Part shown: one piece after another, positions 1-64,000 of the stretch | Numbering within the stretch: position 1 is the first letter of the stretch | Layout of the letters: every line of letters begins with the position of its first letter | Origin: Patescibacteria group bacterium | GTDB lineage: Bacteria; Patescibacteriota; Patescibacteriia; Magasanikbacterales; GWA2-37-8 | Reading direction: 5' to 3' | DNA: 64,000 bases | NCBI GenBank assembly: GCA_041661385.1 | Contig: JBAZUP010000002.1 | Span: 14,670 to 78,669, forward strand | Notes under the pieces: model-generated | What the model saw: only the letters and a program-made list of their open reading frames with translations | The model's database searches: none | Told to the model about the DNA's origin: nothing | Translations under genes and position numbers: made by a program

Positions 1-506
1 TTATAGATTATTTTTGAACCATCCGGATATTCTAGGACCGCTTTGTCTGTTGCTTTGCTCCAAGTAACATTTTTAACATTATAAAAGACCTGACTTGATA
101 ATTCGCGCACGCTTCCGTCCGGGCCAATGCCGTAAAATTTTCCATCGGAGCCATTTTGGTATCGAACGCTGCCAGCGGTAGCTACGGAAGGAAACAAAGC
201 AAAATCTTTTGTTAGAACAGTTTCTTTTTCCGGGCGATAATAGTTACTTCCGGTTGGTCCTGGTATAACATTTGCGGTAGGTAGTCCGCCGGTTTCAGTT
301 TCGGTTCCTCCAGTACCCACAGTAGAAGTTCGGTTGCCGGCTGGGTTGAAACGGTTGTCTCCGGTTCGTTGTCCGCCGGTTGGGGGTTGATTATTTCCTG
401 TTCCAACTTCAGATTTTTTAAAAACAGAATATAGCGCCCAGCCAATCGCAATGGTAATAAAAATTAATCCGCCGATTAAAACCAATCTTTTGACAAGTGG
501 AGACAT
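1..506 (-). CDS. Hypothetical membrane-anchored protein, 3' end truncated by the window edge. It has an N-terminal TM helix, then a Gly/Thr/Pro-rich low-complexity linker, then a globular C-terminal region.
   Basis: ATG at 506-504 (minus strand). The frame stays open to position 1 with no stop, so it is absent from the ORF track. Translation MSPLVKRLVLIGGLIFITIAIGWALYSVFKK...GTGGTETETGG... was checked codon by codon. The competing 79-aa ORF 212-451 in another frame looks non-protein-like. Confidence 0.5.
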   Translation of the reverse strand, partial: MSPLVKRLVLIGGLIFITIAIGWALYSVFKKSEVGTGNNQPPTGGQRTGDNRFNPAGNRTSTVGTGGTETETGGLPTANVIPGPTGSNYYRPEKETVLTKDFALFPSVATAGSVRYQNGSDGKFYGIGPDGSVRELSSQVFYNVKNVTWSKATDKAVLEYPDGSKIIY

Positions 507-516
507 AGTTTAAAAA

Positions 517-1332
517 TTAAGCAGCTTTTTGGCCAGCCGTTGGCTCATTCGCCGCCGGCAAATTATTAAATTGAGCTTGTTGAACTAAAGATTCTTCTTG
601 GGCCTCTTGCCGTTGTTGTTCATCCTGAGCTGCCATCAGATATTGTTTCAAAGCCTTACTAACTTGTTTTGTTGCTTTGGAGACAACTTTCGACAAACGG
701 GCTAGGGGTACTTTTTCCTGAAAAACCATGAAGATTAATAACCAAAATGGCGCAATGAGTATCATGATTAAAGGGCCCACGATAAAAATTGGTAAGGATG
801 CGGTAAAGGCTTCCACCCAGGTTATGGTTGCATCGGCAATGGCCGCGCCAGATTTGGCAATTTTTAAACGACGATCGAGTTTTTTTAAAATTTTAATTCT
901 TCCTCCCAAATCGGAAACCTTAAAGGCGGACAAACTTCCTCCGATCCCGGGAATAGTTTTTAAAATTGCTGCTGTATCACCAGAAAAAAGATCGCCTTTT
1001 ATTTTGCCGGATGAGTCGTTAAGGCCGGCATTTGCAGATTGTCTCAGCATGGCTTGGTTTTGGGCCTGCTGTCTTTGAATTTGTTGTTGATTGGCAATCT
1101 CCGCTTCTTGTCCTTCCGGCACTTTATTCGGTTCGCCGCCCGTGCCACTTGGCTTATCAACAATAATATCCGCTTTGTGGATTGCGGGGTTTTGCCAGCT
1201 CGCCATTTCGGTGGCAATATCATCCTGCTGACGCGGGTTGCCAGCAGGTGGAGGGGAACTCAGATTACTTTCGTCTTCAAAGTTATCCTTTTCTGGCCCC
1301 TCATCCAAATTGTATTCTCCATCCTCCGACAT
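517..1332 (-). CDS. Hypothetical membrane protein with an acidic/Gln-rich N-terminus and one central TM segment
   Basis: 271-aa ORF with hydrophobic stretch LPIFIVGPLIMILIAPFWLLIFMVF. It is tightly packed between clpC and the next minus-strand gene, so probably in the same operon. Confidence 0.45.
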   Translation of the reverse strand: MSEDGEYNLDEGPEKDNFEDESNLSSPPPAGNPRQQDDIATEMASWQNPAIHKADIIVDKPSGTGGEPNKVPEGQEAEIANQQQIQRQQAQNQAMLRQSANAGLNDSSGKIKGDLFSGDTAAILKTIPGIGGSLSAFKVSDLGGRIKILKKLDRRLKIAKSGAAIADATITWVEAFTASLPIFIVGPLIMILIAPFWLLIFMVFQEKVPLARLSKVVSKATKQVSKALKQYLMAAQDEQQRQEAQEESLVQQAQFNNLPAANEPTAGQKAA

Positions 1333-1333
1333 A

Positions 1334-3862
1334 TTACTTCACCGATAAATTATTATCAGTTACGGAAAGCGTATAACGCTTTTTTATTTTTTTACCAAGA
1401 ATAATGTCTGACATTAGATTTTCCACTCGCTCGCGCACAAAGCGTCGTACCGCTCTCGCGCCGCTGCCTGTTTCTGGCAATTGGGAGATGACCCATTCAA
1501 GGACTTTTTCATCTGAGGTAAGCGAGGTGCTGTAATTAGTGAGTTGTTCGTTGAATTTTTTTATTTCAAGATCTGCTAAACGGGTCAGGGTCTCACGTGA
1601 AAGCGGTTTGAAGAATACTATTTTATCAAGGCGGTTGATTACTTCTGGTGAAAAATATTCTTTTAATTTTTCAGTTGCTCGTTCCTGAACATCTTTACTG
1701 TCCGTTGAATCCTTGCCGAAGCCGAAGGAAGTTTTTTTGAGATCAGCGGCGCCGTAGGAGGTGGTGAGAATAATTATTGAGTGTCGCAAAGAAACGGTTT
1801 TTCCTGTTGAGTCGGTTATTTCACCGTTTTCTAACATTTGCAAAAGCAGTTTTACGATATCGCGATGCGCTTTATCAATTTCATCAAATAGTATTACGCA
1901 GTGCGGGTTCATTTTAATTTTGTCGGTAAATTGGTTGCCTTCTTTAAAACCGATATATCCTGCCGGCGAGCCGAGTAGTTTTGAAACGCCAAAGCTTTCG
2001 TTGAATTCGCTCATGTCTAGTTTGATAAATGATTCACGACTCGAATAAAGTGTTTTGGCTAAAATTTTTGCTAGTTCGGTTTTGCCGACTCCGCTTTCAC
2101 CCACGAACATAAAAGAAGCGAGCGGCCGTTCGGGGTGGGAGAGTCCAAGTTTCGCTTGTCGAACTTGCCGGCTGACATCTTTCAAAGCTTCGTCTTGTCC
2201 GACAATATGTTCGGCAAGCATTTTTTCCAGATTATCTAGTGATGATGAATCGTCGAGAAGCAGGTCGCTTGGTTTGGTGCCGATAATTTTAGCGACTTGC
2301 AGTAAAATATCTTTTTCAGTAACAACTCCGATTAACTCAATTTTTTTATTTTTGCTTTCCAAAGCAGTTTTTTTGAGTTCAGCGCGGAGTTTGTCTTCTT
2401 CTTTTTTCATTTTTACCGCTTCATCAAATTTATCTTCTCTTGCTGCCGCTTCTTTTGCCGCCACGACAATTTCTATTTTCTGTTCAAGGCGTGAAAGTTT
2501 ACTGTCGCGCGCCGAGCTTTTTACACCGAGGCGCTTTGCTGCGGCAGTTTCGTCTAATAAATCGATTGCTTTGTCTGGTAAAAATTTGTTGGTGATATAG
2601 CGTTCAGAAAGTCGCACTGCGGCCTCAACTGCTTCATCGCTAAAACCAACCTTATGATAAAGTTCGTAGTTTTGTTTTATTCCTTTTAAAATTTTTATCG
2701 CATCTTCGGTGTTTGGTTCTTTGGCATAAACCGTTTGAAATCGGCGTTCCAAGGCGGCGTCGTGCTCGATATATTTTTTAAATTCTGCCGGAGTAGTCGC
2801 GCCTATACAGCGGAGTAGTCCGCGAGATAGTGCGGGTTTCAAAATATTTGCCGCGTCCATGGTGCCTTGGTTCGATCCGGCGCCGACAATATTATGAATC
2901 TCGTCGATAAATAAAATAATATTTGGATTGCTGGTAGCTTCTTCAATAACTTGCCGAAGGCGGGCTTCAAATTCACCTCGGTAAATAGTGCCGGCGATAA
3001 GCATGCTCATGTCGAGCGTATAGATTTTTTTATTTAACAGGATATCCGGCACTTTGCCTTCGAGAATTTTTTTAGCTAAACCTTCGACGATTGCAGTTTT
3101 GCCCACACCTGGTTCGCCAAGAAGCAGGGGGTTGTTTTTTGTGCGTCGGCAAAGAATTTGAATCACGCGTTCAATTTCGTTGTCTCTGCCAATGACCGGA
3201 TCAATATTTTTTTGTACCGCCTGATTGGTGAGGTTCGTGCCAAAAAATTCTAAAACCGATTCTTTTTTCTTGTTTACTTTGGGCGGAGTCGTAGAAAGCG
3301 GAGCAATTTCTTCTTCAAGATTAATATTTTTTTCAACATTGTCTTCAATTTTTTTCGCCACTTCTGTTATTTCAGTAAGGTGAGGGAAGTGAGTCGCATT
3401 AGAAAGCACCGTATCAAGTTGTTTCAGCAATTCTTCCATGTCAACAGCGTTTACTTGCAGCACATCGACAATCAGGGGGTCTTCGGCTTCGACAAGAGCA
3501 CTAAATAAATGCTCGGTGCCGATATAATTATGATTATTGTCTTGGGCAATGGCCATGGCTTTCTCTAAAATCGTTTTAGTGATTGGAGAAAGTGGAGTCA
3601 GAGTTTGTTCTTTTACGGTGCGGGGTGGAGTATGGAGTAAATCGGTTTTGCGCACCGGCAAACTAAGCAGGGCTTGCTCAATAGTTTTAGGTGTAATTTT
3701 TAGGCGATTAATAATTTCGGCTGCGACGGAACCATGTTCGCCAGAGACAGCAAAAAAGAGGTGGATTGGTTCAACCTCTAAATTTTTTAATTCGGCCGCA
3801 AGATGAATACTGCGGGCAAGAACATCTCGCAGGTGAGAGGAAAATCGGTCAAGTAAATTCAT
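1334..3862 (-). CDS. clpC: ATP-dependent Clp protease ATP-binding subunit, ClpC-like (two AAA+ modules, short M-domain)
   Basis: 842 aa. Clp-N repeats at the N-terminus. Walker A motifs [15 protein letters not shown] and [15 protein letters not shown]. Short coiled-coil linker (ClpC-like rather than ClpB-like). An FGF loop consistent with ClpP docking. Confidence 0.85.
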
Positions 3863-3975
3863 ATTTTGATTTGGGATTTACCCCCTTGAAATTTTCCTTA
3901 AATATGTATAGAATATTGCTGAATTATCGTCTTTATTGTACACTAATGGAGATTCTGAGTCAAAGAGAATATATT

Positions 3976-5352
3976 ATGTTATTTAGTCCAGAAATTTTTA
4001 AAGCTTACGACATTCGCGGCCTCGTCAAAGGGCAACTTTCGGAAGAACTTGCTTACCGGGTGGGACGCGCTTTTATTACTTTTTTACGCTCCGGCGGTGA
4101 CCTTAGTGACGGGCAAGCGGTGGTAGTTGGCCGTGATATGCGTGAAAGTAGTCCGATTTTGGCCGACGCAATCATGAAAGGTATTCAGGATGAAGGAGTA
4201 GACGTGGTAAATATCGGTCTTAGTACTACGCCGCTTTTTAATTTTGCCTGCGCGAATTTTCCTGAATATGCCGGTGGAATTATGGTTACTGCAAGTCATA
4301 ACCCTTCCGAATATAATGGTTTTAAAATGACCCTCGGCAACGCTTTGCCCGTCGGAAAAAACAACGGCATGGAAGCAATTCGAGACTTGGTGGAAAAAAA
4401 TGATTTTATAGGTCAGGAAAAAAAGGGTTTGATTACCACACGTGATGTTTTTAGCGAATATTTAGAAAGAATTTTTGAGTTAGTTCGCCCCGAAGGAATT
4501 AAGCCGCTCAAAATAGTTATTGATGCCGGCAATGGCATGGCGAGTGCCACCTTTCCAAGAATGCTTAAACATTTACCGGTTGAAGTGACTTATCTTTATC
4601 TTGAGCCGGATGGAACTTTTCCAAACCATGAAGCAAATCCGCTTAAAAGTGAAACCTTAAAAGAACTTCAAAAAAGAGTTGTTTTGACGGGCGCAAATTT
4701 TGGTTTTGCGCTTGATGGCGATGCTGATCGTATTGGTCTCGTTGATGAAAAAGGTAATGTGGTTGATCCGTCAATTGTCGGCGCTATCGTCGGTCTCGAA
4801 GTTTTGCGTTCACACGAAGGTGACGCCCATATGCTGTATGATTTGCGTTCTAGCATGGTAGTAAAGGAAGTTTGGGAAAAGGCCGGCGCCACAACTGAAA
4901 TGTGTATGGTTGGACATGCTTTAATTAAAAAAATGATGTCAGTAAAGAAGGCGGATTTTGCCAGCGAACTTTCCCAGCACTTATATTATGCCGACATCTA
5001 TAATCTTGAATCCACAGATTTGTCGCTACTGTATATTTTGCAGCTGCTTTCACGCGAAGGCCGGTCACTTAGTCAATTGATTCGCCCTTATCAGAAATAT
5101 TTTCATTCCGGTGAAGTTAATTTTGTTGTGGAAGATAAAAATGATATTATATCAGCAGTGAAAAAAATGTATGAATCTGACGCGGATCAAGTTTCTCATC
5201 TCGATGGTCTGTGGCTTAAAATGCCGTGGGGGATTATTAGTCTCCGCAGTAGTAATACCGAGCCGGTGCTTCGACTTAATCTTGAAGCGACTACACGCGA
5301 AGCGCTTGACTCTGAACTTTCAAGAATTAAGAAGTTAATAAGCTCCTCGTAA
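3976..5352 (+). CDS. Phosphomannomutase/phosphoglucomutase (alpha-D-phosphohexomutase family)
   Basis: TASHNPSEYNGFK active-site Ser motif and N-terminal FKAYDIRG. The ORF is open from 3766 but the upstream part overlaps divergent clpC. ATG at 3976 preceded by a TTGAAA-N17-TAGAAT promoter at about 3885-3915. Confidence 0.85.
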   Translation: MLFSPEIFKAYDIRGLVKGQLSEELAYRVGRAFITFLRSGGDLSDGQAVVVGRDMRESSPILADAIMKGIQDEGVDVVNIGLSTTPLFNFACANFPEYAGGIMVTASHNPSEYNGFKMTLGNALPVGKNNGMEAIRDLVEKNDFIGQEKKGLITTRDVFSEYLERIFELVRPEGIKPLKIVIDAGNGMASATFPRMLKHLPVEVTYLYLEPDGTFPNHEANPLKSETLKELQKRVVLTGANFGFALDGDADRIGLVDEKGNVVDPSIVGAIVGLEVLRSHEGDAHMLYDLRSSMVVKEVWEKAGATTEMCMVGHALIKKMMSVKKADFASELSQHLYYADIYNLESTDLSLLYILQLLSREGRSLSQLIRPYQKYFHSGEVNFVVEDKNDIISAVKKMYESDADQVSHLDGLWLKMPWGIISLRSSNTEPVLRLNLEATTREALDSELSRIKKLISSS

Positions 5353-5367
5353 TGAGGAGTTTTTTAT
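5344..5367 (+). terminator. Intrinsic terminator after pgm
   Basis: CTCCTCGTAATGAGGAG hairpin followed by TTTTTT. Confidence 0.6.
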
Positions 5368-5444
5368 AATAATTTAAATTGCTCTTTTTAAGGGAGGAAG
5401 AAAAAAGTTTACGCGTCGTTGACAACTTAACCAGGGAGGCACCA

Positions 5445-6134
5445 ATGCTTAGCGTCGCTTCGACCAGAAGAGAAGACAAGACAATCGCCATTTACGAGCG
5501 TGCGAAAGCCGGTATGGTGGCAATTCTATCCGGTTCTCCGGGTATCGCAAATTACGCATCGATTTGCGCCACCACGCATCTCATGATCAATTGTTCCGGT
5601 GATTGGTTGAAAGTTTTGGACAACAGCATATTCAAATTGCTTGAGTATGAAGAGCGCGTGGCGGTTTTGCCGCTTGCTCTTGGTGAAGGTATTTTGCAGG
5701 GGTGCGCCGATAATCGGCGCATGAAAAAGTTGTGTGACGAACTTGATCCGGACCAATTTAATTCGCCGGCCTGCCGGGTGTTTACATATCTCTCAGCCCT
5801 GCTTGTCGGCTCCATCGTCATCCGACCCTATTACACCTCAGAACGGGGTGAAACGGATGGGTGGCTTCGTCATGCCCTCAAGGTCAACATGCCAGACTGT
5901 TCTCCGGAAATATATCGTTCCGAACTTGCCAAGTTCGAACCATTTTTCCGGAATCCGGATACTTTCCTTGTTCCTGGGGAGGATCCGGATGAAACCGTTG
6001 TCATGAATACTTTGGTTGCTGTTCAGACAGCGCGTCTGCGGCCCGAGTGGGAGCAGCAAAAGGCATTTCGCGAACGCGTTAGAACGGCCGAAATTTTTAC
6101 GGCCATTTGTCAGCGCGGAGGGCGCGCAAACTAA
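5445..6134 (+). CDS. Hypothetical protein encoded in a GC-rich (~53% GC) islet
   Basis: ORF open from 5379. ATG at 5445 is preceded by GGGAGG. No recognisable motifs. Local GC is clearly above the ~35-40% background. Confidence 0.5.
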   Translation: MLSVASTRREDKTIAIYERAKAGMVAILSGSPGIANYASICATTHLMINCSGDWLKVLDNSIFKLLEYEERVAVLPLALGEGILQGCADNRRMKKLCDELDPDQFNSPACRVFTYLSALLVGSIVIRPYYTSERGETDGWLRHALKVNMPDCSPEIYRSELAKFEPFFRNPDTFLVPGEDPDETVVMNTLVAVQTARLRPEWEQQKAFRERVRTAEIFTAICQRGGRAN

Positions 6135-6167
6135 TTGTTTTTGCTCGTTTTTCCGCAAAAATGAGCC

Positions 6168-6200
6168 AAAACCCGCCAGTCCGCTGGCGGGTTTCTTATT
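6168..6200 (+). terminator. Intrinsic terminator
   Basis: AAACCCGCCAGTCCGCTGGCGGGTTT hairpin plus CTTATTT. Confidence 0.6.
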
Positions 6201-6226
6201 TGGCTTGAATAAGCCAAATTATACCA

Positions 6227-6255
6227 TTGACAAAAGTGCAAAAAAGGAGTATAAT
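6227..6255 (+). promoter_or_regulatory. Consensus sigma70-type promoter TTGACA-17 nt-TATAAT
   Basis: TTGACA at 6227-6232, 17-nt spacer, TATAAT at 6250-6255. It drives a ~115-nt leader and the ORF at 6373. Confidence 0.65.
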
Positions 6256-6372
6256 GTTATGTTTTGATAATTAGGGGTAGAAGTCACTTTTTCCTCTGAT
6301 TATCGAAGCAAAACGCTTTCGAGAAGTAGGCTTGTCCTACGCAGTTCTTTCCAACCCAAACCAGGAGAAACG

Positions 6373-6915
6373 ATGTCCACGTCCCATGTTTATTTGAACA
6401 TTTTTCTCGTTGTCATGTTCTTTGGTAGCCTTGCTACCGCGGTCCTCTTCCGGAGCCGTTTTACGCGCTTGCTCAGCATCGCGATCATGTTGTCGGTTAT
6501 CGTGATCGTTTTCACTGTTCGTCACGAAGACGAGCATGACCTGCTTTCCAAGTTTCAGGCTACGAGCTTCGGAACTCTAGATATTGATGAGGTCGCGAGA
6601 TCCGCGTCCGACTGCCATAGCGGCAAGCTCGCGAAGGGCACCAATCGGTGCGCTCCTGATCAATTTCGAGTTTGCCTGAGCAGTGCCGGAGTTCCGGTTA
6701 CTTTCTGGGCGGGTTCAAGATTTAGCGGAACGCGTCTAACGGGTTCCGACAAGTGCGTGCTTAGCGATCCAAGCTCAGGGGAGACGGCCGCGACCGGCGT
6801 CGGTGAAATGTTCGGCTCTTGCCGGCAGTTTACTTTTTGGGAGCTAGACGGTGTTCCCTGTTGGTGGCGTGCCCCCAATTATCTCGCGACATGGGATCGC
6901 GGCAGAATCTATTAA
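6373..6915 (+). CDS. Hypothetical membrane-anchored protein with two N-terminal TM helices and a Cys-rich C-terminal domain (GC-rich islet)
   Basis: 180 aa. RBS CAGGAGA upstream of the ATG. Hydrophobic N-terminus LNIFLVVMFFGSLATAVLF and LLSIAIMLSVIVIVFTV. Several Cys in the C-terminal half. Confidence 0.5.
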   Translation: MSTSHVYLNIFLVVMFFGSLATAVLFRSRFTRLLSIAIMLSVIVIVFTVRHEDEHDLLSKFQATSFGTLDIDEVARSASDCHSGKLAKGTNRCAPDQFRVCLSSAGVPVTFWAGSRFSGTRLTGSDKCVLSDPSSGETAATGVGEMFGSCRQFTFWELDGVPCWWRAPNYLATWDRGRIY

Positions 6916-7018
6916 GTAATAGAAAAATGGTTTGGCACGAGTTCTCCGAAGCTCGCCGCCTTACCACTTTGTTTGCAAAAAAATTGCAGATAAAGTGGTG
7001 GCGAGCTTCTAAATAATT

Positions 7019-7050
7019 TAAAAAACCACCCATTTGGGTGGTTTTTTATT
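7019..7050. terminator. Bidirectional intrinsic terminator between the convergent 6373 gene and htpX
   Basis: AAAAACCACCCATTTGGGTGGTTTTTTATTT, a perfect hairpin with A-run and T-run flanks. Confidence 0.7.
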
Positions 7051-7058
7051 TGTAAAAT

Positions 7059-7952
7059 TTAAACCGTCATCTCCCGGAGTTTTTTAATTCTTTCGTCAAG
7101 TGGAGGATGTGTGGAAAAAGCATTGGCCCAATTTTTTCCAGAGAACGGGCTCGCAAGAAAGAGGTGAGCGGTCGCTTGTGAGGCTTTTTGCATTGGTAAA
7201 TTATCTTGCTTGATTTTTTCAAGCGCATTTGCAAGCCCCTCGGGAAAGCGGGTGAGTAGTGAGCCGGAGGCATCGGCGAGATATTCGCGGCGCCTTGAAA
7301 TTGCGAGTTTAATCATTTCGGCAATAACCGGAGAAAGGATTGCAAGCACGATTCCAACAATCATAAAGATTGCCATAATTTGACCACCGCCTTCGCTGTC
7401 ACTGCGGCGGCGCGAACCCCAAAATCGGCTGCGTAAAAATATTTGCGCCATTATTGAAATTGCTCCAACTAGCACCGCGACCAAAGTCATAAAGCGAATG
7501 TCGTAATTTTGGATATGTGAAAGTTCGTGGGCGATTACTCCTTCTAGTTCTTCATTTTCCAGTTTTTGAATTGCGCCGGTGGTAATGGCAATAGAAGCCA
7601 ATTCCGGTTTCCGTCCGGTCGCAAAAGCATTGATGGCCGGGTCGTCGATAATATAGATTTTTGGAATTGGAGCGCCGGAGGCAATGCAAAGATTTTCTAC
7701 CAGGCGATAAACATATTTATTTTCTTCTTCAGAAATGGGCCGGGCACCGCTCGTCCAAAGAGCGATTTTATCACCTTGAAAATACGAAATGCTGGTAGAA
7801 AAAAAAGAAAAAATTATTGCAAACCAGACTCCCGCATAGGTGGTGTCGCCTTGCGCCATACTAAAGACATAGCTAAGGCCAATGATTATCACAATAAAAA
7901 TCATCATTAAAATTACGGATTTTCTTTTGTTGGCGGCGATTTCAGTATACAT
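7059..7952 (-). CDS. htpX: M48-family zinc metalloprotease HtpX
   Basis: HELSH (HExxH) motif, TM helices, C-terminal FSTHPPLDERI. Start taken at MYTEIA (ATG 7952-7950), 1 nt after the stop of the upstream gene; the longer ORF extends to 7991. Confidence 0.85.
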   Translation of the reverse strand: MYTEIAANKRKSVILMMIFIVIIIGLSYVFSMAQGDTTYAGVWFAIIFSFFSTSISYFQGDKIALWTSGARPISEEENKYVYRLVENLCIASGAPIPKIYIIDDPAINAFATGRKPELASIAITTGAIQKLENEELEGVIAHELSHIQNYDIRFMTLVAVLVGAISIMAQIFLRSRFWGSRRRSDSEGGGQIMAIFMIVGIVLAILSPVIAEMIKLAISRRREYLADASGSLLTRFPEGLANALEKIKQDNLPMQKASQATAHLFLASPFSGKNWANAFSTHPPLDERIKKLREMTV

Positions 7953-7953
7953 A

Positions 7954-8769
7954 TTATTTGGCAGCAGTGGTTGCAAAAAATTTCGGTACAAAATCTTTGG
8001 TTTGATGTGGCGGAAGTCCGCGTAAAATCGGAGTAAAGGTTACTGAACATCTTTTTTGTATCATACCCTTACTTCTTCCTTTAAAGCTACAGTTGAATAA
8101 ATAAGTGGTAATTATTTCACCCCGGGAATTTTCTATTTCAACTTTTTCAAAATTAGTATAGCGCAAGCTGGCTGCTACAGGCATTTGGCGGGAATTAATT
8201 TTGAGATAATCGGTAAAAACCTTAACAATTTCTTCTACTGACATTTTACAGCCGCTTTGTTCTTTTAACTCTTCAAATATTTGTTCGGCGGTTAAAGAAT
8301 AATCCAATTCTTTTTTTTCAGGCTCAGCACTTTCAGGATTTTTTGGTATCCGGTATTCATCAGAAAAAAGCGGATGTGGTTCATCATTTTCCATCATCGT
8401 TCTTACTTCTTCAACAAACTTGCTGTGTTTTTTTGCCTGTTTAGGATTTTCTTTTTTTTCCGCAACATCCGGGTCAGCTGATTCGGAATTAAGATTAACT
8501 TTTTCTGCTATCTGGTTGTGAATATAGTCCCGCTCCTTTTTGGTAAGCAGATGATCGTGTTTGATCAACTCCATGATTTGATTAAAACGATCCATTTTGA
8601 CTTGGCGATTAATTTTTGAAGTATTTTCTAAATCAACTTTGAAAAAATAGGTTTCAATAAACCGGTCAATGCGTTTATCAAATTTATCGGCAAGTTCATC
8701 TGATTCTATTGCCGCTTTGCCGATTTCTTTTGATTTTTCAGGGTTATATCCCGAATTATTCTCAGGCAT
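7954..8769 (-). CDS. Hypothetical soluble protein encoded between lemA and htpX
   Basis: 271 aa, no TM segment, charged and low-complexity in the middle. Translationally coupled to both neighbours. Confidence 0.5.
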   Translation of the reverse strand: MPENNSGYNPEKSKEIGKAAIESDELADKFDKRIDRFIETYFFKVDLENTSKINRQVKMDRFNQIMELIKHDHLLTKKERDYIHNQIAEKVNLNSESADPDVAEKKENPKQAKKHSKFVEEVRTMMENDEPHPLFSDEYRIPKNPESAEPEKKELDYSLTAEQIFEELKEQSGCKMSVEEIVKVFTDYLKINSRQMPVAASLRYTNFEKVEIENSRGEIITTYLFNCSFKGRSKGMIQKRCSVTFTPILRGLPPHQTKDFVPKFFATTAAK

Positions 8770-8772
8770 AAT

Positions 8773-9339
8773 TTAGAACTTGACTTGGACGTTTTGTTTT
8801 TCTTCTGCTACCGCGGTGAAGAAATCAAAGGCGGTAAAATGAAGAACGTTTGCAAAAATATTGGTTGGAAAAACCTGAATCTTGGTGTTGAAGTCGCGGA
8901 CATTGCCGTTGTAAAAGCGGCGAGCAGCTTGAATTTTATTTTCCGTGTCGGAAATTTCATCTTGAAGCTGAAGAAAGTTATTGCTAGCTTTGAGTTCCGG
9001 GTAGTTTTCACTGACTGCAAAAATGGTTTTAAGAGTGGAAGAAAGCTGGTTTTCGGCCTGTTCTTTTTCGGCGACAGTTGCCTTGGGGTTATTGCTCGCG
9101 GTCATGGCAGCGGTACGGGCTTCGGCGAGCTTTACCAGGGTTTCCCGTTCATGAGTCATGTAGCCTTTTACAGTTTCGACCAGATTTGGAATCAGGTCGT
9201 AGCGTCTTTTGAGCTGAACATCAATATCACTGCTTGCTTCGCTGACTCGATTTTTACTTTGGATTAGATCATTATATACGTAAATTACGTAGATAACGAT
9301 TGCCGCTAAAATTGCGACAATTACCGTAGTTGGAGTCAT
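8773..9339 (-). CDS. lemA: LemA family protein
   Basis: N-terminal TM helix plus the conserved LemA core (QLKRRYDLIPNLVETVKGY ... NYPELKA ... ARRFYNG). Confidence 0.85.
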   Translation of the reverse strand: MTPTTVIVAILAAIVIYVIYVYNDLIQSKNRVSEASSDIDVQLKRRYDLIPNLVETVKGYMTHERETLVKLAEARTAAMTASNNPKATVAEKEQAENQLSSTLKTIFAVSENYPELKASNNFLQLQDEISDTENKIQAARRFYNGNVRDFNTKIQVFPTNIFANVLHFTAFDFFTAVAEEKQNVQVKF

Positions 9340-9423
9340 ATTTTATTGCTTATTTGATTTAAGTGCCAGACTTCACATCCGGCGAAAGGTAGTATATAAT
9401 GGGATAAGTTATTTTTCAAGATT

Positions 9424-10623
9424 TTGGCTGTGTTTACTCTTCTTACTTTTATAGCGGTTTTAGCGGTTCTAGTCATCTCCCATGAATTTGGGCATTTTAT
9501 TGTTGCCCGCAAAAACGGTATTCAGGTGGATGAATTTGGTTTTGGTTTTCCCCCTCGTTTGATTGGTATCCGCCGGGTATCGTTTGGCGGTAAAAAGAAG
9601 TGGCAAATAATTTGGCACAAGCGCCAACTGGAAGAAGTGCTCGAACACGACCATCTTGGAACGATTTATTCCATCAATCTTATTCCGCTTGGCGGATTTG
9701 TAAAAATAAAAGGTGAAAGCGGTTTTGAAGAAGGCGCAAACGACCCGGATAGTTTTTTTGTAAAAAAGACCTGGCAGAAAGCAATTGTGATTGCGGCCGG
9801 TGTTATCATGAACTTTTTCTTGGCAGGCGTATTGCTTTCAGTGGGTTATATGATAGGGATGCCCCAGGTTGGAGATGGCGATGCTGGACCAAATAGTAAA
9901 TTACAAGTGGTGCAGGTGATGCCAGAAATGCCGGCTGATAAAGTTGGTATTAAGTCAGGAGCGGAAATTTATGAAATGTCAGCTGGCGGACAAATTTTAA
10001 ACGCGCCGAACGTAAACAATTTTCGTGAGTTTGTAAATAGTCACCGCAATGAAGATATTTTGGTTAAGTATAAATTTGAAGGAAAAAATTTGGAAAAAAC
10101 TATAAAACCGGAAATACTTGAAGGTACGGATCGGGCCGGTTTCGGAGTGGTAATTGTAAATGTTGGTACCGTTCGTTATCCATGGTATCGCGCTATCGTT
10201 GAAGGTTTTAAAAGTGCCGGGCAATATTTATTCATGATTTTTGCCGGTCTCTGGTCGTTGCTTAAGCAGTTGTTTGCCGGGCAATCGCTTGATGGCCAAG
10301 TGGCTGGGCCGGTTGGTGTCGCGGTTATTACTGGCGAAGCCGCACGCATGGGATTTGTCTATTTACTACAGTTGACCGCTCTATTATCATTGAATTTGGC
10401 AGCCATAAATATTTTGCCGATACCGGCGTTAGACGGCGGCCGGCTCATGTTTATTCTGATCGGTAGAATTTTACGTCGAGAAATCAAACCGCGGATTGAA
10501 AACTTTATTCATACTGTAGGGTTCGTTTTGCTTATGGCCCTAGTGGTTACTGTGACGGTAAAAGATCTTGGAACTTTTGGCGGAGGTTTTATCGAATGGT
10601 GGAAAAATTTAATCCGTTTTTAA
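9424..10623 (+). CDS. rseP: RIP (site-2) zinc metalloprotease RseP/M50 family
   Basis: HEFGHF (HExxH) in the first TM helix, a PDZ-like middle region, and LNLAAINILPIPALDGGRL near the C-terminus. Apparent TTG (or GTG at 9430) start. Confidence 0.85.
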   Translation: MAVFTLLTFIAVLAVLVISHEFGHFIVARKNGIQVDEFGFGFPPRLIGIRRVSFGGKKKWQIIWHKRQLEEVLEHDHLGTIYSINLIPLGGFVKIKGESGFEEGANDPDSFFVKKTWQKAIVIAAGVIMNFFLAGVLLSVGYMIGMPQVGDGDAGPNSKLQVVQVMPEMPADKVGIKSGAEIYEMSAGGQILNAPNVNNFREFVNSHRNEDILVKYKFEGKNLEKTIKPEILEGTDRAGFGVVIVNVGTVRYPWYRAIVEGFKSAGQYLFMIFAGLWSLLKQLFAGQSLDGQVAGPVGVAVITGEAARMGFVYLLQLTALLSLNLAAINILPIPALDGGRLMFILIGRILRREIKPRIENFIHTVGFVLLMALVVTVTVKDLGTFGGGFIEWWKNLIRF

Positions 10624-10630
10624 TTTTGAT

Positions 10631-11680
10631 ATGTCGATAGATTTTATAAAATTTGAAAGCGAAGCACTGGCCGCGATTAAAGCGGTGGGTGATGCCACAG
10701 CACTTGAAGCGGTAGAAAATAAATTACTTGGCCGCAAGCAAGGCGAATTTACTTCGCTCATGAAAGGCATGGCCGCTCTGCCGCCGGAAGAGCGCAAGCT
10801 TGCCGGAACAAAATTAAATGAATTAAAGAATAAAATTTTGGCGTCGCTCGAAGAAAAAAAACAGGAAATAAATAATAAGTCCTGGAATGAAATAGGCGAA
10901 ACTGAAAAAATTGATTTGACTGCGCCGCCCTTACCGACAAAAAAATTCGGACATTTTCACCCCAATACTATTATTCAGAAAGATTTAGAAGATTTGTTTT
11001 CCTCAATGGGTTTTATTGTGCTTGATGGGCCGGAGCTAGAAAGCGACTATTATAATTTCTCGGCTTTAAATATTCCTGAAACTCACCCCGCTCGTGATAT
11101 GCAGGATACTTTTTATATAAAGGATCATTCTGGGTCGGAAGTTGCTGACAAGTGGGTGATGCGTACTCATACATCGCCTATGCAAGTTAGGGCGATGCAA
11201 AAATTCGGCGTACCGCTTCGGGCAATCGTACCCGGAAAATGTTATCGAAATGAATCTACCGACGTGCGGCATGAACACACTTTTTATCAGCTCGAGGGTT
11301 TTATTATTGATAAGGGAATAAATTTGAGTCATATGAAAGGGGTGCTTGAAACAGTAGCGAAACATCTTTATGGTGATGATACGGCGCTTCGGATGAGACC
11401 GAAGTATTATCCGTTTGTTGAACCGGGTGTAAATTATGAGGTAACTTGTTTTTTGTGCAAAGGAAAAGGTTGCCGAGTATGTAAAAGTTCGGGCTGGCTC
11501 GAAATCGGCGGCGCCGGCATGATTCATCGTAATGTCCTAAAAGAAGGAGGCATTGACCACAAAGTCTACAGCGGCTTTGCGTTTGGTTTTGGACTCACGC
11601 GCCTCGTGATGTTGCGGTATGGCATAGATGATATTAGGCTTCTTGAAAGCGGTAATCTAAAATTTTTAGAACAGTTCTAG
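10631..11680 (+). CDS. pheS: Phenylalanine--tRNA ligase alpha subunit
   Basis: Class II aaRS motifs (FRNE..D, YQLEG, GAGMIHRNVL). It lies immediately upstream of pheT. Confidence 0.95.
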   Translation: MSIDFIKFESEALAAIKAVGDATALEAVENKLLGRKQGEFTSLMKGMAALPPEERKLAGTKLNELKNKILASLEEKKQEINNKSWNEIGETEKIDLTAPPLPTKKFGHFHPNTIIQKDLEDLFSSMGFIVLDGPELESDYYNFSALNIPETHPARDMQDTFYIKDHSGSEVADKWVMRTHTSPMQVRAMQKFGVPLRAIVPGKCYRNESTDVRHEHTFYQLEGFIIDKGINLSHMKGVLETVAKHLYGDDTALRMRPKYYPFVEPGVNYEVTCFLCKGKGCRVCKSSGWLEIGGAGMIHRNVLKEGGIDHKVYSGFAFGFGLTRLVMLRYGIDDIRLLESGNLKFLEQF

Positions 11681-11681
11681 T

Positions 11682-14120
11682 ATGCAGATCTCTTATCAAT
11701 GGTTACGTGAATATGTAAAATTACCCGACTCACTCGAGCCGGAAACGATTGCTGAAAAATTAAAACTCAGCACGGTTGAAGTAGAGGGTTTGATTAGACT
11801 CGGAGCTCAGCTTGAAAATGTTGTAGTGGGGAAGGTTTTAAAAGCGGAAAAACATCCTGATGCCGACAAATTGAAAGTCTGCGAAGTCGATCTCGGAGAC
11901 GAAAAAGCTACTTTAGTTTGCGGAGGAAGTAATGTAAAAGAGGGAATGCTTTGCGCGGTCGCAAAAATTGGCGCCAAAGTGAAATGGCATGGTGAGGGTG
12001 AGCCGGTAACGCTTGAAAAGGCCAGTATTCGCGGGGTGGAATCAAGCGGTATGATTTGCGGCGCTGATGAGATTGGTTTACTGGATATGTTTCCAAAAAA
12101 AGAAGAAAAAGAAATTGTGGATTTGACGGCATTGAAATTAAAAGTTGGAAAACCGCTTGCTGAAGCTTTAAAATTAAATGATGTAATTTTTGAAATTGAC
12201 AATAAATCACTTTCTAATCGTCCAGATTTATGGGGGCATTATGGAATTGCCCGCGAAGTCGCGGCTCTTACTAATCGTTCCGTTCAACCGCCTAAAGTTA
12301 AAGATATTAAAGCCGGTTCAAAAACAATATCGGTTAAAGTTGAAAACGAAAAAGATTGTCCGCGATATATGGCGGTAGCAGTTGAAGGGGTAAAAATCGG
12401 CGAATCACCAGCTTGGTTAAAACAAAAATTGTCAGCGACGGGAGTGAGACCGATAAATAACGTGGTTGATATTACCAATTATGTAATGCTAGCGCTTGGT
12501 CAGCCACTCCACGCATTTGACGGCCGAACTCTACAAAAAGATAAGGGTTATAATATTGGTGTGCGAGCCGCCAAAATTGGTGAAAAATTTGTTACGCTTG
12601 ATGAAAAAGAACGTGATTTACCGACCGGAACTTTACTTATTACTTCTCTCGATCGACCGGTTGCAATAGCTGGTATTATGGGCGGTCTTCATAGCGGAGT
12701 AAAAAGCGATACTGAAACTGTAATATTTGAAGCGGCCAATTTCTCAGGGCCCCTAATTCGTAAAATTTCTACTTTATTAAATTTGCGCACCGATGCTTCC
12801 GCTCGGTTTGAGAAAAAACTCGATCCAAGTCTGTGTGAAACCGCTCTAAAAAAAGCCGTGGAAATGTTGCTTGAACTTTCACCTGGCGCGAAAGTGGCAA
12901 GCAAGGTTGCTGATGCCGGAAGGAATAATAAAATAATGCGGCCGCTTGAAATGCCGGTTGATTTTGTTGAAAAATTTTCCGGAATAAAAATACCCGCTAA
13001 AACAATTTTAACTATTTTAGAACGATTGGGTTTTGAAATTTCTCTAAAAGGCGAGATCTGGCATATTAATGTGCCAAGTTGGCGCGCTGAAGATGTAAAT
13101 TCACCCGAAGCGGTGGTAGAAGAGGTGCTGCGTATTTATGGTTATCAGAATATCACCGGTTCATTGCCGACTTTTACTATTACGCCGCCGCTTAAAAATT
13201 CCTTACGTAGCCTGGAGCGCCGGATAGCGGAAATACTAGTGCGAGATTTTGCTTATACCGAAGTTTATAATTATTCATTTGTCAGTGCTGAGCAAATGAA
13301 TAAAATTGGCGAGGATATTTCTTTGGCTTTGGAATTAGATAATCCACTGTCAAAAGAAAAACCGTTTCTGCGCCGCTCTTTACTCCCTAATCTTCTTGAA
13401 ATCTTCAAAAAAAATGCTGACCATGAAGAAATTGCAGTATTTGAAATTGGTCAGGTTTACCAGAAAGAATTATCTGGCCTGCGTGTTTCTGCTGGTAGTA
13501 ATGATCTTTTGCCTCGCGAAGACACTTATTTAACAGTTATTTTTAGTAATCGAAAAAATAATCAGCCATTTGGAGAAGTCAAAAAAATTGCGATTCGTAT
13601 TATGAATTTATTGGGTGTCGAGAGTCAGGCGCTACCTGCTACTCCGGCTTTTCATATTCATCCCGCACGAGCCGAAGAAATTAAAATTGGCGAAAATTCT
13701 GTTGGCAAGTATTACGAGCTTCACCCTAGAGTTTGTAAAAATTTTGGAGTTGAAGGCAGAGTTTCAGTATTAACTTTAAATTTATCACAACTTTCAGATT
13801 TAGTTTCGCCGCAAATTGTCGGACATTACGAACCAATGTCTCAATATCCGGAAGTGGAAAGAGACTTGGCTTTTGTGGTTGATAAAAAAATTACTAATCA
13901 AGAAGTTGTTGAGGTACTTGCCGGTTTAGACCCGGTTTTGAAAAAAATCGAGCTTTTTGATTCTTATGAAGGAGAGAAACTCGCTGTAAATAAAAAAAGT
14001 CTTGCTTATCATTTTACTTTTTCACACCAGGAACGCACTCTTACCTCCGATGAAGTGTCGGTAGTTGAGCAGAAGATTAAATCAGTTCTTACGAGTAGGT
14101 TTCAAGCCGAATTACGTTAA
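11682..14120 (+). CDS. pheT: Phenylalanine--tRNA ligase beta subunit
   Basis: 812 aa. N-terminal tRNA-binding domain (MQISYQWLREYV), B3/B4 and B5 domains, C-terminal FDVA-like region. Confidence 0.95.
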   Translation: MQISYQWLREYVKLPDSLEPETIAEKLKLSTVEVEGLIRLGAQLENVVVGKVLKAEKHPDADKLKVCEVDLGDEKATLVCGGSNVKEGMLCAVAKIGAKVKWHGEGEPVTLEKASIRGVESSGMICGADEIGLLDMFPKKEEKEIVDLTALKLKVGKPLAEALKLNDVIFEIDNKSLSNRPDLWGHYGIAREVAALTNRSVQPPKVKDIKAGSKTISVKVENEKDCPRYMAVAVEGVKIGESPAWLKQKLSATGVRPINNVVDITNYVMLALGQPLHAFDGRTLQKDKGYNIGVRAAKIGEKFVTLDEKERDLPTGTLLITSLDRPVAIAGIMGGLHSGVKSDTETVIFEAANFSGPLIRKISTLLNLRTDASARFEKKLDPSLCETALKKAVEMLLELSPGAKVASKVADAGRNNKIMRPLEMPVDFVEKFSGIKIPAKTILTILERLGFEISLKGEIWHINVPSWRAEDVNSPEAVVEEVLRIYGYQNITGSLPTFTITPPLKNSLRSLERRIAEILVRDFAYTEVYNYSFVSAEQMNKIGEDISLALELDNPLSKEKPFLRRSLLPNLLEIFKKNADHEEIAVFEIGQVYQKELSGLRVSAGSNDLLPREDTYLTVIFSNRKNNQPFGEVKKIAIRIMNLLGVESQALPATPAFHIHPARAEEIKIGENSVGKYYELHPRVCKNFGVEGRVSVLTLNLSQLSDLVSPQIVGHYEPMSQYPEVERDLAFVVDKKITNQEVVEVLAGLDPVLKKIELFDSYEGEKLAVNKKSLAYHFTFSHQERTLTSDEVSVVEQKIKSVLTSRFQAELR

Positions 14121-14213
14121 GAGTTGCAGAAAAAAAAGTTCATGTGATATAATAACTGTGTAAATAATTGTAAGTCCGTTAAAGATCAGCGTTTTTAGCG
14201 GGCAAGGAGTGGT

Positions 14214-14600
14214 ATGGTTATAACGCCTCAAGATATTTTGTACCTCGTAATATCATTTTGCGTGGTATGGGTAACAGTATTTCTGTGCTGGACTTTTTAT
14301 TACCTCATGAAGCTCCTGCGCACCACCAACCAGATTGTTGATGAATTTCGCACCCGCTTACAAACTTTGTCAGAAACTATTAATTATGTTCGCGGTAAGG
14401 TAGATCACATGTCCGGACTCATGACTCTTGCAACCGGCGGAGTGTCAGAATTGGTAAAAAAAATGGTGACAAAAAAAGCTAGGCAATGGGTAGACGACGG
14501 AGCTGATCAGTTTAGTGATGCTGCCAAGGATGCAGTTGATAAAGCCGTCGCCGCTACGGCAAAAAAAATGAAAAAAGCGACCAGTAAAATAAAAAAATAA
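14214..14600 (+). CDS. Hypothetical small membrane protein with a Lys/Ala-rich C-terminus
   Basis: 128 aa. RBS AAGGAG. N-terminal TM helix ILYLVISFCVVWVTVFLCWTFYYL. Confidence 0.5.
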   Translation: MVITPQDILYLVISFCVVWVTVFLCWTFYYLMKLLRTTNQIVDEFRTRLQTLSETINYVRGKVDHMSGLMTLATGGVSELVKKMVTKKARQWVDDGADQFSDAAKDAVDKAVAATAKKMKKATSKIKK

Positions 14601-14612
14601 TATAAAATTACA

Positions 14613-14648
14613 AACCCCTCACTATAAAAGCTGAGGGGTTTTTTTGTT
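14613..14648. terminator. Intrinsic terminator
   Basis: AAACCCCTCACTATAAAAGCTGAGGGGTTTTTTTG. Confidence 0.7.
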
Positions 14649-14685
14649 GGCCATTCAAGGCCTCCTCCTTGGAGTTCACCAGTTC

Positions 14686-14889
14686 TCACGTCGCTCGACG
14701 GTCGTTCCGCAGGGCGCGGATCTTGGCGCTGATGCGCTTTGTCGAGTCGCCGTTTGGGGCATGGCTGCGAAGCTGTTCAAGCTTCATGATGAGCTCTTCG
14801 GGCAAAAGTCCGCTCGTCATGATCTTGTCGAGTTCCACATTGAACTCCTCCGGTGTCCACTTATGGCTGCTGTCTGTTCCATCAGACAT
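14686..14889 (-). CDS. Small hypothetical protein (67 aa) in a ~55% GC islet
   Basis: ATG preceded by GAAGGAG. The ORF track shows a 72-aa version starting 5 codons earlier. Composition contrasts sharply with its neighbours. Confidence 0.35.
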   Translation of the reverse strand: MSDGTDSSHKWTPEEFNVELDKIMTSGLLPEELIMKLEQLRSHAPNGDSTKRISAKIRALRNDRRAT

Positions 14890-15043
14890 GTTGCACTCCT
14901 TCACTTCGGTGTTTTTTATGTTTCTGTAATCCTCGTAGAATGCTAAATTAGCTTAGCATTTTTAGCAGTAAAGTCAATGCTAGAGGGTAAATTTGGACGG
15001 TTGATTTAGTTAAAAATATAAGGTAAGATGGCTTTACAAAAAT

Positions 15044-18000
15044 ATGTCGGATTTTATCCATCTACACACGCATTCTCACTATTCATTACTCGACGCTTTG
15101 CCAAAGATTGACGAGCTGGTTAAAGCTGCCAAATCGCAAAATTATTCTGCTGTTGCGCTTACCGATCACGCAAATTTGTACGGTGCGATTGAGTTCTATG
15201 AAGCATGCGTCAAAGAAGGTATAAAGCCGATTGTCGGTGTAGAAATTTATACCACTCCATTTGATCTGGATGATAAAAATATTGTTGATCACAAACAATA
15301 TCACTTGGTTTTGCTCGTGGAAAATTACGAGGGATATAAAAATTTATTGAAACTAATTTCTTTTTCTCATTTGGAAGGAACGCGCGGAAGGCCGCTTGTT
15401 GACCGAAAGCGTCTTAGTCAGTTTAAAGACGGGCTCATCGCTTTATCAGGGTGTATTGAAGGAGAGATACCGACCATTATTCGAAAAGAAAATAATTTTG
15501 AAAAAGCCAAAAAAGTCGCTTTGGAATTACAAAATATATTTGGTCCGGAAAGATTTTATTTAGAATTAAATGATTTACCCTCGCTTGAGGGGCAACTCGA
15601 GGTAAATTCCGAATTAATAAAAATTAGCAAAGAAACCGGTATTCCGCTCGTGGTCACTAGAGACACTCATTATATCAATACCGACGATACCGAAGCGCAG
15701 GATATTTTGACCTGTATTCGAGACGGACAAACTTTGGATGAACCGAACCGGCCCACGATGCAGGGGGTAGATTATTCTTTTGGTTCAGCAAAAGAAATAA
15801 TTGGTCGCTTTAAACATTGTCCGGAAGCAATTGAAAATACCGTCAAAATTGCCGAACGCATAAATTTAAAAATTGAATTAAATAAATGGCATTTTCCGGC
15901 GCTTGATATCCCCGGCGGGAAAACTGCCTCAGAGTATTTGCGGGCAGAAGTGTATGAAAGAATTTTGAAATTAACTGACTTGACCGATGAGGTTAAAAAG
16001 CGTCTTGAATATGAATTAGAAATTATTGAAAAAAAAGGCTACTCACCATATTTTTTGGTTGTAGCAGATTATGTTCGTTTTGCTCGTGAAAATGGCATCA
16101 TTGAAACTACCCGTGGCTCGGCCGCCGGTTCGCTAGTTTCTTACGCGATGGGCATTGTTTCCGTAAACCCATTATTTTTTAAACTCCCATTTGAACGTTT
16201 TTTAAACCCTTTCCGCCCCAGCCCTCCTGATATTGATGCGGATTTTGCGGATGATCGGCGTGATGAAATGATCGCATACGTCACCAAAAAATATGGCGCC
16301 GATAAAGTAGCTCAAATTATTACTTTTGGTACTATGGCGGCGCGCGGCAGTATTCGCGATGTCGGTCGGGCACTCGGTTATAGTTATGCTTTTTGCGACC
16401 AAGTTTCCAAACTGATTCCATTTGGAGCGCAAGGATTTAACATGACAATCGCTAAGGCGCTCGAAAACACTCCTGAACTTAAAGAATTATCGGTAAAAAA
16501 TCAACAGGTAAAACGTCTGCTTGATCTCGCTCAAAAAATTGAAGGCTGTGTTCGTCATACTTCAATTCACGCCGCGGGCGTGGTTATTGCTCCGACTCCG
16601 CTCACCGATTTTACTCCGGTTCAACACGAAGTTGGAGGTGAAAAACTTACCACGCAATACGAAATGCATTCTGTGGAAGCAGCCGGACTTCTTAAGATGG
16701 ATTTTCTTGGAATTCGCAATCTTTCTATTCTTGGACGAGCCGTGGAAATTGTGGAAAAGACCACCGGCAAACATATAGATATCCACAATCTTCAACCTTG
16801 GGATGATAAAAAAACTTATGAGATGCTAGCACGCGGAGAGACTGTGGGAGTTTTTCAACTTTCCGGTTCAGGTATGACGAGATATTTGAAAGAATTAAAA
16901 CCCGCCAGTATTTTTGATATTATGGCGATGGTGGCGCTGTTCCGCCCGGGTCCGATGGAATCAATTCCTGAATATATCAAACGCAAGAATGATCCGAGCA
17001 CAATTGATTATTTGGATAAGCGAATGAAAGATTATCTTGATCAATCGCTTGGTCTTATTGTTTATCAGGATGATGTGCTCTTAACCGCTATTAATCTTGC
17101 CGGTTATAACTGGGAAGAAGCGGATAAATTTAGAAAGGCGATGGGTAAAAAAATTAAGGCGGAAATGGACAAGCAAAAAGAAAAATTTGTTAAGGGGTGC
17201 CGTGAGTTTGGTAAATTGCCGGAAGCAAAAATACATCGTTTATGGGAGCTTATTGAACCATTTGCGGCGTATGGGTTTAACAAAGCTCATGCCGCGAGTT
17301 ATGGGGTTATTGCTTATCAAACCGCCTACATGAAGGCAAATTTTCCGATTCAATATATGACTGCGGTGCTTATTGCCGAGAGCGGTGATATTGATAAAGT
17401 GCCATTCATAATTCACGAATGTGAACGCATGGGAATTAAAGTTTTACCTCCGTCTATTAATGAAAGTTTTAGAAGTTTTGCAATGATTAGCGCCGAAGGC
17501 GCGGAAACGCATATTCGATTTGGCTTAAATGGAATAAAGAATCTTGGCGAGAATATTGCCGAAGTTATTTATCGGGAGCGTAAAGAAAATGGTAAATACA
17601 CCAGTCTTGAAAATCTTTTAACCAGAGTAAAAGACCGGGATTTAAACCGACGATCGCTAGAAAGTTTAATTAAGTGTGGAGCGCTAGATGAATTTGGTTA
17701 TGATCGAGGGGTGCTACTTGGAAATAGCGATGTGATTATAGCGTTTGTTAAAGATCATCAAGAAGCAGGAGCGACTGCAAAAAAACAACATTCATTATTT
17801 GCGGGCAGTGCCATTGAATCTGTTTCAAAATTACGATTAGGCCCGGCCGCCAATGCGACCGCTGACGACAAGTTACATTGGGAAAAAGAATTACTTGGGC
17901 TATATGTTTCTTCGCACCCATTTTCTGGTTTTCAAAAAATAATGGAACGAGCGCTAACGCCAATCAGTGAATTATCCGGAGTTGGCAAGAAACAATGGGT

Positions 18001-18526
18001 GGTGGTGGGCGGAGTGATTGAAACGACTAAGAAAAAAATCACCAGAGCCGGAGCGGCCATGATGTTCGTTAATATTCAGGATGTTACTGGGAGTCTAGAA
18101 TTATTGGTATTTCCGAAAACTTATGAAACCACCAAAGATGTTTGGATTGAGGGCACGACCGTGTGCGTGGTGGGACGAACTGGAGACGAAGAGGGAGACG
18201 ATAAGTTATTCGTCGAACGCGCTTATCAAATTACCAAAGATAATGTAAAACAGCTAGCCGCGCAAATGGCAATGAATAACATGAAACCATCGGTGCGTGA
18301 TTATGTTCAGCCGGAAGCGCTTAAAAAAATTGAGGAAGACGGATTTGAAATTGAGCTTTCTGCTAAGGTGATGAAAGAAAAAGCGGACGCTATTAAAATG
18401 GTGCTTGTAAAATTTCCCGGTTCAAAAACGGTATTTTTAAAAGTCGGTGATAAAAAAATAAAGACGCAGTACCTGGTGGATGCGTCTGACAAACTTAAAG
18501 AAGAAATTGCTTCGGTGATTAATTAA
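15044..18526 (+). CDS. dnaE: DNA polymerase III alpha subunit
   Basis: 1160 aa. N-terminal PHP domain HLHTHSHYSLLDA, polymerase core, OB fold. Confidence 0.95.
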   Translation: MSDFIHLHTHSHYSLLDALPKIDELVKAAKSQNYSAVALTDHANLYGAIEFYEACVKEGIKPIVGVEIYTTPFDLDDKNIVDHKQYHLVLLVENYEGYKNLLKLISFSHLEGTRGRPLVDRKRLSQFKDGLIALSGCIEGEIPTIIRKENNFEKAKKVALELQNIFGPERFYLELNDLPSLEGQLEVNSELIKISKETGIPLVVTRDTHYINTDDTEAQDILTCIRDGQTLDEPNRPTMQGVDYSFGSAKEIIGRFKHCPEAIENTVKIAERINLKIELNKWHFPALDIPGGKTASEYLRAEVYERILKLTDLTDEVKKRLEYELEIIEKKGYSPYFLVVADYVRFARENGIIETTRGSAAGSLVSYAMGIVSVNPLFFKLPFERFLNPFRPSPPDIDADFADDRRDEMIAYVTKKYGADKVAQIITFGTMAARGSIRDVGRALGYSYAFCDQVSKLIPFGAQGFNMTIAKALENTPELKELSVKNQQVKRLLDLAQKIEGCVRHTSIHAAGVVIAPTPLTDFTPVQHEVGGEKLTTQYEMHSVEAAGLLKMDFLGIRNLSILGRAVEIVEKTTGKHIDIHNLQPWDDKKTYEMLARGETVGVFQLSGSGMTRYLKELKPASIFDIMAMVALFRPGPMESIPEYIKRKNDPSTIDYLDKRMKDYLDQSLGLIVYQDDVLLTAINLAGYNWEEADKFRKAMGKKIKAEMDKQKEKFVKGCREFGKLPEAKIHRLWELIEPFAAYGFNKAHAASYGVIAYQTAYMKANFPIQYMTAVLIAESGDIDKVPFIIHECERMGIKVLPPSINESFRSFAMISAEGAETHIRFGLNGIKNLGENIAEVIYRERKENGKYTSLENLLTRVKDRDLNRRSLESLIKCGALDEFGYDRGVLLGNSDVIIAFVKDHQEAGATAKKQHSLFAGSAIESVSKLRLGPAANATADDKLHWEKELLGLYVSSHPFSGFQKIMERALTPISELSGVGKKQWVVVGGVIETTKKKITRAGAAMMFVNIQDVTGSLELLVFPKTYETTKDVWIEGTTVCVVGRTGDEEGDDKLFVERAYQITKDNVKQLAAQMAMNNMKPSVRDYVQPEALKKIEEDGFEIELSAKVMKEKADAIKMVLVKFPGSKTVFLKVGDKKIKTQYLVDASDKLKEEIASVIN

Positions 18527-19604
18527 TCTCCCAATTCGGGTCTGCTTTTAAATCGCGCCAGTCTGTGTACTGGTTTTTTTGTGCTTTATAATATCCGGCA
18601 ACAGCAATCATGGCGGCATTATCCATGCAATATTTAGTATCCGGAATAAGAAAGGCAGAGTTTAACGATTGATTAACAATTTCTTTTTGCAGAGTTTCAC
18701 GCAATTTTTTATTGGCGGCAACCCCACCAGCCAAAATTATTGTTTTGGGGTTGAATTCTTTGGCGGCGCGTAAAGTTTTTTTAACGAGCACTTCCACAAT
18801 TGCTTCCTCAAACGAAGCGCAAAAGTCACTCATTGTTGGCGGTTCGGATTGTTGTCCTAAAATACCCGCCGGCAAAGTTATACTACCAAGTTTTACGGCG
18901 GTTAATTTATTATCTCTTAACCAATACAAAGCCGAGGTTTTTAATCCGGCAAAACTGAAAGCATAATTTTCGTGGGTCAGCATCGGTCGAGGGAATTTTA
19001 TCGCGTTAGTTTTTCCAGTTTCAGCAAGTTTAGAAATTTGCGGGCCGCCCGGATAGGGGAGATCCAAAAGTTTTGCAACCTTATCAAAACATTCACCGGC
19101 GGCGTCGTCTACCGTTGCGCCAAGTTTTTGGTAATCACCATGTTCATGCATTAAAATTAGTTCGGTATGGCCGCCGCTCACAATAAGAACGAGGGCTGGA
19201 AAGGTGATTTTATTCAATTTTGGGTTTTGGTCATTGGGATTTGGGATTTCTACTGAATGTATGTGTCCGTCGAGGTGGTTAAGGCTTACGATTGGAATAT
19301 TTTTAGCGAGGGAAAGTGCTCTCGCGGCGGTAGTTGCGACGAGAAGTCCGGTAATAAGGCCGGGACCCGATGTGACTGCCAAAACATCTGGATTTTTTTG
19401 TCCTTTCAACACTTCTTCAATCAGCGGTACAAGTTTTTCCGCGTGCATTCGACCGGCAATTTCCGGCACAACGCCACCGTATTTTTTGTGAATTTCAATT
19501 TGCGAAGCAGTTTTTTCGGCAATAACAAAATGGCCCTGGTCAGAACTTTCTACCAGAGCCACTGAAGTGTCGTCACAAGATGATTCAATTCCGAGAATTA
19601 TCAT
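18519..19604 (-). CDS. tsaD: tRNA N6-adenosine threonylcarbamoyltransferase TsaD (Kae1/Gcp family)
   Basis: MIILGIESSCDDTSVALV N-terminus and HxxGH metal site (HLDGHIHS). Overlaps the dnaE end by 8 nt, convergent. Confidence 0.9.
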   Translation of the reverse strand: MIILGIESSCDDTSVALVESSDQGHFVIAEKTASQIEIHKKYGGVVPEIAGRMHAEKLVPLIEEVLKGQKNPDVLAVTSGPGLITGLLVATTAARALSLAKNIPIVSLNHLDGHIHSVEIPNPNDQNPKLNKITFPALVLIVSGGHTELILMHEHGDYQKLGATVDDAAGECFDKVAKLLDLPYPGGPQISKLAETGKTNAIKFPRPMLTHENYAFSFAGLKTSALYWLRDNKLTAVKLGSITLPAGILGQQSEPPTMSDFCASFEEAIVEVLVKKTLRAAKEFNPKTIILAGGVAANKKLRETLQKEIVNQSLNSAFLIPDTKYCMDNAAMIAVAGYYKAQKNQYTDWRDLKADPNWEIN

Positions 19605-19608
19605 ATTG

Positions 19609-19682
19609 TGTCAAGGGCGGGGCTCGAACCCGCGACCTTAGCGTTATGAATGCTACGCTCTAACCAGCTGAGCTACCCTGAC
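19609..19682 (-). tRNA. tRNA-Met (anticodon CAT); could equally be initiator or Ile2-type, not distinguishable by eye
   Basis: Minus-strand sequence GTCAGGGTAGCTCAGCTGGTTAGAGCGTAGCATTCATAACGCTAAGGTCGCGGGTTCGAGCCCCGCCCTTGACA folds as a cloverleaf. Acceptor 7 bp (one GU), D-arm GCTC/GAGC, anticodon loop TTCATAA, T-arm GCGGG/CCCGC. CCA is not encoded. Confidence 0.8.
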
Positions 19683-19719
19683 AATTAGTCGTTCTTTACT
19701 GAACGCCTGATATTATAGT

Positions 19720-19757
19720 AAAAAAAAGCCGCTCGGTCAAGCCAGGCGGCTAGTTTT
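19720..19757. terminator. Bidirectional terminator
   Basis: AAAAAAAGCCGCTCGGTCAAGCCAGGCGGCTAGTTTT. Confidence 0.6.
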
Positions 19758-19761
19758 AGTG

Positions 19762-20253
19762 TTATTCAAGCCACTTGTGTTGCTGTACGAGTTTACATTT
19801 TTTCCAACATTTTCCAATGCCAAATGTTGACCCTGGTTCTTCAGCTACGAAAGCCAGTCCAAGAAAAACGATCGCATAGAGAATGTGTTCGTCTAAAAAG
19901 GGGTGATTTACTGGCGGTATTAAAGCGATATACATATATAAAACTAAGAGAGCGCCAGAAACACCGGCAATTTTAACTCCGGCGCCGAGAGTCATAGCAA
20001 GACCAATACCAAGCAGGCCAAGCATAAAAAACCAGTCAACTACCATGTTCCCGGCCAGACTGCTAAATACCTCGGCAAATGGTCCGTGGGCTCCAAATTT
20101 TAGAAAGCCATAGGTCGGCGAAACACCGTCTAGCCAGGTTTTTCCGGCCACGGTTGCAAATCCTAGGCCAAACATTTTATCGAGAAATGCCCACAGAAAT
20201 AGCAACCCAAAGTAGAGCCGCGCCATGACCCAAAATATTTTTATGCGTGTCAT
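19762..20253 (-). CDS. Small integral membrane protein, possibly DoxX-like
   Basis: 163 aa with 4 predicted TM helices and a Cys-rich tail (GKCWKKCK). Family assignment is tentative. Confidence 0.45.
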   Translation of the reverse strand: MTRIKIFWVMARLYFGLLFLWAFLDKMFGLGFATVAGKTWLDGVSPTYGFLKFGAHGPFAEVFSSLAGNMVVDWFFMLGLLGIGLAMTLGAGVKIAGVSGALLVLYMYIALIPPVNHPFLDEHILYAIVFLGLAFVAEEPGSTFGIGKCWKKCKLVQQHKWLE

Positions 20254-20268
20254 ATTTTAATTTTTTAA

Positions 20269-20970
20269 TTAGCGAATATAAACTTCGGCAATGTGAGCGC
20301 GGAATTGTTCGGCGAGATCCATTGTTTCTTTTTCACTAAAGGGGTGGTAATTGCCAAAGACCGGATTCAATGTTGTTTCCGGTCGGAAGGTCTGCAAGTA
20401 AAGTTTTTTTGCGCCCTTCAATAGTCGACACATTTCAATTATTACATCTGGGGTATGGACCTCTTTTACTAGGGTAGTGCGGAATTCATATTCAATTCCG
20501 CTGTCTTGTATTAAGCGAATACTTTCGGCGATTTGCTGTTCGGCTGCCCAAGGGCCAACCAGACCCTGGTATCTTGGAAGTGAAGTTTTCACATCCATAG
20601 CGATATAGTCGAGTAAGTTTTTGGCCAAAAGTTTTTTTAAGACTGCCGGTCGGTTACCATTGCTGTCGAGTTTAACCAAATAATTACGGGATTTAATTTT
20701 TTCAATAAATTGCTCAAGGTCAGACATGAGAGTTGGCTCGCCGCCCGAAACAACTACCCCATCAAGAAGGGTAGTGCGTTGATCCAAAAAGTTAAAAAAC
20801 GCTTCCTCCGTAATAAAATTCGGACGAAGCGCTGCAACCTTTTCCGGAAGAACAAATTCTGGATTGTGGCAGTAACCGCAACGGAAGTTGCAACCCGGGG
20901 TGAAAACAATGCAACTGACTTTGCCCGGGTAATCAAGTACGGTAAACGGCTGAATGCCGCTTAAGAGCAT
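20269..20970 (-). CDS. nrdG: Anaerobic ribonucleoside-triphosphate reductase activating protein (radical SAM)
   Basis: CNFRCGYCHN (CxxxCxxC) radical-SAM cluster motif. Directly downstream of nrdD. Confidence 0.85.
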   Translation of the reverse strand: MLLSGIQPFTVLDYPGKVSCIVFTPGCNFRCGYCHNPEFVLPEKVAALRPNFITEEAFFNFLDQRTTLLDGVVVSGGEPTLMSDLEQFIEKIKSRNYLVKLDSNGNRPAVLKKLLAKNLLDYIAMDVKTSLPRYQGLVGPWAAEQQIAESIRLIQDSGIEYEFRTTLVKEVHTPDVIIEMCRLLKGAKKLYLQTFRPETTLNPVFGNYHPFSEKETMDLAEQFRAHIAEVYIR

Positions 20971-21158
20971 AATTTGTATTGTTCGTTAAATTCATGGTTC
21001 GCAACCATTGCTTCGGTGAAGTGTTTGCGTGAGACATGTTCGGATTTCTTGCCGGTATTAAAATGCGATACCGGGCGGTGATAACCCATAACACGAGTCC
21101 ATACTTCACAGCGAGTTCGCTCGGCTGTGACTAATTGTGCTGCAGCTGCGGCTGACAT
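20961..21158 (-). CDS. Free-standing C-terminal glycyl-radical domain fragment of NrdD
   Basis: TRVMGYHRPVSHFNTGKKSE matches the class III RNR glycyl-radical motif (RVxGY..F..GK). It is in the same frame as nrdD but separated from it by TAA (21198-21200) and TAG (21171-21173). There is no SD in front. Confidence 0.55.
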   Translation of the reverse strand: MSAAAAAQLVTAERTRCEVWTRVMGYHRPVSHFNTGKKSEHVSRKHFTEAMVANHEFNEQYKLCS

Positions 21159-21197
21159 ATATTTGACAAGCTAAATATAATTATTTAAAAAATGTAG

Positions 21198-23318
21198 TTA
21201 TCGCGAGGAGGATTTGCTTTGGTGACGGGCGCGCCATTCAGCATCAAGGTGCGGTGCGTCGTTGTTAATTCCGAGCTCCGCGTCGCATTTCGGGCACCAG
21301 TCGTATTCTCCAATCAGGTAGCCATGTTTTGGACAAATTGAGAATGTCGGGGTAATGGTGATATAAGGGAGTCGAAAGTTAGTAAGAATTTTTCGAACCA
21401 GAGTGCGGCAAGTTTCTGGTGAGCTAACTTTTTCAGACATGTAGCAGTGTAATACTGTACCACCGGTGTATTTGGTTTGTAAACCGTCTTGCAGGCGGAG
21501 CACTTCGAACATGTCGTCGGAATAGCCAACCGGAACTTGCGATGAATTGGTGTAAAACGGAGCTTCGGGAGTGCCAGCCTGGAGAATTCCGGCAAAGCGT
21601 TTTTGATCTTCTTTGGCAAAACGGTAAGTGGCGCCTTCGGCCGGGGTTGCCTCAAGATTATACAGGTTTTTTGTTTCTTCTTGAAAATCCTGAAGTTTGG
21701 CGCGCATAAAGTCGAGAATCTCACCGGCAAACTCCTGGCCCCAGGCGGTAGTGATATTTTCTTTGTCATCGGTGAAGTTTCGAATCGCTTCATTGATACC
21801 GTTTACGCCGATGGTTGAAAAATGATTCTTCAGATTGCCGAGGTAGCGTTTGGTATAAGGGAAAAGTCCGCCATCAATCCATTTTTGGATTTCTTTACGT
21901 TTTAATTCTAAAGAGGTTTTTCCCAGTTCCATGAGATAAGCAATTCGTTCCAAGAATTTTGCTTTATCTCCTTTGTGCATGTAGCCGATGCGGGCAGCGG
22001 AAATAGTGACCACACCAATTGAACCAGTCATTTCGGCCGAGCCAAAGAGTCCGCCACCGCGTTTGCGTAATTCTTTTAAATCGAGTTGCAAACGGCAACA
22101 CATGGAGCGAACGTCGGCGGGGTTTAAATCTGAATTGATAAAGTTTTGGAAATAAGGAGTGCCGTATTTAGCGGTCATTTCGAAGAGGGGGAGAGTCTTG
22201 GGATCAGTCCAGTCGAAATCTTTGGTGATATTGTAAGTTGGAATCGGGAAGGTGAAGGTGCGGCCTTTGGAATCACCGTTGGTCATGACTTCAACAAAAG
22301 CGAGATTGATTATGTCCATTTCTTTTTGCAATTCTCCAAATTTAAAAGCAAAAGGTTTGCCGCCGAGGAGGAGTCGCTTTTCTTTCAGGTCGGTCGGTAC
22401 CGTCCAGTCGAGAGTGATATTGGTAAAAGGAGTTTGAGTGCCCCAGCGGGATGGAATATTCAGGTTAAAGACAAAAGACTGCATGTTCTGGTAAACGTAT
22501 TCGTAAACCTTTTTTTCAATGTGCTTTTCTTTTGCTGCTTCGTCTTTAAATACCAAACCACTTTCTTCAACATCTTTGCGTAATTCAAGTTCAAATTTTC
22601 TAACAAACGGCGCAAGGTATGTATCGAAACTTGAAAAGGCTTGTGCACCGGCCCATTCATTTTGGAGAGTGCCGAGAAAATTTACCATCTGAGCAACTGC
22701 TGAGGAAAGGTGTTTTGGTGGACCGCTTTCAATTTTGCCTGGAACGCCGTTGAAACCTTCTTCAAGCAGAGCGCGCAAGCTCCAGCCGGCGCAATAGCCA
22801 GAAAACATGTCTAGATCATGAATGTGCACGTCGGCATTGCGGTGCGCGTCACCAACGTACTTCGGATAGATGTGAGAAAGCCAATAATTAGCGGTAACTT
22901 TGCCGGCGGTGTTTAAAATCATGCCACCGAGCGAATATCCTTGGTTAGAATTAGCGTTTACGCGCCAGTCTAGCTGGTTTAAGTATTCAGAAATGGTCTT
23001 TTCTACCTCAACTACAACATTTTTTTCCTGACGGACCTCACTACGTTTCTGGCGGTAAATGATAAACGATTTTGCTACCGCGCTGTAATCATAATTGATG
23101 AGTTTTTGTTCCACAATGTCCTGAGCATCTTCAACGTGTGGTACAGTATCGACATATTTTTTTTCAAGTTCGGCAATTACATCGGCGGCGATGGTCGCGG
23201 CGGCAGCTGTGTCTGGTGTGCCGACGGAATTGAATGCTTTTATAATTGCATTTTCAATTTTCTTCGGATCAAAGTCAATTACGGCGCCGTTGCGTTTTTG
23301 GATCTTGTGAATAGGCAT
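21198..23318 (-). CDS. nrdD: Anaerobic ribonucleoside-triphosphate reductase NrdD (class III), lacking its glycyl-radical C-terminus
   Basis: 706 aa. N-terminal ATP cone, class III RNR core, C-terminal Zn ribbon CPKHGY...CPKCD. Promoter TTGAAG-17-TATAAT and RBS GAGGG upstream on the minus strand (about 23330-23400). Confidence 0.85.
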   Translation of the reverse strand: MPIHKIQKRNGAVIDFDPKKIENAIIKAFNSVGTPDTAAAATIAADVIAELEKKYVDTVPHVEDAQDIVEQKLINYDYSAVAKSFIIYRQKRSEVRQEKNVVVEVEKTISEYLNQLDWRVNANSNQGYSLGGMILNTAGKVTANYWLSHIYPKYVGDAHRNADVHIHDLDMFSGYCAGWSLRALLEEGFNGVPGKIESGPPKHLSSAVAQMVNFLGTLQNEWAGAQAFSSFDTYLAPFVRKFELELRKDVEESGLVFKDEAAKEKHIEKKVYEYVYQNMQSFVFNLNIPSRWGTQTPFTNITLDWTVPTDLKEKRLLLGGKPFAFKFGELQKEMDIINLAFVEVMTNGDSKGRTFTFPIPTYNITKDFDWTDPKTLPLFEMTAKYGTPYFQNFINSDLNPADVRSMCCRLQLDLKELRKRGGGLFGSAEMTGSIGVVTISAARIGYMHKGDKAKFLERIAYLMELGKTSLELKRKEIQKWIDGGLFPYTKRYLGNLKNHFSTIGVNGINEAIRNFTDDKENITTAWGQEFAGEILDFMRAKLQDFQEETKNLYNLEATPAEGATYRFAKEDQKRFAGILQAGTPEAPFYTNSSQVPVGYSDDMFEVLRLQDGLQTKYTGGTVLHCYMSEKVSSPETCRTLVRKILTNFRLPYITITPTFSICPKHGYLIGEYDWCPKCDAELGINNDAPHLDAEWRARHQSKSSSR

Positions 23319-23591
23319 AAATTAGTCCCTCGGGGTTAAAGATGAAGAAAATTTTTGGTAGAGAAATTATACCACTAGCCACTTCTATCTTCAATGGTAA
23401 AAACTGCAAAAAATTATGGCTTACTTAAGCGGAAAAAAACCAAGTAATAAGTTATCCACAGTTAGCAAATAAAAAAAACATTTAGTGGTTGAATATTTAT
23501 TCAAACACTACCGGTAGTATTTGAAACCAATACAAATTGGAATGGTGCTGTCAAGATAGTTTTTTTACTAAAAAAGTGCATAACTTTTGGA

Positions 23592-23625
23592 TAAAAAAAT
23601 CCCGTCATTTATAAATGGCGGGATA
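23592..23625 (-). terminator. Intrinsic terminator after pyrD
   Basis: ATCCCGCCATTTATAAATGACGGGAT hairpin followed by a T-run on the minus strand. Confidence 0.65.
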
Positions 23626-23638
23626 ATATTTTTAAAAT

Positions 23639-24739
23639 TTATTTTCCTTTTCCAACTGCTTCAGAAATATTTTTGAATCCGTCTTCTTGCAAAAGTTTGC
23701 CAAGTCCATCGTTAATTTTTTTAATCGTCATTGGGCCGCCATAAATGAAACCGGTCATAACTTGAACTGCCGAGGCGCCTAGTTTAATCTTGCGGTATGC
23801 ATCTTCGGCGGTAAATATGCCACCCACGCCGATAATCTTCAGCTTTCCCTGGCTTTCGCCATAAATTTGGCTAATTTTAGCATCGCTTTCGGCTTGAAGT
23901 AGTCGGCCAGAGATGCCACCCGGGTGGTCTAATTCAGTATTTTTACTCTTAAAATTAAGTCCGGAGCGGATCTTGAGGAGGTTGGTCGCGATAATGCCGG
24001 TAAGGCCGCTTTTAATACAGGCGGCAACAATACGTCGGATATCTTGCTCTGAACTGTGGGGCCCGATTTTAATAAAAACATCTTTATTAATACCGCGAAG
24101 TTTCATTAAGGTATAAACTTTTTCTAGCAGTTCCTCAATAAAATTTATTTGAGCAAATTGATCATGTTTCGCCACATTCGGGCAACTGACATTTAAAGTG
24201 ATATAGTCGGCGAAAGGATGAAGATGATCTAGGGTTTTTAAATAATCATCGGCAAGGTCGGCAAGTTCAATTCCGGTTGAAGGCGCAATACTGATTCCAT
24301 AAGGAACAGGTCGATTTACCAACAAAGAGATTTTTTCAGAGGTTTTGATGGCTCCGGAATTAGATAAGCCATAATTAACGATTAACCCTTTATCTTTGGG
24401 TATTCGCCACAGGCGTGGGGGCGGATTGCCGGGTTGTTCATTATAAGTAATGGATCCGAGTTCGGCAAAACCAAAACCGAGCATGGGGTAGGCGAGTGGC
24501 GCTTCAATATATTTATCAAAACCGGCTGCGAGTCCGACTGGGCTTTCCAAATTCAAACTTCCAATTTTAGTGTGTAGTTTTTTGTCGGTGTTTGCTAGAT
24601 ATTTATGAAGAAAATTATATAGGGGTTTTTGGCGACTTGCCAAACCTAGGCCGTTTATTACGGCGTGGTGGATTTTTTCTGGGTCGGTAAAACGAAAGAG
24701 GATTGGTCGAATGATGTGTTGATAAGGCATAGCAGACAT
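23639..24739 (-). CDS. pyrD: Dihydroorotate dehydrogenase (quinone-type, class 2)
   Basis: 366 aa. N-terminal extension typical of class 2. GLAAGFDK, NYGLSN and GGI..A motifs of the DHOD TIM barrel. Confidence 0.8.
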   Translation of the reverse strand: MSAMPYQHIIRPILFRFTDPEKIHHAVINGLGLASRQKPLYNFLHKYLANTDKKLHTKIGSLNLESPVGLAAGFDKYIEAPLAYPMLGFGFAELGSITYNEQPGNPPPRLWRIPKDKGLIVNYGLSNSGAIKTSEKISLLVNRPVPYGISIAPSTGIELADLADDYLKTLDHLHPFADYITLNVSCPNVAKHDQFAQINFIEELLEKVYTLMKLRGINKDVFIKIGPHSSEQDIRRIVAACIKSGLTGIIATNLLKIRSGLNFKSKNTELDHPGGISGRLLQAESDAKISQIYGESQGKLKIIGVGGIFTAEDAYRKIKLGASAVQVMTGFIYGGPMTIKKINDGLGKLLQEDGFKNISEAVGKGK

Positions 24740-24771
24740 AGAATAGCATTATTTGGGTAATATTCAAAATT

Positions 24772-24810
24772 AAAAAAACCACCAAATTACTTTGGTAGTT
24801 TTTATTTTTC
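24772..24810. terminator. Bidirectional terminator
   Basis: AAAAAAACCACCAAATTACTTTGGTAGTTTTTATTTTT. Confidence 0.6.
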
Positions 24811-24896
24811 TCTGAACCGTTCTCATCTATAGATAGTGTGTCTACAAATGAGAGCGAACGGTCCAGAATGGAGTCTGGTCGGTCGGTCTCTTTAAC

Positions 24897-25301
24897 TTAT
24901 GGATCAAGCCTGAAAGGGATAATCCACCTCAACTTTTCCCTCTCGTTTGAGAGGGTGGCGATTTGGGCGTTGGTGAAGAGTGTTCGAATCAGGGTCTTCT
25001 TTTCTTGGTCAGAGGTATTTTCATACCTGCCGAGGTTCGGAATGTGGCAAAAAAGGCCATTTTTTTCGTTCGCTACCCCAATGTCGTATTTGATTTTTGC
25101 CCAGCCATCGTGAAGCAAGCGAGGTTCATCCTTCACAAGAAGGGCAAATAATCGTTCGAGCGCTTCCTTATCGGTGGTTGCCACCATCCTTCTTTCAAAG
25201 GTAAGGAGCACGCCATCACGCTCGAGGTAGTAGATCCTTCTTGGTTGCCATCCTTCTGGGTCATCTAGAACAGCCGCTAAAGTTTCACCGATTTTACACA
25301 T
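24897..25301 (-). CDS. Hypothetical protein (134 aa), second gene of the operon divergent from lexA, in a GC-richer segment
   Basis: ATG at 25301 preceded by GGAGG. It overlaps the stop of the upstream ORF (translational coupling). The ORF track shows a longer 150-aa version. Confidence 0.45.
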   Translation of the reverse strand: MCKIGETLAAVLDDPEGWQPRRIYYLERDGVLLTFERRMVATTDKEALERLFALLVKDEPRLLHDGWAKIKYDIGVANEKNGLFCHIPNLGRYENTSDQEKKTLIRTLFTNAQIATLSNEREKLRWIIPFRLDP

Positions 25302-25710
25302 AGTGTGTCCTCCAGGGGTTGGAAATGAACCGGCTGTACTTTGGCTCAAGAATTACCATCAGTAGGATATCGTGTGGAGTCTTATCATCTTTATGTTTCA
25401 ACTGCAGGTAAACCTTGTAGAAATAAATTGCGGCCAAATGGGCGCCTGAGAAGTAAGATTGCACCTCACCGGTGTCTGGCAATCGGCAAAGAGTCCTTCT
25501 CCTGTTTACTTCTACGGTGACATGTTCAATTTGGTATTTGCATCCAGCAAGATTCAAATAATAATCAGAGTCACAGATGATCTCATCACCTTTGGCTTTG
25601 AGAATCTCTGTAAAAATATTTCCCGGCATGGTCACGCGGTTGGCGTTTGTTTTTTTCCAGCCGTGCCAAAGTTTTCCCAAAATTTCAAGGAGCCTTTCCT
25701 TGTATTTCAT
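25294..25710 (-). CDS. Hypothetical protein (138 aa), first gene of the operon divergent from lexA
   Basis: ATG preceded by GGAGG (minus strand). No recognisable domain. Confidence 0.45.
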   Translation of the reverse strand: MKYKERLLEILGKLWHGWKKTNANRVTMPGNIFTEILKAKGDEIICDSDYYLNLAGCKYQIEHVTVEVNRRRTLCRLPDTGEVQSYFSGAHLAAIYFYKVYLQLKHKDDKTPHDILLMVILEPKYSRFISNPWRTHYV

Positions 25711-25788
25711 AGCTTCCTCCGAGAGTGGAAATACTTGCTAATCCTCGCATAGAAACCGGCTTTAGTCAATGGTGGGGAAGTTATCCAC

Positions 25789-25817
25789 TTGACGGGTGAA
25801 CAACTGTTCACTATAAT
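25789..25817 (+). promoter_or_regulatory. lexA promoter (TTGACG-17-TATAAT) with an embedded Cheo-type LexA box GAACAACTGTTC (25798-25809)
   Basis: GAAC-N4-GTTC is the SOS-box type of Gram-positive-like LexA. It sits in the spacer of a near-consensus promoter 24 nt upstream of the lexA ATG. Confidence 0.7.
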
Positions 25818-25840
25818 ACCTTTTGTCATTAAAACATCTT

Positions 25841-26416
25841 ATGAATTTCCCAAAATATTTTTCATCTCTACTCACGTTCTATCGCAAGCATGGCTACCTG
25901 CCTAGCTTTCGTGAGATGCTCAAACTTACTGGTCTAAAGTCAACCAATGCCATTGCCAAGCATTTCAGCGCTTGGGTTAAAGGTGGTCTTCTGTACAAAG
26001 ATCATAATGGCCGGTTTACTTTGGCAGATTCAATTCTGGGTTTGCCCCTTCTCGGTACGGTAGAGGCCGGTTGGCCATCTGCCGCCGAGGAGGAGTTAGC
26101 AGACACTATGGATCTCGATGAATTTCTTATTCATAATCGTGAAGCCACTTACATGTTAACTGTTTCCGGTGAATCCATGATTGACGCCGGCATTAATCCC
26201 AAAGATTTGGTTTTGGTGGAGCGGGGTCGGGAGCCAAAAGATGGCGATATCGTCATTGCGGAAATTGATTCCGGTTGGACTATGAAATATTTCTATAAAA
26301 AGGGCGGTCAAGTTAGTCTCGAACCAGCCAATAAAAAGTTTAAAACCATTTATCCAAAGAACGAACTTAAAATCGCCGCCGTCGTTACCGCCGTTATTCG
26401 TAAATATCATTCATAA
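25841..26416 (+). CDS. lexA: LexA repressor (S24 peptidase)
   Basis: N-terminal wHTH, VEAG self-cleavage region, catalytic GESM (Ser) ... K dyad. ATG at 25841; the track ORF starts at an in-frame TTG 25823 that overlaps the promoter. Confidence 0.85.
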   Translation: MNFPKYFSSLLTFYRKHGYLPSFREMLKLTGLKSTNAIAKHFSAWVKGGLLYKDHNGRFTLADSILGLPLLGTVEAGWPSAAEEELADTMDLDEFLIHNREATYMLTVSGESMIDAGINPKDLVLVERGREPKDGDIVIAEIDSGWTMKYFYKKGGQVSLEPANKKFKTIYPKNELKIAAVVTAVIRKYHS

Positions 26417-26575
26417 ATAATAATAATATGATTAAAACATCACCACGAAAAAGATATACTTCCTGCCGCAAGTTTCAGCTTGGGTATGTAGTAAAGGGGT
26501 CACCAAGCTTTTTTCAACGACTCCAAAGACTAAACCGGCATAATTTTTTGACGCGCGTATTAGGTTAGAAAATTT

Positions 26576-27880
26576 ATGCCGCTCTCTATTCATTCCTATC
26601 CGAGGGCTCTTCTTCATATTGATGGGGATGCTTTTTTTGCCTCTTGTGAGCAATCTCGTAATCCGGCCTGGCGCGGTCGGCCGGTTATTTGCGGTAAAGA
26701 ACGCGGCATTGCCGCCTCCATGAGTTATGAGGCAAAAGCCAGGGGAGTAACACGGGCGATGCGGCTCTCGGAAATCTTGCGTCTTTGCCCAGATGCAATA
26801 ATTCTCCCGTCCGACTATGAAACCTATAGTCTGCTTTCCAAAAGGTTTTTTGCGATTGTGCGCCGCTATACTTCGGAGGTAGAAGAAAATGGCATTGATG
26901 AATGTTTTGCTGACATTACCGGTCTGCGCAGTGTTTATCACAGCAGTTATGAAAAAATCGCGCAAGAAATAAAAAAAGCGATTGATGCTGAACTCGGGTT
27001 TACTTTTTCGGTCGGCCTCGCTCCCACCAAGGTGCTCGCCAAAATTGCTTCCAATTATAAAAAGCCATCTGGCTTTACGGCAATTCCGGCCCGTGAAGCG
27101 CATTTATTTTTAAAAAATTTACCCACCCAAAAAATTTGGGGTATTGGGCCGGCAACTTCTGCCCTGCTTAGTAAACTCGGCAAACATACTGCGCTAGATT
27201 TTGCTTCGGCGAATGAACAATGGGTAAAACACAATTTAACTAAACCAATTTATGAAATTTGGCAGGAATTAAATGGCAAACCGGTTTACAATCTGAATTT
27301 AGAAGCCAAATCCGATTACGCCAGTATTCAAAAAACTAAAACCTTTACCCCGTCATCTAATGATCGGAATTTTGTTTTTTCTCAGCTGTCCAAAAATGTT
27401 GAAAACGCGCTTATCAAGGCGCGGCGCTACCATCTTGCGGCGAGCGAAGCCTATATTTTTGTTAAAACTCAGGATTTTAATTATTACGGTGTTGAATTGA
27501 AGTTTTCGCAGGCGACCAGTGTGCCGATGGATATTATAAAGAACGCCGAAGAAGTGTTTGATAAAATTTTTAGCAAACGAAAGCAATACCGCGCGACTGG
27601 AATAATACTCACCAAGCTCGGCGCCGAAAATCGTCAGCCGGATTTGTTTGGTAGTTTTCTAAAAGTAGAAAAGTTTATGAAGATTTATAAAGGAATAGAT
27701 GAACTTTCGGCGCGTTATGGCAAGCATACCCTATTTCTTGGAACTAGTTTTGAAGCGCAAAAGTTTGGCGCGCATCTCGGGCAAAGAGGAGATGAACCTG
27801 AACGTAAAAAACAAATGTTACTCGGTGAAAGCAAACGCCGCCGGCTTGGAATTCCGATGTGGCTTGGGGCGGTGGGTTGA
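26576..27880 (+). CDS. dinB: DNA polymerase IV (Y-family translesion polymerase)
   Basis: HIDGDAFFASCEQ N-terminus, Y-family palm/fingers/little-finger domains, ~80-aa C-terminal extension. Confidence 0.9.
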   Translation: MPLSIHSYPRALLHIDGDAFFASCEQSRNPAWRGRPVICGKERGIAASMSYEAKARGVTRAMRLSEILRLCPDAIILPSDYETYSLLSKRFFAIVRRYTSEVEENGIDECFADITGLRSVYHSSYEKIAQEIKKAIDAELGFTFSVGLAPTKVLAKIASNYKKPSGFTAIPAREAHLFLKNLPTQKIWGIGPATSALLSKLGKHTALDFASANEQWVKHNLTKPIYEIWQELNGKPVYNLNLEAKSDYASIQKTKTFTPSSNDRNFVFSQLSKNVENALIKARRYHLAASEAYIFVKTQDFNYYGVELKFSQATSVPMDIIKNAEEVFDKIFSKRKQYRATGIILTKLGAENRQPDLFGSFLKVEKFMKIYKGIDELSARYGKHTLFLGTSFEAQKFGAHLGQRGDEPERKKQMLLGESKRRRLGIPMWLGAVG

Positions 27881-27944
27881 AAGTAACAATCTTTACAAAT
27901 ACTATATATAATGATAGTTTCAAACCACAGGAGGAATTACCGAG

Positions 27945-28214
27945 ATGACAAACGAGCTGTTGAGCAGCGGTGACTTGCAGTTTTTGAAGAAATTGTCGCA
28001 TGGCATGACGCTCAGCGAGTTGTTTGAAAAAAAGGGGATTATTCGTTCGGGCATTCTCATTACTCGTATAATTAGACTCGCAAAACGAGGCTACGTCACC
28101 TTCGGCGAAGGTCGTTTTGCTTGCAGCTCTCCAAGATGTGTCCCAACCATTGCGGGAGAAGGGGAAGTCATTAGGAGTGAGTTCGAGGAGGATCCTTTTT
28201 GGAAAAATCGGTAA
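27945..28214 (+). CDS. Small hypothetical protein (89 aa), GC-rich islet
   Basis: RBS CAGGAGG. Possible helix-turn-helix-like segment LSELFEKKGIIRSGILITRIIRLAKRG. It has its own terminator. Confidence 0.4.
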   Translation: MTNELLSSGDLQFLKKLSHGMTLSELFEKKGIIRSGILITRIIRLAKRGYVTFGEGRFACSSPRCVPTIAGEGEVIRSEFEEDPFWKNR

Positions 28215-28252
28215 AAATAAACTATGGAGGCTGCATTTCGCAGCCTCCATAG
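28212..28252. terminator. Bidirectional terminator
   Basis: ATGGAGGCTGCATTTCGCAGCCTCCAT perfect hairpin, with a T-run on the minus-strand side. Confidence 0.6.
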
Positions 28253-28288
28253 TAGAATCACTTTAAAGAAGTGGTTTTTTTTATTGTG

Positions 28289-29092
28289 TTATTTTAATAA
28301 TAATCCGCCATCTACCACCATCATGGAGCCGGTCATGTATGAAGCGGCGTCGGAAGCGAGGAAAATAGTAGCAGTCGCGATTTCGTCTGGTTCTCCCATG
28401 CGTTTCATCGGCACATCCATCGGCGCAAATGAAGGCGCGTCTGGGTTCTCGGCAGCTTTCGTCGCACCTTGAGACATTTTTTCAACTCCTTCGGTACGTA
28501 TTCCACCCGGAGCAATACAATTTATTCTTATATTATGTTTCGCTGTCTCAAGAGCAAAGTTTTTGGTAAAACCCCATACGCCATGTTTAGAAGCGTCGTA
28601 CGCGGCAAGACCAATTGAACTGGGGTGTAAAGCATCTACTGAAGCAATGTTAACGATTGAACCCGAAATGCCAGTTTTGATCATGAGTTTGGCGGCCTCG
28701 CGTGAACAAAGAAAAGTCCCGCGCAAATTAATTGCCTGAGTTTTTTCCCAAAGAGCCAAATCCATTTCAAGAACCGGTTTTATCGGATAAATTCCGGCGT
28801 TGTTTACCAGAACATCAATTTTTTTAAAAGTTTTTTCAACTGTCTTAAAAAGTTTTATTACTTCTTTTTCTGAACTGATATCGGTTTTAACAAAAAATAC
28901 TTTAGAACCGTAGGTTTTTGTTAGTAATTCAGCTTTTTTCTTTCCGTCTTTATTTACGTCCGCAAGTATAATTGTCGAACCGGCCTCGGCAAATCTTTTT
29001 GCTATTCCATAACCGATTCCCATTGATCCGCCGGTTATAATTACTACCTTATTAGCAAAGTTAAATAATTCAATAAATGTTTTCTTAGTCAT
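28289..29092 (-). CDS. SDR-family NAD(P)-dependent oxidoreductase
   Basis: TGGSMGIG cofactor motif, catalytic YDASK (YxxxK), NNAG. Confidence 0.85.
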   Translation of the reverse strand: MTKKTFIELFNFANKVVIITGGSMGIGYGIAKRFAEAGSTIILADVNKDGKKKAELLTKTYGSKVFFVKTDISSEKEVIKLFKTVEKTFKKIDVLVNNAGIYPIKPVLEMDLALWEKTQAINLRGTFLCSREAAKLMIKTGISGSIVNIASVDALHPSSIGLAAYDASKHGVWGFTKNFALETAKHNIRINCIAPGGIRTEGVEKMSQGATKAAENPDAPSFAPMDVPMKRMGEPDEIATATIFLASDAASYMTGSMMVVDGGLLLK

Positions 29093-29179
29093 AAGTGATT
29101 AGATAAATATATAAATGTTTTCCAGCTGATATTATACTCCTTTGTTATCGGTTTGAAAATGTGCTACCCTTAATAAAGA

Positions 29180-30514
29180 TTGAAACTTGCTATGAAAAGA
29201 TTTATTAGTGCATTTATTATCATAATCTTAATCAGCTCGGTCATTTTAAGCCCGGCGGGTTTTGTGTTCGCGCAATCCAAGACCGACACTCAAATTCAGC
29301 TCGAACAGGAGTTGAAAGAAATTCAGTCACAAATAGATGAATATTCAAAAGTGCTCGCTAAAACCGTAAGCGAAAAAAAGACTCTGCAAAATAAAATAAA
29401 ACAATTACAAACCAAACAAAAAGCTTTGCAGTTACAAATAAAAGAATCAACTTTGAAACTTTATGCCCTGGAAGATAAAATTGTCGTTACTGAAAAGGGG
29501 ATTAAAAAAAATAAGCTGAAAGAAGATGAATTAAATAATGCTGTGGCTTCTGCAATACGGCGGATGAATCAAATTGATAATAATTTTTTGGTCGCCCTAA
29601 TCACGGCTGAAGGGTTTTCATCTTTTCTCAACGAAATACATGGTTATGCGGTGGTTTCGGATGCCTTAGGCAATCTTCGCGCCGAAACAAAGAATCTGAG
29701 AGTTAAATTAGAAGAACAAAATGTTCAATTGGAAGATCAAAAAAATGATACAGTAAACATTTTGCAGATAAAATCCATTCAACAGCAGGGTTTGATTGGC
29801 ACGATCGGCGAACAGAATAATGTCTTGGAAGAAACTAAAGGAAAGGAAAGTGAATATCAAGCAGCGCTTTCAGACACCAAAGCCCGCGCGGCAGAAATCC
29901 GCAACCGTATTTATGAATTATTTGACGTCGGTAAGCAAATTACTTTTGGACAAGCGGTAGAAATTGCTAAATGGGCGGCAGGCATTACCGGTGCGAGGCC
30001 GGCTTTTTTACTTGCTATACTTACTCAAGAATCAAATCTTGGAAAAAATGTAGGAACTTGTAATCGGCTTGGTGATCCGCCGGAAAAAAGTTGGAAGGTA
30101 ATAATGAAGCCTGATCGCGACCAGGAACCTTTTAAAGCAATTACCGCCGAACTTGGACTCGACCCGGATATTACTCCGGTTTCATGTCCGATGCGCGACC
30201 GGAAGGGAAAACAAGTCGGTTGGGGCGGGGCAATGGGTCCGGCGCAGTTTATTCCATCTACTTGGCTGGGTTGGAAAAGTAAGGTTAGTTCATATACCGG
30301 CAAAGCTGTAGCGGATCCGTGGGATATTCGGGATGCGTTTTTAGCTTCGGCATTAAAATTAAAAAGTAACGGAGCAGACGGTACGGATGCCGGTGAGTGG
30401 AAAGCCGCGATGATATATTTTTCCGGTTCGACCAATGTAAAAAATCGTTTCTACGGTGATAATGTAATTGCAACTACCAGGCAATATCTTCAGGACATTG
30501 CAGATCTAAGGTAA
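29180..30514 (+). CDS. Secreted coiled-coil protein with a C-terminal lytic-transglycosylase-like (MltB-type) domain
   Basis: Signal peptide, ~250 aa heptad-rich Q/K/E region, C-terminal GAMGPAQFIPSTW motif typical of family 3 lytic transglycosylases. Confidence 0.6.
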   Translation: MKLAMKRFISAFIIIILISSVILSPAGFVFAQSKTDTQIQLEQELKEIQSQIDEYSKVLAKTVSEKKTLQNKIKQLQTKQKALQLQIKESTLKLYALEDKIVVTEKGIKKNKLKEDELNNAVASAIRRMNQIDNNFLVALITAEGFSSFLNEIHGYAVVSDALGNLRAETKNLRVKLEEQNVQLEDQKNDTVNILQIKSIQQQGLIGTIGEQNNVLEETKGKESEYQAALSDTKARAAEIRNRIYELFDVGKQITFGQAVEIAKWAAGITGARPAFLLAILTQESNLGKNVGTCNRLGDPPEKSWKVIMKPDRDQEPFKAITAELGLDPDITPVSCPMRDRKGKQVGWGGAMGPAQFIPSTWLGWKSKVSSYTGKAVADPWDIRDAFLASALKLKSNGADGTDAGEWKAAMIYFSGSTNVKNRFYGDNVIATTRQYLQDIADLR

Positions 30515-30553
30515 TAAAAAAACCGCCATTCTAAAAGTTGCGGTTTTTTTATT
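30515..30553. terminator. Bidirectional terminator
   Basis: AAAAAACCGCCATTCTAAAAGTTGCGGTTTTTTTATT. Confidence 0.65.
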
Positions 30554-30554
30554 A

Positions 30555-31871
30555 TTAAAAAGAAAATTTTTCATAATGAAGTCGGCCCGGTCTGACTCCC
30601 AACTCTTTCAGCATATTAGTTACCGGGTCGTGCATGTTCGGCGGTCCGCAAAAGAAAATATCACAATCCAAATAATCTGGTGCTAATTGTTTAATTTTAT
30701 CTTTATCAAGCCTGCCCGAAATGTATTCTTTTCCGCCGTAGCCGGCGCCGGCATCGGAAATTAGATAATAGGTTTTAATTGGCAGTTCATCAAAATGCGC
30801 TCGAAAAGGAATTTGCGCCGCTGAACGGATGCAGTACAGCAAAGTAATATCTGTGATGCCTTTTTTTGTGAGTGAATCTATTATGCCGGCAATGGGAGTA
30901 ATGCCGACACCGGCCGCAATAAATAGAAAACGCTTGGTTTTAGATTTTTTTTCTGTAAAAGTCCCGAGCGGGCCATCAATAATAACTCCAGTTCCGGGAG
31001 ACAGCTCTTTAATTCGATTGGTAAAATCACCCAGAGATTTAATTGTAAAACGAAGGTAATCGTTGTTTGGCGCGCAGGATATAGAAAAAGGATGGCTTGA
31101 AAGCATTCCCCATTTCAAAAAATTAATAATCGCAAATTGGCCGGCATCAAAAGAAAATTTGTTTATATCTTTGCCGGAAATATAAATTGACGTAACATCG
31201 TTTGATTCAGCGACAATTTTTTCAATTTTAAATCGATGGCGAGCAAATAAATAGAACGGTCGTAGAAAGCGGTAGAATAAAATTAGCCCGAACACGGCAT
31301 AATTTAAAGTGAGCCAATAGTATAAAGCTGGCGCCCGGGTCAAATCACCGGATTTAGTTTGGTGCTCAAGCGCAAGAACGATAGCGATATAAATAAAAAG
31401 ATGAGTGAAGTGCCAGCGTTCGTATTTTAGTTTTTTTCGAAAAACAGTCAGGGATAAAATGATTGCGATTGTAAAAATTATTAAACCGATTAGAGCGTTT
31501 ACTACATCATGCCAATCTGAAATAAAACTAAGAAATTGAGCCCAATAAGATGTATCGGTCATGCTGCCCCAACCGATGCTAAGCAGGAGCGGGTGGGCGA
31601 CTAAAAATATTATTATGTATGTTCCAACCCAGCGGTGCACATTATTTAATTCGTCATGGCCAAATTGTTTTTCAATAAAGCGAATGCGGCCAATTAGCAC
31701 CAGTTGAAATAATATTAAAAATTCTGAAAGCAATCCGGTAATTCTGCCAAGAGCGATAAAAATACCGGCAAAAGACCCCGCTCGCAAAAAGCTCCCAGAG
31801 ACCGCATACCAAAAATAAAAAATCACCAATAAATTAGTTATGAATAGTGCTTGTAGTAGTCTTTTTTTCAT
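30555..31871 (-). CDS. Ferric-reductase/NOX-family membrane flavoprotein: 6-TM ferric-reductase domain plus FAD- and NAD(P)H-binding FNR-like domain
   Basis: Multiple His-containing TM helices, HPFSIS FAD-binding motif, C-terminal nucleotide-binding GVGITP and CGPP. Confidence 0.75.
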   Translation of the reverse strand: MKKRLLQALFITNLLVIFYFWYAVSGSFLRAGSFAGIFIALGRITGLLSEFLILFQLVLIGRIRFIEKQFGHDELNNVHRWVGTYIIIFLVAHPLLLSIGWGSMTDTSYWAQFLSFISDWHDVVNALIGLIIFTIAIILSLTVFRKKLKYERWHFTHLFIYIAIVLALEHQTKSGDLTRAPALYYWLTLNYAVFGLILFYRFLRPFYLFARHRFKIEKIVAESNDVTSIYISGKDINKFSFDAGQFAIINFLKWGMLSSHPFSISCAPNNDYLRFTIKSLGDFTNRIKELSPGTGVIIDGPLGTFTEKKSKTKRFLFIAAGVGITPIAGIIDSLTKKGITDITLLYCIRSAAQIPFRAHFDELPIKTYYLISDAGAGYGGKEYISGRLDKDKIKQLAPDYLDCDIFFCGPPNMHDPVTNMLKELGVRPGRLHYEKFSF

Positions 31872-32041
31872 TTAATTTAAGAAATATATAGACATTTTCT
31901 ATAAGTAATTTTACATTTATATATGCAAAATAGCAACCCTAGCTTTGCTATATTTCGCTTGTAACTTACTTAACTTTAGCTGTGTATACTCTGTAAGGCG
32001 GCACATTGTTACATGCGCCTTTATTATTTAGCCAAGTTAGT

Positions 32042-32956
32042 ATGAAAAAAACAACAATGCTAACAGTAATGGTTGTTGCGTTTGCAGCTGGTATTGTGTT
32101 GCCGGCGATTGTAAATGCTCAGACAATTGGAAATCAAATTACTCTTATTCTAAAAAAAGAAAATATTAATCCGGTTGTGTTGGTATCGACTAATACAATT
32201 CCTACCGCCTCAACTACGGTCATTGTTCCGGCTTTGAAAGAGGCTGCTAAACCAAACACACAAAAGATCTCGCGCCTAGATCAGTTGGTCGCCAAACTTA
32301 AATTAAATACTATTAGCAATGAAGTTTTAGAATTACAAACTGGGTTAAAAAAACTTGGGTATTTTTCTGTAAATTTTAAGCCGACAAAAAAATATGGTCC
32401 AGCAACTGCCGCGGCAGTAAAAAAATATCAGGCTGATAAAAAATTGCCTCGTTTTGAGCAGTTGGTTTCTAGACTTCGGTCCGGAATGGTAAGTAATGAA
32501 GTTTTAGAATTACAAACAGGGTTAAAAAAACTTGGATATTTATCAAAAACTTTTAAACCTACAAATAAATATGGGTCGGCAACCGCTGTCGCCGTAAAAA
32601 AATATCTGGCAGATAAAAAGAAAAAAACGAACGTTTCGACTGCGGTAAAATCGCCGGCAATAAAAACTTCGGTTGTTGCAAAATCGGCGACAGTGGTAAA
32701 ACCCGCGACTGTTCCGGTCGTGCGAAGTTATACAATGGCAGAAGTTAGTGTAAATAACAGCGCTGCGAAATGTTGGTCAGCAATTAACGGCAAAGTTTAT
32801 AATCTTACTAATTTCTTTGGTAATCATGCTGGTGGGGATCCGGCGATTGCGTCGTTATGCGGTAAAGATGGTACAGTTTCTTTTGATGCTATGCATGGCG
32901 GAAAGGTGAAACCCGAAACGGTTCTAAAAACCTTTGAAATCGGATTGTTAAAATAA
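32042..32956 (+). CDS. Secreted protein with two peptidoglycan-binding (PG_binding_1-like) repeats and a C-terminal cytochrome b5-like heme-binding domain
   Basis: Signal peptide. Duplicated LELQTGLKKLGY...KYG.ATA.AVKKY modules. C-terminus YTMAEVSVNNSAAKCWSAINGKVYNLTNFFGNHAGG (b5-like H.GG). The track ORF starts at 32006. Confidence 0.6.
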   Translation: MKKTTMLTVMVVAFAAGIVLPAIVNAQTIGNQITLILKKENINPVVLVSTNTIPTASTTVIVPALKEAAKPNTQKISRLDQLVAKLKLNTISNEVLELQTGLKKLGYFSVNFKPTKKYGPATAAAVKKYQADKKLPRFEQLVSRLRSGMVSNEVLELQTGLKKLGYLSKTFKPTNKYGSATAVAVKKYLADKKKKTNVSTAVKSPAIKTSVVAKSATVVKPATVPVVRSYTMAEVSVNNSAAKCWSAINGKVYNLTNFFGNHAGGDPAIASLCGKDGTVSFDAMHGGKVKPETVLKTFEIGLLK

Positions 32957-32968
32957 ATTTTAAAATTT

Positions 32969-32997
32969 AAAGGGGCCGAAAGGCCTCTTTTTTTGTT
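32969..32997 (+). terminator. Intrinsic terminator
   Basis: AGGGGCCGAAAGGCCTCTTTTTTTG. Confidence 0.6.
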
Positions 32998-33020
32998 TAA
33001 GTAAATAGTTCGGAAAACCA

Positions 33021-33049
33021 TTGACAAAACCCGGTTTTTGTGATATATT
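33021..33049 (+). promoter_or_regulatory. Strong sigma70-type promoter TTGACA-17-TATATT
   Basis: TTGACA 33021-33026, 17-nt spacer, TATATT 33044-33049. Drives a GC-rich ~330-nt unit ending in the terminator at 33356-33385. Confidence 0.6.
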
Positions 33050-33186
33050 GTGATGTTCTTTAAAATCGCCAAAACACTCCGATGTTTGCCGGTTTATACC
33101 GCTAAACACCGGAAGGGTCCAGATTTAAAACTGGACGCAAGACCGGTTTAGTCGCCCGAGTCTCCCTTCCTAAACAGGACAAATAT

Positions 33187-33348
33187 ATGTTTAGGGCCAT
33201 AAGTGGAGCCTTGTCGCTTCTTCTCTGCATTCTAGTCTTGCGTTTGGCTCTTCCTGAGGTGTTCACGGTCCTGGTCGGGATCATTCTAAAAGTGCTGACC
33301 TTAGTCAGCAACGGAATTGATCTCGCATCAAGCCAAAGAACACTTTAA
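33187..33348 (+). CDS. Candidate small hydrophobic protein (53 aa, two predicted TM helices) inside the GC-rich unit
   Basis: MFRAISGALSLLLCILVLRLALPEVFTVLVGIILKVLTLVSNGIDLASSQRTL. Below the 60-aa cutoff of the ORF track. Weak RBS (AGGAC). A terminator hairpin starts 8 nt after the stop. The ~130-nt leader contains hairpins and a duplicated ACCGGTTTA. Confidence 0.35.
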   Translation: MFRAISGALSLLLCILVLRLALPEVFTVLVGIILKVLTLVSNGIDLASSQRTL

Positions 33349-33355
33349 ACGACTT

Positions 33356-33385
33356 GGGGTTCGCGTCGCGAACCCCTTCTCTTTG
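33356..33385 (+). terminator. Intrinsic terminator
   Basis: GGGGTTCGCGTCGCGAACCCC followed by TTCTCTTT. Confidence 0.65.
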
Positions 33386-33410
33386 ACAAAACTCTAACTC
33401 GGAGGAACTC

Positions 33411-33791
33411 ATGAAGTTCTTCGCACTGCTTGCAGTCGTTTGCCTTTTTGGTTGTGGTAATCTCAGTTACCCTTGCGGGCTATCATGTGACAATGATAGC
33501 CACCTTTGTACCTGCGAGCCACACCATGGCTCCACCGAACAGTTCTGGATTCACGATGCCTACGCCGTCCGATTCTTCACCTGTGGCTGCAAGTATACTC
33601 GCAGCGCAGGTTCTACATCGGGGGCTCCGATTCCATCTGACCCAAGTCTCGGCGAGTGCTACGCCATCGCAGTCGGTTCGGTGAACCCACCATATGATTG
33701 TGAGATGTCTCGCAGTCAGTATTCTGGGTACGAACCCTGCATTCGTATTATCGAGATGGGGGGCTCGGTTGCCTGCGGAGATCCTCGTTAA
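33411..33791 (+). CDS. Cys-rich secreted lipoprotein (GC-rich islet)
   Basis: RBS GGAGG. Signal peptide with lipobox LFGC. 14 Cys in 126 aa. Confidence 0.55.
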   Translation: MKFFALLAVVCLFGCGNLSYPCGLSCDNDSHLCTCEPHHGSTEQFWIHDAYAVRFFTCGCKYTRSAGSTSGAPIPSDPSLGECYAIAVGSVNPPYDCEMSRSQYSGYEPCIRIIEMGGSVACGDPR

Positions 33792-33815
33792 GGATCAAAT
33801 TCGTTCTTTTTCAAA

Positions 33816-33848
33816 GCCGGTCGCTTCCACGCGACCGGCTCTTCTTTT
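33816..33848 (+). terminator. Intrinsic terminator
   Basis: AGCCGGTCGCTTCCACGCGACCGGCT followed by CTTCTTTT. Confidence 0.6.
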
Positions 33849-33849
33849 A

Positions 33850-33895
33850 ATAAAAAACTCCCCGATTGCTCGGGGAGTTAAAATTTTATTTTTTA
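33850..33895. terminator. Bidirectional terminator; on the minus strand it terminates hup
   Basis: AACTCCCCGATTGCTCGGGGAGTT flanked by A-runs and T-runs. Confidence 0.65.
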
Positions 33896-33900
33896 TCTTA

Positions 33901-34182
33901 TTATAATACAGCTTCTTTGGCAGCCTTTGAGAGTCTGAATTTGCAAACAGTCTTGGCTTTGATCTGGATGGTTTCACCGGTAGCTGGGTTGCGGCCTTGG
34001 CGAGCAGCGCGGTTAACTTTTACCATTTTACCAAATCCTGGCAAAACGAATACGCCAGTTTTCTTAACTTCCTTGTAAGCAGTTTCCGCGAGTTTCTCGA
34101 GGAAAGCACCAACATCTTTCTTGCTGAGACCGGTTTGTTCGGCCAACATACTTAATAAAGCTGACTTTGTCATACCTGCCAT
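33901..34182 (-). CDS. hup: HU family DNA-binding protein (paralog 1)
   Basis: 93 aa. KKDVGAFLEKLAETAYKEVKKTGVFVLPGFGKMVKVNRAARQGRNPATGETIQIKAKTV is the canonical HU arm region. Confidence 0.85.
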   Translation of the reverse strand: MAGMTKSALLSMLAEQTGLSKKDVGAFLEKLAETAYKEVKKTGVFVLPGFGKMVKVNRAARQGRNPATGETIQIKAKTVCKFRLSKAAKEAVL

Positions 34183-34276
34183 ATGAATATATGGTTAATA
34201 ATTAAAATTTATATGGTATAAATTAGGTTTAGTATATAACAAACCTATAAAAAGAGCAATAGATACGGGGATAATC

Positions 34277-34498
34277 TTACATTTTGAAAAATTCCATGAC
34301 TTTATAAACCAAAAAAGCTGGCCAAACTAGTGCCTTTAAAAATCCAAGCACACCTCCCCAAAACGTTGTGGCGTGCTGAATTAAATATATGGCCGCTCCG
34401 ATAAACCCAAGACCATAGGCACCCCCGGAAACATTGTTGTTTCCGCTTTTTTTGCAACACTTTTTATTTGGGTCGCAAACTTTTTGCTCTTCCGTCAT
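34277..34498 (-). CDS. Small membrane protein (73 aa)
   Basis: Cys-rich N-terminus CDPNKKCCKK then two TM helices. Immediately downstream of the PspC-domain gene. Confidence 0.4.
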   Translation of the reverse strand: MTEEQKVCDPNKKCCKKSGNNNVSGGAYGLGFIGAAIYLIQHATTFWGGVLGFLKALVWPAFLVYKVMEFFKM

Positions 34499-34503
34499 AT
34501 AAT

Positions 34504-34698
34504 TTATATTTTATTTTCTACTGGCATAATTAGCCAGGCGATTAAATAAAAGGGGATGCCAGGGCCGGCCAAACCAGCAAAAACAAAAATTAAGCGAACC
34601 AAGGTTGGGTCAATGTTAAAAAATTCAGCAAAACCGCCCGCTACTCCGGCAATCATTTTATTTTTGGTCGAACGATAGAGTTTTTTGTCGGTTATCAT
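34504..34698 (-). CDS. PspC-domain small membrane protein
   Basis: LYRSTKNKMIAGVAGGFAEFFNIDPTLVRLIFVFAGL matches the PspC domain signature. Confidence 0.6.
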   Translation of the reverse strand: MITDKKLYRSTKNKMIAGVAGGFAEFFNIDPTLVRLIFVFAGLAGPGIPFYLIAWLIMPVENKI

Positions 34699-34769
34699 AG
34701 GGATAAATGGTTGTGTTTAATCGCCAATAATGTAACACATTATCAAAAAACAATAAAGGTTTTGATTAT

Positions 34770-35912
34770 TTAGTTGGTAATTTGTTTAATGTATTTAGCA
34801 AATACCCATTCATTATTTTCGCTAATGCGTAGCCAGCCATTTTTTGATTCATAAACTATTACCGGCTCTTTATAATTAAGTTTTTTAAGAACTTTGCCTT
34901 TGGTATTTGGCGCATTACGAACATTTAATCCTTTTTCTGTTACTGATCCTCTTGAAACAATCGGAAAAGCGCCCATCAAGTGTGGCAGAGTACGGCCTGG
35001 CTCGACAAAATATTGTCCAGTAAGGTTGTAGGCGCAAGTGGCGCTGCCGCCGCCATCGGCTTGTAGTTGGTTTTCTACAGGAACACCAGCGGCGAGTAGT
35101 GCTTCTCTCGCTTCACTAGGGCTAGCACCCTTACTACAATAAATAATTAGTTCTTTACCACCGGGTTTGACGCCTATAAATAATCTGGCAACTTCTGAAT
35201 CAGAACCCTTTGGAGTAATACTCGCGTCAAATCCTTCCACGGCTTGATCGCCGTCATTAATAAAAAGATTTTCATCAAAAGAACTAATCGTGCTTGTTCC
35301 GGCGGCATTATTAATAATAAGCATTTGTCGCAGTTGAGCGATATCAGAATCTGGACGACTGCCGCTTGTCACATAAGTGCCGGAGGTATCGGAAGATTTT
35401 AAACTCATGCTAAGATCAGTAACCGGAATTTCAACATTGAAAAATGGAACATTCCAAATAAATTTAGCATTTTTATTTGCGGCTTTGGCCCTTTCAACCT
35501 GTAGCTTGGCAAAAGCCCAATCATGTATCTCTGCGGTACTGGTTGCCGGGGATGATGCTGCTATTTCTGGGGTTGAGGTCACTTCGACAAAATCAGTTTG
35601 GACCTCGGTCGTTGTTTCAGACGCGGCAACGGTCGGATTAAATGGAGGTTTGCCAAGACCCCAATCTGTCTTTGGGGTTGATGAGGCGATAAATTTTATT
35701 TGGTTGTAGGGTAGGTATATAACTGTTAGAAAATCGAGGTGGCCGTTTCCTTCAGGCGCTTTCATAAATGTGGAAATGCCCCGCGCTCCAGCCCAAGTTA
35801 TTGGGGTATAGCCTTCGGGAGTGGTTGCTTTCCAGGTAGCTGCTTTTGCCGAACCGGTCTGAACTGCCATGAATGTGACCAAGAAACTAACAAAGAGAAG
35901 AAGCTTTTTCAT
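34770..35912 (-). CDS. Secreted Thr/Ser-rich protein with a C-terminal bacterial SH3 (SH3b) domain
   Basis: Signal peptide MKKLLLFVSFLVTFMAVQTGSAKA. C-terminus GLNVRNAPNTKGKVLKKLNYKEPVIVYESKNGWLRIS is SH3b-like. The track ORF extends to 35954. Confidence 0.55.
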   Translation of the reverse strand: MKKLLLFVSFLVTFMAVQTGSAKAATWKATTPEGYTPITWAGARGISTFMKAPEGNGHLDFLTVIYLPYNQIKFIASSTPKTDWGLGKPPFNPTVAASETTTEVQTDFVEVTSTPEIAASSPATSTAEIHDWAFAKLQVERAKAANKNAKFIWNVPFFNVEIPVTDLSMSLKSSDTSGTYVTSGSRPDSDIAQLRQMLIINNAAGTSTISSFDENLFINDGDQAVEGFDASITPKGSDSEVARLFIGVKPGGKELIIYCSKGASPSEAREALLAAGVPVENQLQADGGGSATCAYNLTGQYFVEPGRTLPHLMGAFPIVSRGSVTEKGLNVRNAPNTKGKVLKKLNYKEPVIVYESKNGWLRISENNEWVFAKYIKQITN

Positions 35913-35957
35913 ATAATTTGACAAAGTTATGTCGTGCAGCGCCCTTTGAAGCATGAC

Positions 35958-36578
35958 TTATTTTAAATGTTTGTTATTTTTTTCCCAATTTAATAACCAT
36001 TTTTTTTGAGTGCTATCAATACCGCCCCGAAATAATCTCGATTCAGCGATGGCGTCGGTCATTGTCCAGCCGTCTATTTCATATCGATAAAGTGCGATTA
36101 GAGTTCCAGTTCTTCCAAAGCCGCCACGGCAATGAATATGAACGGGTTGGTTTTTAGGGTCAGTTGCAAATTTTAAGAAGCTGCGGGCCTCCGCAATGGT
36201 CGGTGCGGCACCGTCGCGCATTGGCAAGTATAAATAATTGAATTTTAAGCTATTAAACCCCTTAATTTTTTTGTCGTCGCTTATTTCTTTGTACTCATTA
36301 TTATATCTTAAATCAATAATGCTTTTCCAACCTTGTTTTTTTAACCACTTAAATTCAGAAAGTAAAGGCTGGCCGGAGCGTGAAATCTTTCCGTTGTCCA
36401 AAATAGCAAAAGACCAGAAGCCATAGGCTTTGGGTGTGCTGGTCGGAATATTATCGCGCGGACCGGTAAAGATTGGGGGAGTAATGGCGGCAATCGAAAA
36501 TTTTGTCGATCCAAAAAAAATTACTCCAAGCAATAACGTGAAGAAAGTTAATATTTTTGTTAATGAAAATTTTTTCAT
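35958..36578 (-). CDS. Secreted or membrane-anchored protein tyrosine/dual-specificity phosphatase
   Basis: N-terminal signal/anchor. CX5R P-loop HCRGGFGRTG. Confidence 0.7.
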   Translation of the reverse strand: MKKFSLTKILTFFTLLLGVIFFGSTKFSIAAITPPIFTGPRDNIPTSTPKAYGFWSFAILDNGKISRSGQPLLSEFKWLKKQGWKSIIDLRYNNEYKEISDDKKIKGFNSLKFNYLYLPMRDGAAPTIAEARSFLKFATDPKNQPVHIHCRGGFGRTGTLIALYRYEIDGWTMTDAIAESRLFRGGIDSTQKKWLLNWEKNNKHLK

Positions 36579-36629
36579 AAATATTTGTCTAGTTAGATTA
36601 TCATACTCGAAAGTAAATTGATAGCAAAT

Positions 36630-36672
36630 AATTAAATAAATACTCCGCGTAAAGCGGAGTATTTATTTAATA
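36630..36672. terminator. Terminator-like hairpin. It belongs to a family of related hairpins (A(C/T)(C/T)CCRC-N5-GYGGAGTATTT) that recurs at 37439-37470 and 37604-37640.
   Basis: ACTCCGCGTAAAGCGGAGT with T-rich flanks on both strands. Confidence 0.55.
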
Positions 36673-36685
36673 TATTGTTGTCCTG

Positions 36686-37372
36686 CTACTCTTGTTCTTT
36701 ATAGCGATTTAAAATTTGTTCAATTAATTTCGGATCGCCCGTATATTTCTCGTGAATAATTTGTTCGATTTCTTTAAAACTATATTCTTGGTTGTAGGGT
36801 CGGTGTGAGGCGAGAGCATCAAAAATATCCGCCGCCGCAACTATTGCCGCGCGCTCATAAATTTTTTTCTCTCCATTCCGGCGGTTTGGTTGCGCGGGCT
36901 TGCCGTTACCATTTCCATTTCTGGGGTAGGGGTTGTTCTGATGTTCATGATGAGATGCGACAATTTCTCTAATGCCATCAAAGGCCGGATCAATTAGTCT
37001 TTCAAAACCTTTTCTAGCGTGAGTGCGCATTAAATCCATTTCTTCTTTGGTGAGGGGAGAATTTTTTGCAAGAACCTCTAAAGGAATGTAGCATTTGCCA
37101 AGGTCATGGAGAAGTCCGCCCGCGCCAACTAACTTTGTTTCTTCTGGTTGTAGATGGTTTTCTATGCAAAGGTCAGTGCTTAGGGTTCCAACTCTTACGC
37201 TATGTTCGTACGAGGGGGCATGGTGTTTTCTAAGGAAATCTAAATGACCAGCTATTCTTTCATCGCTCAAAAGTTCACTGATTAAATCGACGGCTTCTAC
37301 ATTCTTGAGTTTGTAAGGGAAATCAACCGAGCCAATTTTTCCTTCGGGATTGAACCCTAATCTTTCGGGCAT
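36686..37372 (-). CDS. HD-domain metal-dependent phosphohydrolase, HD-GYP-like
   Basis: HDLGK, HHEHQNNPYP (HHE..YP in place of GYP) and DIFDAL. Single domain of 228 aa. Confidence 0.65.
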   Translation of the reverse strand: MPERLGFNPEGKIGSVDFPYKLKNVEAVDLISELLSDERIAGHLDFLRKHHAPSYEHSVRVGTLSTDLCIENHLQPEETKLVGAGGLLHDLGKCYIPLEVLAKNSPLTKEEMDLMRTHARKGFERLIDPAFDGIREIVASHHEHQNNPYPRNGNGNGKPAQPNRRNGEKKIYERAAIVAAADIFDALASHRPYNQEYSFKEIEQIIHEKYTGDPKLIEQILNRYKEQE

Positions 37373-37436
37373 ATCGTAATGGTTTTTAACAGTTAAATAT
37401 TACAGCTATTATTAATTTTTGACAACTAGTAAATAA

Positions 37437-37800
37437 AAACCCCGCATATAGCGGAGTATTATATTTATAGTTGCCAACGAGAATTTCACTCGCTCACTTC
37501 GTTCGCTCTCACGAAAACCTTCGGGTTTTCGTGGACTTTCCTCGGCAAGAGAAAACTCCCGTTTTCTCCCTTTCCCGCTCAATTCCCCAGATCACTAAAT
37601 AAAATACCCCACTTAAAGTGGAGTATTTTATTTTGTAGTCCCAACGGGGAATTTCACTGCTCGGCCTTCGGCCTGCGCTTTGAGAAACCGTTCGGGTTTC
37701 TCAATACTCATCCGCAGCAATGCGGGGAAATACTTTCCCCGCCACCCCTTTGTTCAATTCCCTCGACAGAAATATAAAAACAAAAACCGCCATAAATGGC
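37437..37800 (-). repeat. Two diverged tandem ~170-bp units. Each contains a copy of the 3'-terminal ~21 nt of the adjacent tRNA-Glu, a ~110-nt hairpin-dense segment and a terminator-like hairpin.
   Basis: tRNA gene TAGTCCCAACGGGAATTGAACC (37814-); copy 1 TAGTCCCAACGGGGAATTTCAC (37636-); copy 2 TAGTTGCCAACGAGAATTTCAC (37468-). Units also share GAGAAACCGTTCGGGTTTCTC vs CACGAAAACCTTCGGGTTTTCGTG and CTTTGTTCAATTCCCTC vs CTTTCCCGCTCAATTCCCC. Confidence 0.6.
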
Positions 37801-37813
37801 AGTTTTGTTTTTG

Positions 37814-37885
37814 TAGTCCCAACGGGAATTGAACCCGTATTTTCGCCTTGAAAGGGCAATGTCCTAACCATTAGACGATGAGACC
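37814..37885 (-). tRNA. tRNA-Glu (anticodon TTC)
   Basis: Minus-strand GGTCTCATCGTCTAATGGTTAGGACATTGCCCTTTCAAGGCGAAAATACGGGTTCAATTCCCGTTGGGACTA. Cloverleaf with anticodon loop CTTTCAA and T-arm ACGGG/CCCGT. Promoter TTGACT-17-TATATT upstream on the minus strand (about 37900-37932). A terminator hairpin directly follows. Confidence 0.75.
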
Positions 37886-37987
37886 ATTTTCAATGAGTAC
37901 CAATATATCATAAATTTATAAGAAAGTCAATCTGACCAAGCTGGCATTGGTTGTTTTAATATAATTCTCGTGGAATAATATAATTAT

Positions 37988-38605
37988 ATGAGCAATAGCC
38001 ATAAACAACTAATTAATGATTTGACCGAAAGTGGAGTACTGAAGAGTGAGGCTATAATAAAATCATTTAACAAGATTGACCGTAATGATTTTGTTTCCGA
38101 TGAGTTTCAAAAAATTGCATATTCCGATATCCCATTACCAACCCTTGCTAATCAGACTATTTCACAGCCGACTACTGTTGCGTTTATGTTTGAGTTGCTC
38201 GGCGTGAATTCGGGCGATAAAATACTTGATGTTGGTTCAGGTTCAGGGTGGACTACGGCAATTCTGGCAGATCTCACTGGTCAAAAAGGCCGCGTGTGGG
38301 GTGTAGAAATTATTCCCGAGCTAGTTAAACTTGGGAATAATAATCTTTCTAAATATAATTTTAATATCGCGAAGATTCTGTTTGCAAAAAAGTTAGGATT
38401 ACCAGAAAAAGCCCCATTTGATAAAATATTGGTGTCGGCCGCTGCGGAACGAATTCCCACGGAATTAATAGATCAACTAAAAAAAGGCGGCACAATGGTT
38501 ATTCCGGTCCGGAACTCAATTATAAAATTAACTAAAGACGAGATTGGAAATATATCTGAAACGGAATTTCTTGGGTTTGTTTTTGTCCCGCTTGTTAATA
38601 TTTAG
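37988..38605 (+). CDS. pcm: Protein-L-isoaspartate O-methyltransferase
   Basis: ISQP (substrate motif) and LDVGSGSGW SAM-binding motif. 205 aa. Confidence 0.8.
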   Translation: MSNSHKQLINDLTESGVLKSEAIIKSFNKIDRNDFVSDEFQKIAYSDIPLPTLANQTISQPTTVAFMFELLGVNSGDKILDVGSGSGWTTAILADLTGQKGRVWGVEIIPELVKLGNNNLSKYNFNIAKILFAKKLGLPEKAPFDKILVSAAAERIPTELIDQLKKGGTMVIPVRNSIIKLTKDEIGNISETEFLGFVFVPLVNI

Positions 38606-38611
38606 CTAAAT

Positions 38612-38646
38612 TAAAAAATCCCTCATGCAGAACATGGGGGATTTTT
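38612..38646. terminator. Bidirectional terminator
   Basis: AAAAAATCCCTCATGCAGAACATGGGGGATTTTTAG. Confidence 0.6.
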
Positions 38647-38660
38647 AGTGTGTAAGTTTA

Positions 38661-38945
38661 TTATTTTGCTTCTTTGAGAGCATCCTTAAGAGCTTTACCA
38701 GCTTTGAATTTTGGAACTTTTACGGCTGGGATTTGGATCTTTTCGGTTGGTCTTTGTGGGTTAACGCCGGTACGAGCTGCCCTTTGCTTTACGCTAAAGG
38801 CGCCGAAACCTGTCAAAACCACTTCGTCACCTTTCTTAAGAGTTTCGGTAACGGTGTCTATAAAAGAGTTAATGAAATCTTCACCTTCCCGTTTGGAGAG
38901 ATTAAGTTTTTCTGCTAACACTTGGGCTAAATCAGCTTTGTTCAT
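38661..38945 (-). CDS. hup: HU family DNA-binding protein (paralog 2)
   Basis: 94 aa. GFGAFSVKQRAARTGVNPQRPTEKIQIPAVKVPKFKAGKALKDA is the HU arm. Confidence 0.85.
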   Translation of the reverse strand: MNKADLAQVLAEKLNLSKREGEDFINSFIDTVTETLKKGDEVVLTGFGAFSVKQRAARTGVNPQRPTEKIQIPAVKVPKFKAGKALKDALKEAK

Positions 38946-39130
38946 AATTCACCACCCTTCTATATTATAGGATAAATGTTTGCTTGAATGTGGTAATTAT
39001 AGCATTTTCGCTTTTTTTTGGCTATGATTAGCAAATTTACTTGTCCACAGGGCTTCGCCTTCGGCTACGCCCTGTAAACGAGATAAAGAATCATTGTGAT
39101 TTATAGTGCATAGCCCCATGGGGCGACGCA

Positions 39131-40660
39131 CTATTTTGCGTATTCTACAACGCGAGTTTCGCGGATAACAGAAACGCGAATTTCGCCAGGATATTTGAGT
39201 TCTTGTTCGATTTTATGAGCAATATCTTTCGCGAGTTGAAAGGCAGAATAATCATCGATTTCATTTGGTTTAACAAACACGCGAACTTCTCGTCCGGCTT
39301 GAATGGCATAAACTTTGTCAATTCCCGGGAAGCCGCTCGCAGTTTTTTCGAGGTCTTGAAGACGGGCAATATATTGTTCGTAGCTGTCGCGACGCGCGCC
39401 AACTCTCGCGGCAGAAATAGCGTCAGCGGCTTTCGCAATCGTTGAATAAATATTGAAAGGCTTATCGTTGTGGTGGGTGAGGGCGGCCTGACAAATATCT
39501 TCATCCATGTTGAATTTCTTCAAAATCATGTTGCCGATTTCCGGATGAGAACCTTGGGTTTCGTGGTCGACAGATTTTCCAATGTCGTGGAAGAAGCCGC
39601 ATTTTTTGGCGAGCGCGGCGTTTAGACCAAGTTCAGAAGCGATGAGGCCGGATACATGTCCGACTTCCATGGAATGGTTCATTACGCTTTGGCCGTAGCT
39701 GGTTCGATATTTAAGGCGGCCAACAATGTTAACTAATTTTGGATCAATTCCGGTAATACCCATTTTGTAGAGTGCTTCTTCACCGGCTTTTTTAATATCA
39801 AGCGATAAATCTTGTTTGGCTTTTTCGACAAACTCTTCAATACGAGCCGGTTGAATGCGGCCATCCAAAATAAGTTTTTCAATCGCGAGTTTGGCGATTT
39901 GTCGGCGAATAGTTGAGAAGCCGGAAATCATAATGGAGTCCGGGGTGTCATCAATAACGATTTCACAGCCAGTAAGTTTTTCAATAGTTTTGATGTTGCG
40001 GCCTTCTTTGCCGATAATACGTCCTTTCATTTCTTCACTTGGAATATTTACCATGGAAGAAGTATTTTCTGCGGCGTGTGAAGCGGCGCAGCGCTGGATG
40101 GAATCAACGATTATTTCTCTCGCTTTGTCGTCGTAAACTTCCGTGGATTCTTTTTCGAGTTTCATAATTCGGCCGAGGAGGTCGGACTTGCTGGTTTCTT
40201 CTACTTTCTTAATTAACATTTCAACGGCTTGCTCGCGGGTCATGGAAGCAACCTGTTGCAAGGTGGCGATTTGTTGATCGCGAATTTTTTCGATTTCAGC
40301 TTTGATCAAAGTTACTTTGTCGATTTTTTCCTGCAACTTGGTTTGTTTGTCTTGCAGCTCGAGTAATTTCTGGTCAAAAGTCGTTTCTCGTTTTTCCAAT
40401 CGTTGTTTTTCAACAGAAAGTTCTTGGCGCATTTTTTGTTCTTCCTTTTTGGCTTCATCTAGGAAGTGAACGGCCTTTTCTTTTGCTTCCAGAATTATGG
40501 TCTGGTATTTGTTTTTTGCTTCCGTTAACATTTGCTCGGCTTTGGCCTCTAGGGAGTTAACCTGGGCTTGAGCGACTTTTTTGCGTAAGAAATATCCAAA
40601 CGCAGTTCCGGCGCCACCTCCGGCAATCATTAACACTACTGCTAATAATGTGCTGTCCAT
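39131..40660 (-). CDS. rny: Ribonuclease Y
   Basis: N-terminal TM anchor, long coiled coil, KH domain (GRIIGKEGRNIK), HD domain (HSMEVGHVSGLIASELGL...FFHDIGK). Confidence 0.9.
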   Translation of the reverse strand: MDSTLLAVVLMIAGGGAGTAFGYFLRKKVAQAQVNSLEAKAEQMLTEAKNKYQTIILEAKEKAVHFLDEAKKEEQKMRQELSVEKQRLEKRETTFDQKLLELQDKQTKLQEKIDKVTLIKAEIEKIRDQQIATLQQVASMTREQAVEMLIKKVEETSKSDLLGRIMKLEKESTEVYDDKAREIIVDSIQRCAASHAAENTSSMVNIPSEEMKGRIIGKEGRNIKTIEKLTGCEIVIDDTPDSIMISGFSTIRRQIAKLAIEKLILDGRIQPARIEEFVEKAKQDLSLDIKKAGEEALYKMGITGIDPKLVNIVGRLKYRTSYGQSVMNHSMEVGHVSGLIASELGLNAALAKKCGFFHDIGKSVDHETQGSHPEIGNMILKKFNMDEDICQAALTHHNDKPFNIYSTIAKAADAISAARVGARRDSYEQYIARLQDLEKTASGFPGIDKVYAIQAGREVRVFVKPNEIDDYSAFQLAKDIAHKIEQELKYPGEIRVSVIRETRVVEYAK

Positions 40661-40950
40661 ATTGTTATAATGAAAAAAACCTCAATAATTTGAGGATATC
40701 AAGTGAAGTTAAAGCAAAAATTACCACCCCGCGGATGTTTATTGAGTTTTTTTGGTTGATTTGTTTTGAAGACTATTTGCCGGGTGAATTGTAATTGTCA
40801 TAGTAATTCCGAAATCTCTCGATTCATGACTTTTTTCTGCTAAAAAGGCTAGATATCCAATAAATTAATTACATTGTAAGGTGCGAAAGAATGATTAAAT
40901 TATTTCCTTTCGCTGGTTTTACTTTAGCAGGTTTGGGTCACTTTGTCAAC

Positions 40951-40980
40951 GAAAAACCGCCTTTAGGGCGGTTTTATTGG
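40951..40980. terminator. Bidirectional terminator-like hairpin in the 450-bp rny/truB intergenic region
   Basis: GAAAAACCGCCTTTAGGGCGGTTTTATTGG. Confidence 0.5.
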
Positions 40981-41111
40981 GTTTGTATAAGACTGGCGTT
41001 GGCCGCCGCGGAGCGTACAGGAAGGGCGCAAAGCGTCTTCCCAGCTTATACCGGTGCGACCAACGCCATCTTCTTATAGTAGAGTGAATTGAGCGAATCT
41101 AAAACCAACTG

Positions 41112-41783
41112 TCAAGAGATTTTTAATATATCAGAATCGGAAGGTTTTTTTGCATCTTTTAAGTTGTATTCGCCAATTGCGGTTCTAACCAGTTCTTCGC
41201 AATAAGCTCCGACGCCAAGTTTTTCACCGATATCGCGGGCGAGCGTTCTTATATAGGTGCCGGTCGAGCAGGCGACCTCAATTTTGAGGAGCGGATATGA
41301 ATAACTAAGCAGTTTTAAAGAGTGTATTTCTATTTCATCGGGCTGTCTTTCAATTGTTTCGCCCTTGCGCGCTAGTTTATATAATCTTTGGCCGGCGACT
41401 TTTTTCGCCGAAAACATCGGCGGTATCTGTTGTTGTTTGCCGACAAAATCAGCAAGGGTTTTTTCAACTTCTTTTGTTAGCGGCTCTTTTTCAGAAATTA
41501 AAGAAATTTCTCCGGTTTTGTCATCGGTATTAGAAGTAGCGCCCAAATGAATCGTCGTTAAATATGTTTTTGGTAAATTTTTAAATTCATCAAGTCGCTT
41601 TGTTGCTTCGCGTCCGATACCGACAATAAGAAGGCCGGTAGCGAATGGGTCGAGTGTGCCGGCGTGGCCGACTTTAATATTTTTTAATTCCGGGTTTTCT
41701 TTTTTTATTTTGTTACGCAAAAAGCCAACCACATCAAAACTGGTCCAACCTTCGGGTTTGTTTACTAAGATAAAATCTTTCAT
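41112..41783 (-). CDS. truB: tRNA pseudouridine(55) synthase
   Basis: LVNKPEGWTSFDVV ... VGHAGTLDPFATGLL catalytic Asp motif. 223 aa (short form without PUA). Confidence 0.9.
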   Translation of the reverse strand: MKDFILVNKPEGWTSFDVVGFLRNKIKKENPELKNIKVGHAGTLDPFATGLLIVGIGREATKRLDEFKNLPKTYLTTIHLGATSNTDDKTGEISLISEKEPLTKEVEKTLADFVGKQQQIPPMFSAKKVAGQRLYKLARKGETIERQPDEIEIHSLKLLSYSYPLLKIEVACSTGTYIRTLARDIGEKLGVGAYCEELVRTAIGEYNLKDAKKPSDSDILKIS

Positions 41784-41986
41784 AGCCTCGTCATTCTAGC
41801 TTTATTTTATTAATTAATCAATTATCAACAAAAAAATCCCTTGAAAGAAAATATAATATATGCTAGCATGAAGTATCCTTTTTTGGTTTTGTTCTTTCTT
41901 TGGCTGCGTGCTGCTTGTTGTGAAGAAGTTTTATTCACAAAGTGCAGTACGTAGCAAAACAGCGAACCATCATCCGGAGGCGGAAG

Positions 41987-42163
41987 ATGAATGATGCGAT
42001 TGAGGGCGGTGCTTTCATGGGTAGGTCTCTAGATCGGGGGAATGTCGCCACCAGTGGAAAGAAGCGAAGTCTTCACAATCTCGCAATCGATTTGTTTGCC
42101 CTCATGATGGGGCTTACGATGTGGCTCATCATTGTTGCCGTCTTCGTGGGTTTTGCCCACTAG
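41987..42163 (+). CDS. Small hypothetical protein (58 aa) with a C-terminal TM helix, in a GC-rich islet
   Basis: ATG preceded by GGAGG. TM helix LFALMMGLTMWLIIVAVFVGF. Followed by its own terminator. The track ORF starts at 41942. Confidence 0.35.
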   Translation: MNDAIEGGAFMGRSLDRGNVATSGKKRSLHNLAIDLFALMMGLTMWLIIVAVFVGFAH

Positions 42164-42226
42164 GTTCGCGAAAGTTGCGCGGGTAGTTAGTCTTCCCGCC
42201 TAAGCTCTTCGGAGCTTTGCTTAAAA

Positions 42227-42267
42227 GGGGTCGGTGTTGTTTTATGGCACCGACCCCTCCTTCTTAT
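42227..42267 (+). terminator. Intrinsic terminator
   Basis: GGGGTCGGTGTTGTTTTATGGCACCGACCCC followed by TCCTTCTTATT. Confidence 0.6.
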
Positions 42268-42398
42268 TAGTTTTAATTTGTTGAAGCTAGTAACAATGAA
42301 AAACATCCGAAATCATTGAGTATTTAATTTTGGCTTGGTTGACTTAAATACGAAATAGATATATAATAAGGCAACTTTTATTGATTTATTTCTGTACC

Positions 42399-44411
42399 AT
42401 GAATGTATCAGAACTCGCTAGACAACTCCGAATCCATCCACAAAAACTCCTTACAATTTTACCGGAGTTTGGTTTTGATATCGGCGTCCGGGCCGTAAAA
42501 ATTGACGATCGCGTTGCTCAGCAGATCCAGCGTGATTGGAAACGTATTAAGTTTGTTTTAGAAAAAAAGGAAAAGGCTGAAAAAGAAAAGCAAAAAGAAT
42601 TGGAAAAAGAAGCCCGCAAGAGCAGCGGTGCGAGTGTTGAAATTCCTTCCGTGTTAACCGTGCGCGAACTTGCCGAGCGACTATCACTTCCAACCACCAC
42701 TCTTATTAAAGAACTCATGAAGAATGGTATTCTTGCCACTCAAAATGAAAATATCGATCGTGATACAGCAATAATTTTAGCAGAAGATCTTGGGTTTGCT
42801 GTTAAACAAAATGAAAATAAAGTTGAAGATGCAGTAAATGAACATATTGAAGGTCTTGAAACATCACTCAACGCCGGCAATTTACAATCCCGTGCGCCGG
42901 TAGTAGTTGTTATGGGTCACGTCGATCATGGAAAAACCAGTTTACTGGATGCAATTCGCCATACCAATGTTATCGCCGGAGAAGCCGGAGGTATTACTCA
43001 GCATATCGGCGCGTACCAGGTGATTTGGACTAATCCTAAAACCAAAAAGAAAGACAATCTTACTTTTATTGATACACCAGGCCATGAGGCTTTTACTGTC
43101 ATGCGTAGCCGTGGCGCCAAGGTTGCCGATATCGCGATTTTGGTTGTTGCCGCCGACGATAGTGTTAAACCTCAAACCGTGGAAGCAATAAATATTATCA
43201 AAGCCGCGAAGCTTCCGTTCATCGTTGCGATTAACAAAATTGATAAACCAGGAGCTGATGGTAAAAAAGTTCGCTCCGATCTTTCACAACATAACATTCT
43301 TACCGATGATTGGGGTGGGGAAGTGCCGGTAGTAGAAATGTCCGCCAAACAAAAAATCGGTATTGATAAATTACTTGATACGATTTTGATTGTTGCTGAC
43401 ATGGAAGAAAAAAATATTAAAGCCGATCCAGAGCGCCCCGCCGCTGGTACTGTCATTGAAGCGCACGTCGATAAGGGTGCTGGTCCGGTTGCGACTATTC
43501 TTGTTCAAACTGGAACACTCCGAGTAAACGATCCGCTTATTATCAATGGTGAAATATACGGCAAGGTTAGAGCGCTCAAAAATCACCGTGGTGAAAATAT
43601 TGAATCTGCTCCGCCGAGCACCCCAGCCCGCATTCTCGGTCTCAAAATCGCTCCGGCGGTAGGTGATGTATTAGATCTTAGTAGAGCAGGCGGCGCCGAA
43701 CAGGTAAATGTACGTAGTAAAAAATCGCAGCAGACCGGTGCCGAACAAACTCCTATTAAGCCCGTTGATGACGAAGCTGATGAAAATAAGCATGTGTTGA
43801 ATGTCGTGGTAAAAGCCGACACTCTTGGTTCACTTGAAGCGATTGTTGGTTCGCTTGAAACTATTAAAAATGATGAGGTTAGCGTAAAGGTGGTTGCCAA
43901 AGGCCTTGGCAATATTACTGCCGACGATGCCACTCGCGCCAAAACTACCGATGCGCTTTTGTTTGCTTTCAATGTCACTACTAATTCCGAATCTTTTGAA
44001 ATGATTCAAAATAGTGAAGTGAAATTTTTTGAATATAAAGTTATTTACGATTTACTTAATAAAGTAAAAGAAAAGCTTGAAGAACTTCTAGTGCCGGAAA
44101 TTATTACCACTGAACTTGGTAATTTCAAAGTCGTTGCTATTTTTCGTACCAACAAAGGTGGTATGGTGGTGGGTGGACGGGTTGAAAATGGAAAACTTAT
44201 TAAAGATTCAAAATTACGCGTTAAAAGAAAGGGTGAAGAAATCGGCGCCGGCAAACTCGCCGGTTTACAATCTGGTAAGCAGGCAGTAAATCAGGTTCCG
44301 TCTGGCAGTGAGTGTGGACTTGAATTCTCTGGTAAGCTAAAATTGGAAGAAGGGGATGTACTGGAAGCCTATACCGAAGAAAAGAAATATAAAAAATTAA
44401 TACTTAAATAG
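42399..44411 (+). CDS. infB: Translation initiation factor IF-2
   Basis: G domain [29 protein letters not shown], plus beta-barrel domains. The ORF is open from 42381; start placed at MNVSELARQ. Confidence 0.95.
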
Positions 44412-44538
44412 TAATTTATCGCCGGGCTTTGGGGGCATTGCTTGGCATAATTTATAAATCGTATAGGGGCTTCGCCTCATATATTCTCATTCATTCGGAA
44501 ATGAAAACACATTTTCATTTCTCTCATTCATTTCGAAT

Positions 44539-44859
44539 ATGGAACATACATTTACCGATGCAAACTTCAATGATGAAGTTATCAAATCTACAACTCCGGT
44601 TTTTGTAGATTTTTGGGCGCCGTGGTGCGGGCCGTGTCAGATGATGGGGCCAATTGTGGCAGGACTCGCAAAAGATTTAGATGCTACCAAAATAAAAATT
44701 GGAAAATTAAATGTTGATGAGAATCCAGAAAAAGCCGGGGAGTTCAATGTCATGAGTATTCCGACCTTTTTGATTTTCAAAGGTGGAAAAGTAGTCGACC
44801 AAGTGGTTGGCGGTGTGCAAAGAGAAAAGATTTTGGAAGTTATCAATAAACACATCTAA
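44539..44859 (+). CDS. trxA: Thioredoxin
   Basis: WCGPC active site. 106 aa. Confidence 0.9.
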   Translation: MEHTFTDANFNDEVIKSTTPVFVDFWAPWCGPCQMMGPIVAGLAKDLDATKIKIGKLNVDENPEKAGEFNVMSIPTFLIFKGGKVVDQVVGGVQREKILEVINKHI

Positions 44860-44871
44860 AAAATTCGCATT

Positions 44872-44905
44872 TCAAAAAGACCAGTGAAGCTGGTCTTTTT
44901 TTATT
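44872..44905 (+). terminator. Intrinsic terminator after trxA
   Basis: AGACCAGTGAAGCTGGTCT followed by TTTTTTTATT. Confidence 0.7.
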
Positions 44906-45300
44906 CTCGCTATCCCCGCCTACAACGCTTTGCGTAGCAATGCGGGCAGGGCTCAATCAATTTTAAGTTTACCATATATTCAATTTTCCTTAGCCCTGCC
45001 GGCGGCATCACTTTTCATAACTGAAAAGTAATCAAAAGGTTCTGGGGGCCGGCAGAACTCGTCGTGCGAACTCCTCAAACAGCTGGCGGCCCCCAAACCC
45101 CCGTTGGGTAATTAGTTTGTCAGCTTCGATTCCGAGCATATGTGAAACGACTGCAAACTTCCCGGCGAAATTAGTTTTTTCAATGCGACTTTGTACTTTT
45201 GAAAAAATCGTTAAGATTGAGCCGAGGAATTTGCGGAGTGGAGCATCAGCTCGGCGCCTTTTGGGCTCCACCCGTTTTGGGCGCACAAAATGGGTGGAAT
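44906..45300 (+). repeat. Copy A of a ~395-bp GC-rich hairpin-dense repeat (candidate structured RNA element)
   Basis: Near-identical over ~200 nt to 52955-53160, then ~70% identical with indels. Contains at least 5 strong stem-loops. ORFs 45117-45302 (+) and 45032-45364 (-) inside it are probably artefacts. Confidence 0.7.
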
Positions 45301-45399
45301 AGACAAATGAATAATAGATAACTAAACTAAAAGAGCGGCAGTTAAAAAATATTGTAATAGACAAGCGAATAAGCTAGAATAGCGAAGCTATCTTTATAT

Positions 45400-46014
45400 A
45401 TGTCTGAACTTCGGGAAGACAAAATAAAACCAGTTTTATTCTGTGATTTTGATGGAACTATTTGTCATGATCGATATTGGAGAAGTCTACCATCAGAAAT
45501 ATATGAAAAAGTGCAAAGTCTTCTTTTTGGTCTAGACAAGATCTTCATAAACGACTGGATGAGAGGAAAATATACAGCTGAAGAAGCCAATGAATATGTT
45601 TCAAAAAAAATCGATTTTCCATTTGAAGAACTTTGGAGTTTATTTGTGAATGACTGTAAAACAATGAAGGTAGATTCAGCTGTGCTAAACAAACTATCTG
45701 CATTGCGGAACGATTATAGAACTATTCTTTTGACTGGTAACATGGATAGCTTTTCAAGGTTTACAGTGCCGGCTCTGGAATTAAATAAATATTTTGATCA
45801 TGTCAGTAACTCGTATTATGAAGAAAAACACAAAACGGATAACAATGGCGAAATTTTTGTAGAATATTGTAATAAATTTAAAACGAATGTTTCCAATTCA
45901 GTATTAATTGATGATTCGCCAAAAGTTTGCCAGATATTTGCACATCTTGGTGGTACGGTAATGCAAATTACCCCCGAGACAGACATAAATTATTTTTTGG
46001 AAAATTCATTTTAA
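45400..46014 (+). CDS. HAD-superfamily hydrolase
   Basis: FCDFDGTI (DxDGT motif I) at the N-terminus. Motif II/III-like LLTGN and IDDS. Confidence 0.65.
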   Translation: MSELREDKIKPVLFCDFDGTICHDRYWRSLPSEIYEKVQSLLFGLDKIFINDWMRGKYTAEEANEYVSKKIDFPFEELWSLFVNDCKTMKVDSAVLNKLSALRNDYRTILLTGNMDSFSRFTVPALELNKYFDHVSNSYYEEKHKTDNNGEIFVEYCNKFKTNVSNSVLIDDSPKVCQIFAHLGGTVMQITPETDINYFLENSF

Positions 46015-46018
46015 AAAT

Positions 46019-46918
46019 ATGCCCGAACTCCCGGAAGTTGAAACAATAAGACAAGACCTGCGAAAAAAGATCATGAACAAAAAAATTGTTCAACTTAAAG
46101 TTGTTCGCGAAAAATCTGTTTTGAGCATGGTCACCAATTTTGTTCATGCCATAAAAGGAAACGAAATAAAAGAAATTGACCGCCGGGGCAAGCTGATGAT
46201 TTTCCGTTTAAAGAAAAGTTTTAAACCAAAAAACCATAAAGAATCTTTTACTTCCATTTTGGTTCACCTCAAAATGACCGGCCAACTTATTTACGAAAAA
46301 AAAGTACATAATAAAGTTGAGGTTATTGCCGGGGGACACAGTTTGACCGAAAAGGATTTTGATTTGCCGAATAAACATACCCAAATTATTTTCACTTTCT
46401 CCGACAAAGGAATATTATTTTTCAACGACCTGCGCCGGTTTGGTTACATGAAACTTGCGACTGATGGGGAAGTCGAAACCGCTTTGCTACGCTTCGGCAT
46501 TGAACCTCTTACTAAAAATTATACCTTTGACGCTTTTGTAAAAGCACTGGGTAAACGAAGAGTTTCTATCAAAGTCGCCCTCATGGATCAGCCGCGAATT
46601 GCCGGCATTGGAAATATTTATGCCGACGAGGCTTGTTTTGCGGCCGGTATAAAACCAACTCGTCATGTGAATGCTTTAAAAAAAGACGAAGTGAAAAAAC
46701 TTTTTGATTGTATTTCAAAGATAATAAAAAAAGCTATTGAACATCGTGGCACAACTTTTAAGGATTATATGGATACTGAAGGCAAAAAGGGGAACTATAC
46801 CGATTTCCTAAAGGTGTATGGTCACGGTGGAGATAAATGCCCGCGATGCGGCAAAGTAATTCAAAAGATAAAAAGCAACGGCCGGGGCACGCATTTCTGC
46901 GCAGGCTGTCAGCATTGA
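46019..46918 (+). CDS. mutM: Formamidopyrimidine-DNA glycosylase
   Basis: N-terminal MPELPEVE catalytic Pro/Glu. H2TH. C-terminal zinc finger CPRCG...CAGCQ. Confidence 0.9.
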   Translation: MPELPEVETIRQDLRKKIMNKKIVQLKVVREKSVLSMVTNFVHAIKGNEIKEIDRRGKLMIFRLKKSFKPKNHKESFTSILVHLKMTGQLIYEKKVHNKVEVIAGGHSLTEKDFDLPNKHTQIIFTFSDKGILFFNDLRRFGYMKLATDGEVETALLRFGIEPLTKNYTFDAFVKALGKRRVSIKVALMDQPRIAGIGNIYADEACFAAGIKPTRHVNALKKDEVKKLFDCISKIIKKAIEHRGTTFKDYMDTEGKKGNYTDFLKVYGHGGDKCPRCGKVIQKIKSNGRGTHFCAGCQH

Positions 46919-46952
46919 TTTTTTTGCGAGGATTAGGTAAGATTCTTTCATT

Positions 46953-49832
46953 ATGAATAAATACGACCCAAACAAAATTGAAGCCAAGTGGCAAAAGCAC
47001 TGGGAGAAAAACAAGACTTTTTGCGTTAAAGAAGATTCAAAGAAGAAAAAGTTTTATTCACTCATTGAATTTCCATACCCATCGGGTGAAGGTTTGCATG
47101 TCGGCCACCCCCGTCCCTTTACTGCCATGGACGTGATTTCGCGCAAACGACGCATGGATGGTTTTAATGTTTTGTATCCAATTGGCTTTGACGCGTTTGG
47201 ACTCCCAACCGAGAATCACGCTATCAAAACCAAACAGCAGCCCGCTGTAGTCACGAAAAAAAATATTGCCAACTTTACCCGCCAGCTCAAACTGCTCGGC
47301 TATAGTTTCGATTGGGACCGGGTGGTTGATACCACCGACCCGAAATATTTCAAATGGACCCAGTGGCTGTTTTTACAATTTTATAAACACGGACTAGCTT
47401 ACAAAAAAAATCAGCCTATTAACTGGTGCCCGAAAGATAAAATCGGCCTCGCAAATGAAGAAGTAGTAAATGGTTGCTGTGAACGTTGCGGTACCGCCGT
47501 CGAACAGCGCAACAAAGAACAGTGGATGCTCGCGATTACCAAATACGCCGAAAAATTACTTCAAGGTCTTAAAGAAGTTGACTACATTACTCCGGCCCGT
47601 GTCAGCCAAGAAAATTGGATTGGAAAAAGCGAAGGCGCGTTAGTTAATTTTGCTTTAGAGAATTCCGACGAAAAACTACAGGTCTTCACCACCCGGCCGG
47701 ATACTTTATTTGGTGCCACCTTTATGGCTGTCTCTGCTGAGCTTGCCAAGAGCTGGCTTGATAAGGGCTGGAAAGTAAGTAAGGAAATTGAAAAATATCT
47801 TGAAAAAACTTTATCCGAACAGAAAGTCCTCGACCGGGTAGAAAAAGAAAAGACCGGTATTGCGACCGATAAGTTTGCAATCAACCCCGTGAATGGAAAA
47901 AAGATTCCGGTTTGGATTACGAATTATGTTTTGGGTGGAGTTGGTACCGGCGCTATTATGGCCGTGCCCGCGCACGATGAAAGAGATTTTGAATTTGCCA
48001 AAAAGTTTGGATTGCCGATTACGCAGGTTGTAGCGCCATATTTTTACGATAGTAATAACCCGCCGCGCTCGGACAAAAAAACCGTCAAACGAATTAATAT
48101 TCAAGCCGTTGTAAAGCATTGGTCAGAAGACAAAGTAATTCAGATCCAATGGAAGGAGCAGCCCTGGAAAACTTTTGTCATCGGCGGAGCTGAAGCCGGT
48201 GAGAAGTTGGAAGACGCGGTAAAGCGGGAAGTGCTGGAAGAAACCGGATATAAAAATATCAAATCAATTAAACGAGTCGGAATGGAGCTTCGTTCGGAAT
48301 GGTTCGCCGCCCACAAAGATGAAAATCGTTATGCCAACATGAATGTTTTTGAGGTTGAACTTGCAGACGGAGAAAAAGACGAATTGTCCGCCGAAGAAAG
48401 TGAGAAGCACGTTGTCGCCTGGGTTCCTTACAAAGATATTCCGTCTTTTGCTGGAGTTGGGGAGCTGGCCTATATCTGGAAAGAATTAAATAATAAATCC
48501 GGTTGTTTTTGTGAAGACGGTGTTGCAATAAATTCCGGTGAATTTTCCGAATTGAAAACTGCCGAAACTAAAGAAAAAATGATTGCTTGGCTAGAAGAAA
48601 AGAAGATCGGCAAGCGCCAAGTAAATTATAAACTTCGCGATTGGGTATTTTCCCGTCAGCGCTATTGGGGTGAACCGATTCCGCTCGTTTATTGTGAAGC
48701 CTGCGCGAAAAATAAAAGGTTTGAAAGCAAGGGCGAAGAAATGAATCCAGGCTGGATTCCAGTTGAAGAAAAATCTCTGCCGCTCGAACTTCCAAAAGTT
48801 GATAAATATGAACCGACTGACACCGGCGAGTCGCCGCTCGCGCCAATGACAGATTGGGTAAATACTAAATGCCCGCGCTGTGGTGGAAAGGCGAGGCGTG
48901 AAACCGACACTATGCCAAACTGGGCTGGATCAAGTTGGTATTTCCTGCGTTACACCGACCCGCACAATGATAAAGCTTTCGCCGGTAAAGACGCGCTAAA
49001 ATATTGGATGAGTGTAGATTGGTACAACGGCGGCATGGAACATACTGTACTGCATCTTTTATATTCTCGTTTTTGGAATGAATTTTTATTTGATCTTGGA
49101 CTCGTGCCAACCAGTGAACCATATAAAAAGCGCACCAGCCATGGCATGATTCTCGGCCCCGATGGTGAAAAGATGAGTAAGAGCCGGGGTAATGTAATAA
49201 ACCCCGACGAAATGATTGAAAAGTTTGGTACGGATTCTTTTCGCACTTATATAATGTTCATGGGTCCGTTTGATCAGGCGGTAATGTGGGATACCAATGG
49301 GCTAGTCGGCGTCCGCCGTTTCCTCGAGCGAGTTTGGTTTTTACAAGAAAAAATTTCCGATAGTCCAGCGAGCGCAAACGCAATTTCAGTTTTGCATAGA
49401 ACCATTAAAAAAGTTGGCGAAGATATAGATACGATGCGATATAATACTGCAGTTGCCGCTCTCATGCAGCTCACCAACGATTTAATGAAAGAAGAAACTA
49501 TTGATAAAAATACTTACAAAATATTAATTCAATTGCTGTCGCCGTTTGCCCCGCACCTTTCCGAGGAACTCTGGGCAGAATATGGCGAAAAGGATTTGAC
49601 GTTTAGCGCTTGGCCGAAGTTTGATCCGGCACTAGCCAAATCCGCTACTTTTACCCTTGCCGTCCAAATCAATGGTAAGGTGCGCGATACGATCGAAGTC
49701 GACTCAGAGATAAGCGAAGCAGATGTAAAAGAATTGGTTTTGAAAAGTGAAAAGGTGCAGAAATGGCTGGAAGGCAAAGAGCCAAAGAAAATAATTTACA
49801 TTAAAGGCAAGCTTGCGAGTGTAGTAATATAG
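46953..49832 (+). CDS. leuS: Leucine--tRNA ligase with an internal Nudix-hydrolase domain insertion
   Basis: HVGHPRP (HIGH), KMSKS, CP1 editing domain (TTRPDTLFGATF, MAVPAHDERDFEFA), RDW..SRQRYWG.PIP. In addition a ~140-aa insertion at about aa 361-516 carries a perfect Nudix box GGAEAGEKLEDAVKREVLEETGY. Confidence 0.9.
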   Translation: MNKYDPNKIEAKWQKHWEKNKTFCVKEDSKKKKFYSLIEFPYPSGEGLHVGHPRPFTAMDVISRKRRMDGFNVLYPIGFDAFGLPTENHAIKTKQQPAVVTKKNIANFTRQLKLLGYSFDWDRVVDTTDPKYFKWTQWLFLQFYKHGLAYKKNQPINWCPKDKIGLANEEVVNGCCERCGTAVEQRNKEQWMLAITKYAEKLLQGLKEVDYITPARVSQENWIGKSEGALVNFALENSDEKLQVFTTRPDTLFGATFMAVSAELAKSWLDKGWKVSKEIEKYLEKTLSEQKVLDRVEKEKTGIATDKFAINPVNGKKIPVWITNYVLGGVGTGAIMAVPAHDERDFEFAKKFGLPITQVVAPYFYDSNNPPRSDKKTVKRINIQAVVKHWSEDKVIQIQWKEQPWKTFVIGGAEAGEKLEDAVKREVLEETGYKNIKSIKRVGMELRSEWFAAHKDENRYANMNVFEVELADGEKDELSAEESEKHVVAWVPYKDIPSFAGVGELAYIWKELNNKSGCFCEDGVAINSGEFSELKTAETKEKMIAWLEEKKIGKRQVNYKLRDWVFSRQRYWGEPIPLVYCEACAKNKRFESKGEEMNPGWIPVEEKSLPLELPKVDKYEPTDTGESPLAPMTDWVNTKCPRCGGKARRETDTMPNWAGSSWYFLRYTDPHNDKAFAGKDALKYWMSVDWYNGGMEHTVLHLLYSRFWNEFLFDLGLVPTSEPYKKRTSHGMILGPDGEKMSKSRGNVINPDEMIEKFGTDSFRTYIMFMGPFDQAVMWDTNGLVGVRRFLERVWFLQEKISDSPASANAISVLHRTIKKVGEDIDTMRYNTAVAALMQLTNDLMKEETIDKNTYKILIQLLSPFAPHLSEELWAEYGEKDLTFSAWPKFDPALAKSATFTLAVQINGKVRDTIEVDSEISEADVKELVLKSEKVQKWLEGKEPKKIIYIKGKLASVVI

Positions 49833-49835
49833 AAC

Positions 49836-51347
49836 ATGAGGGAGGGGATTGAAAAAATTCTAAATTCTAAAAGCAAGACGTTTCTCACGTTTTGCTTTTG
49901 TTTTATTGCGGGAAGCGCAATCGTCTCGGTTGCGGCAGTCAATATTTTTGTCTGGTATCTATATTATTTTATCTGCGCCTTGGTTTCCTTGTTAATACTT
50001 TTTTATAGTAACAAACTTTATCGATTTGTATTACTCGCGATAATATTTTTTTCGATTGGTATCTTGCGTTTTGCATTTTCAACTCCTGATTGCACACAAA
50101 GTAATAATGCTTGTTTTTATAATTCCCGATTGGTAAATGTAATTGGGTTTGTGTCCGCCGAGCCAAATGAAAAAGTTGGAGCGACCGAATATTATGTAAA
50201 TATCACACAAATTAAATTTGATAATTTAACAAATAATATTTCCGGCAAAATATTTATTAAAACCTCGCCCTATCCAAAATATCAATATGGCGACGAAATA
50301 CAAATAACTTGCAAACTTCAATCGCCGAAAGAATTGGACACTGGAGATTTTAGATATGATAAATATTTGGCCAGGTATGGAGCTTTCTCAGTTTGCTATC
50401 AACCCCAAATAAACAAGCTTGCTTCGGGCAAAGGTAATATTTTTCTTTCGGGTATTCTGACTTTTAAGAAAAATTTAAATGAACGTTTGAATAAACTATG
50501 GGTGGAGCCCGAGAGTTCGCTCATGGCCGGAGTTTTATATGGAGCTAAATCCGGCCTTCCACAATATTTGTCGGACGCCTTCAGTAAGACTGGCTTGTCG
50601 CACATTATTGCGGTTTCGGGTTATAACATTGCGATCATTGCCGTGGTCGCGATGCAGATTTTAATATATTTGGGATTTTACCGGCAAAAAGCTTTTTATC
50701 TGGTTTTGGTTTTAACCGTTGCGTTTGTTATTTTTTCCGGTATCTCAGCTTCCGCAATCCGGGCTGCCATCATGGGTGTGTTGGTGCTGGGCGCGCGGCA
50801 AGTGGGTCGGGGGAGCCGGATGATAAATGTGCTCGCCCTAACCGTTGCCCTCATGCAACTTGGGAATCCATATTTATTTTTTTGGGATGTTGGGTTTCAG
50901 CTGTCCTTCCTCGCGACGCTCGGGCTTGTATATTTGTCGCCGATTTTAAATTTAAGGCTGGAAAAAATTCCTCTTGCCGGTATCCGGGAGCCGTTCATTA
51001 CTACAATTTCGGCAATAGTTTTTACATTACCACTTATGCTCTATCAATTCGGAACCTTGTCATTTATCGCTCCGCTGGTAAATGTATTAGTTCTCTGGCT
51101 AGTTCCATATTTAATGCTTTTCGGCGCCGTTACCGTCGCTCTGTCTTTCATATTTTTTTCAATTGCTAAAATTGTAGCCGGCCTCACTTATTTTGGTTTA
51201 CATTATGTTATAATAGTTGTAGAATTTTTTGGGAAACAAGGTTGGGCCAGCGCCGCCGTCAATATTCCGCTTTGGCTCATGGTAGTGTTGTATATAGTTT
51301 TATTTTCATTTATAATCAAACAAAATGAAAAAAGTAAAAGTGTATGA
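49836..51347 (+). CDS. comEC: ComEC/Rec2 DNA-uptake channel, N-terminal (DUF4131-like) plus competence membrane domain only
   Basis: Polytopic membrane protein with the ComEC core (GLSHIIAVSGYNIAII...AIRAAIMG). It lacks the C-terminal metallo-beta-lactamase domain, which is encoded separately at 53361-54191. Confidence 0.8.
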   Translation: MREGIEKILNSKSKTFLTFCFCFIAGSAIVSVAAVNIFVWYLYYFICALVSLLILFYSNKLYRFVLLAIIFFSIGILRFAFSTPDCTQSNNACFYNSRLVNVIGFVSAEPNEKVGATEYYVNITQIKFDNLTNNISGKIFIKTSPYPKYQYGDEIQITCKLQSPKELDTGDFRYDKYLARYGAFSVCYQPQINKLASGKGNIFLSGILTFKKNLNERLNKLWVEPESSLMAGVLYGAKSGLPQYLSDAFSKTGLSHIIAVSGYNIAIIAVVAMQILIYLGFYRQKAFYLVLVLTVAFVIFSGISASAIRAAIMGVLVLGARQVGRGSRMINVLALTVALMQLGNPYLFFWDVGFQLSFLATLGLVYLSPILNLRLEKIPLAGIREPFITTISAIVFTLPLMLYQFGTLSFIAPLVNVLVLWLVPYLMLFGAVTVALSFIFFSIAKIVAGLTYFGLHYVIIVVEFFGKQGWASAAVNIPLWLMVVLYIVLFSFIIKQNEKSKSV

Positions 51348-51351
51348 ATCA

Positions 51352-51392
51352 TAAAACCCCCGACAGTAACACTGTCGGGGGGTTTTATTTTT
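51352..51392. terminator. Bidirectional terminator
   Basis: AAAACCCCCGACAGTAACACTGTCGGGGGGTTTTATTTTT. Confidence 0.7.
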
Positions 51393-51442
51393 AGCTTTTA
51401 TAAAAAAAATAGTAAATATTTTTTGAAATCCGCTGAGCTTTC

Positions 51443-52165
51443 TTATATTTTTTTAGCAACAGTTATGAGATGCCAAGCATTTATAAATGTGGATCCGTGT
51501 CCGACATAGTCATTTGAAATAATCTTTAGGTCGGCTTTTGAGATTAAAGATTTAATTTCTTCTTTGTGAAAGCAGTGAATGTATAAATTTTTTTTCTCTT
51601 CCCCAATCCATGAGTCATTTTTATCAAGAGATGGCAGTGATCTGCCTAACCAAAGATGCCAGAGTTTTTGTCGCGTGACAGAATGCCAGCATCGGACATT
51701 CCAATTGGCCATAAGAAGTTGCCCGCCAGGTGTCAACACGCGAGCAATTTCTTTAATTGCCTTCTGTCTTAATTCACTACTAGGGATATGGTGCAAAACA
51801 CCAAAACACAGAACAACATCGACTGATGCATCGGCAAGAGGGATATTCAAAACATCTCCCAACAATAGTTTTACGCGGATTGGGTTTGTACCCGTGTTAT
51901 GTTCTTTGATATAGAAATCTGCAGCCGCTAGCATTGTTTGTGAAATATCCTGGCCGATGTAATCTGTAATTTGTTTGTTGACTGCGGAAAAAGCGACGCC
52001 GTTACCACAACCTAGATCCAACAAACGATTTCCTTTACCATATTTATTCCATAGCTCTTTAAGTTGTTCTGGGGGTGTAATTCTGCTAGCGGCCCAATCT
52101 TTTGCCATTTTTTCATATATAATTGCATTTGACTTTAGAATAGCTTCAGCGATTTTCAAATCCAT
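51443..52165 (-). CDS. Class I SAM-dependent methyltransferase
   Basis: LDLGCGNGV motif I. 240 aa. Confidence 0.75.
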   Translation of the reverse strand: MDLKIAEAILKSNAIIYEKMAKDWAASRITPPEQLKELWNKYGKGNRLLDLGCGNGVAFSAVNKQITDYIGQDISQTMLAAADFYIKEHNTGTNPIRVKLLLGDVLNIPLADASVDVVLCFGVLHHIPSSELRQKAIKEIARVLTPGGQLLMANWNVRCWHSVTRQKLWHLWLGRSLPSLDKNDSWIGEEKKNLYIHCFHKEEIKSLISKADLKIISNDYVGHGSTFINAWHLITVAKKI

Positions 52166-52338
52166 ATGATTTATTTGATATGAAAGTTAATCAGAATTCA
52201 TTAAATGATTATTGTTACTACTATACCAGTTATTTTCTTCATAGTATAGTAATAGAATTTCATTAAAAATATGATATAATAATATTAGATATTTTGATAA
52301 AATAGTTAATGTAGTTATGTATAATTTCCACAAACAAA

Positions 52339-52944
52339 ATGAAAAAAGTAAAAGTATATGATTCGAGGGAGGGGTATAATCTCGCTGCGCACGAATATGA
52401 TAAGCGTGAAGCTTATCTTGGAAGTTTTGAAAAAAATCAACTCATCCCGTTGCTTGGAGATTTGAAGGGCAAGAAAGTTCTTGATGTGGGAGCGGGAACC
52501 GGCCGGTTATCGGTTTCATTTGCGAGACTAGGGGCAGGCGTTACCGCGCTCGACGTTTCGGAAACAATGCTTCAGGAATTATCAAAAAAGAACCGCAACA
52601 TTAAAACCGTAATCGGTGACGCGGAAAGTTTGCCTTTTGAAAACGAAGCATTTGATATTGTCGCCGCCGCTTTTCTTATTGTCCACTTGAAAGACCCGAC
52701 CAAATTTTTTGATGAAGCTTATCGCGTATTAAAGGACGGCGGAATTTTTTTAGTGACAAATATTAATCAAAAAGATCCGCCTAAGATCAAAGCCCACAAT
52801 CATGAGTTTGTGGTCGAATCGTTTTATCATCGCCCGGAGAAAATTAGGGAGATATTGGAATCTTTGGCGTTTGGAATAGAGAAAGAAGAGTTTATAAAAG
52901 AAAATGATGTTTGGATTAATCAAATAATTCTTGCTAGAAAATAG
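52339..52944 (+). CDS. Class I SAM-dependent methyltransferase
   Basis: VLDVGAGTGRLS motif I. 201 aa. Its promoter/5' end (TATAAT...CAAACAAAATGAAAAAAGTAAAAGT) is duplicated at the 3' end of comEC. Confidence 0.75.
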   Translation: MKKVKVYDSREGYNLAAHEYDKREAYLGSFEKNQLIPLLGDLKGKKVLDVGAGTGRLSVSFARLGAGVTALDVSETMLQELSKKNRNIKTVIGDAESLPFENEAFDIVAAAFLIVHLKDPTKFFDEAYRVLKDGGIFLVTNINQKDPPKIKAHNHEFVVESFYHRPEKIREILESLAFGIEKEEFIKENDVWINQIILARK

Positions 52945-52954
52945 TTTTACGCAT

Positions 52955-53350
52955 CTCGCTATCCCCGCCTGCAACGCTTTGCGTAGCAATGCGGGCAGGG
53001 CTCAATCAATTCAACACTTACCTTAATTCAATATTCCTTAGCCCTGCCGGCGGCATCACTTTTCATAACTGAAAAGTAATCAAAAGGTTCTGGGGGCCGG
53101 CAGAACTCGTTGCCGCGAGGCACCTCAAACAGCTGGCGGCCCCCAAACCCCGTTGGGTAATTGGTTGGTAAACAATTGGATTCCGAGCCTTTGTGGAACG
53201 AAAGCCAAATGTCCGGCGAAATTAGATTTTTTCAATGCGACCCTGCACTTTTGAAAAAATCGTTTTGATTTCGCCGAGACATTTGCCGAGTGAAGCATCT
53301 GCGAGGCAATTTTGGGGGCACACCTTTTGTTGCCAAAAGGGGTGTGGAAT
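52955..53350 (+). repeat. Copy B of the ~395-bp GC-rich hairpin-dense repeat
   Basis: Starts directly after the methyltransferase stop codon. Aligned to copy A in the text of the findings. Its last hairpin overlaps the putative RBS of the downstream ComEC-MBL gene. Confidence 0.7.
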
Positions 53351-53360
53351 AAAATGTTTT

Positions 53361-54191
53361 GTGACAAAAAACAAAATTTTAATAATCGCAATTATAATAA
53401 TCCTAGGGGGATTTTTTTATTTCCGCTATTCTGAAGCGGAACGCCACAAATTTAAGATTGTATTTTTAAATGTCGGCCAGGGTGATGCAACTGTAATACA
53501 ATTTGAAACTGGAGAAAAAATGTTGGTGGATTGTGGGCCTGATCGGGGGATTCTCTCGGCACTTGGTCGCAACCTGGCTTTTTACGACCGTACTATTGAT
53601 TACCTTTTAATCTCTCATCCCGATCTTGATCATTATGGCGGCTGTGTGGATGTTTTAAAAAATTATCAGATAAAAAAGATCTATATAAATGGACGGGAAA
53701 AAACCGACTCGTATTTTCGGGAGTGGAAAAGTGTGAGTACCGGATATTTAACTGAAATCGCCGGCGTCTCAACCACTCTCACCATTGCTTCATCGTCGTT
53801 CCGATTTTTTTCGCCGGACTTATCTTTGGTTTTTAAAAATAAAATATCCGATAATGATTATTCAATAATTTTTAAATTAAGCCATGGTAGCAGCAGTTAT
53901 TTGTTTACCGGCGACGCCGAAGAAACGCTGGAAAAATTATTAGTTGAAAAATATTGTCCGGAAGTAAATAATGCCTGTCCACTTCAGTCTGGTGTTTTGA
54001 AAGTTGGTCACCACGGTTCCGACGGATCTTCGAGTGAGTTATTTTTGTCGCGGGTGAAGCCAATTGAAGCTGTCATTTCGGTTGGCAAGAATAAATTCGG
54101 CCATCCGGGCCTGCGTGCCATCCGCCACCTTGAAAGAATTGGCGCGAAAATCAAACGGACTGATGAAAGCGGGGACATTTCTATAAAATGA
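53361..54191 (+). CDS. ComEC-type metallo-beta-lactamase-fold domain protein with an N-terminal TM anchor (detached C-terminal domain of ComEC)
   Basis: FLNVGQGDATVIQ ... ISHPDLDHYGG (HxHxDH) ... VGHHGS. GTG start at 53361. The in-frame ORF extending upstream to 53235 runs through repeat B and is not conserved with copy A at the protein level. Confidence 0.7.
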   Translation: MTKNKILIIAIIIILGGFFYFRYSEAERHKFKIVFLNVGQGDATVIQFETGEKMLVDCGPDRGILSALGRNLAFYDRTIDYLLISHPDLDHYGGCVDVLKNYQIKKIYINGREKTDSYFREWKSVSTGYLTEIAGVSTTLTIASSSFRFFSPDLSLVFKNKISDNDYSIIFKLSHGSSSYLFTGDAEETLEKLLVEKYCPEVNNACPLQSGVLKVGHHGSDGSSSELFLSRVKPIEAVISVGKNKFGHPGLRAIRHLERIGAKIKRTDESGDISIK

Positions 54192-54365
54192 AAAACTCTT
54201 GACGATATTCGTCGGCAAGAGTAAACTTTTTGTAAATATAGGCTGGCTTGCCAGCTGCTACAAAAGCGGCTCAGGCCGCACCTGGGGGCCCCTCCCCATC
54301 AGCGCCGTCGATCCAAAGATCTCCGGCGCTTTAAATTTAGATGAAATTTACTGTGCAAAATAGCC

Positions 54366-54394
54366 TTGACAAAGTTGATAAAAAGGAGTATAAT
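54366..54394 (+). promoter_or_regulatory. Consensus promoter TTGACA-17-TATAAT, near-duplicate of the promoter at 6227
   Basis: TTGACAAAGTTGATAAAAAGGAGTATAAT vs TTGACAAAAGTGCAAAAAAGGAGTATAAT. Confidence 0.65.
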
Positions 54395-54399
54395 TCGAT

Positions 54400-54740
54400 G
54401 TTGTGACAGTACGGAATTAGCCATTTTTGGCTTATCTGGCTGACGATTTTGGCTTGTTTTGAGCCAAGGTCGGCAGCCGGATTTCCCGGCGCCACAACCA
54501 AAGGGGTCTTTAAAGACTCAAATGACGACCATCACCAGCTTCAGCTTTTCCCACGTTCACATCGATCGTCACACCGCGGGCGCCGTCGCGCCCTGACCCG
54601 TCGCCGCCGGCCGCCGAAGCCGACAGTTAGCGCCTGGTGCGCTACCTGACCGGTTAGGCCAACCAACTCCTCATGGAGGAGTCACATCGTGAAGATCACG
54701 AAGCCGAAGGTTCCGCTGTAGCGGATACAACCCCCAACAC
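54400..54740 (+). other. GC-rich (~58% GC) transcribed segment between the promoter and terminator with no convincing ORF: candidate non-coding RNA of unknown class
   Basis: Only ORFs are a TTG-initiated Arg-rich 66-aa frame without an SD, plus 24-aa and 10-aa fragments. Hallmark motifs of tmRNA (T-arm/CCA), RNase P (GGAAAGTCC) and SRP were looked for by eye and not found. Confidence 0.35.
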
Positions 54741-54778
54741 CGGGCGGCCGAGCAATCGGCCGCCCTCATCTTTTTTTG
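54740..54778 (+). terminator. Intrinsic terminator
   Basis: GGGCGGCCGAGCAATCGGCCGCCC followed by TCATCTTTTTTT. Confidence 0.7.
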
Positions 54779-54834
54779 GAAACAAAAACAAAAAATGTTA
54801 TAATAATTGCGCCTCGTTTTAGGGCACGGGCATT

Positions 54835-55440
54835 ATGAAAAAATATTTTATAATTTTAATTGTTTTCTTTACATTGGTTTTTATTTTTCCGGCGCGGGCT
54901 GCCGAAGAAATAGATAGTGACAACGACGGTTTGTCTGATAGTGTAGAAATTTCTTTAGGAACAGATCCAAACAATGTTGATACGGACGGTGACGGATTTT
55001 TAGACGGTGTCGAAGTAAAGAATGGTTTTAATCCCTTGAAGGGAAACAAAGACCGCTCGGTGAAGCGCCGGGTAGAAGTGAATCTTGCCACGCAGTCACT
55101 TGATTATTTTTTAAATGATATTAAGGTCGGTTCAGTATTTGTTTCTACCGGTCTTCCTCAAACTCCCACTCCAAAAGGGGAATTTAGCATTATTAGAAAA
55201 CGCCCGATTGTAAATTATTATCATTATCCAAATACCAAGTGGAGCGCTGAGTTCAAAAAAGGTTTCTATATTCATGGCGCTTATTGGCATAATAAATTTG
55301 GTATTCAGGTTATGAGCGGCGGATGTGTGAATGTTGCTTACAAAGATATGGAAGCTTTGTATTCATTCCTGAGTCTCGGCGATAAAGTAAAGATTTTTGG
55401 AGTTCCACCCAAAAAACCGCTAGCACTGTCAAAAAAATAG
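54835..55440 (+). CDS. Secreted L,D-transpeptidase (YkuD domain) with N-terminal calcium-binding Asp-rich repeats
   Basis: Signal peptide. DSDNDGLSDSVE / DTDGDGFLDGVE repeats. Catalytic HGAYWHNKFGIQVMSGGCVNV. Confidence 0.8.
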   Translation: MKKYFIILIVFFTLVFIFPARAAEEIDSDNDGLSDSVEISLGTDPNNVDTDGDGFLDGVEVKNGFNPLKGNKDRSVKRRVEVNLATQSLDYFLNDIKVGSVFVSTGLPQTPTPKGEFSIIRKRPIVNYYHYPNTKWSAEFKKGFYIHGAYWHNKFGIQVMSGGCVNVAYKDMEALYSFLSLGDKVKIFGVPPKKPLALSKK

Positions 55441-55587
55441 AGGTTGATCCCGCTTCACTAGGGAGCAGGGCAAGCAAAAAGTGATGTTTGACAAAACTGT
55501 TTGCCTCGTGTATCATATTGACAGTAATAGCACGATTAAATATCGGTGCTTTTTTTTAACCTAATTTTAATTTAGTAGGAAATAAGT

Positions 55588-56799
55588 ATGTCAGAAATTA
55601 CCAAAGCAATTCAGGCGCTCTGCGATGAGAAAGCCCTCAGTTATGAAGCGGTCATGGAAACCATTGAAGCGGCGCTCGCTGCAGCTTACCGCAAAGATTT
55701 TGGCAACAAGCAACAAAACATCAAAGTAAAATTTGACCCGGACACTGGGGATATGGAAGCTTGGGATGTGAAAACTGTTGTTGAAGATATTGAACCGGAA
55801 GCGCTAGAAAAAGCTCAAGAAGAACTTTCTGCTCGCCGTGAAAAAGCGCGCGGAGAAAATCGCGAACTTACCGAAGAAGAAATGGCCGATTTGCCTCGCT
55901 TCAATCCAAAAACTGAAATCATGATGGCTGAAGCAAAAGTAATTAAAAAGAAAGCCAAAATCGGCGACGTTCTTGAAATTGTTCTCGAAATTCCGCACGA
56001 CTTCGGACGCATGGCCGCCCAGACTGCGAAACAAGTTATTATTCAAAAGATTCGTGAGGCCGAACGCAATATGGTATTCGGAGATTTCAAAGGGCAAGAA
56101 GGCCAAATTATTATGGGTACGATTCAGCGCGTGGAAGGACGTAAAGTTTTGGTTGATCTTGGAAAAATTACCGGTATCATGCCAAGCGACCAACAAAATT
56201 ACAACGAACATTACCGCCCGGGCAACCGCATGAAATTTTATGCTGTGTCTGTGCAGATGACAAATAAAGGGCCGGAAATCGTATTATCACGCAGTGACAA
56301 AGGCATGGTTCGCGAAATTTTCAAGCAAGAAATTCCTGAAGTTCAATCGGGAGTCATTGAAATAAAAGGCATTGCCCGCGACCCGGGTTTCCGTTCCAAA
56401 GTTGCTGTTGCAACCAGTGATCCATCGATTGATCCAATCGGCTCATGTATCGGTCAGCGCGGCAGCCGTATTAACACCATTATTGAAGAACTTGGCGGTG
56501 AAAAAATTGATGTGATTCAATATAATGAAGACGCTGTTAAATATATTTCTCACGCTCTTTCTCCGGCAAAAATTTTGTCGGTAGATTTGAACGAAGGCGA
56601 CAAGGTTGCGACTGTCTCGGTTGCACCTGAGCAATTTTCTATTGCCATCGGACGCAGCGGACAAAATGTGCGCCTCGCTTCCGAATTGGTAGGTTGGAAA
56701 ATAAATGTTCAGGAACCGGCCGGCGGAGCAGTTAAAGATGAAGCAGTAGAAACTGCCGAAACAACCGAAGAAGTTAAAGAAGAAACTAACAAAGAATAA
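55588..56799 (+). CDS. nusA: Transcription termination/antitermination factor NusA
   Basis: N-terminal domain, S1, and two KH domains (GSCIGQRGSRINTI, GRSGQNVRLA). Preceded by TTGACA-17-TATCAT (about 55487-55515). Confidence 0.9.
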   Translation: MSEITKAIQALCDEKALSYEAVMETIEAALAAAYRKDFGNKQQNIKVKFDPDTGDMEAWDVKTVVEDIEPEALEKAQEELSARREKARGENRELTEEEMADLPRFNPKTEIMMAEAKVIKKKAKIGDVLEIVLEIPHDFGRMAAQTAKQVIIQKIREAERNMVFGDFKGQEGQIIMGTIQRVEGRKVLVDLGKITGIMPSDQQNYNEHYRPGNRMKFYAVSVQMTNKGPEIVLSRSDKGMVREIFKQEIPEVQSGVIEIKGIARDPGFRSKVAVATSDPSIDPIGSCIGQRGSRINTIIEELGGEKIDVIQYNEDAVKYISHALSPAKILSVDLNEGDKVATVSVAPEQFSIAIGRSGQNVRLASELVGWKINVQEPAGGAVKDEAVETAETTEEVKEETNKE

Positions 56800-56801
56800 T
56801 T

Positions 56802-57557
56802 ATGTTCTCTTCCGTTTTTCACGAGGTTTTATACAAACCACTATTTAATTTATTTGTCGGTTTGTATAATATTATTCCCGGCCACGATCTTGGCGTTGTT
56901 ATTTTAATTATCACAATAATTCTTAGGGTTATTTTGTACCCGCTTACCACTGCCTCAATCAAGGCCCAAAAGTCTTTACAGGATTTGCAGCCGAAATTAG
57001 ACGCGATAAAAAAAGAATTTCCAACTGACAAACAAAAACAAGCTCAGGCCACCATGGAATTATATAAAAATAATAAAGTTAATCCGCTCGCGTCTTGTTT
57101 GCCGCTCCTTATTCAACTGCCGCTGCTCATTGCCTTATTTTGGGTTTTGCGCGACGGTCTCGCTTCAAAAGATTTGGCCACGAATTTGTATTCATTTGTT
57201 ACGAACCCGGGAACACTCAAATCTATTTCCTTTGGTTTTCTTGATTTATCGAAACCGAGCATCATTCTTGCGGTACTTTCCGGTGCGGCTCAGTTTGTAC
57301 AGACCAAAATGTTAAGTAGAAAATCTCCTCCGAAAGAGGCGGGTGCCGGAGCGAAGGATGAAGATATGGCAACAACCATGAATAAACAGATGCTATATAT
57401 GATGCCGATTATGACCGTGATAATCGGTATAAAATTTCCAGCCGGTTTATCGCTTTATTGGTTTTTCAGCACCGCGCTTATGGTTCTTCAGCAATATATA
57501 GTATTTAAAAAACCCCAAACCCCAATATCCAATGACCAAGTGGTCTCAAAGCAATAA
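56802..57557 (+). CDS. yidC: Membrane protein insertase YidC (short Gram-positive-like form)
   Basis: 251 aa with 5 TM helices and the conserved GCLPLLIQLP..ALFWVL region. Confidence 0.8.
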   Translation: MFSSVFHEVLYKPLFNLFVGLYNIIPGHDLGVVILIITIILRVILYPLTTASIKAQKSLQDLQPKLDAIKKEFPTDKQKQAQATMELYKNNKVNPLASCLPLLIQLPLLIALFWVLRDGLASKDLATNLYSFVTNPGTLKSISFGFLDLSKPSIILAVLSGAAQFVQTKMLSRKSPPKEAGAGAKDEDMATTMNKQMLYMMPIMTVIIGIKFPAGLSLYWFFSTALMVLQQYIVFKKPQTPISNDQVVSKQ

Positions 57558-57613
57558 TAATTTTCTTAAGTATTTTATTGGAAATTGGGATTTGGTCATT
57601 GAGATTTCATAAT

Positions 57614-57916
57614 AATATGTTCATCAACGAACAGACCTTGATCCGTCTGCCAGTGGTTACAAAATCGGGTGACAAACTCGGGCATATTATCGATATTGAA
57701 ATTGATGTTGATAATCATCAAATCCGCAAATATTTTGTCAGTTCACGTTTTCAAAAAGATACTTACCTCATTGCTCCCTCGCAAATTTTACAGATTACCG
57801 ACGAGAAAATTGTGGTAGAAGACACGGTAATTAAAGATCCGTCTAAACTTCTGAAAAAAAAGAATATCTTGCCGAGAAATTTGGATGCAGTATTGCCGGC
57901 TGAATTTAAAAATTAA
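57614..57916 (+). CDS. PRC-barrel-like small protein
   Basis: 100 aa. LPVVTKSGDKLGHIIDIEID resembles the YlmC/YmxH PRC-barrel fold. Tentative. Confidence 0.4.
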   Translation, partial: NMFINEQTLIRLPVVTKSGDKLGHIIDIEIDVDNHQIRKYFVSSRFQKDTYLIAPSQILQITDEKIVVEDTVIKDPSKLLKKKNILPRNLDAVLPAEFKN

Positions 57917-57920
57917 ACTT

Positions 57921-57950
57921 ACAAAGCCCCCTTGGGGGCTTTTGTTTTTA
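57921..57950 (+). terminator. Intrinsic terminator
   Basis: AAAGCCCCCTTGGGGGCTTTTGTTTTTA. Confidence 0.7.
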
Positions 57951-57966
57951 TAGGTATACTAAAGGT

Positions 57967-58881
57967 ATGAAAGCAGAAACAGCTATTATAAAAACCTTGT
58001 CATATTTTGATGTTTTTAATTTTCCTTTGACCAAGGAAGAGCTTTTAAATTATCTTTGGCAGGGCCATGAACAAAATGAGGTGGAAGTTAATACAGCGCT
58101 TCAGGCGCTGGTGTCGGCCGGTAAAGTGGGGGGAGTTGGGTCGTATTATTTTTTACCGGGTCGCGAGGATATTATTGTGAAACGCAATCTTGCGGTTGCT
58201 CATACCGAAAAAAAATTACGCCGCGCTCAGTTTGCAATCAAACTAATTTCTGGTATTCCGTTTTTAAAAGCAGTTTTTGTCTGCAACTCGGTCGCGGCGG
58301 AAACCGCTAGTGCTGAAAGCGATATAGATTTTTTTATTGTGTCCGCCGAAGGGCGGCTCTGGCTGGTGCGGTTTTTCTCCAATCTTATTTTGCGCGTTTT
58401 AGGCCTGCGTACTGGCAAACTGCATAGCGCCAACCGGGTTTGCTTATCTTTTTTTGTGGGGGAAAAGCATCTTGATCTTACCGGACTTCGGATTTGTGAA
58501 GAAGATATTTATTTAGTCTATTGGTTACGCCAGCTTTATCCGCTGTATGATCCGAAAAATTTTCTAATCAAAATTTGGCGAGCCAACGGTTGGGCGAAAG
58601 ATTATTTAAAGTTGCCATCCGCGTCTGCAGTAAAAAATGAAAAACCAGATCAATTTAAAATAATTATTGAGCGGGCACTGCAGGGCAAGACTGGCGACGG
58701 GTACGAAAAAATATTGAAAAAAATTCAGTGGTCTAAGCTGCGGCCCGAGCTGAAAAAGCTGGCGGAAGAAAACGGTAAAGAAGTGGTGATTAATGAAGGG
58801 GTTCTAAAATTTCATGAAACCGACGCCCGAATGCGAATTCGCGAAACTTGGTTAAAAAATATTCAGAAATATGTTAGCTAA
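57967..58881 (+). CDS. Hypothetical protein with a possible Pol-beta-like nucleotidyltransferase motif
   Basis: 304 aa. SAESDIDFFIV resembles the GS..D.D NTase signature. Otherwise unrecognised. Confidence 0.4.
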   Translation: MKAETAIIKTLSYFDVFNFPLTKEELLNYLWQGHEQNEVEVNTALQALVSAGKVGGVGSYYFLPGREDIIVKRNLAVAHTEKKLRRAQFAIKLISGIPFLKAVFVCNSVAAETASAESDIDFFIVSAEGRLWLVRFFSNLILRVLGLRTGKLHSANRVCLSFFVGEKHLDLTGLRICEEDIYLVYWLRQLYPLYDPKNFLIKIWRANGWAKDYLKLPSASAVKNEKPDQFKIIIERALQGKTGDGYEKILKKIQWSKLRPELKKLAEENGKEVVINEGVLKFHETDARMRIRETWLKNIQKYVS

Positions 58882-60172
58882 AATTTGGAAGATATTATTA
58901 ATAATGTATGTTTTTATTTTGCCTTGGCAAACAAGGTTTATTTATGAACCAAGATTTTTGAACGGCGGTTTTTGGGAATATGGCAGTGCGAGTTTCTTTG
59001 GTTCAGAGATTTTGCTTTGGATAATAGTAATTCTTTTTGCTATAGACTTTTTTCGAAAAAAATCATTTTCACACTTGTTTGGAAAAATACATTACGAAAC
59101 TCATAAAAAGAATTTGTGGCTCGCGATGTCGGTAATTTTTTTTATTATCGTTTTAGTTTTACACAGCGTCAATCGGGTGGTTTCGTATGAATACGCATTT
59201 CGTATTTTAGAAGGGGTTTGTTTGTTTTTGGTTCTGGCCGGTTCCGGCGAAAAAAATAAACTCTTGCATTCGTTTTGGCTTGGGGCGATCGTGCAAGCTT
59301 TGCTTGGTATCTATCAGTTTTTTTCACAGGCGGTTGTCGCTAATAAGTGGCTTGGTCTTGCCGCGCATAAACCGGCGGAGCTTGGAAGTTTTGTTGTAGA
59401 ATTTGGCGATGAACGCTGGCTTCGGGCATATGGCGCTTTTGGTTCGCCAAATATTTTGGGCGGGTTTCTTGCCGCGGCATTCGTACTCGGAATTATTTTA
59501 TATTTATATAGCTCACCGGCTTCAAAAATATATCTCATTCTCGGTCAGTCGATAATTTTAACCGGTCTTGTCATGTCGTTTTCTCGCGGCGCCTGGGCCG
59601 CGGCAATTTTTGGCTGGGTAATTTGCGGAATATATATTATTTATACTGGAAAAAATAAAGAACTGCCATTTTTTAAACGCTACCATTTGTTTGGTCCATA
59701 TTTAAAACAATCTATTTTTTACGCGGTCATTTTCGCTGGTTTATTTACTTTGCTTTCTCCGATATTTTTTGTCCGGTTTAATTCGAGTTACCGGCTAGAA
59801 GCAAAGTCATTATCCGATCGCGGGAAACAATATCAAGAGTCCTTTAAAATTTTAAATAAAAATTTATTACTTGGAGTCGGGCCGGGAGCCTATACCTATC
59901 AGCTGTATAAAAATGAGCCGACCAAAAAAGTTTATGATTATCAGCCGGTTCACAATATATATTTTCTGATTCTATGTGAATGGGGGATCTTTGGATTTGC
60001 CTTTTGGGCAGCTTTATTTGGTTTTGTAATCCGGGAAATTTGGCGTCGCCGACCTGAATATTTGGCTTTGATATTTACCGTGCTACTTGCGGCCGCTTTC
60101 GATCATTTCTGGTGGAGTTTGCCAGGCGGAATGGCTCTGTGGTGGGTAATCTTCGGCATGCTGCTTGCGTAG
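58871..60172 (+). CDS. O-antigen ligase/O-antigen polymerase (Wzy_C/WaaL-like) polytopic membrane protein
   Basis: About 11 TM helices and a periplasmic loop with SFSRGAWAAAIFG typical of the WaaL/PglL/Wzy_C family. Overlaps the upstream gene by 11 nt. Confidence 0.6.
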   Translation: MLAKIWKILLIMYVFILPWQTRFIYEPRFLNGGFWEYGSASFFGSEILLWIIVILFAIDFFRKKSFSHLFGKIHYETHKKNLWLAMSVIFFIIVLVLHSVNRVVSYEYAFRILEGVCLFLVLAGSGEKNKLLHSFWLGAIVQALLGIYQFFSQAVVANKWLGLAAHKPAELGSFVVEFGDERWLRAYGAFGSPNILGGFLAAAFVLGIILYLYSSPASKIYLILGQSIILTGLVMSFSRGAWAAAIFGWVICGIYIIYTGKNKELPFFKRYHLFGPYLKQSIFYAVIFAGLFTLLSPIFFVRFNSSYRLEAKSLSDRGKQYQESFKILNKNLLLGVGPGAYTYQLYKNEPTKKVYDYQPVHNIYFLILCEWGIFGFAFWAALFGFVIREIWRRRPEYLALIFTVLLAAAFDHFWWSLPGGMALWWVIFGMLLA

Positions 60173-60248
60173 TAAATAATTGTGGAAAAACGGGAGTCGA
60201 CAGCTTGACAGTTTTTCTAATCAGCTATAAAATGCTCTATACAAGATA

Positions 60249-60275
60249 TTATCACTCCTTAAATTAGAGTGATAA
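60249..60275 (+). promoter_or_regulatory. CIRCE-like inverted repeat (HrcA operator) upstream of groES
   Basis: TTATCACTC-N9-GAGTGATAA vs consensus TTAGCACTC-N9-GAGTGCTAA. TTGACA at 60203-60208 and a TATAAA candidate upstream. Confidence 0.75.
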
Positions 60276-60302
60276 TTTATTCTTAATTAACTTCGTATAA
60301 GT

Positions 60303-60593
60303 ATGCGTATAAGACCATTAGGAGATAATGTATTAATCAAACAAACTAAGGCGGATGAAGTGACTTCGTTTGGGTTGGTGCTACCGGAAAAAGATGAAAA
60401 AAAGCCTGAGGGTGACGTAGTTGCGGTCGGTCCAGGAAAATTATTAGAAAACGGCAGTCGATCAGCTTTGGAAGTAAAAGTTGGCGATCGGGTAGTTTTA
60501 AAAAGCTGGGGAGGAGAAAAGGTTGAAATAGATAAAGAAGAATACAAAATAGTTTCCGCCGATGAAATACTCGCGGTTGTTGAAAAAAATTAA
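60303..60593 (+). CDS. groES: Co-chaperonin GroES
   Basis: 96 aa. IRPLGDNVLIK ... GGEKVEIDKEEY. Confidence 0.95.
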   Translation: MRIRPLGDNVLIKQTKADEVTSFGLVLPEKDEKKPEGDVVAVGPGKLLENGSRSALEVKVGDRVVLKSWGGEKVEIDKEEYKIVSADEILAVVEKN

Positions 60594-60601
60594 CATAATA
60601 A

Positions 60602-62242
<1,641 letters not shown>

Positions 62243-62255
62243 GGTTGGCGGCATG

Positions 62256-62291
62256 CCTGCCCGCATTGCTACGCAAAGCGTTGCAGGCGGG
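62256..62291 (-). repeat. Isolated inverted copy of the 5' hairpin module of the 395-bp repeat
   Basis: CCTGCCCGCATTGCTACGCAAAGCGTTGCAGGCGGG is the reverse complement of CCCGCCTGCAACGCTTTGCGTAGCAATGCGGGCAGG at 52965-53000. The real groEL terminator hairpin follows at 62312-62345. Confidence 0.65.
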
Positions 62292-62311
62292 TACTAAAAA
62301 TTTTAAACTAA

Positions 62312-62345
62312 CCCTTCGCATTTCGCGGAGGGTTTTTTATTTTAG
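62312..62345 (+). terminator. Intrinsic terminator after groEL
   Basis: CCCTTCGCATTTCGCGGAGGG followed by TTTTTTATTTT. Confidence 0.65.
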
Positions 62346-62406
62346 AGTTGTATTAATAATAAAAACAGGGTAAAATAATGCTGTTCTTAGCGAAGCAATA
62401 ATTTAT

Positions 62407-62892
62407 ATGCCAATTGCAGTAATGCATTTTTTTAGCCAATTTCCGCCCACGGTCAGTGTTATTTTAATGGGAGTACTACCGATAGTAGAAAGGTTTGCTT
62501 TGCCGGTCGCAGTAGTGGGTTATAAAATGCCGTTACTCGAGGCCTTTACTTTAGTTATTATTTCCAACATGGTGCCGGTGGTTACGATTTCACTCCTCGG
62601 AGAAAAATTTCATATTTGGATATCTCAGCACGACAGTATTTTTGGCAAGGCTTGGGTGCACACGGTTGCTCATGCGCAAAAAAAGTTTTTGAAATATGAA
62701 AAATATGGCTTAATTGGTCTTTTCGTATTTTTAATTATTCCTTCTCCGGTCAACGGGGCATTTTCTGCTTCTATTGTCGCATTTATTCTCGGTTATCCGA
62801 TGCGCAAATCTATCCCGTATTTGTTTGCCGGCGTGGTAGTAGGAAATATTGTGACTTTACTTCTCACCTTTGGCGCCGTTCGGATTTTTTAG
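62407..62892 (+). CDS. Small polytopic membrane protein of unknown function
   Basis: 161 aa with 4 TM helices. No confident family assignment. Confidence 0.45.
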   Translation: MPIAVMHFFSQFPPTVSVILMGVLPIVERFALPVAVVGYKMPLLEAFTLVIISNMVPVVTISLLGEKFHIWISQHDSIFGKAWVHTVAHAQKKFLKYEKYGLIGLFVFLIIPSPVNGAFSASIVAFILGYPMRKSIPYLFAGVVVGNIVTLLLTFGAVRIF

Positions 62893-62893
62893 T

Positions 62894-63967
62894 ATGGAAG
62901 AAAGACTAAAAGCGTTGCGTGAAAAAATAATTAGCACGCAGCAGCTTTTGAAAATTGATGAGTTAAAAAATAAATTAGATCAGCTGGGCAAAGAAATGTC
63001 TTCAGCTGGTTTTTGGTCCGATCAAAAAAATGCGCAAAATATTTCTCAGGATTATCAGGATATAAAAAAAGAAGTTGATAAGTGGCTCGAAATAGAAAAT
63101 AAAGTAACTGATCTTTTGGAACTCTCTGCCGCCGCCGATAAAAGTTTGGTCAAAGAAATCGAAAGTCAAACTGCAGTTTTAGAAAAACAATTTTCTGATT
63201 ACGAATTTTATTTGTTGTTAAATGGTACTTACGATCAAAATAATGCGATCGTCGCCGTGCATGCCGGCAGTGGCGGAACCGAGGCGCAGGATTGGGCCGA
63301 AATGCTGGTCAGAATGTTGTTTCGTTTTAGTGAAAAACAAAATTGGTCCGTAAATGTTGTCGACGAATCTCGCGGCGCCGAAGCCGGGTATAAATCGATA
63401 ATGTTTGAAGTTAAGGGTCGCTATGCGTATGGTTATTTAAAATCCGAACACGGTGTTCACCGCTTGGTGCGCATCTCGCCATTTGATGCCGAAAAAATGC
63501 GCCATACTTCGTTTGCTTTGGTGGAAGTATTACCGGAAATAAATGATGAAATAGCCATTCAAATTAAGCCCGAAGATTTGCGTATTGATACATTTATGTC
63601 CGGCGGTAAGGGCGGTCAGAGTGTAAACACTACTTATTCGGCGGTTCGCATTGTGCACCTTCCGACAAATATTACCGTGCAATGCCAAAATGAACGCTCC
63701 CAACAACAAAATAAAGAAACGGCGATGAAAATTTTACGCGCCAGATTATATCGGTTAGAAGAAGAAAAGCGCGCGAAAGAAAGATTAGATTTGCGCGGTG
63801 AATACAAATCGGCCGAGTGGGGCAATCAAATTCGGTCTTATGTTTTACACCCGTATCATTTGGTAAAAGATCACCGTACCGAGTTTGAATCGACTGACCC
63901 CGAAAGTGTTTTAGAAGGAAAATTATTACCGTTATCGGAAGCTTATTTAAAGTGGATAAAAAGTTAA
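62894..63967 (+). CDS. prfB: Peptide chain release factor 2, encoded in a single frame without the programmed +1 frameshift
   Basis: SPF tripeptide (RF2 specificity) and GGQ motif. ATG at 62894 directly after the upstream stop. No internal in-frame UGA near codon 25. Confidence 0.85.
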   Translation: MEERLKALREKIISTQQLLKIDELKNKLDQLGKEMSSAGFWSDQKNAQNISQDYQDIKKEVDKWLEIENKVTDLLELSAAADKSLVKEIESQTAVLEKQFSDYEFYLLLNGTYDQNNAIVAVHAGSGGTEAQDWAEMLVRMLFRFSEKQNWSVNVVDESRGAEAGYKSIMFEVKGRYAYGYLKSEHGVHRLVRISPFDAEKMRHTSFALVEVLPEINDEIAIQIKPEDLRIDTFMSGGKGGQSVNTTYSAVRIVHLPTNITVQCQNERSQQQNKETAMKILRARLYRLEEEKRAKERLDLRGEYKSAEWGNQIRSYVLHPYHLVKDHRTEFESTDPESVLEGKLLPLSEAYLKWIKS

Positions 63968-64000
63968 TGTGGAAATAGTAACCCAATGTAACCTCGCAAA

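Follow-up and report, generated by a model that had tools for sequence, protein, structure and literature searches.

A methyltransferase segment very likely inserted into the overlap of comEC and a resident methyltransferase gene in a Patescibacteria group bacterium, with duplication of 34 nucleotides

In the stretch of DNA analysed here (the window, 64,000 nucleotides), a 980-bp segment carrying the methyltransferase gene MTA very likely landed in the overlap between comEC and a second methyltransferase gene, MTB, with a duplication of the 34 nt around that overlap that preserved both genes. The segment (51351-52330) is lineage-specific, as none of 84 related loci has it at this site. It follows comEC (49836-51347, plus strand), which encodes a membrane/competence protein of 503 aa with the DUF4131 (PF13567, E = 1.9e-16) and Competence (PF03772, E = 7.2e-49) domains, and precedes MTB (52339-52944, plus strand), which encodes a class I SAM-dependent methyltransferase of 201 aa (PF08241, E = 1.4e-25). 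An initial annotation had proposed that 51351-52330, comprising a terminator and a minus-strand methyltransferase gene, was inserted into a comEC-methyltransferase junction that was thereby duplicated; this proposal is upheld by the 18 of 18 relatives that lack MTA, and is further backed by a 23-nt overlap geometry and by the homology of the sequences flanking both copies. The two methyltransferase genes, a repeat of ~395 bp (copy B) and a metallo-beta-lactamase (MBL) reading frame were likewise located where they had been placed.

The direct repeat itself (51317-51350 and 52331-52364) was recovered by a repeat finder, with 32 of 34 bases alike (94% identity) and a spacing of 1014 bp, and a search of the window allowing up to three mismatches returned these two sites only. 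No match arose in 100 dinucleotide-preserving shuffles (0 expected by chance), and the 34-bp repeat that had been reported earlier is thus real. The earlier description also took a TATAAT hexamer into the repeat: such a hexamer does precede each copy (at 51311-51316 and 52320-52325), though at different distances, 0 and 5 nt, respectively, and homology past the 34 bp is not significant (local alignment score of 25; shuffled sequences averaged 21.5 with an sd of 2.8, and 16% of them did as well). A 40-bp repeat including TATAAT is therefore not claimed here.

Both copies lie on the plus strand. The left copy holds the last nine codons of comEC, its stop TGA (51345-51347) and three bases more; within it, a ghost MTB start (ATG at 51325, reading MKKVKVYES* and ending at 51354) is overlapped by the last 23 nt of comEC. 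The right copy consists of an 8-nt leader and the first 26 nt of MTB, that is, codons 1-8 plus two bases of codon 9, and reads MKKVKVYDS from 52339. The copies differ at two sites: 51342 has G where 52356 has A, and 51348 has A where 52362 has T. At the second site, T (in the Asp codon GAT) is found in the right copy and in three relatives (L081, L083 and L084), and the A of the left copy suggests that this copy is decaying in the MTB frame, as would be expected if it were free of MTB constraint. Moreover, the 8 nt preceding the ATG (CAAACAAA) are identical in both copies and different in every relative, which argues that the duplication is younger than the split from the sampled relatives. 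An assembly artefact is excluded for the comEC-MTA-MTB arrangement by matching contigs of three other samples (ENA ERZ27249449, Logan SRR18595301 and Logan SRR6484324), each of which shows 100% identity throughout the part that it covers; both repeat copies are contained in two of these contigs and the left copy alone in the third.

The junction that received the segment can be seen in the relatives. Eighteen of them (14 genome loci plus the 4 closest relatives) have MTB placed between comEC and the MBL gene; the orthologues at this position in the 14 genome loci are 55-68% identical to MTB, and the four closest relatives have a methyltransferase there of 201 aa (in three) or 203 aa (in one). 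In all 18, comEC is followed directly by MTB, which supports the pre-existing junction presumed by the initial annotation, and MTA is found there in none. The start of MTB lies inside the end of comEC by 22-86 nt in nine of the 18. The overlap measures 23 nt in both L081 and L083 and 25 nt in L082, and the 23-nt geometry recurs at the ghost start of the left copy. In a junction alignment, the sequence upstream of the left copy is homologous to the comEC 3′ ends of L081 and L083, in both of which the comEC stop TGA is at the homologous position, and the sequence downstream of the right copy is homologous to the relatives' MTB from codon 9 onward. One relative carries a 700-aa protein (P0100) with ComEC and methyltransferase domains in a single reading frame. 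Judged by this gene order, MTB has long resided between the two genes and is much older than the insertion. A methyltransferase that is conserved between comEC and the nuclease-like MBL gene, and that often overlaps comEC, in one subgroup of CPR bacteria hints at a functional link to DNA uptake.

Events very probably took the following course. The ancestral order, as in the sampled relatives, was leuS-comEC-MTB-MBL, with MTB starting 23 nt inside the end of comEC. The segment (terminator, MTA on the opposite strand and an AT-rich spacer) then entered the overlap, and the 34 nt were duplicated with one copy on each side. The left copy now serves as the comEC tail only and carries a dead MTB start, while the right copy supplies the working 5′ end of MTB. 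As the last eight codons of comEC and the first eight of MTB share bases, only a duplicating insertion would leave both genes whole, and selection would be expected to keep exactly such an event. The route was most likely one without a transposase: either a fragment was captured at breaks with a 34-nt stagger that were then filled in, or a short tandem duplication of the junction came first and the fragment entered it. As a consequence, comEC would end at the terminator, with MTB and the MBL gene uncoupled from it; their transcription would probably start at a new spacer promoter (TATAAT at 52320-52325), with a leader of ~6 nt.

The sampled relatives set only loose limits on the age of the event: even the nearest are remote, with the next ComEC 52-55% identical, and the protein collection holds no closer relative with an empty site, the next MTA being 33% identical. 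Among the points against an insertion, the best homologue of MTA is only 33% identical, and the composition of MTA does not look foreign. While the stakes of this junction are modest, it offers a clean, synteny-dated example of how overlapping genes can be separated, in which the overlap is duplicated and the upstream gene acquires a fused, dead start codon.

At its left edge, the segment has a bidirectional hairpin resembling an intrinsic terminator (51357-51381; 11 pairs, of which 8 are G-C, with T-runs on both strands), which now lies 3′ of comEC on one strand and of MTA on the other. MTA (51443-52165, minus strand) encodes a class I SAM-dependent methyltransferase of 240 aa (Pfam Methyltransf_11/25/31; PF08241, E = 8.1e-23). 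Both MTA and MTB match the SAM-binding Rossmann-fold domain over their full length; neither matched a specific NCBIfam equivalog, and their PDB matches were to generic class I methyltransferases. An AT-rich spacer (52166-52338), the last 8 nt of which (52331-52338) belong to the right repeat copy, separates the divergent MTA and MTB, and the GC fraction falls to 0.24 in the 300-nt window 52100-52399. A promoter scan called a promoter-like site on the minus strand (52300-52271); on the plus strand, the hexamers TTGATA (52295-52300) and TATAAT (52320-52325) are separated by a 19-nt spacer and were not called by the scan. The AT-rich spacer probably holds both the promoter of MTA and a new one for MTB.

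That a mobile element or an integrase made the insertion, the 34-bp repeat being a true target-site duplication from staggered cuts, is unlikely. Such an origin would fit a single target directly duplicated around a discrete, sharp-ended insert that begins exactly at a hairpin, and Cas1-type integrases duplicate 14-37 bp. However, 51351-52330 contains no transposase, integrase or cas gene, its sole reading frame with a family match being the methyltransferase. The insert has no terminal inverted repeats either, the only inverted repeat located at an end being the terminator hairpin, and no second copy was found by blastn in the 64-kb window and 203 loci. Target-site duplications of transposable elements measure 2-15 bp. 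The insert resembles a transposon in that its target stands as a direct repeat on both sides and its outer flanks are the old neighbours; it differs in being present as a single copy, in lacking transposase and inverted repeats, and in the atypical length of the flanking duplication, which at 34 bp exceeds the target-site duplications of known transposons, casposons included. Selection on the outcome may explain this length better than the geometry of an enzyme, because both overlapping genes require precisely the bases that were duplicated.

It is slightly less probable still that MTA and both repeat copies are ancestral and that the relatives lost MTA by recombination between the 34-bp repeats. 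A deletion between direct repeats would yield exactly the overlap junction of L081 and L083, and the composition of MTA matches that of the host genome: no foreign composition was seen, MTA being within 1 sd of the genes of the window. (A HAD-like gene at 45400, unlike MTA, does have an atypical composition.) Yet MTA is missing from each of the 18 relatives with MTB, deeply diverged ones included, whose overlaps vary in both length (22-86 nt) and sequence, and the leader 8-mer common to the two copies argues for a young duplication. In addition, no close relative of MTA was found among 5.8 billion proteins, the best non-self match being 32-33% identical, so that a homologue above 33% identity is lacking anywhere in that collection. 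A separate possibility, that MTA and MTB are recent paralogues, was rejected: when the two were compared, as the initial annotation had suggested, they showed only 29% identity over 116 aa, against the 55-68% of MTB with its orthologues.

A chance or convergent origin of the 34-nt similarity, through A-rich low complexity or shared coding constraint and with no duplication at all, is highly improbable. The repeat is indeed A-rich, and the N-terminus of MTB is conserved (23 of the 26 nt are common to L083); against this stand the shuffles, none of which gave a match, and the non-coding leader of 8 nt, which is identical too. Furthermore, comEC uses the left copy in another frame, so a shared protein constraint cannot explain the similarity.

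Downstream of MTB, the ComEC-type MBL protein (53361-54191, plus strand; 276 aa; Pfam Lactamase_B) has a GTG start and an N-terminal hydrophobic segment, and its orthologue in L081 is likewise of 276 aa. On the TIGR00361 model, the comEC product covers positions 25-348 and the MBL protein 423-663, with scores of 82 and 112 bits, both below the equivalog cut-off of 190 bits. Among the features of a canonical ComEC/Rec2, the DUF4131/OB-fold and Competence domains are present and a C-terminal MBL domain in the same polypeptide is absent. Together, the two genes are a two-gene ComEC by predicted function, not a fused protein.

The initial annotation held that the two parts are normally one polypeptide and that a ~2-kb segment bounded by the repeat had split them. 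Among 58 related loci in which both ComEC-N and MBL are visible, however, they are separate reading frames in 52, some with and some without a gene between, and fused in six, all of which are labelled Chloroflexota or Anaerolineae; the MBL protein aligns to the C-terminal part of the fused ComEC in the Chloroflexota loci. The lactamase domain is absent from all 120 best ComEC homologues, of ~500 aa. The comparison of gene order that had been called for gave a mixed answer: the split ComEC is shared by relatives, and those with MTB at this place have it alone and never MTA. The lack of a ComEC-MBL fusion in CPR bacteria has already been published (Meheust et al. 2019, Nat Commun, PMC6744442). 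The unfused CPR ComEC described there is like those of the window and the 52 related loci, with DUF4131 and Competence only. Two points differ: the MBL part persists here as a gene of its own, adjacent or close to comEC, and a Magasanikbacteria-like subgroup has a methyltransferase wedged between comEC and MBL, often overlapping comEC, an arrangement not found in the portion of the report at hand.

By the distribution across these loci, ComEC came to be encoded by separate membrane and MBL genes long before the insertion, and this state is normal for this bacterial group. An insertion of ~2 kb that split a once-contiguous comEC is thus almost certainly wrong, even if the two reading frames jointly cover TIGR00361 with ~2 kb between them, since the repeat bounds only ~1 kb, both of its copies lie upstream of MTB, and the synteny, the homologues and the published non-fusion all speak against it. 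It is tempting to take the locus for a recent disruption, but in Patescibacteria the two-gene ComEC is old and stable.

Between MTB and the MBL gene lies repeat copy B (52954-53349, plus strand), a GC-rich, composite, non-coding element of ~395 bp whose partner, copy A, is found at 44905-45298. Copy B folds strongly (z-score of about −5 on both strands), and six compensatory pairs were found between copies A and B. Neither copy B nor the GC-rich region after the MBL gene had a credible match in Rfam. MTB and MBL are almost adjacent in several relatives and, going by that arrangement, copy B is a second lineage-specific insertion.

Inside copy B, an imperfect palindrome of 36 nt (CCCGCCTGCAACGCTTTGCGTAGCAATGCGGGCAGG; 52964-52999, plus strand) was found, with further copies at 44915-44950 (plus strand, one mismatch) and 62256-62291 (minus strand). 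More than 118 metagenome contigs, with GC contents of 30-62%, contain this palindrome, which is nearly identical across very different CPR lineages. Its boundaries are razor-sharp, with no target-site duplication; a 39-nt variant exists, and the palindrome inserts at the exact centre of other copies. At 31 occurrences it is read in frame as PARIATQSVAGG, in reading frames of up to 1341 aa. Essential genes are often among those that carry it in frame: judged by sequence, the hosts include LeuS, SecA, UvrA, GyrB and NrdD, all of them housekeeping proteins, and TypA; LeuS, SecA and NrdD were named also by alignment or source annotation. Filled and empty sites were recovered for two of these hosts: the LeuS proteins P0143 and P0144 are 90% identical and differ by exactly 12 aa, equal to 36 nt, and the NrdD protein P0269 has the insert, which P0271 and P0275 of the same 90% cluster lack. 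No matches were found in viral contigs, phage records or plasmids.

Whether the 36-nt palindrome represents an undescribed family of tiny mobile palindromes spanning CPR lineages is, in our estimate, an evenly balanced question; the literature yielded no account of the sequence of the element, of its peptide or of palindromic elements in CPR bacteria. It is possible that repeats A and B around comEC were built by such elements. If the family is real, the palindrome would rank with the smallest mobile DNA units known, and its confirmation as a mobile element would have consequences for gene calling and for protein alignments in CPR genomes and would point to an unknown insertion mechanism. It is more unusual than the 34-bp scar and could matter more.

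Several known elements are comparable. Like the Rickettsia palindromic elements, the GC clusters of yeast mitochondria and the bacterial REPs, the palindrome is short, GC-rich and dispersed, and the likeness extends to sites that are both intergenic and in frame within genes, to a tolerated peptide and to filled and empty sites. Rickettsia palindromic elements are ~100-150 bp long, whereas the palindrome has only 36 nt (39 nt in the variant). Near-identity across CPR lineages, the lack of a target duplication and insertion at the centre of existing copies set it apart from all the elements compared. The tetramer GTAG occurs in it at the centre only and at no end; it would appear to lack the terminal GTAG/CGTC tag described for REPs in the abstract of PMC3733652.

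A placement of the palindrome inside tRNA genes was considered and rejected, as in-silico deletion followed by ARAGORN restored no tRNA at 120 junctions. The palindrome does show a weak preference for hairpin loops of the host sequence, at 23% versus 15% of control sites (P = 0.03).

The membrane/competence part of ComEC (49836-51347, plus strand), which carries DUF4131 and Competence domains, corresponds to positions 25-348 of the ComEC/Rec2 model, which has 663 positions, and a separate plus-strand gene downstream (53361-54191) encodes a metallo-beta-lactamase (MBL) fold protein that aligns with the model's positions 423-663; the two proteins combined form a two-gene ComEC. Between them lie two class I SAM methyltransferase genes, a minus-strand one of 240 aa (MTA; 51443-52165) and a plus-strand one of 201 aa (MTB; 52339-52944). 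Searches of NCBIfam and PDB returned only generic matches and no specific family for either, thus no substrate can be named. As they share only 29% identity across 116 residues, the two are not recent paralogues, a relationship that the initial annotation had proposed to check.

The 34-bp direct repeat lies where it had been placed, at 51317-51350 (left copy) and 52331-52364 (right copy), with 32 of 34 bases identical, an exact run of 25 nt and starts that are 1014 bp apart; a search allowing up to three mismatches found these two sites only in the window. The left copy, on the plus strand, comprises the last nine comEC codons, the TGA stop (51345-51347) and three further bases, and in an alternative frame reads ATG (51325)-MKKVKVYES-stop. 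The right copy, also on the plus strand, comprises 8 nt of leader and the MTB start, MKKVKVYDS. Of the TATAAT that was thought to be shared, the presence upstream of each copy was confirmed, but the distances are unequal, and flank similarity beyond the 34 bp is not above that of shuffled sequence. Three contigs from other samples are 100% identical across the stretches they cover, and two of the three span both copies, the two mismatches included; thus the repeat structure is not an assembly artefact.

The order leuS-comEC-MTB-MBL-(L,D-transpeptidase)-nusA was found in 14 genome loci (MTB orthologues of 55-68% identity) and in the four closest relatives by ComEC (L081-L084; ComEC of 51-55% identity), of which three have a methyltransferase of 201 aa at the MTB position and the fourth has one of 203 aa. 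None of these 18 loci harbours MTA at the MTB-flanking site. Synteny shows most of the comEC-MTB-MBL arrangement to be old. In 9 of 18 MTB-carrying relatives the MTB start codon is inside the 3′ end of comEC, with overlaps of 23 nt (L081 and L083), 25 nt (L082), 22-23 nt (L013 and L015), 41 nt (L012, L021 and L054) and 86 nt (L034); in one relative (P0100) a single ORF of 700 aa harbours both the ComEC and the methyltransferase domains. The ‘ghost' ATG of the left copy overlaps comEC by 23 nt, as in L081 and L083, and the position of the comEC stop codon is homologous in the window, L081 and L083. In the junction alignment, the sequence upstream of the left copy is homologous to the comEC ends of the relatives and that downstream of the right copy to their MTB from codon 9 onwards, yet the inner flanks of the two copies match nothing. 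Such a pattern is what an insertion leaves behind when it enters one ancestral junction and duplicates it. Together with the relatives devoid of MTA, the alignment bears out the initial proposal of a segment inserted into an existing comEC-methyltransferase junction, and shows that, specifically in this lineage, DNA was inserted at the comEC/MTB overlap and 34 bp were duplicated.

The 8-nt leader (CAAACAAA) is the same in both copies and different in all relatives, which places the duplication after the divergence from those relatives. The second mismatch has T (in an Asp codon) in the right copy, L081, L083 and L084 but A in the left copy, as expected for a copy that no longer encodes MTB. 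It is possible that MTA was ancestral and was lost in all relatives via repeat-mediated deletion; however, this is unparsimonious and fits poorly with a repeat that looks young.

The inserted segment (51351-52330; 980 bp) consists of a hairpin, MTA and an AT-rich spacer (GC of 0.24 in the 300-nt window 52100-52399). Its start coincides with an 11-pair hairpin (51357-51381) flanked by T-runs on both strands; the hairpin resembles a terminator both for comEC and, on the opposite strand, for MTA. An insertion made by a transposase or integrase would be consistent with the duplication, but every other hallmark is missing: the segment harbours no transposase and no terminal inverted repeats, and no further copies were found in the window or in the 203 fetched loci. 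The best homologue of MTA among 5.8 billion proteins is only 32-33% identical, thus its donor is untraceable; GC and codon usage of MTA are within one standard deviation of those of the genes in the window.

For the insertion at the overlap, a non-transposase route would be favoured, in which either a captured fragment was enclosed as staggered breaks underwent fill-in, or a small tandem duplication came first. Since the same bases would serve the last codons of comEC and the first of MTB, both genes would stay whole only if the overlap was duplicated on insertion, and such a selective filter for keeping both intact probably explains why the duplication is unusually long. comEC would now end at the terminator, with MTB-MBL uncoupled from it and probably transcribed from a promoter newly gained within the spacer (TATAAT at 52320-52325, with TTGATA 19 nt upstream), which was not called by the consensus promoter scan.

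That the segment had split ComEC, as the initial annotation was titled, is refuted by synteny. Without exception, the 120 best ComEC-part homologues measure ~500 aa and have no lactamase domain. Moreover, among 80 loci from one-per-species genomes, 58 of which show both ComEC parts, the two are separate ORFs in 52 and fused in merely six, all labelled Chloroflexota or Anaerolineae. A statement in Meheust et al. 2019 (PMC6744442) describes the ComEC-lactamase fusion as essentially absent from CPR bacteria. The lineage-specific insertion scar sits in a CPR gene arrangement already known, and is itself an ordinary, if neat, finding. Chance similarity of the 34-bp copies is excluded, as no match was found in 100 dinucleotide-preserving shuffles.

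A ~395-bp repeat is present as copy A (44905-45298) and copy B (52954-53349, between MTB and MBL). Both have strong folds (z of about −5 for each strand), differ by six compensatory pairs and are without a match in Rfam. Since MTB and MBL are nearly adjacent in several relatives, copy B represents a second lineage-specific insertion. Copy A and a low-GC HAD-like gene are additions compared with L081 and L082, in which trx adjoins fpg; this HAD-family hydrolase gene (45400-46014) has a GC of 0.32 and a GC3 of 0.26, over two standard deviations below the genes of the window. Copy A plus the HAD gene (44905-46014, between trx and fpg) looks like another lineage-specific insertion beside a repeat copy. 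A ~115-nt module of the repeat (~53052-53165; 45003-45115 in copy A) is ~92% identical to 8391-8485 (minus strand) of L084, a distant relative with a ComEC of 51% identity, where it is located in the same MTB-MBL spacer in opposite orientation. The module is structured, with at least one stem change that looks compensatory; it has no Rfam match, and a 22-mer from it matched no viral contigs. Either a mobile element or a small RNA gene would be a possible reading.

A 36-nt imperfect palindrome, CCCGCCTGCAACGCTTTGCGTAGCAATGCGGGCAGG, has three copies in the window (52964-52999 and 44915-44950, plus strand; 62256-62291, minus strand), and an exact 23-mer from it matches more than 118 metagenome contigs. 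Among the matches listed, precisely these 36 nt are conserved, whereas the flanks are AT-rich and unrelated; 93 of 120 copies share one identical sequence, the contigs that bear them have GC contents of 30-62%, and six copies are inserted into another copy (five at its exact centre and one 4 nt off). Named hosts include Amesbacteria, Woesebacteria and a Parcubacteria group bacterium. In at least 31 cases it lies in frame within long ORFs, often those of housekeeping genes, read from the reverse strand as PARIATQSVAGG, with hosts judged by sequence to include LeuS, SecA, UvrA, GyrB, a UvrD-like helicase, NrdD, TypA, a MiaB-like enzyme and MgtE, and by source annotations SecA, NrdD and a DNA helicase. 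LeuS of L179 differs from a 90%-identical relative by exactly the 12 residues of PARIATQSVAGG (36 nt), with no target-site duplication between the filled and empty sites; filled and empty sites likewise occur within one 90% cluster of NrdD. A 39-nt variant in a GyrB gene keeps both hairpin and reading frame. No match was found in viral contigs, phage records, plasmids, Rfam or the 84 ComEC loci of relatives, and no paper was found with CCCGCCTGCAACGCTTTGCGTAGCAATGCGGGCAGG or PARIATQSVAGG, or on such elements in CPR. Preference for host hairpin loops is weak, and a location inside tRNA genes was not supported. The element is read as a tiny mobile palindrome, similar in kind to the palindromic elements of Rickettsia or the GC clusters of yeast mitochondria, and merits separate follow-up.

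Other small insertions occur in CPR proteins that carry this element. The GyrB gene with the 39-nt variant (L123 1481-5503, minus strand) also harbours an insert that, by sequence, is intein-like, and a MiaB-like protein (L150 6635-8170, minus strand) carries two related peptides, LRKSASLAL and FRKSESLAL, which may derive from another small repeat family. Leucyl-tRNA synthetase of the window (46953-49832) harbours a NUDIX hydrolase domain (residues 402-496) directly after the matched part of the editing domain (model positions 1-145 of 185); the domain is also present in L081 and L082, and in L084 alongside a HAD domain, and LeuS of L179 is without the ~190-residue insert that bears it.

Between the MBL and L,D-transpeptidase genes, a near-consensus promoter (TTGACA-17-TATAAT; 54366-54394) precedes a non-coding, GC-rich stretch (up to 57%) of ~430 nt. 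The promoter is conserved at this position in L081, L082 and L083, and the downstream blocks are common mainly to L082. The region (54360-54834), with sub-threshold Rfam matches only, is a candidate for an unannotated RNA gene. A similar promoter is located at 6225-6255. Finally, a 128-nt unit is repeated after 177 nt with 84% identity (32315-32619), within or beside the ORF at 32006-32956.

Follow-up and report, generated by a model that had tools for sequence, protein, structure and literature searches.

A predicted structured non-coding element with a covarying 3′ hairpin upstream of a stand-alone ComEC-type MBL gene in Patescibacteria

The window analysed here, a 64,000-nt stretch of a Patescibacteria genome, contains a stand-alone MBL gene of the ComEC C-terminal type (53361–54191, + strand, GTG start, 276 amino acids) whose start codon closely follows the last hairpin of a repeated sequence. 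This arrangement raises the question whether the hairpin controls translation of the MBL gene or reached its position for reasons unrelated to that gene. The first-pass annotation had taken the former view and described a riboswitch- or thermosensor-like expression platform which occludes the only Shine-Dalgarno (SD)-like sequence of the gene and renders expression of a DNA-uptake nuclease domain conditional. The analysis presented below points in another direction: the repeat upstream of the MBL gene, termed copy B, probably represents a nomadic, structured non-coding element of ca. 0.4 kb which occurs in at least three copies in a small group of Patescibacteria.

Terminal hairpin and start codon of the MBL gene

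The terminal hairpin of copy B (53319–53346, + strand) is formed by the arms CACACCUUUU and AAAAGGGGUGUG, which build up 10 base pairs, including two U·G pairs, around an 8-nt loop with a folding energy of −12.0 kcal/mol. Its counterpart in copy A, the second copy of the repeat in the window, is longer and more stable (45268–45297, + strand, 12 base pairs, −19 kcal/mol). The presence of both hairpins, as well as the distance of about 100 nt between that of copy A and the ATG of the following HAD gene at 45400 (measured as 102 nt), had been correctly recognized before. Considered in isolation, the copy B hairpin is only modestly distinguished from chance (z = −2.45; 4 of 200 shuffled sequences fold equally well), but it belongs to an 11-member family in which the pairing is maintained by covariation. 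In the corresponding alignment (R1), which is model-fitted, and in this respect favours structure, and which includes both window copies, 92.6% of the cells are paired and five of the 11 pairs change on both sides; the covariation score was matched by none of 500 shuffles, and controls slid along the sequences reached at most 54% pairing. The covariance model derived from R1 scores 61.3 bits for copy A and 45.6 bits for copy B, both of which were part of the training alignment. The hairpin of copy B is also 92% identical over 48 nt to that of a homologous element in another genome (L153, see below). It is the element's own conserved and covarying 3′ module. Its conserved G·U and U·G pairs fit the + strand only, and its role is probably that of an RNA-level stem at the 3′ end which serves structure, stability or processing.

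The start of the MBL gene is best supported at GTG 53361. The identical NCBI protein (P0001; 100% identity over 100% of the query) comprises 276 amino acids and starts at this codon, and it contains the Pfam Lactamase_B domain (E = 8e-18). The N-termini of all 18 homologues compared consist of a short basic stretch and one transmembrane helix followed by the sequence ERHKFKV.FLNVGQGDA. An open reading frame in frame with GTG 53361 begins further upstream at ATG 53235; the resulting extension (53235–53360, + strand) is absent from the homologues and is made up of repeat sequence, and the pseudo-ORF in copy A (MRLCTFEKIV...) ends at a stop codon which is shifted out of frame by an indel in copy B. 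The earlier judgement that this extension is repeat rather than coding sequence is thereby borne out. The 318-amino-acid protein called for this DNA in another public record (L149) takes in the repeat and is wrong; the annotation should begin at GTG 53361. Stand-alone MBL proteins occur in thousands of Patescibacteria, the best 120 matches spanning 265–342 amino acids, and the “detached” ComEC domain gene is the normal state in the clade rather than the result of a disruption by the repeat.

The position of the hairpin relative to this start codon is not that of an SD-sequestering platform, in which the SD sequence or the start codon is paired in a regulatory helix. The SD-like stretch AAAGGGGTG, previously placed 13–20 nt upstream of the GTG, is found at 53336–53344, i.e. 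at −25 to −17, with its G-run inside the hairpin at −22 to −19, and the GTG lies outside the hairpin, 15 nt beyond its 3′ end. The designation as the only SD-like sequence is not meaningful in an organism which rarely uses SD sequences: GGAG, GAGG or AGGA was found at −15 to −5 in merely 8 of 51 non-overlapping long ORFs of the window, and the clear cases (at 14214, 25294, 33411 and 6373) begin at approximately −10. The genes groEL, leuS, fpg, nusA and yidC, both methyltransferase genes and the HAD gene are preceded by A/T-rich leaders devoid of an SD sequence, which the stretch GAAUAAAAUGUUUU in front of the MBL start resembles. In RNAfold predictions, the copy B hairpin gains weak AUUUUG/UAAAAU pairs which reach approximately position −6 relative to the start codon, and initiation may therefore be dampened to some degree; the GTG itself falls into a non-significant stem of −4.4 kcal/mol. 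Minimum free energy folds of the region gave one conformation only. An effect of the structured 5′ flank on MBL translation would be at most incidental.

Architecture of the element and its sites in the genomes

Copy A (44905–45301, + strand) and copy B (52954–53351, + strand) of the ca. 398-nt element are 84% identical to each other. Their similarity is a mosaic in which conserved blocks and variable loops alternate, with blockwise identities of 98%, 79%, 100%, 29%, 86%, 81% and 59% along the element; the fully conserved part includes a 71-nt block of the 5′ domain (53040–53110, + strand). Copies A and B fold far better than shuffled controls (z = −5.45 and −5.25, respectively), with equally good folds on both strands, and the G+C content of the element (49%) exceeds that of the window (41.6%). 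RNAalifold applied to copies A and B and the L153 homologue predicts a rod-like 3′ domain in the form of a long irregular helix (53182–53307, + strand), and 18 of the 99 predicted pairs are compensatory, among them those between the rod columns 354/451, 355/450, 364/442, 367/440, 368/439, 372/434 and 377/429. These changes suggest that the element is constrained at the RNA level, its transcription being putative. The hairpins at the 5′ and 3′ ends are dissimilar in sequence, terminal inverted repeats are absent from both copies (the test gave no better result than shuffles), and the 5′ flanks (TTTTAT and TTTTACGCA) resemble each other only loosely. No promoter-like or terminator-like site was found on the + strand within or at the end of either window copy; in particular, neither copy ends in the G+C-rich stem with a following U-tract that is expected for an intrinsic terminator. 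A small-protein gene was considered, based on a 39-amino-acid ORF in copy A and the pseudo-extension in copy B, and rejected, as an indel breaks the frame, substitutions fall into compensatory pairs, and the minus-strand ORFs are likewise frame-shifted between the copies.

The region upstream of copy B is occupied by a methyltransferase gene (52339–52944, + strand), and comparison of this junction with those of relatives is informative. In three closer lineages, whose MBL proteins are 75%, 66% and 63% identical to that of the window and whose methyltransferases have 201 amino acids, the methyltransferase gene runs 34 nt into the MBL gene, without a spacer (L006/L007, L003/L004/L005 and L008/L009); the element is absent at this position in L003, L006 and L008. 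It follows that copy B, with ca. 392 nt, was inserted specifically in the lineage of the window. Since the comEC gene for the DUF4131 and Competence domains also overlaps the methyltransferase gene in L008, L153 and L154, the split comEC–methyltransferase–MBL operon is ancestral in the clade, and the overlapping methyltransferase and MBL genes of the relatives are presumably translationally coupled. At the same junction, which is evidently permissive, L153 and L154 have another spacer of 230–250 nt that is conserved between the two.

In its simplest reading, the insertion is apparently flanked by a target duplication of ca. 39 nt. The left copy of the putative target (52911–52949, + strand; from the methyltransferase 3′ end through TTTTA) and the right copy (53342–53381, + strand) both align to the same single ancestral overlap sequence of L006. 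The right copy overlaps the last bases of the 3′ arm of the hairpin and supplies the new start region of the MBL gene. Shuffle tests with its upstream 35 nt gave 7/3000 (L006), 25/3000 (L008) and 149/3000 (L003), which corresponds to p values of roughly 0.002–0.05 for short A/T-rich alignments, and a direct comparison between the left and right copies in this A/T-rich DNA was not significant. The ancestral target GTGTGGGTGAATCAAAT resembles the 3′ end of the element (UGGGUGGAAUA in copy A), and the right junction of copy B hence lies in microhomology.

Copy A is located directly behind the strong terminator of trx, with the HAD ATG 99 nt beyond its end; a promoter for this copy was not found. 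The ancestral state of this site was read from the MBL relatives with long contigs, because the HAD homologues turned out not to be syntenic. In L153 and L154, trx is directly followed by fpg at distances of 65 and 22 nt, respectively, which identifies copy A together with the HAD gene as an extra of the window lineage; a target duplication was not detectable there. The third full-length homologue was detected by nhmmer (E = 3e-98) in L153 (GCA_027341455.1, approximately 175–678, minus strand). It is situated about 70 nt upstream of truB, with a promoter-like TTGAAA-N17-TACCAT between hairpin and gene, and it lacks the 36-nt palindrome nested in copies A and B while maintaining the overall architecture. 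The truB–infB intergenic region measures 140 nt in L155 and L156 and harbours other sequence in the window. The orthologous sites in relatives are therefore empty for each of the three known copies. Each copy is followed, after 15–102 nt, by a gene in the same orientation (MBL, HAD, truB; n = 3). The three full-length copies are distributed over two genomes, with two of them in ca. 83 kb of the window genome, as the ca. 19 kb past both window ends contain no further full copy; when genomes were scanned with a 24-mer of the element's 5′ core, 0 matches resulted.

Consistent with these comparisons we propose the following scenario. The element was inserted in the window lineage between the methyltransferase gene and the already stand-alone ComEC-type MBL gene. 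The left target copy would retain the C-terminus of the methyltransferase, while in the right copy the old MBL start, now out of frame, would have been lost and the sequence remodelled into a new N-terminus beginning at GTG 53361. Translational coupling would be replaced by a structured spacer of 416 nt. Transcription of the MBL gene most likely starts at the methyltransferase promoter, for which the TATAAT at 52320–52325 is a candidate, and reads through the element; its translation probably begins from an SD-less A/U-rich leader like that of most genes here. Any influence of the hairpin on the MBL gene, through lost coupling and a structured 5′ flank, would then be a by-product of the insertion and not a switch responding to a ligand or to temperature. 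The locus illustrates how an insertion can disrupt an overlapping, probably coupled gene pair and compel a new start codon to evolve.

The hairpin outside the element and the rival explanations

The hairpin is not confined to the element. A 19-mer from copy A, TTTTGGGCNCCACCCGTTT, was also found in public metagenome contigs, where it terminates RNA-like units of ca. 200 nt (L126, L141, L145), and a single Kazan genome of 0.7 Mb contains at least four such units (L129, L032 and a pair in L066). The six loci named define what we refer to as Kazan-type RNAs, an unclassified group characterized by a long covarying rod and the 3′ hairpin UUUUGGGCGCCACCCGUUU...AAAUGGGUGGC; in three of these rod-shaped sequences 15 of 58 pairs covary. 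The units of L141 and L145 are syntenic, being placed between recJ and secF. Behind the hairpins of L126, L141 and L145 the sequence continues with CAAAAAA, and behind that of copy B with GAAUAAAAUG. In L128 and L132 the terminal hairpin module follows unrelated sequence. The next gene downstream is convergent in 5/5 loci (L126, L141, L145, L129 and L128), and the hairpin at these loci closes a unit instead of preceding a start codon. An nhmmer profile built from Kazan-type RNAs only matched copy A at 45253–45304 (E = 4.5e-5) and left copy B unmatched; sequence homology between element and Kazan-type RNA is limited to ca. 50 nt at the 3′ end. A homology of the two rods, suspected by eye, was not confirmed by nhmmer.

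The element corresponds to no family of Rfam. Rfam at the gathering threshold returned two tRNAs only for the whole window, nothing meaningful at E ≤ 10 over 52800–53500 or the L141 unit, and only tRNA and tmRNA in ten loci. Neither a BLAST search of phage genomes with copy B nor scans of viral contigs for exact patterns produced a real match, and L002 was discarded as a chance match in G+C-rich coding DNA. The missing inverted repeats and the duplication of ca. 39 nt at copy B do not agree with a MITE. With the Correia elements (CREE/NEMIS) of Neisseria and ERIC/RUP-type repeats the element shares the non-coding nature, strong folding and dispersal over non-orthologous intergenic sites, and these repeats, too, often lie just upstream of genes, are co-transcribed and may have side effects on the expression of neighbours. 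In contrast to them, it is longer (0.4 kb), has no terminal inverted repeats, shows the ca. 39-nt instead of a short target duplication, is represented by two copies in ca. 83 kb, and contains long-range covarying helices suggestive of RNA-level constraint. Elements derived from IS200/IS605 and orphan ω-RNA/reRNA scaffolds resemble it in the lack of terminal inverted repeats, hairpins near both ends, strand specificity, a structured RNA body and variable sequence past the 3′ hairpin. However, the 5′ and 3′ hairpins of the element are unrelated, TnpA, TnpB and IscB genes were not seen nearby, HEARO and related Rfam models found no match, and IS200/IS605 elements do not generate target duplications.

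On this basis the proposed explanations can be weighed against that of a nomadic element. The riboswitch- or thermometer-like leader of the first-pass annotation, with a 3′ helix that hides the MBL ribosome-binding site and makes expression of the nuclease domain conditional, now appears highly improbable. It would account for a hairpin ending 15 nt before the start with predicted flanking pairs up to about −6, for the 100% conserved blocks in the 5′ domains of copies A and B, and for the location of all three full-length copies ahead of co-oriented genes; moreover, UUUU pairs with AAGG in a manner reminiscent of fourU thermometers. Indeed, RNA thermometers (fourU, ROSE) and SD-sequestering riboswitches likewise have a hairpin in the 5′ flank with pairing between a run of U and a stretch rich in A and G. 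Here, however, the paired G-run is 17–25 nt away from an unpaired start codon, the genome is mostly SD-less with its rare SDs near −10, and there is consequently no SD to occlude. The repeat that carries the hairpin is an insertion; L003, L006 and L008 lack it upstream of their MBL genes, and L153 and L154 have another spacer there. The hairpin precedes unrelated genes (MBL, truB and HAD) at 15, ~70 and 102 nt, so that neither the spacing nor the identity of the downstream gene is conserved, and the same hairpin ends stand-alone units with convergent genes behind them. Rfam riboswitch and thermometer models gave no match, and an alternative anti-sequestor pairing was not identified. Conditional expression of the nuclease domain is left without support.

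Two further explanations were considered. The copies may be paralogues of an ordinary trans-acting or housekeeping non-coding RNA, with copy B arising by segmental duplication and its adjacency to the MBL gene being without significance. Conserved blocks interspersed with variable loops suggest purifying selection rather than gene conversion, the compensatory changes and strand-specific G·U pairs count in its favour, and Kazan-type RNAs with the same 3′ hairpin do stand alone, in the case of L141 and L145 in a syntenic position. Yet neither window copy has a detected promoter or terminator, the homology to Kazan-type RNAs is restricted to the 3′ end, and three non-orthologous sites, empty in relatives, are better explained by mobility than by vertical inheritance; we regard this explanation as unlikely. 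Less plausible still, and decidedly unlikely, is a DNA-level mosaic of nested palindromes of the BIME/REP or Correia/RPE-like kind, whose apparent RNA structure would reflect stacked palindromes. The element contains an independently mobile 36-nt palindrome that enters hairpin apices, including those of other 36-mers, the downstream AGCCCTGCCGGCGG can pair with either end of this 36-mer, the terminal hairpin module is able to follow unrelated sequence (L128, L132), and both strands fold equally well. Against a pure palindrome mosaic stand the G·U/U·G pairs, consistent on the + strand only, the long-range helices with compensatory changes, which are not simple local palindromes, the L153 homologue with its architecture intact without a 36-mer, and the lack of terminal inverted repeats.

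The nomadic non-coding element is thus the explanation we favour. A bolder version of it, which we consider doubtful, would regard the element as a novel type of mobile, structured RNA which lands 5′ of co-oriented genes, re-wires their translation by its covarying 3′ stem-loop and hosts the 36-mer. Its movement might involve an RNA intermediate or template switching, as perhaps hinted at by the ca. 39-nt duplication and the microhomology TGGGTG(G)AAT at the junction.

The nested 36-nt palindrome

The palindromic module CCCGCCTGCAACGCTTTGCGTAGCAATGCGGGCAGG (52964–52999, + strand) recurs twice in the window, once with one change in copy A (44915–44950, + strand) and once just after groEL (62256–62291, minus strand), and one more 36-mer lies in the ca. 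19 kb beyond the window ends of the same genome. Over 115 species genomes of GTDB contain its 22-nt core, most of them as the exact full 36-mer; these genomes span many CPR phyla, and the module has sharp boundaries and unrelated flanks. CCTGC..GCAGG covaries with CCAGC..GCTGG. The 36-mer also inserts into a hairpin apex of a Kazan RNA and, exactly at the midpoint, into other 36-mers in inverted orientation. Viral contigs of IMG/VR do not contain it, and the literature searched contained no relevant report on the 36-mer, its peptides or structured or palindromic repeats of CPR. An intron in a tRNA D-loop was rejected as an explanation: the flanks of the 36-mer in this test were 5′ tRNA fragments, and after deletion of the 36 nt ARAGORN detected no new tRNA across the junction.

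The 36-mer is depleted in coding DNA, 19 of 118 instances being inside long ORFs compared to 291 of 575 random windows. When it does reside in a reading frame, it was in phase 0 in all ten ORFs examined, adding PARIATQSVAGG or PACNALRSNAGR/PASNALRSNAGW to the protein. Judged by their motifs, these ORFs, which include essential genes, probably encode, among others, IleRS, DnaG, an M32 carboxypeptidase and, in two species, TsaD. The 36-mer is identical in both TsaD orthologues despite their diverged flanks. The palindromic elements of Rickettsia offer the closest likeness, as they are also short, selfish-looking palindromic units found in intergenic regions, in RNA-like units and in frame within housekeeping genes, always in a tolerated reading frame. 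The 36-mer differs from them by its small size of 36 nt (12 codons), by being base-identical across many CPR phyla instead of confined to one genus, and by targeting hairpin apices, its own copies included. Element and nested 36-mer represent unclassified repeat families in streamlined CPR genomes, in which such repeats are unexpected, and a systematic survey of both would be worthwhile. As an observation aside from the locus discussed here, the 36-mer may matter more than the hairpin finding itself.

The 36-nt palindrome and the rod-shaped RNA-like units

The palindrome nested in copies A and B of the structured element (CCCGCCTGCAACGCTTTGCGTAGCAATGCGGGCAGG) is located at 52964–52999 (+) in copy B and, with a single G>A exchange, at 44915–44950 (+) in copy A. 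A further occurrence in the window lies on the minus strand (62256–62291), 14 nt past the groEL stop codon, and another one is at 17913–17948 of L151. Its 22-nt core is present in the genomes of more than 115 species across CPR phyla, most of which carry the full 36-nt palindrome exactly. The edges of the palindrome are sharp, and its flanks are unrelated between genomes. Within real genes it is inserted in phase 0, adding PARIATQSVAGG or PACNALRSNAGR to the product; judged by motifs alone, these host genes presumably resemble those of IleRS, TsaD and DnaG, among others. Inverted copies can contain the same palindrome inserted at their centre, and a hairpin apex of another RNA serves as a further insertion site. 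No occurrence was detected in viral contigs, and none in the literature searched.

A rod-shaped RNA-like unit, ca. 200 nt in length, was found on the minus strand of L126 (1840–2033), L141 (2045–2243), L145 (2010–2212) and L032 (about 2985–3200), twice on that of L066 (2515–2740 and 1478–1659), and on the plus strand of L129 (5445–5680). Strong covariation (15 of 58 pairs, based on three sequences) is accompanied by a conserved 3′ hairpin. The unit stands alone and, in two genomes, holds a syntenic position between recJ and secF. One Kazan genome of 0.7 Mb harbours at least four copies, three of which are interrupted by the palindrome. The unit matches no Rfam family and is unclassified.

Insertions around copies A and B

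Copy A and the HAD hydrolase gene (44860–46018) are jointly missing from the contigs of two relatives (L153 and L154), where trx is directly followed by fpg; HAD homologues in other genomes reside in unrelated contexts. Upstream of copy B, a minus-strand gene for a 240-aa methyltransferase (51443–52165, within 51348–52338) separates the ComEC Competence-domain gene from the plus-strand methyltransferase gene, with which the former overlaps in L008, L153 and L154. The 240-aa methyltransferase gene is apparently a second lineage-specific insertion in the comEC–methyltransferase–MBL operon. In the more distant relatives L153 (9772–10000) and L154 (9452–9702), the methyltransferase and MBL genes are separated by a non-coding spacer of 230–250 nt, conserved between both and not homologous to copy B. 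Non-coding inserts appear to occupy this junction repeatedly. Public calls of the MBL gene differ in length, comprising 318 aa with the repeat included (L149, 829–1785) and 276 aa in the NCBI entry (P0001). Another assembly of the same organism carries copies A and B on separate contigs.

Translation initiation and further candidate elements

SD-like motifs precede only ca. 16% of the long ORFs of the whole window, and in several promoters TATAAT lies no more than about 15 nt away from the start codon, as at 52320–52325 ahead of ATG 52339; both features suggest that SD-independent or near-leaderless initiation is widespread. Between the MBL and YkuD genes, a near-consensus promoter (TTGACA-N17-TATAAT, 54366–54395, +) precedes a G+C-rich stretch of ca. 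375 nt that lacks a convincing ORF and closes with a canonical terminator (54742–54778, +). The interval 54366–54778 (+), which has no Rfam match at E ≤ 1, is a candidate for an ncRNA of unrecognised type; the corresponding interval of L003 contains only small hypothetical ORF calls. The truB–infB divergent region, just 140 nt long in close relatives, accommodates a 58-aa hydrophobic ORF (41976–42163, +) with its own terminator and one of the few strong SD sequences of the window (GGAGG, 7 nt spacing); this ORF could encode a small membrane protein or represent a type I toxin-like gene.

Follow-up and report, generated by a model that had tools for sequence, protein, structure and literature searches.

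Judging from its sequence, the flagged unit of the window (the whole 64-kb stretch of DNA analysed, from an uncultured Magasanikbacteria (CPR) bacterium) is genuine: a small gene transcribed on its own. That it is non-coding throughout is unlikely, because its relatives combine a folded 5' domain with SD-led frames of ~10 codons. Our preferred reading, to which we give about an even chance, is an independent, strongly promoted sub-clade gene whose transcript, predicted at ~370 nt between promoter and terminator, would consist of a folded leader and translated micro-ORFs. Selection of two kinds appears visible: on RNA structure, with the helices of 54400-54519 maintained through compensatory changes, and on coding, with SD-led mini-ORFs that vary mainly at third codon positions. 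All sequences compared are metagenome assemblies; positions are those of the window, and the features described lie on its + strand.

Transcription signals and boundaries

The sequence-only reading had described a discrete promoter-to-terminator unit with a perfect promoter, a strong terminator and a GC content of ~58%, and each of these descriptions holds. The sigma-70-type promoter, TTGACAAA-N6-AAAAAGGAGTATAAT at 54366..54394, is a 12/12 match (TTGACA-17-TATAAT) that is kept in all family members. It ranks top among 23 promoter-like sites between 52000 and 57000, and is one of only two perfect sites in the whole window, where a base-composition estimate expects ~0.07 by chance. Just 5' of the -35 hexamer lies a conserved GTGCAAAA box (54353..54360), a candidate UP-like element or regulator site, which shows no differences between the window and the related lineages L043, L166 and L038. 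At the other end, the intrinsic terminator (54742..54777) has a 10-bp stem, with 9 G-C pairs, and a 4-nt GCAA loop (GGGCGGCCGAGCAATCGGCCGCCC at 54742-54765), then TCATC and T7 at 54771-54777. The stem sequence is the same in the window, L043, L038 and L166, and in L040 the stem is preserved via compensatory changes (GGGCGGUCGC/GCGACCGCCC). The next gene, encoding an L,D-transpeptidase, starts at 54835 and is separately promoted from 54776..54804 (TTGGAA-17-TATAAT, 10/12, with an extended -10 TG), which sets the 3' limit of the unit. The window, with 41.6% GC overall, has its strongest GC island at 54449-54784; 54401-54741 is at 57.5%, or 59.2% when counted as far as the terminator.

In public metagenome contigs, the extended promoter consensus TTGACAAA-N6-AAAAAGGAGTAYAAT has at least 118 exact matches, before unrelated genes, and several of these contigs derive from CPR-rich groundwater sets. 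An nhmmer search of the regions downstream of the 118 same-promoter matches gave nothing related to the unit. GC-rich islands were not supported as a general trait of the promoter class (the mean GC difference is 0.011). The 5' UTRs of GC-rich lipoprotein genes in L148, L157 and L162 were rejected as homologues of the unit, with no detectable relation. The consensus could aid transcription-unit annotation in those metagenomes.

A folded and covarying 5' domain

Folding of the + strand gave -155.9 kcal/mol versus -122.7 +/- 5.6 for shuffles (z = -5.9), and the hairpins that had earlier been quoted in calling the unit helix-rich are present. The structured 5' domain (54400..54498) is composed of a closing helix P1 (54400-54405 with 54493-54498), a hairpin P2 (54418-54434) and a long irregular hairpin P3 (54434-54482) containing a conserved GCCGGAU. 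These helices come from alignment A2, which holds the four distinct 5' domains of the window, L043, L166 and L038 and in which 94% of cells are paired, versus 27-52% in slid controls. Five pairs have changed on both sides, and the covariation score was matched by 0/500 shuffles, a comparison that overstates independence because the copies share descent. The G.U pairs of the domain favour the + strand, on which a covariance model, R1, scores 132 bits versus 30 on the - strand. Over 1.3 Mb, R1 matches solely family members; the P3 hairpin of L170 matches it with E=7e-4. A pattern scan for the 5' domain in JGI metagenomes gave 0 matches.

An SD-like AAAGGGG (54500-54506) follows and overlaps hairpin P5 (54503-54519), whose stem covaries (GUCU/AGAC, GUGCC/GGCAC, GUCCC/GGGAC); AAGGRGG is found in all members possessing the 5' domain. 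The variable middle region, indel-rich among the window, L043 and L166, contains in the MFE structure a hairpin Hb (UAGCGC-CUGGU-GCGCUA, 54628..54644), before which stands CGAAGCCGACAGTT, a duplicate of the 3' part of the mini-ORF A described below (direct repeat D2, 54615-54628 / 54699-54712). Both the MFE and centroid structures have an anti-SD/SD hairpin, CUCCUC-AUG-GAGGAG (54667..54681), which is predicted to sequester the ribosome-binding site of ORF-A, and L166 has a counterpart of this hairpin (CCUCCAUGGAUGGAGG).

A second conserved element lies upstream. Directly after the stop of the ComEC-type MBL gene there is a promoter-like site, TTGACG-17-TAAACT (54199..54227, 9/12), and TTGAC-17/18-TAnnnT is kept in the window, L043, L166, L038 and L041. 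Three conserved hairpins lie within 54240..54340 (H1 54240-54256, H2 54266-54279 and H3 54302-54329, the last with a U-rich tail), with 24 pairs of which 8 are changed on both sides (alignment A3 and RNAalifold). By its sequence, 54240-54340 would be either a ~100-nt candidate sRNA or a multi-hairpin terminator of the comEC operon. As an antisense partner the element was rejected, its duplex energies with the main RNA being equal to those of shuffles.

No match to known RNA classes

The sequence-only reading had found no obvious RNA class, in agreement with Rfam and ARAGORN, neither of which gives a match for the unit. Rfam 15, whose families covered include tmRNA, RNase P, SRP, 6S, T-box, raiA, OLE, HEARO, ROOL and GOLLD, reports only two tRNAs for the whole window at gathering threshold, both outside the unit. 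In E-value mode it gave for 54100-54900 only terminator-shaped matches of 13-19 bits, versus thresholds of 38-97, and it gave no match on the relatives L043, L166, L165, L038 and L040. A tmRNA combines a tRNA-like part (acceptor and T-arm) with a tag frame that has no start codon; ARAGORN finds none in the window, the mini-ORFs carry their own SD and start codons, and this candidate was rejected. No T-box consensus was seen in the unit by eye. A DGR template repeat was set aside, with no second copy of the region within the window, and searches of the unit for repeat families, tandem or dispersed, found none. Phage or plasmid origin was likewise rejected, blastn against phage and plasmid collections giving nothing relevant, and three IMG/VR pattern scans had no relevant match.

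Mini-ORFs with a coding signature

The one long frame previously reported, a TTG-initiated frame of 66 aa (54449-54649), is present, but two further frames exist: a 45-aa TTG frame (54459-54596), which includes the 24-aa ATG frame, and a 49-aa ATG frame (54673-54822), which crosses the terminator. None of the three is conserved in relatives, the Arg/Pro-rich 66-aa frame included, and the judgement that no long ORF is plausible stands. A long ORF as gene product was rejected in a six-frame lineage comparison, which matches all frames where the DNA is conserved and in which no long frame is kept. The statement that other frames give merely 24-aa or shorter peptides, on the other hand, missed a 10-codon SD-led GTG frame at 54689-54721.

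This frame, mini-ORF A (GTG AAG ATC ACG AAG CCG AAG GTT CCG CTG TAG = MKITKPKVPL*), has the SD GGAGGAG 7 nt 5' of its start and its stop codon inside a hairpin, Hc (54712-54725). Its homologues read MTKTTKPKVPL* in L043 and L040 and MPRSGVPP* in L166, with the peptide end KPKVPL common to the window, L043 and L040 (consensus M(T)K(T)TKPKVPL*). Within the conserved block only synonymous third positions differ, and the start alternates between GUG and AUG. A second family, ORF-B (MAxxKGxxx*), has exactly 9 codons in 7/7 copies, and L165 carries three tandem copies, MATNKGVIS, MAKEKGAVF and MATKKGAPL. Each mini-ORF copy is preceded by a GGAG-type SD, 5-8 nt upstream. The coding sample is small, with 6-7 distinct copies. 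Column entropy averages 0.29 at the first codon position, 0.37 at the second and 0.79 at the third (permutation p = 0.004), and while five codons vary solely at position 3, none does so solely at position 1 or 2. The stop is TAG in 12/12 mini-ORF copies versus 11/49 long ORFs of the window, a count that shared descent again makes look more independent than it is. The ORF-A and ORF-B patterns are absent elsewhere in 1.33 Mb of sequence. The peptides have 9-11 residues and no partner gene.

A further candidate, ORF-C (24 codons, MTTITSFSFSHVHIDRHTAGAVAP*, 54522..54596), is an SD-led AUG frame with a stop just past hairpin Ha (54578-54593). SD-led AUG frames occupy the corresponding position in L170 (MTTGPP..., 17 aa) and L168 (MNTGPP..., 16 aa), and the start equivalent is AUA or AUC in L043, L166 and L038; its translation is uncertain because sequence conservation is weak. 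The predicted fold of the window copy pairs every base of the ORF-A SD and places the GUG start in a stem, and translation in the window is therefore possibly weak. Mini-ORF sets vary by lineage, the window being without ORF-B and L038 without ORF-A, and L170 and L168 having different frames with TAA or TGA stops, which is consistent with an element in rapid turnover or partial decay. Because L165 has no 5' domain, the mini-ORFs are the sole element common to all members.

The proposal of a non-coding RNA is supported in one part, a covarying folded 5' domain with no conserved long ORF, but its non-coding character is not supported, given the conserved mini-ORFs. A conserved small ORF, which its author took as evidence against it, is partly in place: 54689-54721 recurs in L043 and L040, and ORF-B shows third-position variation alike.

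Distribution and genomic context

The gene order at the locus is methyltransferase, ComEC-type MBL, L,D-transpeptidase and NusA (methyltransferase, Lactamase_B, YkuD, NusA, YidC and PRC among the window neighbours). Homologous but modular units occupy the same spacer in L043, L166, L038/39, L040, L165, L170 and L168/169, always upstream of (transpeptidase-)nusA, and flanking proteins are 63-77% identical across the lineages keeping the unit. Loci around nusA in 35 more distantly related GTDB species (nhmmer and blastn) keep the gene order and have no unit. In relatives without the unit the transpeptidase gene comes directly after ComEC, with short spacers, and the unit is absent from L044 and L045 despite ComEC being 71% and 67% identical. 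The spacer between ComEC and transpeptidase/nusA is a hotspot in which ORFan cargo differs among L002, L038, L044, L045, L166 and L168. In L166, a terminator hairpin without a U-run is followed by an SD-led ORF for a 60-aa membrane protein, a hydrophobic two-helix ORFan for which no homologues were found.

Interpretation and alternatives

In our preferred reading the gene would have two layers: a GC-rich folded 5' leader (P1-P3) with the SD-like element and P5 behind it, and then at least one very short SD-led frame, in the window ORF-A (54689-54721) and possibly ORF-C (54522-54596). The mini-ORFs would be translated, with an amino-acid sequence that matters. The anti-SD hairpin (54667-54681), the start in a stem and the stop in a hairpin may gate or pace ribosome access, and either the Lys/Thr/Pro-rich peptides would act in trans or the nascent peptide and UAG stop would act in cis. 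A more far-reaching proposal, which we think unlikely, is an undescribed bacterial gene class in which a folded RNA scaffold presents 1-3 tandem, strongly SD-led ORFs of 9-11 codons with selected peptides (MAxxKGxP[FYL], TKPKVPL) and UAG. If true, these would be the first bacterial polycistronic micropeptide genes, or UAG-termination-sensing ribosome-engaging RNAs (release factor 1 or A-site nucleases), and the gene class would be specific to host-dependent CPR bacteria.

Another way to view the unit, which seems to us rather unlikely, is as a purely non-coding regulatory or scaffold RNA whose mini-ORFs are by-products of conserved RNA motifs: GGAGG boxes of SD-like sequence, bound to a protein or to the 16S 3' end, and UAG-containing hairpins. 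The strong fold, the covariation of the 5' domain and the lack of a conserved long ORF are as such an RNA would have them, as are the SDs and starts that frequently lie within hairpins and the several GGAG-type boxes without a usable start (for example after P1 in L043, L166 and L038). However, the period-three variation falls exactly in the SD/start/stop frame (p = 0.004), the 9-codon length is constant in 7 copies, and the start survives the GUG/AUG change. Moreover, the ORF-B hairpins differ (CCCC/GGGG in L038 versus GAAGGG/CCCUUC in L040/L043), yet the peptide is retained.

We consider it improbable that the unit is a cis-acting leader or attenuator, in which ribosome behaviour on a mini-ORF (slow UAG termination, for instance) decides terminator formation and tunes read-through into the L,D-transpeptidase gene and nusA, or into a cargo gene. 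Consistent with this, in 5/6 lineages the terminator stem follows the last mini-ORF stop at a distance of 9-20 nt (20 nt from the ORF-A stop, 54719-54721, in the window and 9-16 nt in relatives), size and composition are leader-peptide-like, the position is always 5' of (transpeptidase-)nusA, and L166 offers its U-run-less terminator followed by the SD-led membrane-protein ORF. A ribosome footprint at the stop codon, however, would barely reach the terminator stem, and the window terminator is strong, with the transpeptidase gene served by its own promoter (54776-54804). Relatives without the unit appear to express the same genes from short spacers, the downstream genes vary between lineages, and the window has no read-through-dependent downstream gene, L166 being a possible exception. 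Nor was a conserved, mutually exclusive antiterminator pairing found among the members: a CGGCCGCC copy at ~54607-54614 occurs in the window only, and at this site the other members have AUCGCCGGCGCC, a sequence that forms no pairing with the terminator arm.

Also improbable is a decaying remnant, with little or no function, of a cargo cassette gained horizontally, which like a type I toxin-antitoxin locus would have had a promoter, a long structured leader, a small membrane/toxin-like gene and a terminator, and whose protein gene was deleted in the window lineage: the hotspot spacer with ORFan cargo differing among lineages, the patchy distribution (absent from L044 and L045), the gain and loss of modules with an indel-rich middle region and the two-helix ORFan retained after the L166 leader would suit it, but neutral decay should erase the promoter, GTGCAAAA box, 5' helices, mini-ORF peptides and terminator stem, which are kept, 5/6 close lineages keep the unit without a cargo gene, the window unit has no hydrophobic ORF, and the upstream hairpin element has no significant complementarity to the RNA.

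Comparison with known systems

CPR/Patescibacteria are uncultured, genome-reduced episymbionts, and to our knowledge almost nothing is known of their small RNAs and micro-proteins. The locus, which standard gene callers and Rfam both miss, is a concrete testable case that brings together a covarying RNA domain, expression signals close to consensus and tiny ORFs with a coding signature. If the mini-ORFs are translated, they would lower the minimum size of conserved bacterial coding sequences (to 9 codons, in tandem copies) and provide a model for the co-evolution of structured RNA and micro-ORFs in an intergenic hotspot that changes fast; otherwise, the 5' domain would still be a new RNA motif, of one clade only.

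The TIGR-Tas systems of CPR bacteria and phages use arrays of stem-loop guide RNAs, defined as tandem units in which box C/D motifs flank two 8-12-nt spacers (PMC12045711). The unit resembles these in its CPR genome and in that its transcript would likewise string together variable palindromic hairpins and close with a rho-independent terminator. A TIGR-Tas array was rejected, with no Nop-domain Tas gene nearby and no periodic unit or repeat family; unlike in such arrays, box C/D motifs are unconserved across the members and conservation is codon-like.

The insect tarsal-less/polished rice RNA, once considered non-coding, is a eukaryotic polycistronic micropeptide RNA with 11-aa repeats, and we know of no bacterial counterpart. 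The tandem ~10-codon ORFs of L165, with a shared motif on one transcript, recall it by analogy only; the two are unrelated, and the window has a single ORF-A copy. Type I toxin mRNAs (hok/mok, and tisB with its standby site) share with the unit a long structured 5' region, sequestered SDs and a patchy hotspot distribution, and L166 alone has a hydrophobic ORF, of 60 aa, behind the leader. Unlike them, 54395-54780 has no small hydrophobic toxin ORF, a complementary sRNA was not found (the duplex energy of the upstream element equals that of shuffles), and the conserved parts of the unit are tiny hydrophilic ORFs.

Leader-peptide attenuators (thrL, trpL, pheL; the antibiotic-sensing erm/cat leaders) are similar in having a short Thr/Lys/Pro-rich SD-led ORF just 5' of a terminator, and in length the ORFs of the unit are near erm or cat leaders. 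The unit differs from these in its lack of a conserved antiterminator or a dependent gene in the window, in the ~290 nt of structured RNA before its ORF, and in its absence from the majority of the relatives sharing its downstream genes.

The dual-function sRNAs, such as B. subtilis SR1/SR1P, S. aureus RNAIII/delta-haemolysin and E. coli SgrS/SgrT and Spot 42/SpfP, have ORFs of 15-43 or more codons. Like them, the unit spans a few hundred nt between a promoter and a terminator of its own and has a stable fold and an SD-led small ORF, for which we find an SD, start, stop and codon-type conservation (p = 0.004), with the SD of the window copy paired. Unlike them, it has ORFs of 9-11 codons, sometimes in two or three tandem copies, and it has no sequence or Rfam relationship to them. 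In kind, the unit more closely resembles a dual-function sRNA or micro-peptide mRNA than a housekeeping or purely base-pairing ncRNA, and this clade-specific unit forms a new family within a general kind already known.

Transcription unit and promoter class

The sequence-only reading had proposed a perfect promoter, a GC-rich stretch and a strong terminator, and all three were borne out. The promoter at 54366-54394 (TTGACA-17-TATAAT) matches the consensus at 12 of 12 positions and is the top promoter-like site within 52000-57000; the 64-kb window holds just two perfect sites, with ~0.07 expected by chance according to our own composition-based estimate. The terminator (54742-54765) has a 10-bp stem (9 G-C) and a GCAA loop, followed by TCATC and T7, and the stretch from promoter to stem, at 57.5% GC (59.2% with the stem) against 41.6% for the window, is the window's strongest GC island. 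The + strand gave a minimum free energy of -155.9 kcal/mol, compared with -122.7 +/- 5.6 for dinucleotide shuffles (z = -5.9). Folding of the - strand was nearly as good (z = -5.4), because the structure consists largely of short, near-perfect palindromes.

The extended promoter motif, TTGACAAA-N6-AAAAAGGAGTAYAAT, is matched exactly at least 118 times in a public collection of metagenomes (loci L046-L163), in several cases on contigs from CPR-rich groundwater sets. These matches precede unrelated protein genes and a tRNA, which supports reading the window site as a functional consensus promoter and not as a coincidental match; no region downstream of the matches listed is related to the unit's RNA. 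RGTT often follows the -10 of the motif by ~5-8 nt, and three copies of its -10-proximal AAAGGAGTATAAT part lie in the window (6227-6255, 29131-29143 on the - strand, and 54366-54394). The window's other perfect promoter (6227-7040 region) is followed by a 115-nt leader and a 180-aa membrane-anchored ORFan (6373-6915), which is GC-rich (up to 61%), matches no Pfam family, has its own terminator behind it and looks like another cargo-type gene.

Distribution and homologous units

That the unit fits no obvious RNA class was confirmed: the sole matches to Rfam 15 at gathering thresholds were two tRNAs in other parts of the window, a permissive Rfam scan of 54100-54900 gave only weak terminator-shaped matches, and ARAGORN found no tmRNA. 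The homologous units of five relatives likewise matched no known RNA class.

The host belongs to Candidatus Magasanikbacteria (CPR/Patescibacteria), as judged from NusA-anchored loci. The unit lies between the genes for a ComEC-type MBL hydrolase (end 54191) and an L,D-transpeptidase (54835-55440), and the order methyltransferase (52339-52944), ComEC-type MBL, L,D-transpeptidase, NusA (55588-56799) is kept in 35 GTDB species loci. Searches with nhmmer and blastn found a homologue of 54395-54780 in 0 of these 35 loci, and their ComEC-to-transpeptidase spacer measures 0-385 nt, compared with 644 nt in the window; hence the spacer is variable, and the unit is one lineage-specific element within it. 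The window sequence recurs without differences in two further assemblies, ENA ERZ27249449 and Logan SRR18595301.

Closer relatives were found via the flanking proteins, and their contigs were then compared at the same spacer. The resulting homologues are few, all metagenome-derived and related by descent, and the family may be more widely distributed than the loci listed here. The unit is full length (~430 nt) in L043, ~280 nt in L038/L039, and complete in its 5' domain in L166; L040 has lost the 5' end to the contig end, and L165 lacks the 5' domain. Among more distant loci, L170 has a P3 hairpin matching our covariance model of the 5' domain (E = 7e-4), and the 5' domain is reduced in L168/L169. 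Two loci (L044, L045) carry different cargo in the spacer, despite 71% and 67% identity of their ComEC proteins to that of the window. Alignments A1 and A4 show the units to be modular. A conserved GTGCAAAA box and the promoter come first, followed by the 5' domain and then by the SD-like box and P5; behind these lie a middle region that is rich in indels and contains GC hairpins, between one and three mini-ORF modules, and the terminator.

Contigs break inside or beside the GC-rich hairpin region in several independent assemblies: L037 starts at window position 54742, L040 inside the RNA, and the JGI contigs L041 and L042 stop shortly before the promoter, at hairpin H3 of the upstream element. 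The likely cause is a bias of coverage or GC, or else strains that differ within this variable spacer, and homologues should therefore be under-represented in short-contig collections.

Structure of the 5' domain

RNAalifold, applied to the 5' domains of the window copy, L043, L166 and L038 (alignment A2), predicted helices P1, P2 and a long P3 (54400-54498 in the window). In this consensus 94% of cells are paired and five pairs have changes in both partners; 0 of 500 shuffles attained the covariation score, and sliding the partners cut pairing to 27-52%. With four distinct sequences only, this is suggestive of selection on RNA structure but not statistically secure. Several conserved G.U pairs, together with a covariance model score of 132 bits on the + strand versus 30 on the - strand, point to the + strand as the structured one. 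P5 (54503-54519) keeps its position while its stems differ (GUCU/AGAC, GUGCC/GGCAC, GUCCC/GGGAC).

Mini-ORFs

The earlier description of the reading frames was nearly right, but omitted a 45-aa TTG frame, a 49-aa ATG frame that runs across the terminator, and a 10-codon GTG frame preceded by a GGAGGAG Shine-Dalgarno. The last of these, ORF-A (54689-54721), reads GTG AAG ATC ACG AAG CCG AAG GTT CCG CTG TAG (MKITKPKVPL*) in the window, MTKTTKPKVPL* in L043 and L040, and MPRSGVPP* in L166, with GUG as the start codon in some copies and AUG in others. Across the block shared by the window, L043 and L040, AAG/AAA and GTT/GTG/GTC are the sole differences. Relatives also carry ORF-B (MARKKGSPF*, MAPKKGTPY*, MADRKGTPF*), three in tandem in L165 (MATNKGVIS*, MAKEKGAVF*, MATKKGAPL*); it is exactly 9 codons long in 7 of 7 copies and uses synonymous codons at Ala2 (GCC/GCA/GCG) and Gly6 (GGC/GGG/GGA). 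The proposal of a new non-coding RNA, which a conserved small ORF with homologues would refute, is partly undercut: SD-led frames of 8-11 codons are present in every unit and change in peptide-preserving ways. Because L165 lacks the 5' domain, they are the sole component common to all members.

Mean column entropy over ORF-A and ORF-B was 0.29, 0.37 and 0.79 at codon positions 1, 2 and 3 (permutation p = 0.004), and five codons vary at position 3 alone, against none at position 1 or 2 alone. The internal hairpins of ORF-B vary by lineage while the peptide is retained, which argues against a purely structural constraint. Neither pattern occurs elsewhere in the 1.33 Mb searched. All 12 mini-ORF copies stop at TAG, as opposed to 11 of 49 long ORFs of the window, though the copies share ancestry and are not 12 independent events. 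A further candidate translated frame, ORF-C, begins directly after the SD-like box, with AUG in the window (54522-54596, 24 codons), L170 and L168; its sequence conservation is weak, and in L043, L166 and L038 the start position, in the P5 loop, reads AUA or AUC.

In L166 a 60-aa, GC-rich two-helix ORFan (4383-4565; MAKNFGPFSTARDER...) lies behind a homologous leader, and its SD is able to pair with a UUCCU upstream of it. The protein begins with MAKNFGPF, similar to ORF-B mini-peptides such as MAKEKGAVF, which hints at a possible evolutionary link between mini-ORFs and small cargo proteins.

Neighbouring elements

Directly upstream, a second conserved unit (54199-54340) has TTGAC-17-TAnnnT and three hairpins, the last terminator-like, with eight pairs changed on both sides across the window, L043, L166, L038 and L041. 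This may be an sRNA of ~100 nt or the multi-hairpin terminator of an operon. A ~370-nt intergenic element occurs at 52950-53325 and 44905-45265 (86-90% identity), behind a methyltransferase gene and a thioredoxin-like gene. Its 36-nt hairpin core (TCCCCGCCTGCAACGCTTTGCGTAGCAATGCGGGCAGGG) has a third window copy at 62256-62291 (- strand) and two copies in an unrelated metagenome contig (L102, 982-1017 and 1992-2029). The element had no Rfam match in the window scan and could be either a repeat of the MITE type or a structured RNA present in several copies. The mechanical 318-aa ComEC-type ORF begins inside it (53235-53411 region); homologues align only from ~residue 60 on and the NCBI protein for the same sequence has 276 aa, so that the true start is probably near 53360-53412.

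The nusA leader (55488-55560) has a promoter (TTGACA-17-TATCAT) and a hairpin, AGCACG-AUUAAAUAU-CGGUGCU plus U8, kept with compensatory changes upstream of nusA in L165, L168 and L170. This terminator-like attenuator could mediate NusA autoregulation of the sort described for Bacillus.

Interpretation

The feature is real and represents a new clade-specific family. One could regard it as a type I toxin-like remnant or a cargo cassette in decay, given the hotspot for ORFan cargo in this spacer, the patchy distribution and the variable module content; however, promoter, helices, peptides and terminator are retained while flanking proteins are just 63-77% identical. An attenuator of the downstream gene would account for a mini-ORF stop 9-20 nt before the terminator, and for the L166 terminator, which lacks a U-run and is followed by the SD-led 60-aa membrane ORFan. 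Yet the window unit ends in a strong terminator, a separate promoter precedes the transpeptidase gene, no conserved antiterminator was found among the compared units, and the same downstream genes occur in relatives without the unit. The non-coding proposal holds insofar as the RNA is structured with its own promoter and terminator, but period-three variation and peptide-preserving changes in conserved SD-led mini-ORFs argue against a purely non-coding RNA. TIGR-Tas stem-loop arrays occur in CPR (PMC12045711) but are excluded here, there being neither a Nop-domain neighbour nor periodic units.

Most likely, then, the unit is a small gene in its own right, with an RNA that is structured and at the same time carries translated micro-ORFs. 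The predicted fold of the window copy sequesters the ORF-A ribosome site in a hairpin (CUCCUC-AUG-GAGGAG, 54667-54681) and places the GUG start within a stem, which suggests that structure limits or conditions translation. The Lys/Thr/Pro-rich peptides would act either once released, or as nascent chains with the UAG stop. As judged from sequence, the description that suits the family best is a small structured RNA that carries conserved mini-ORFs, and in combining the two features the family would be of the same kind as dual-function sRNAs and micro-peptide mRNAs.
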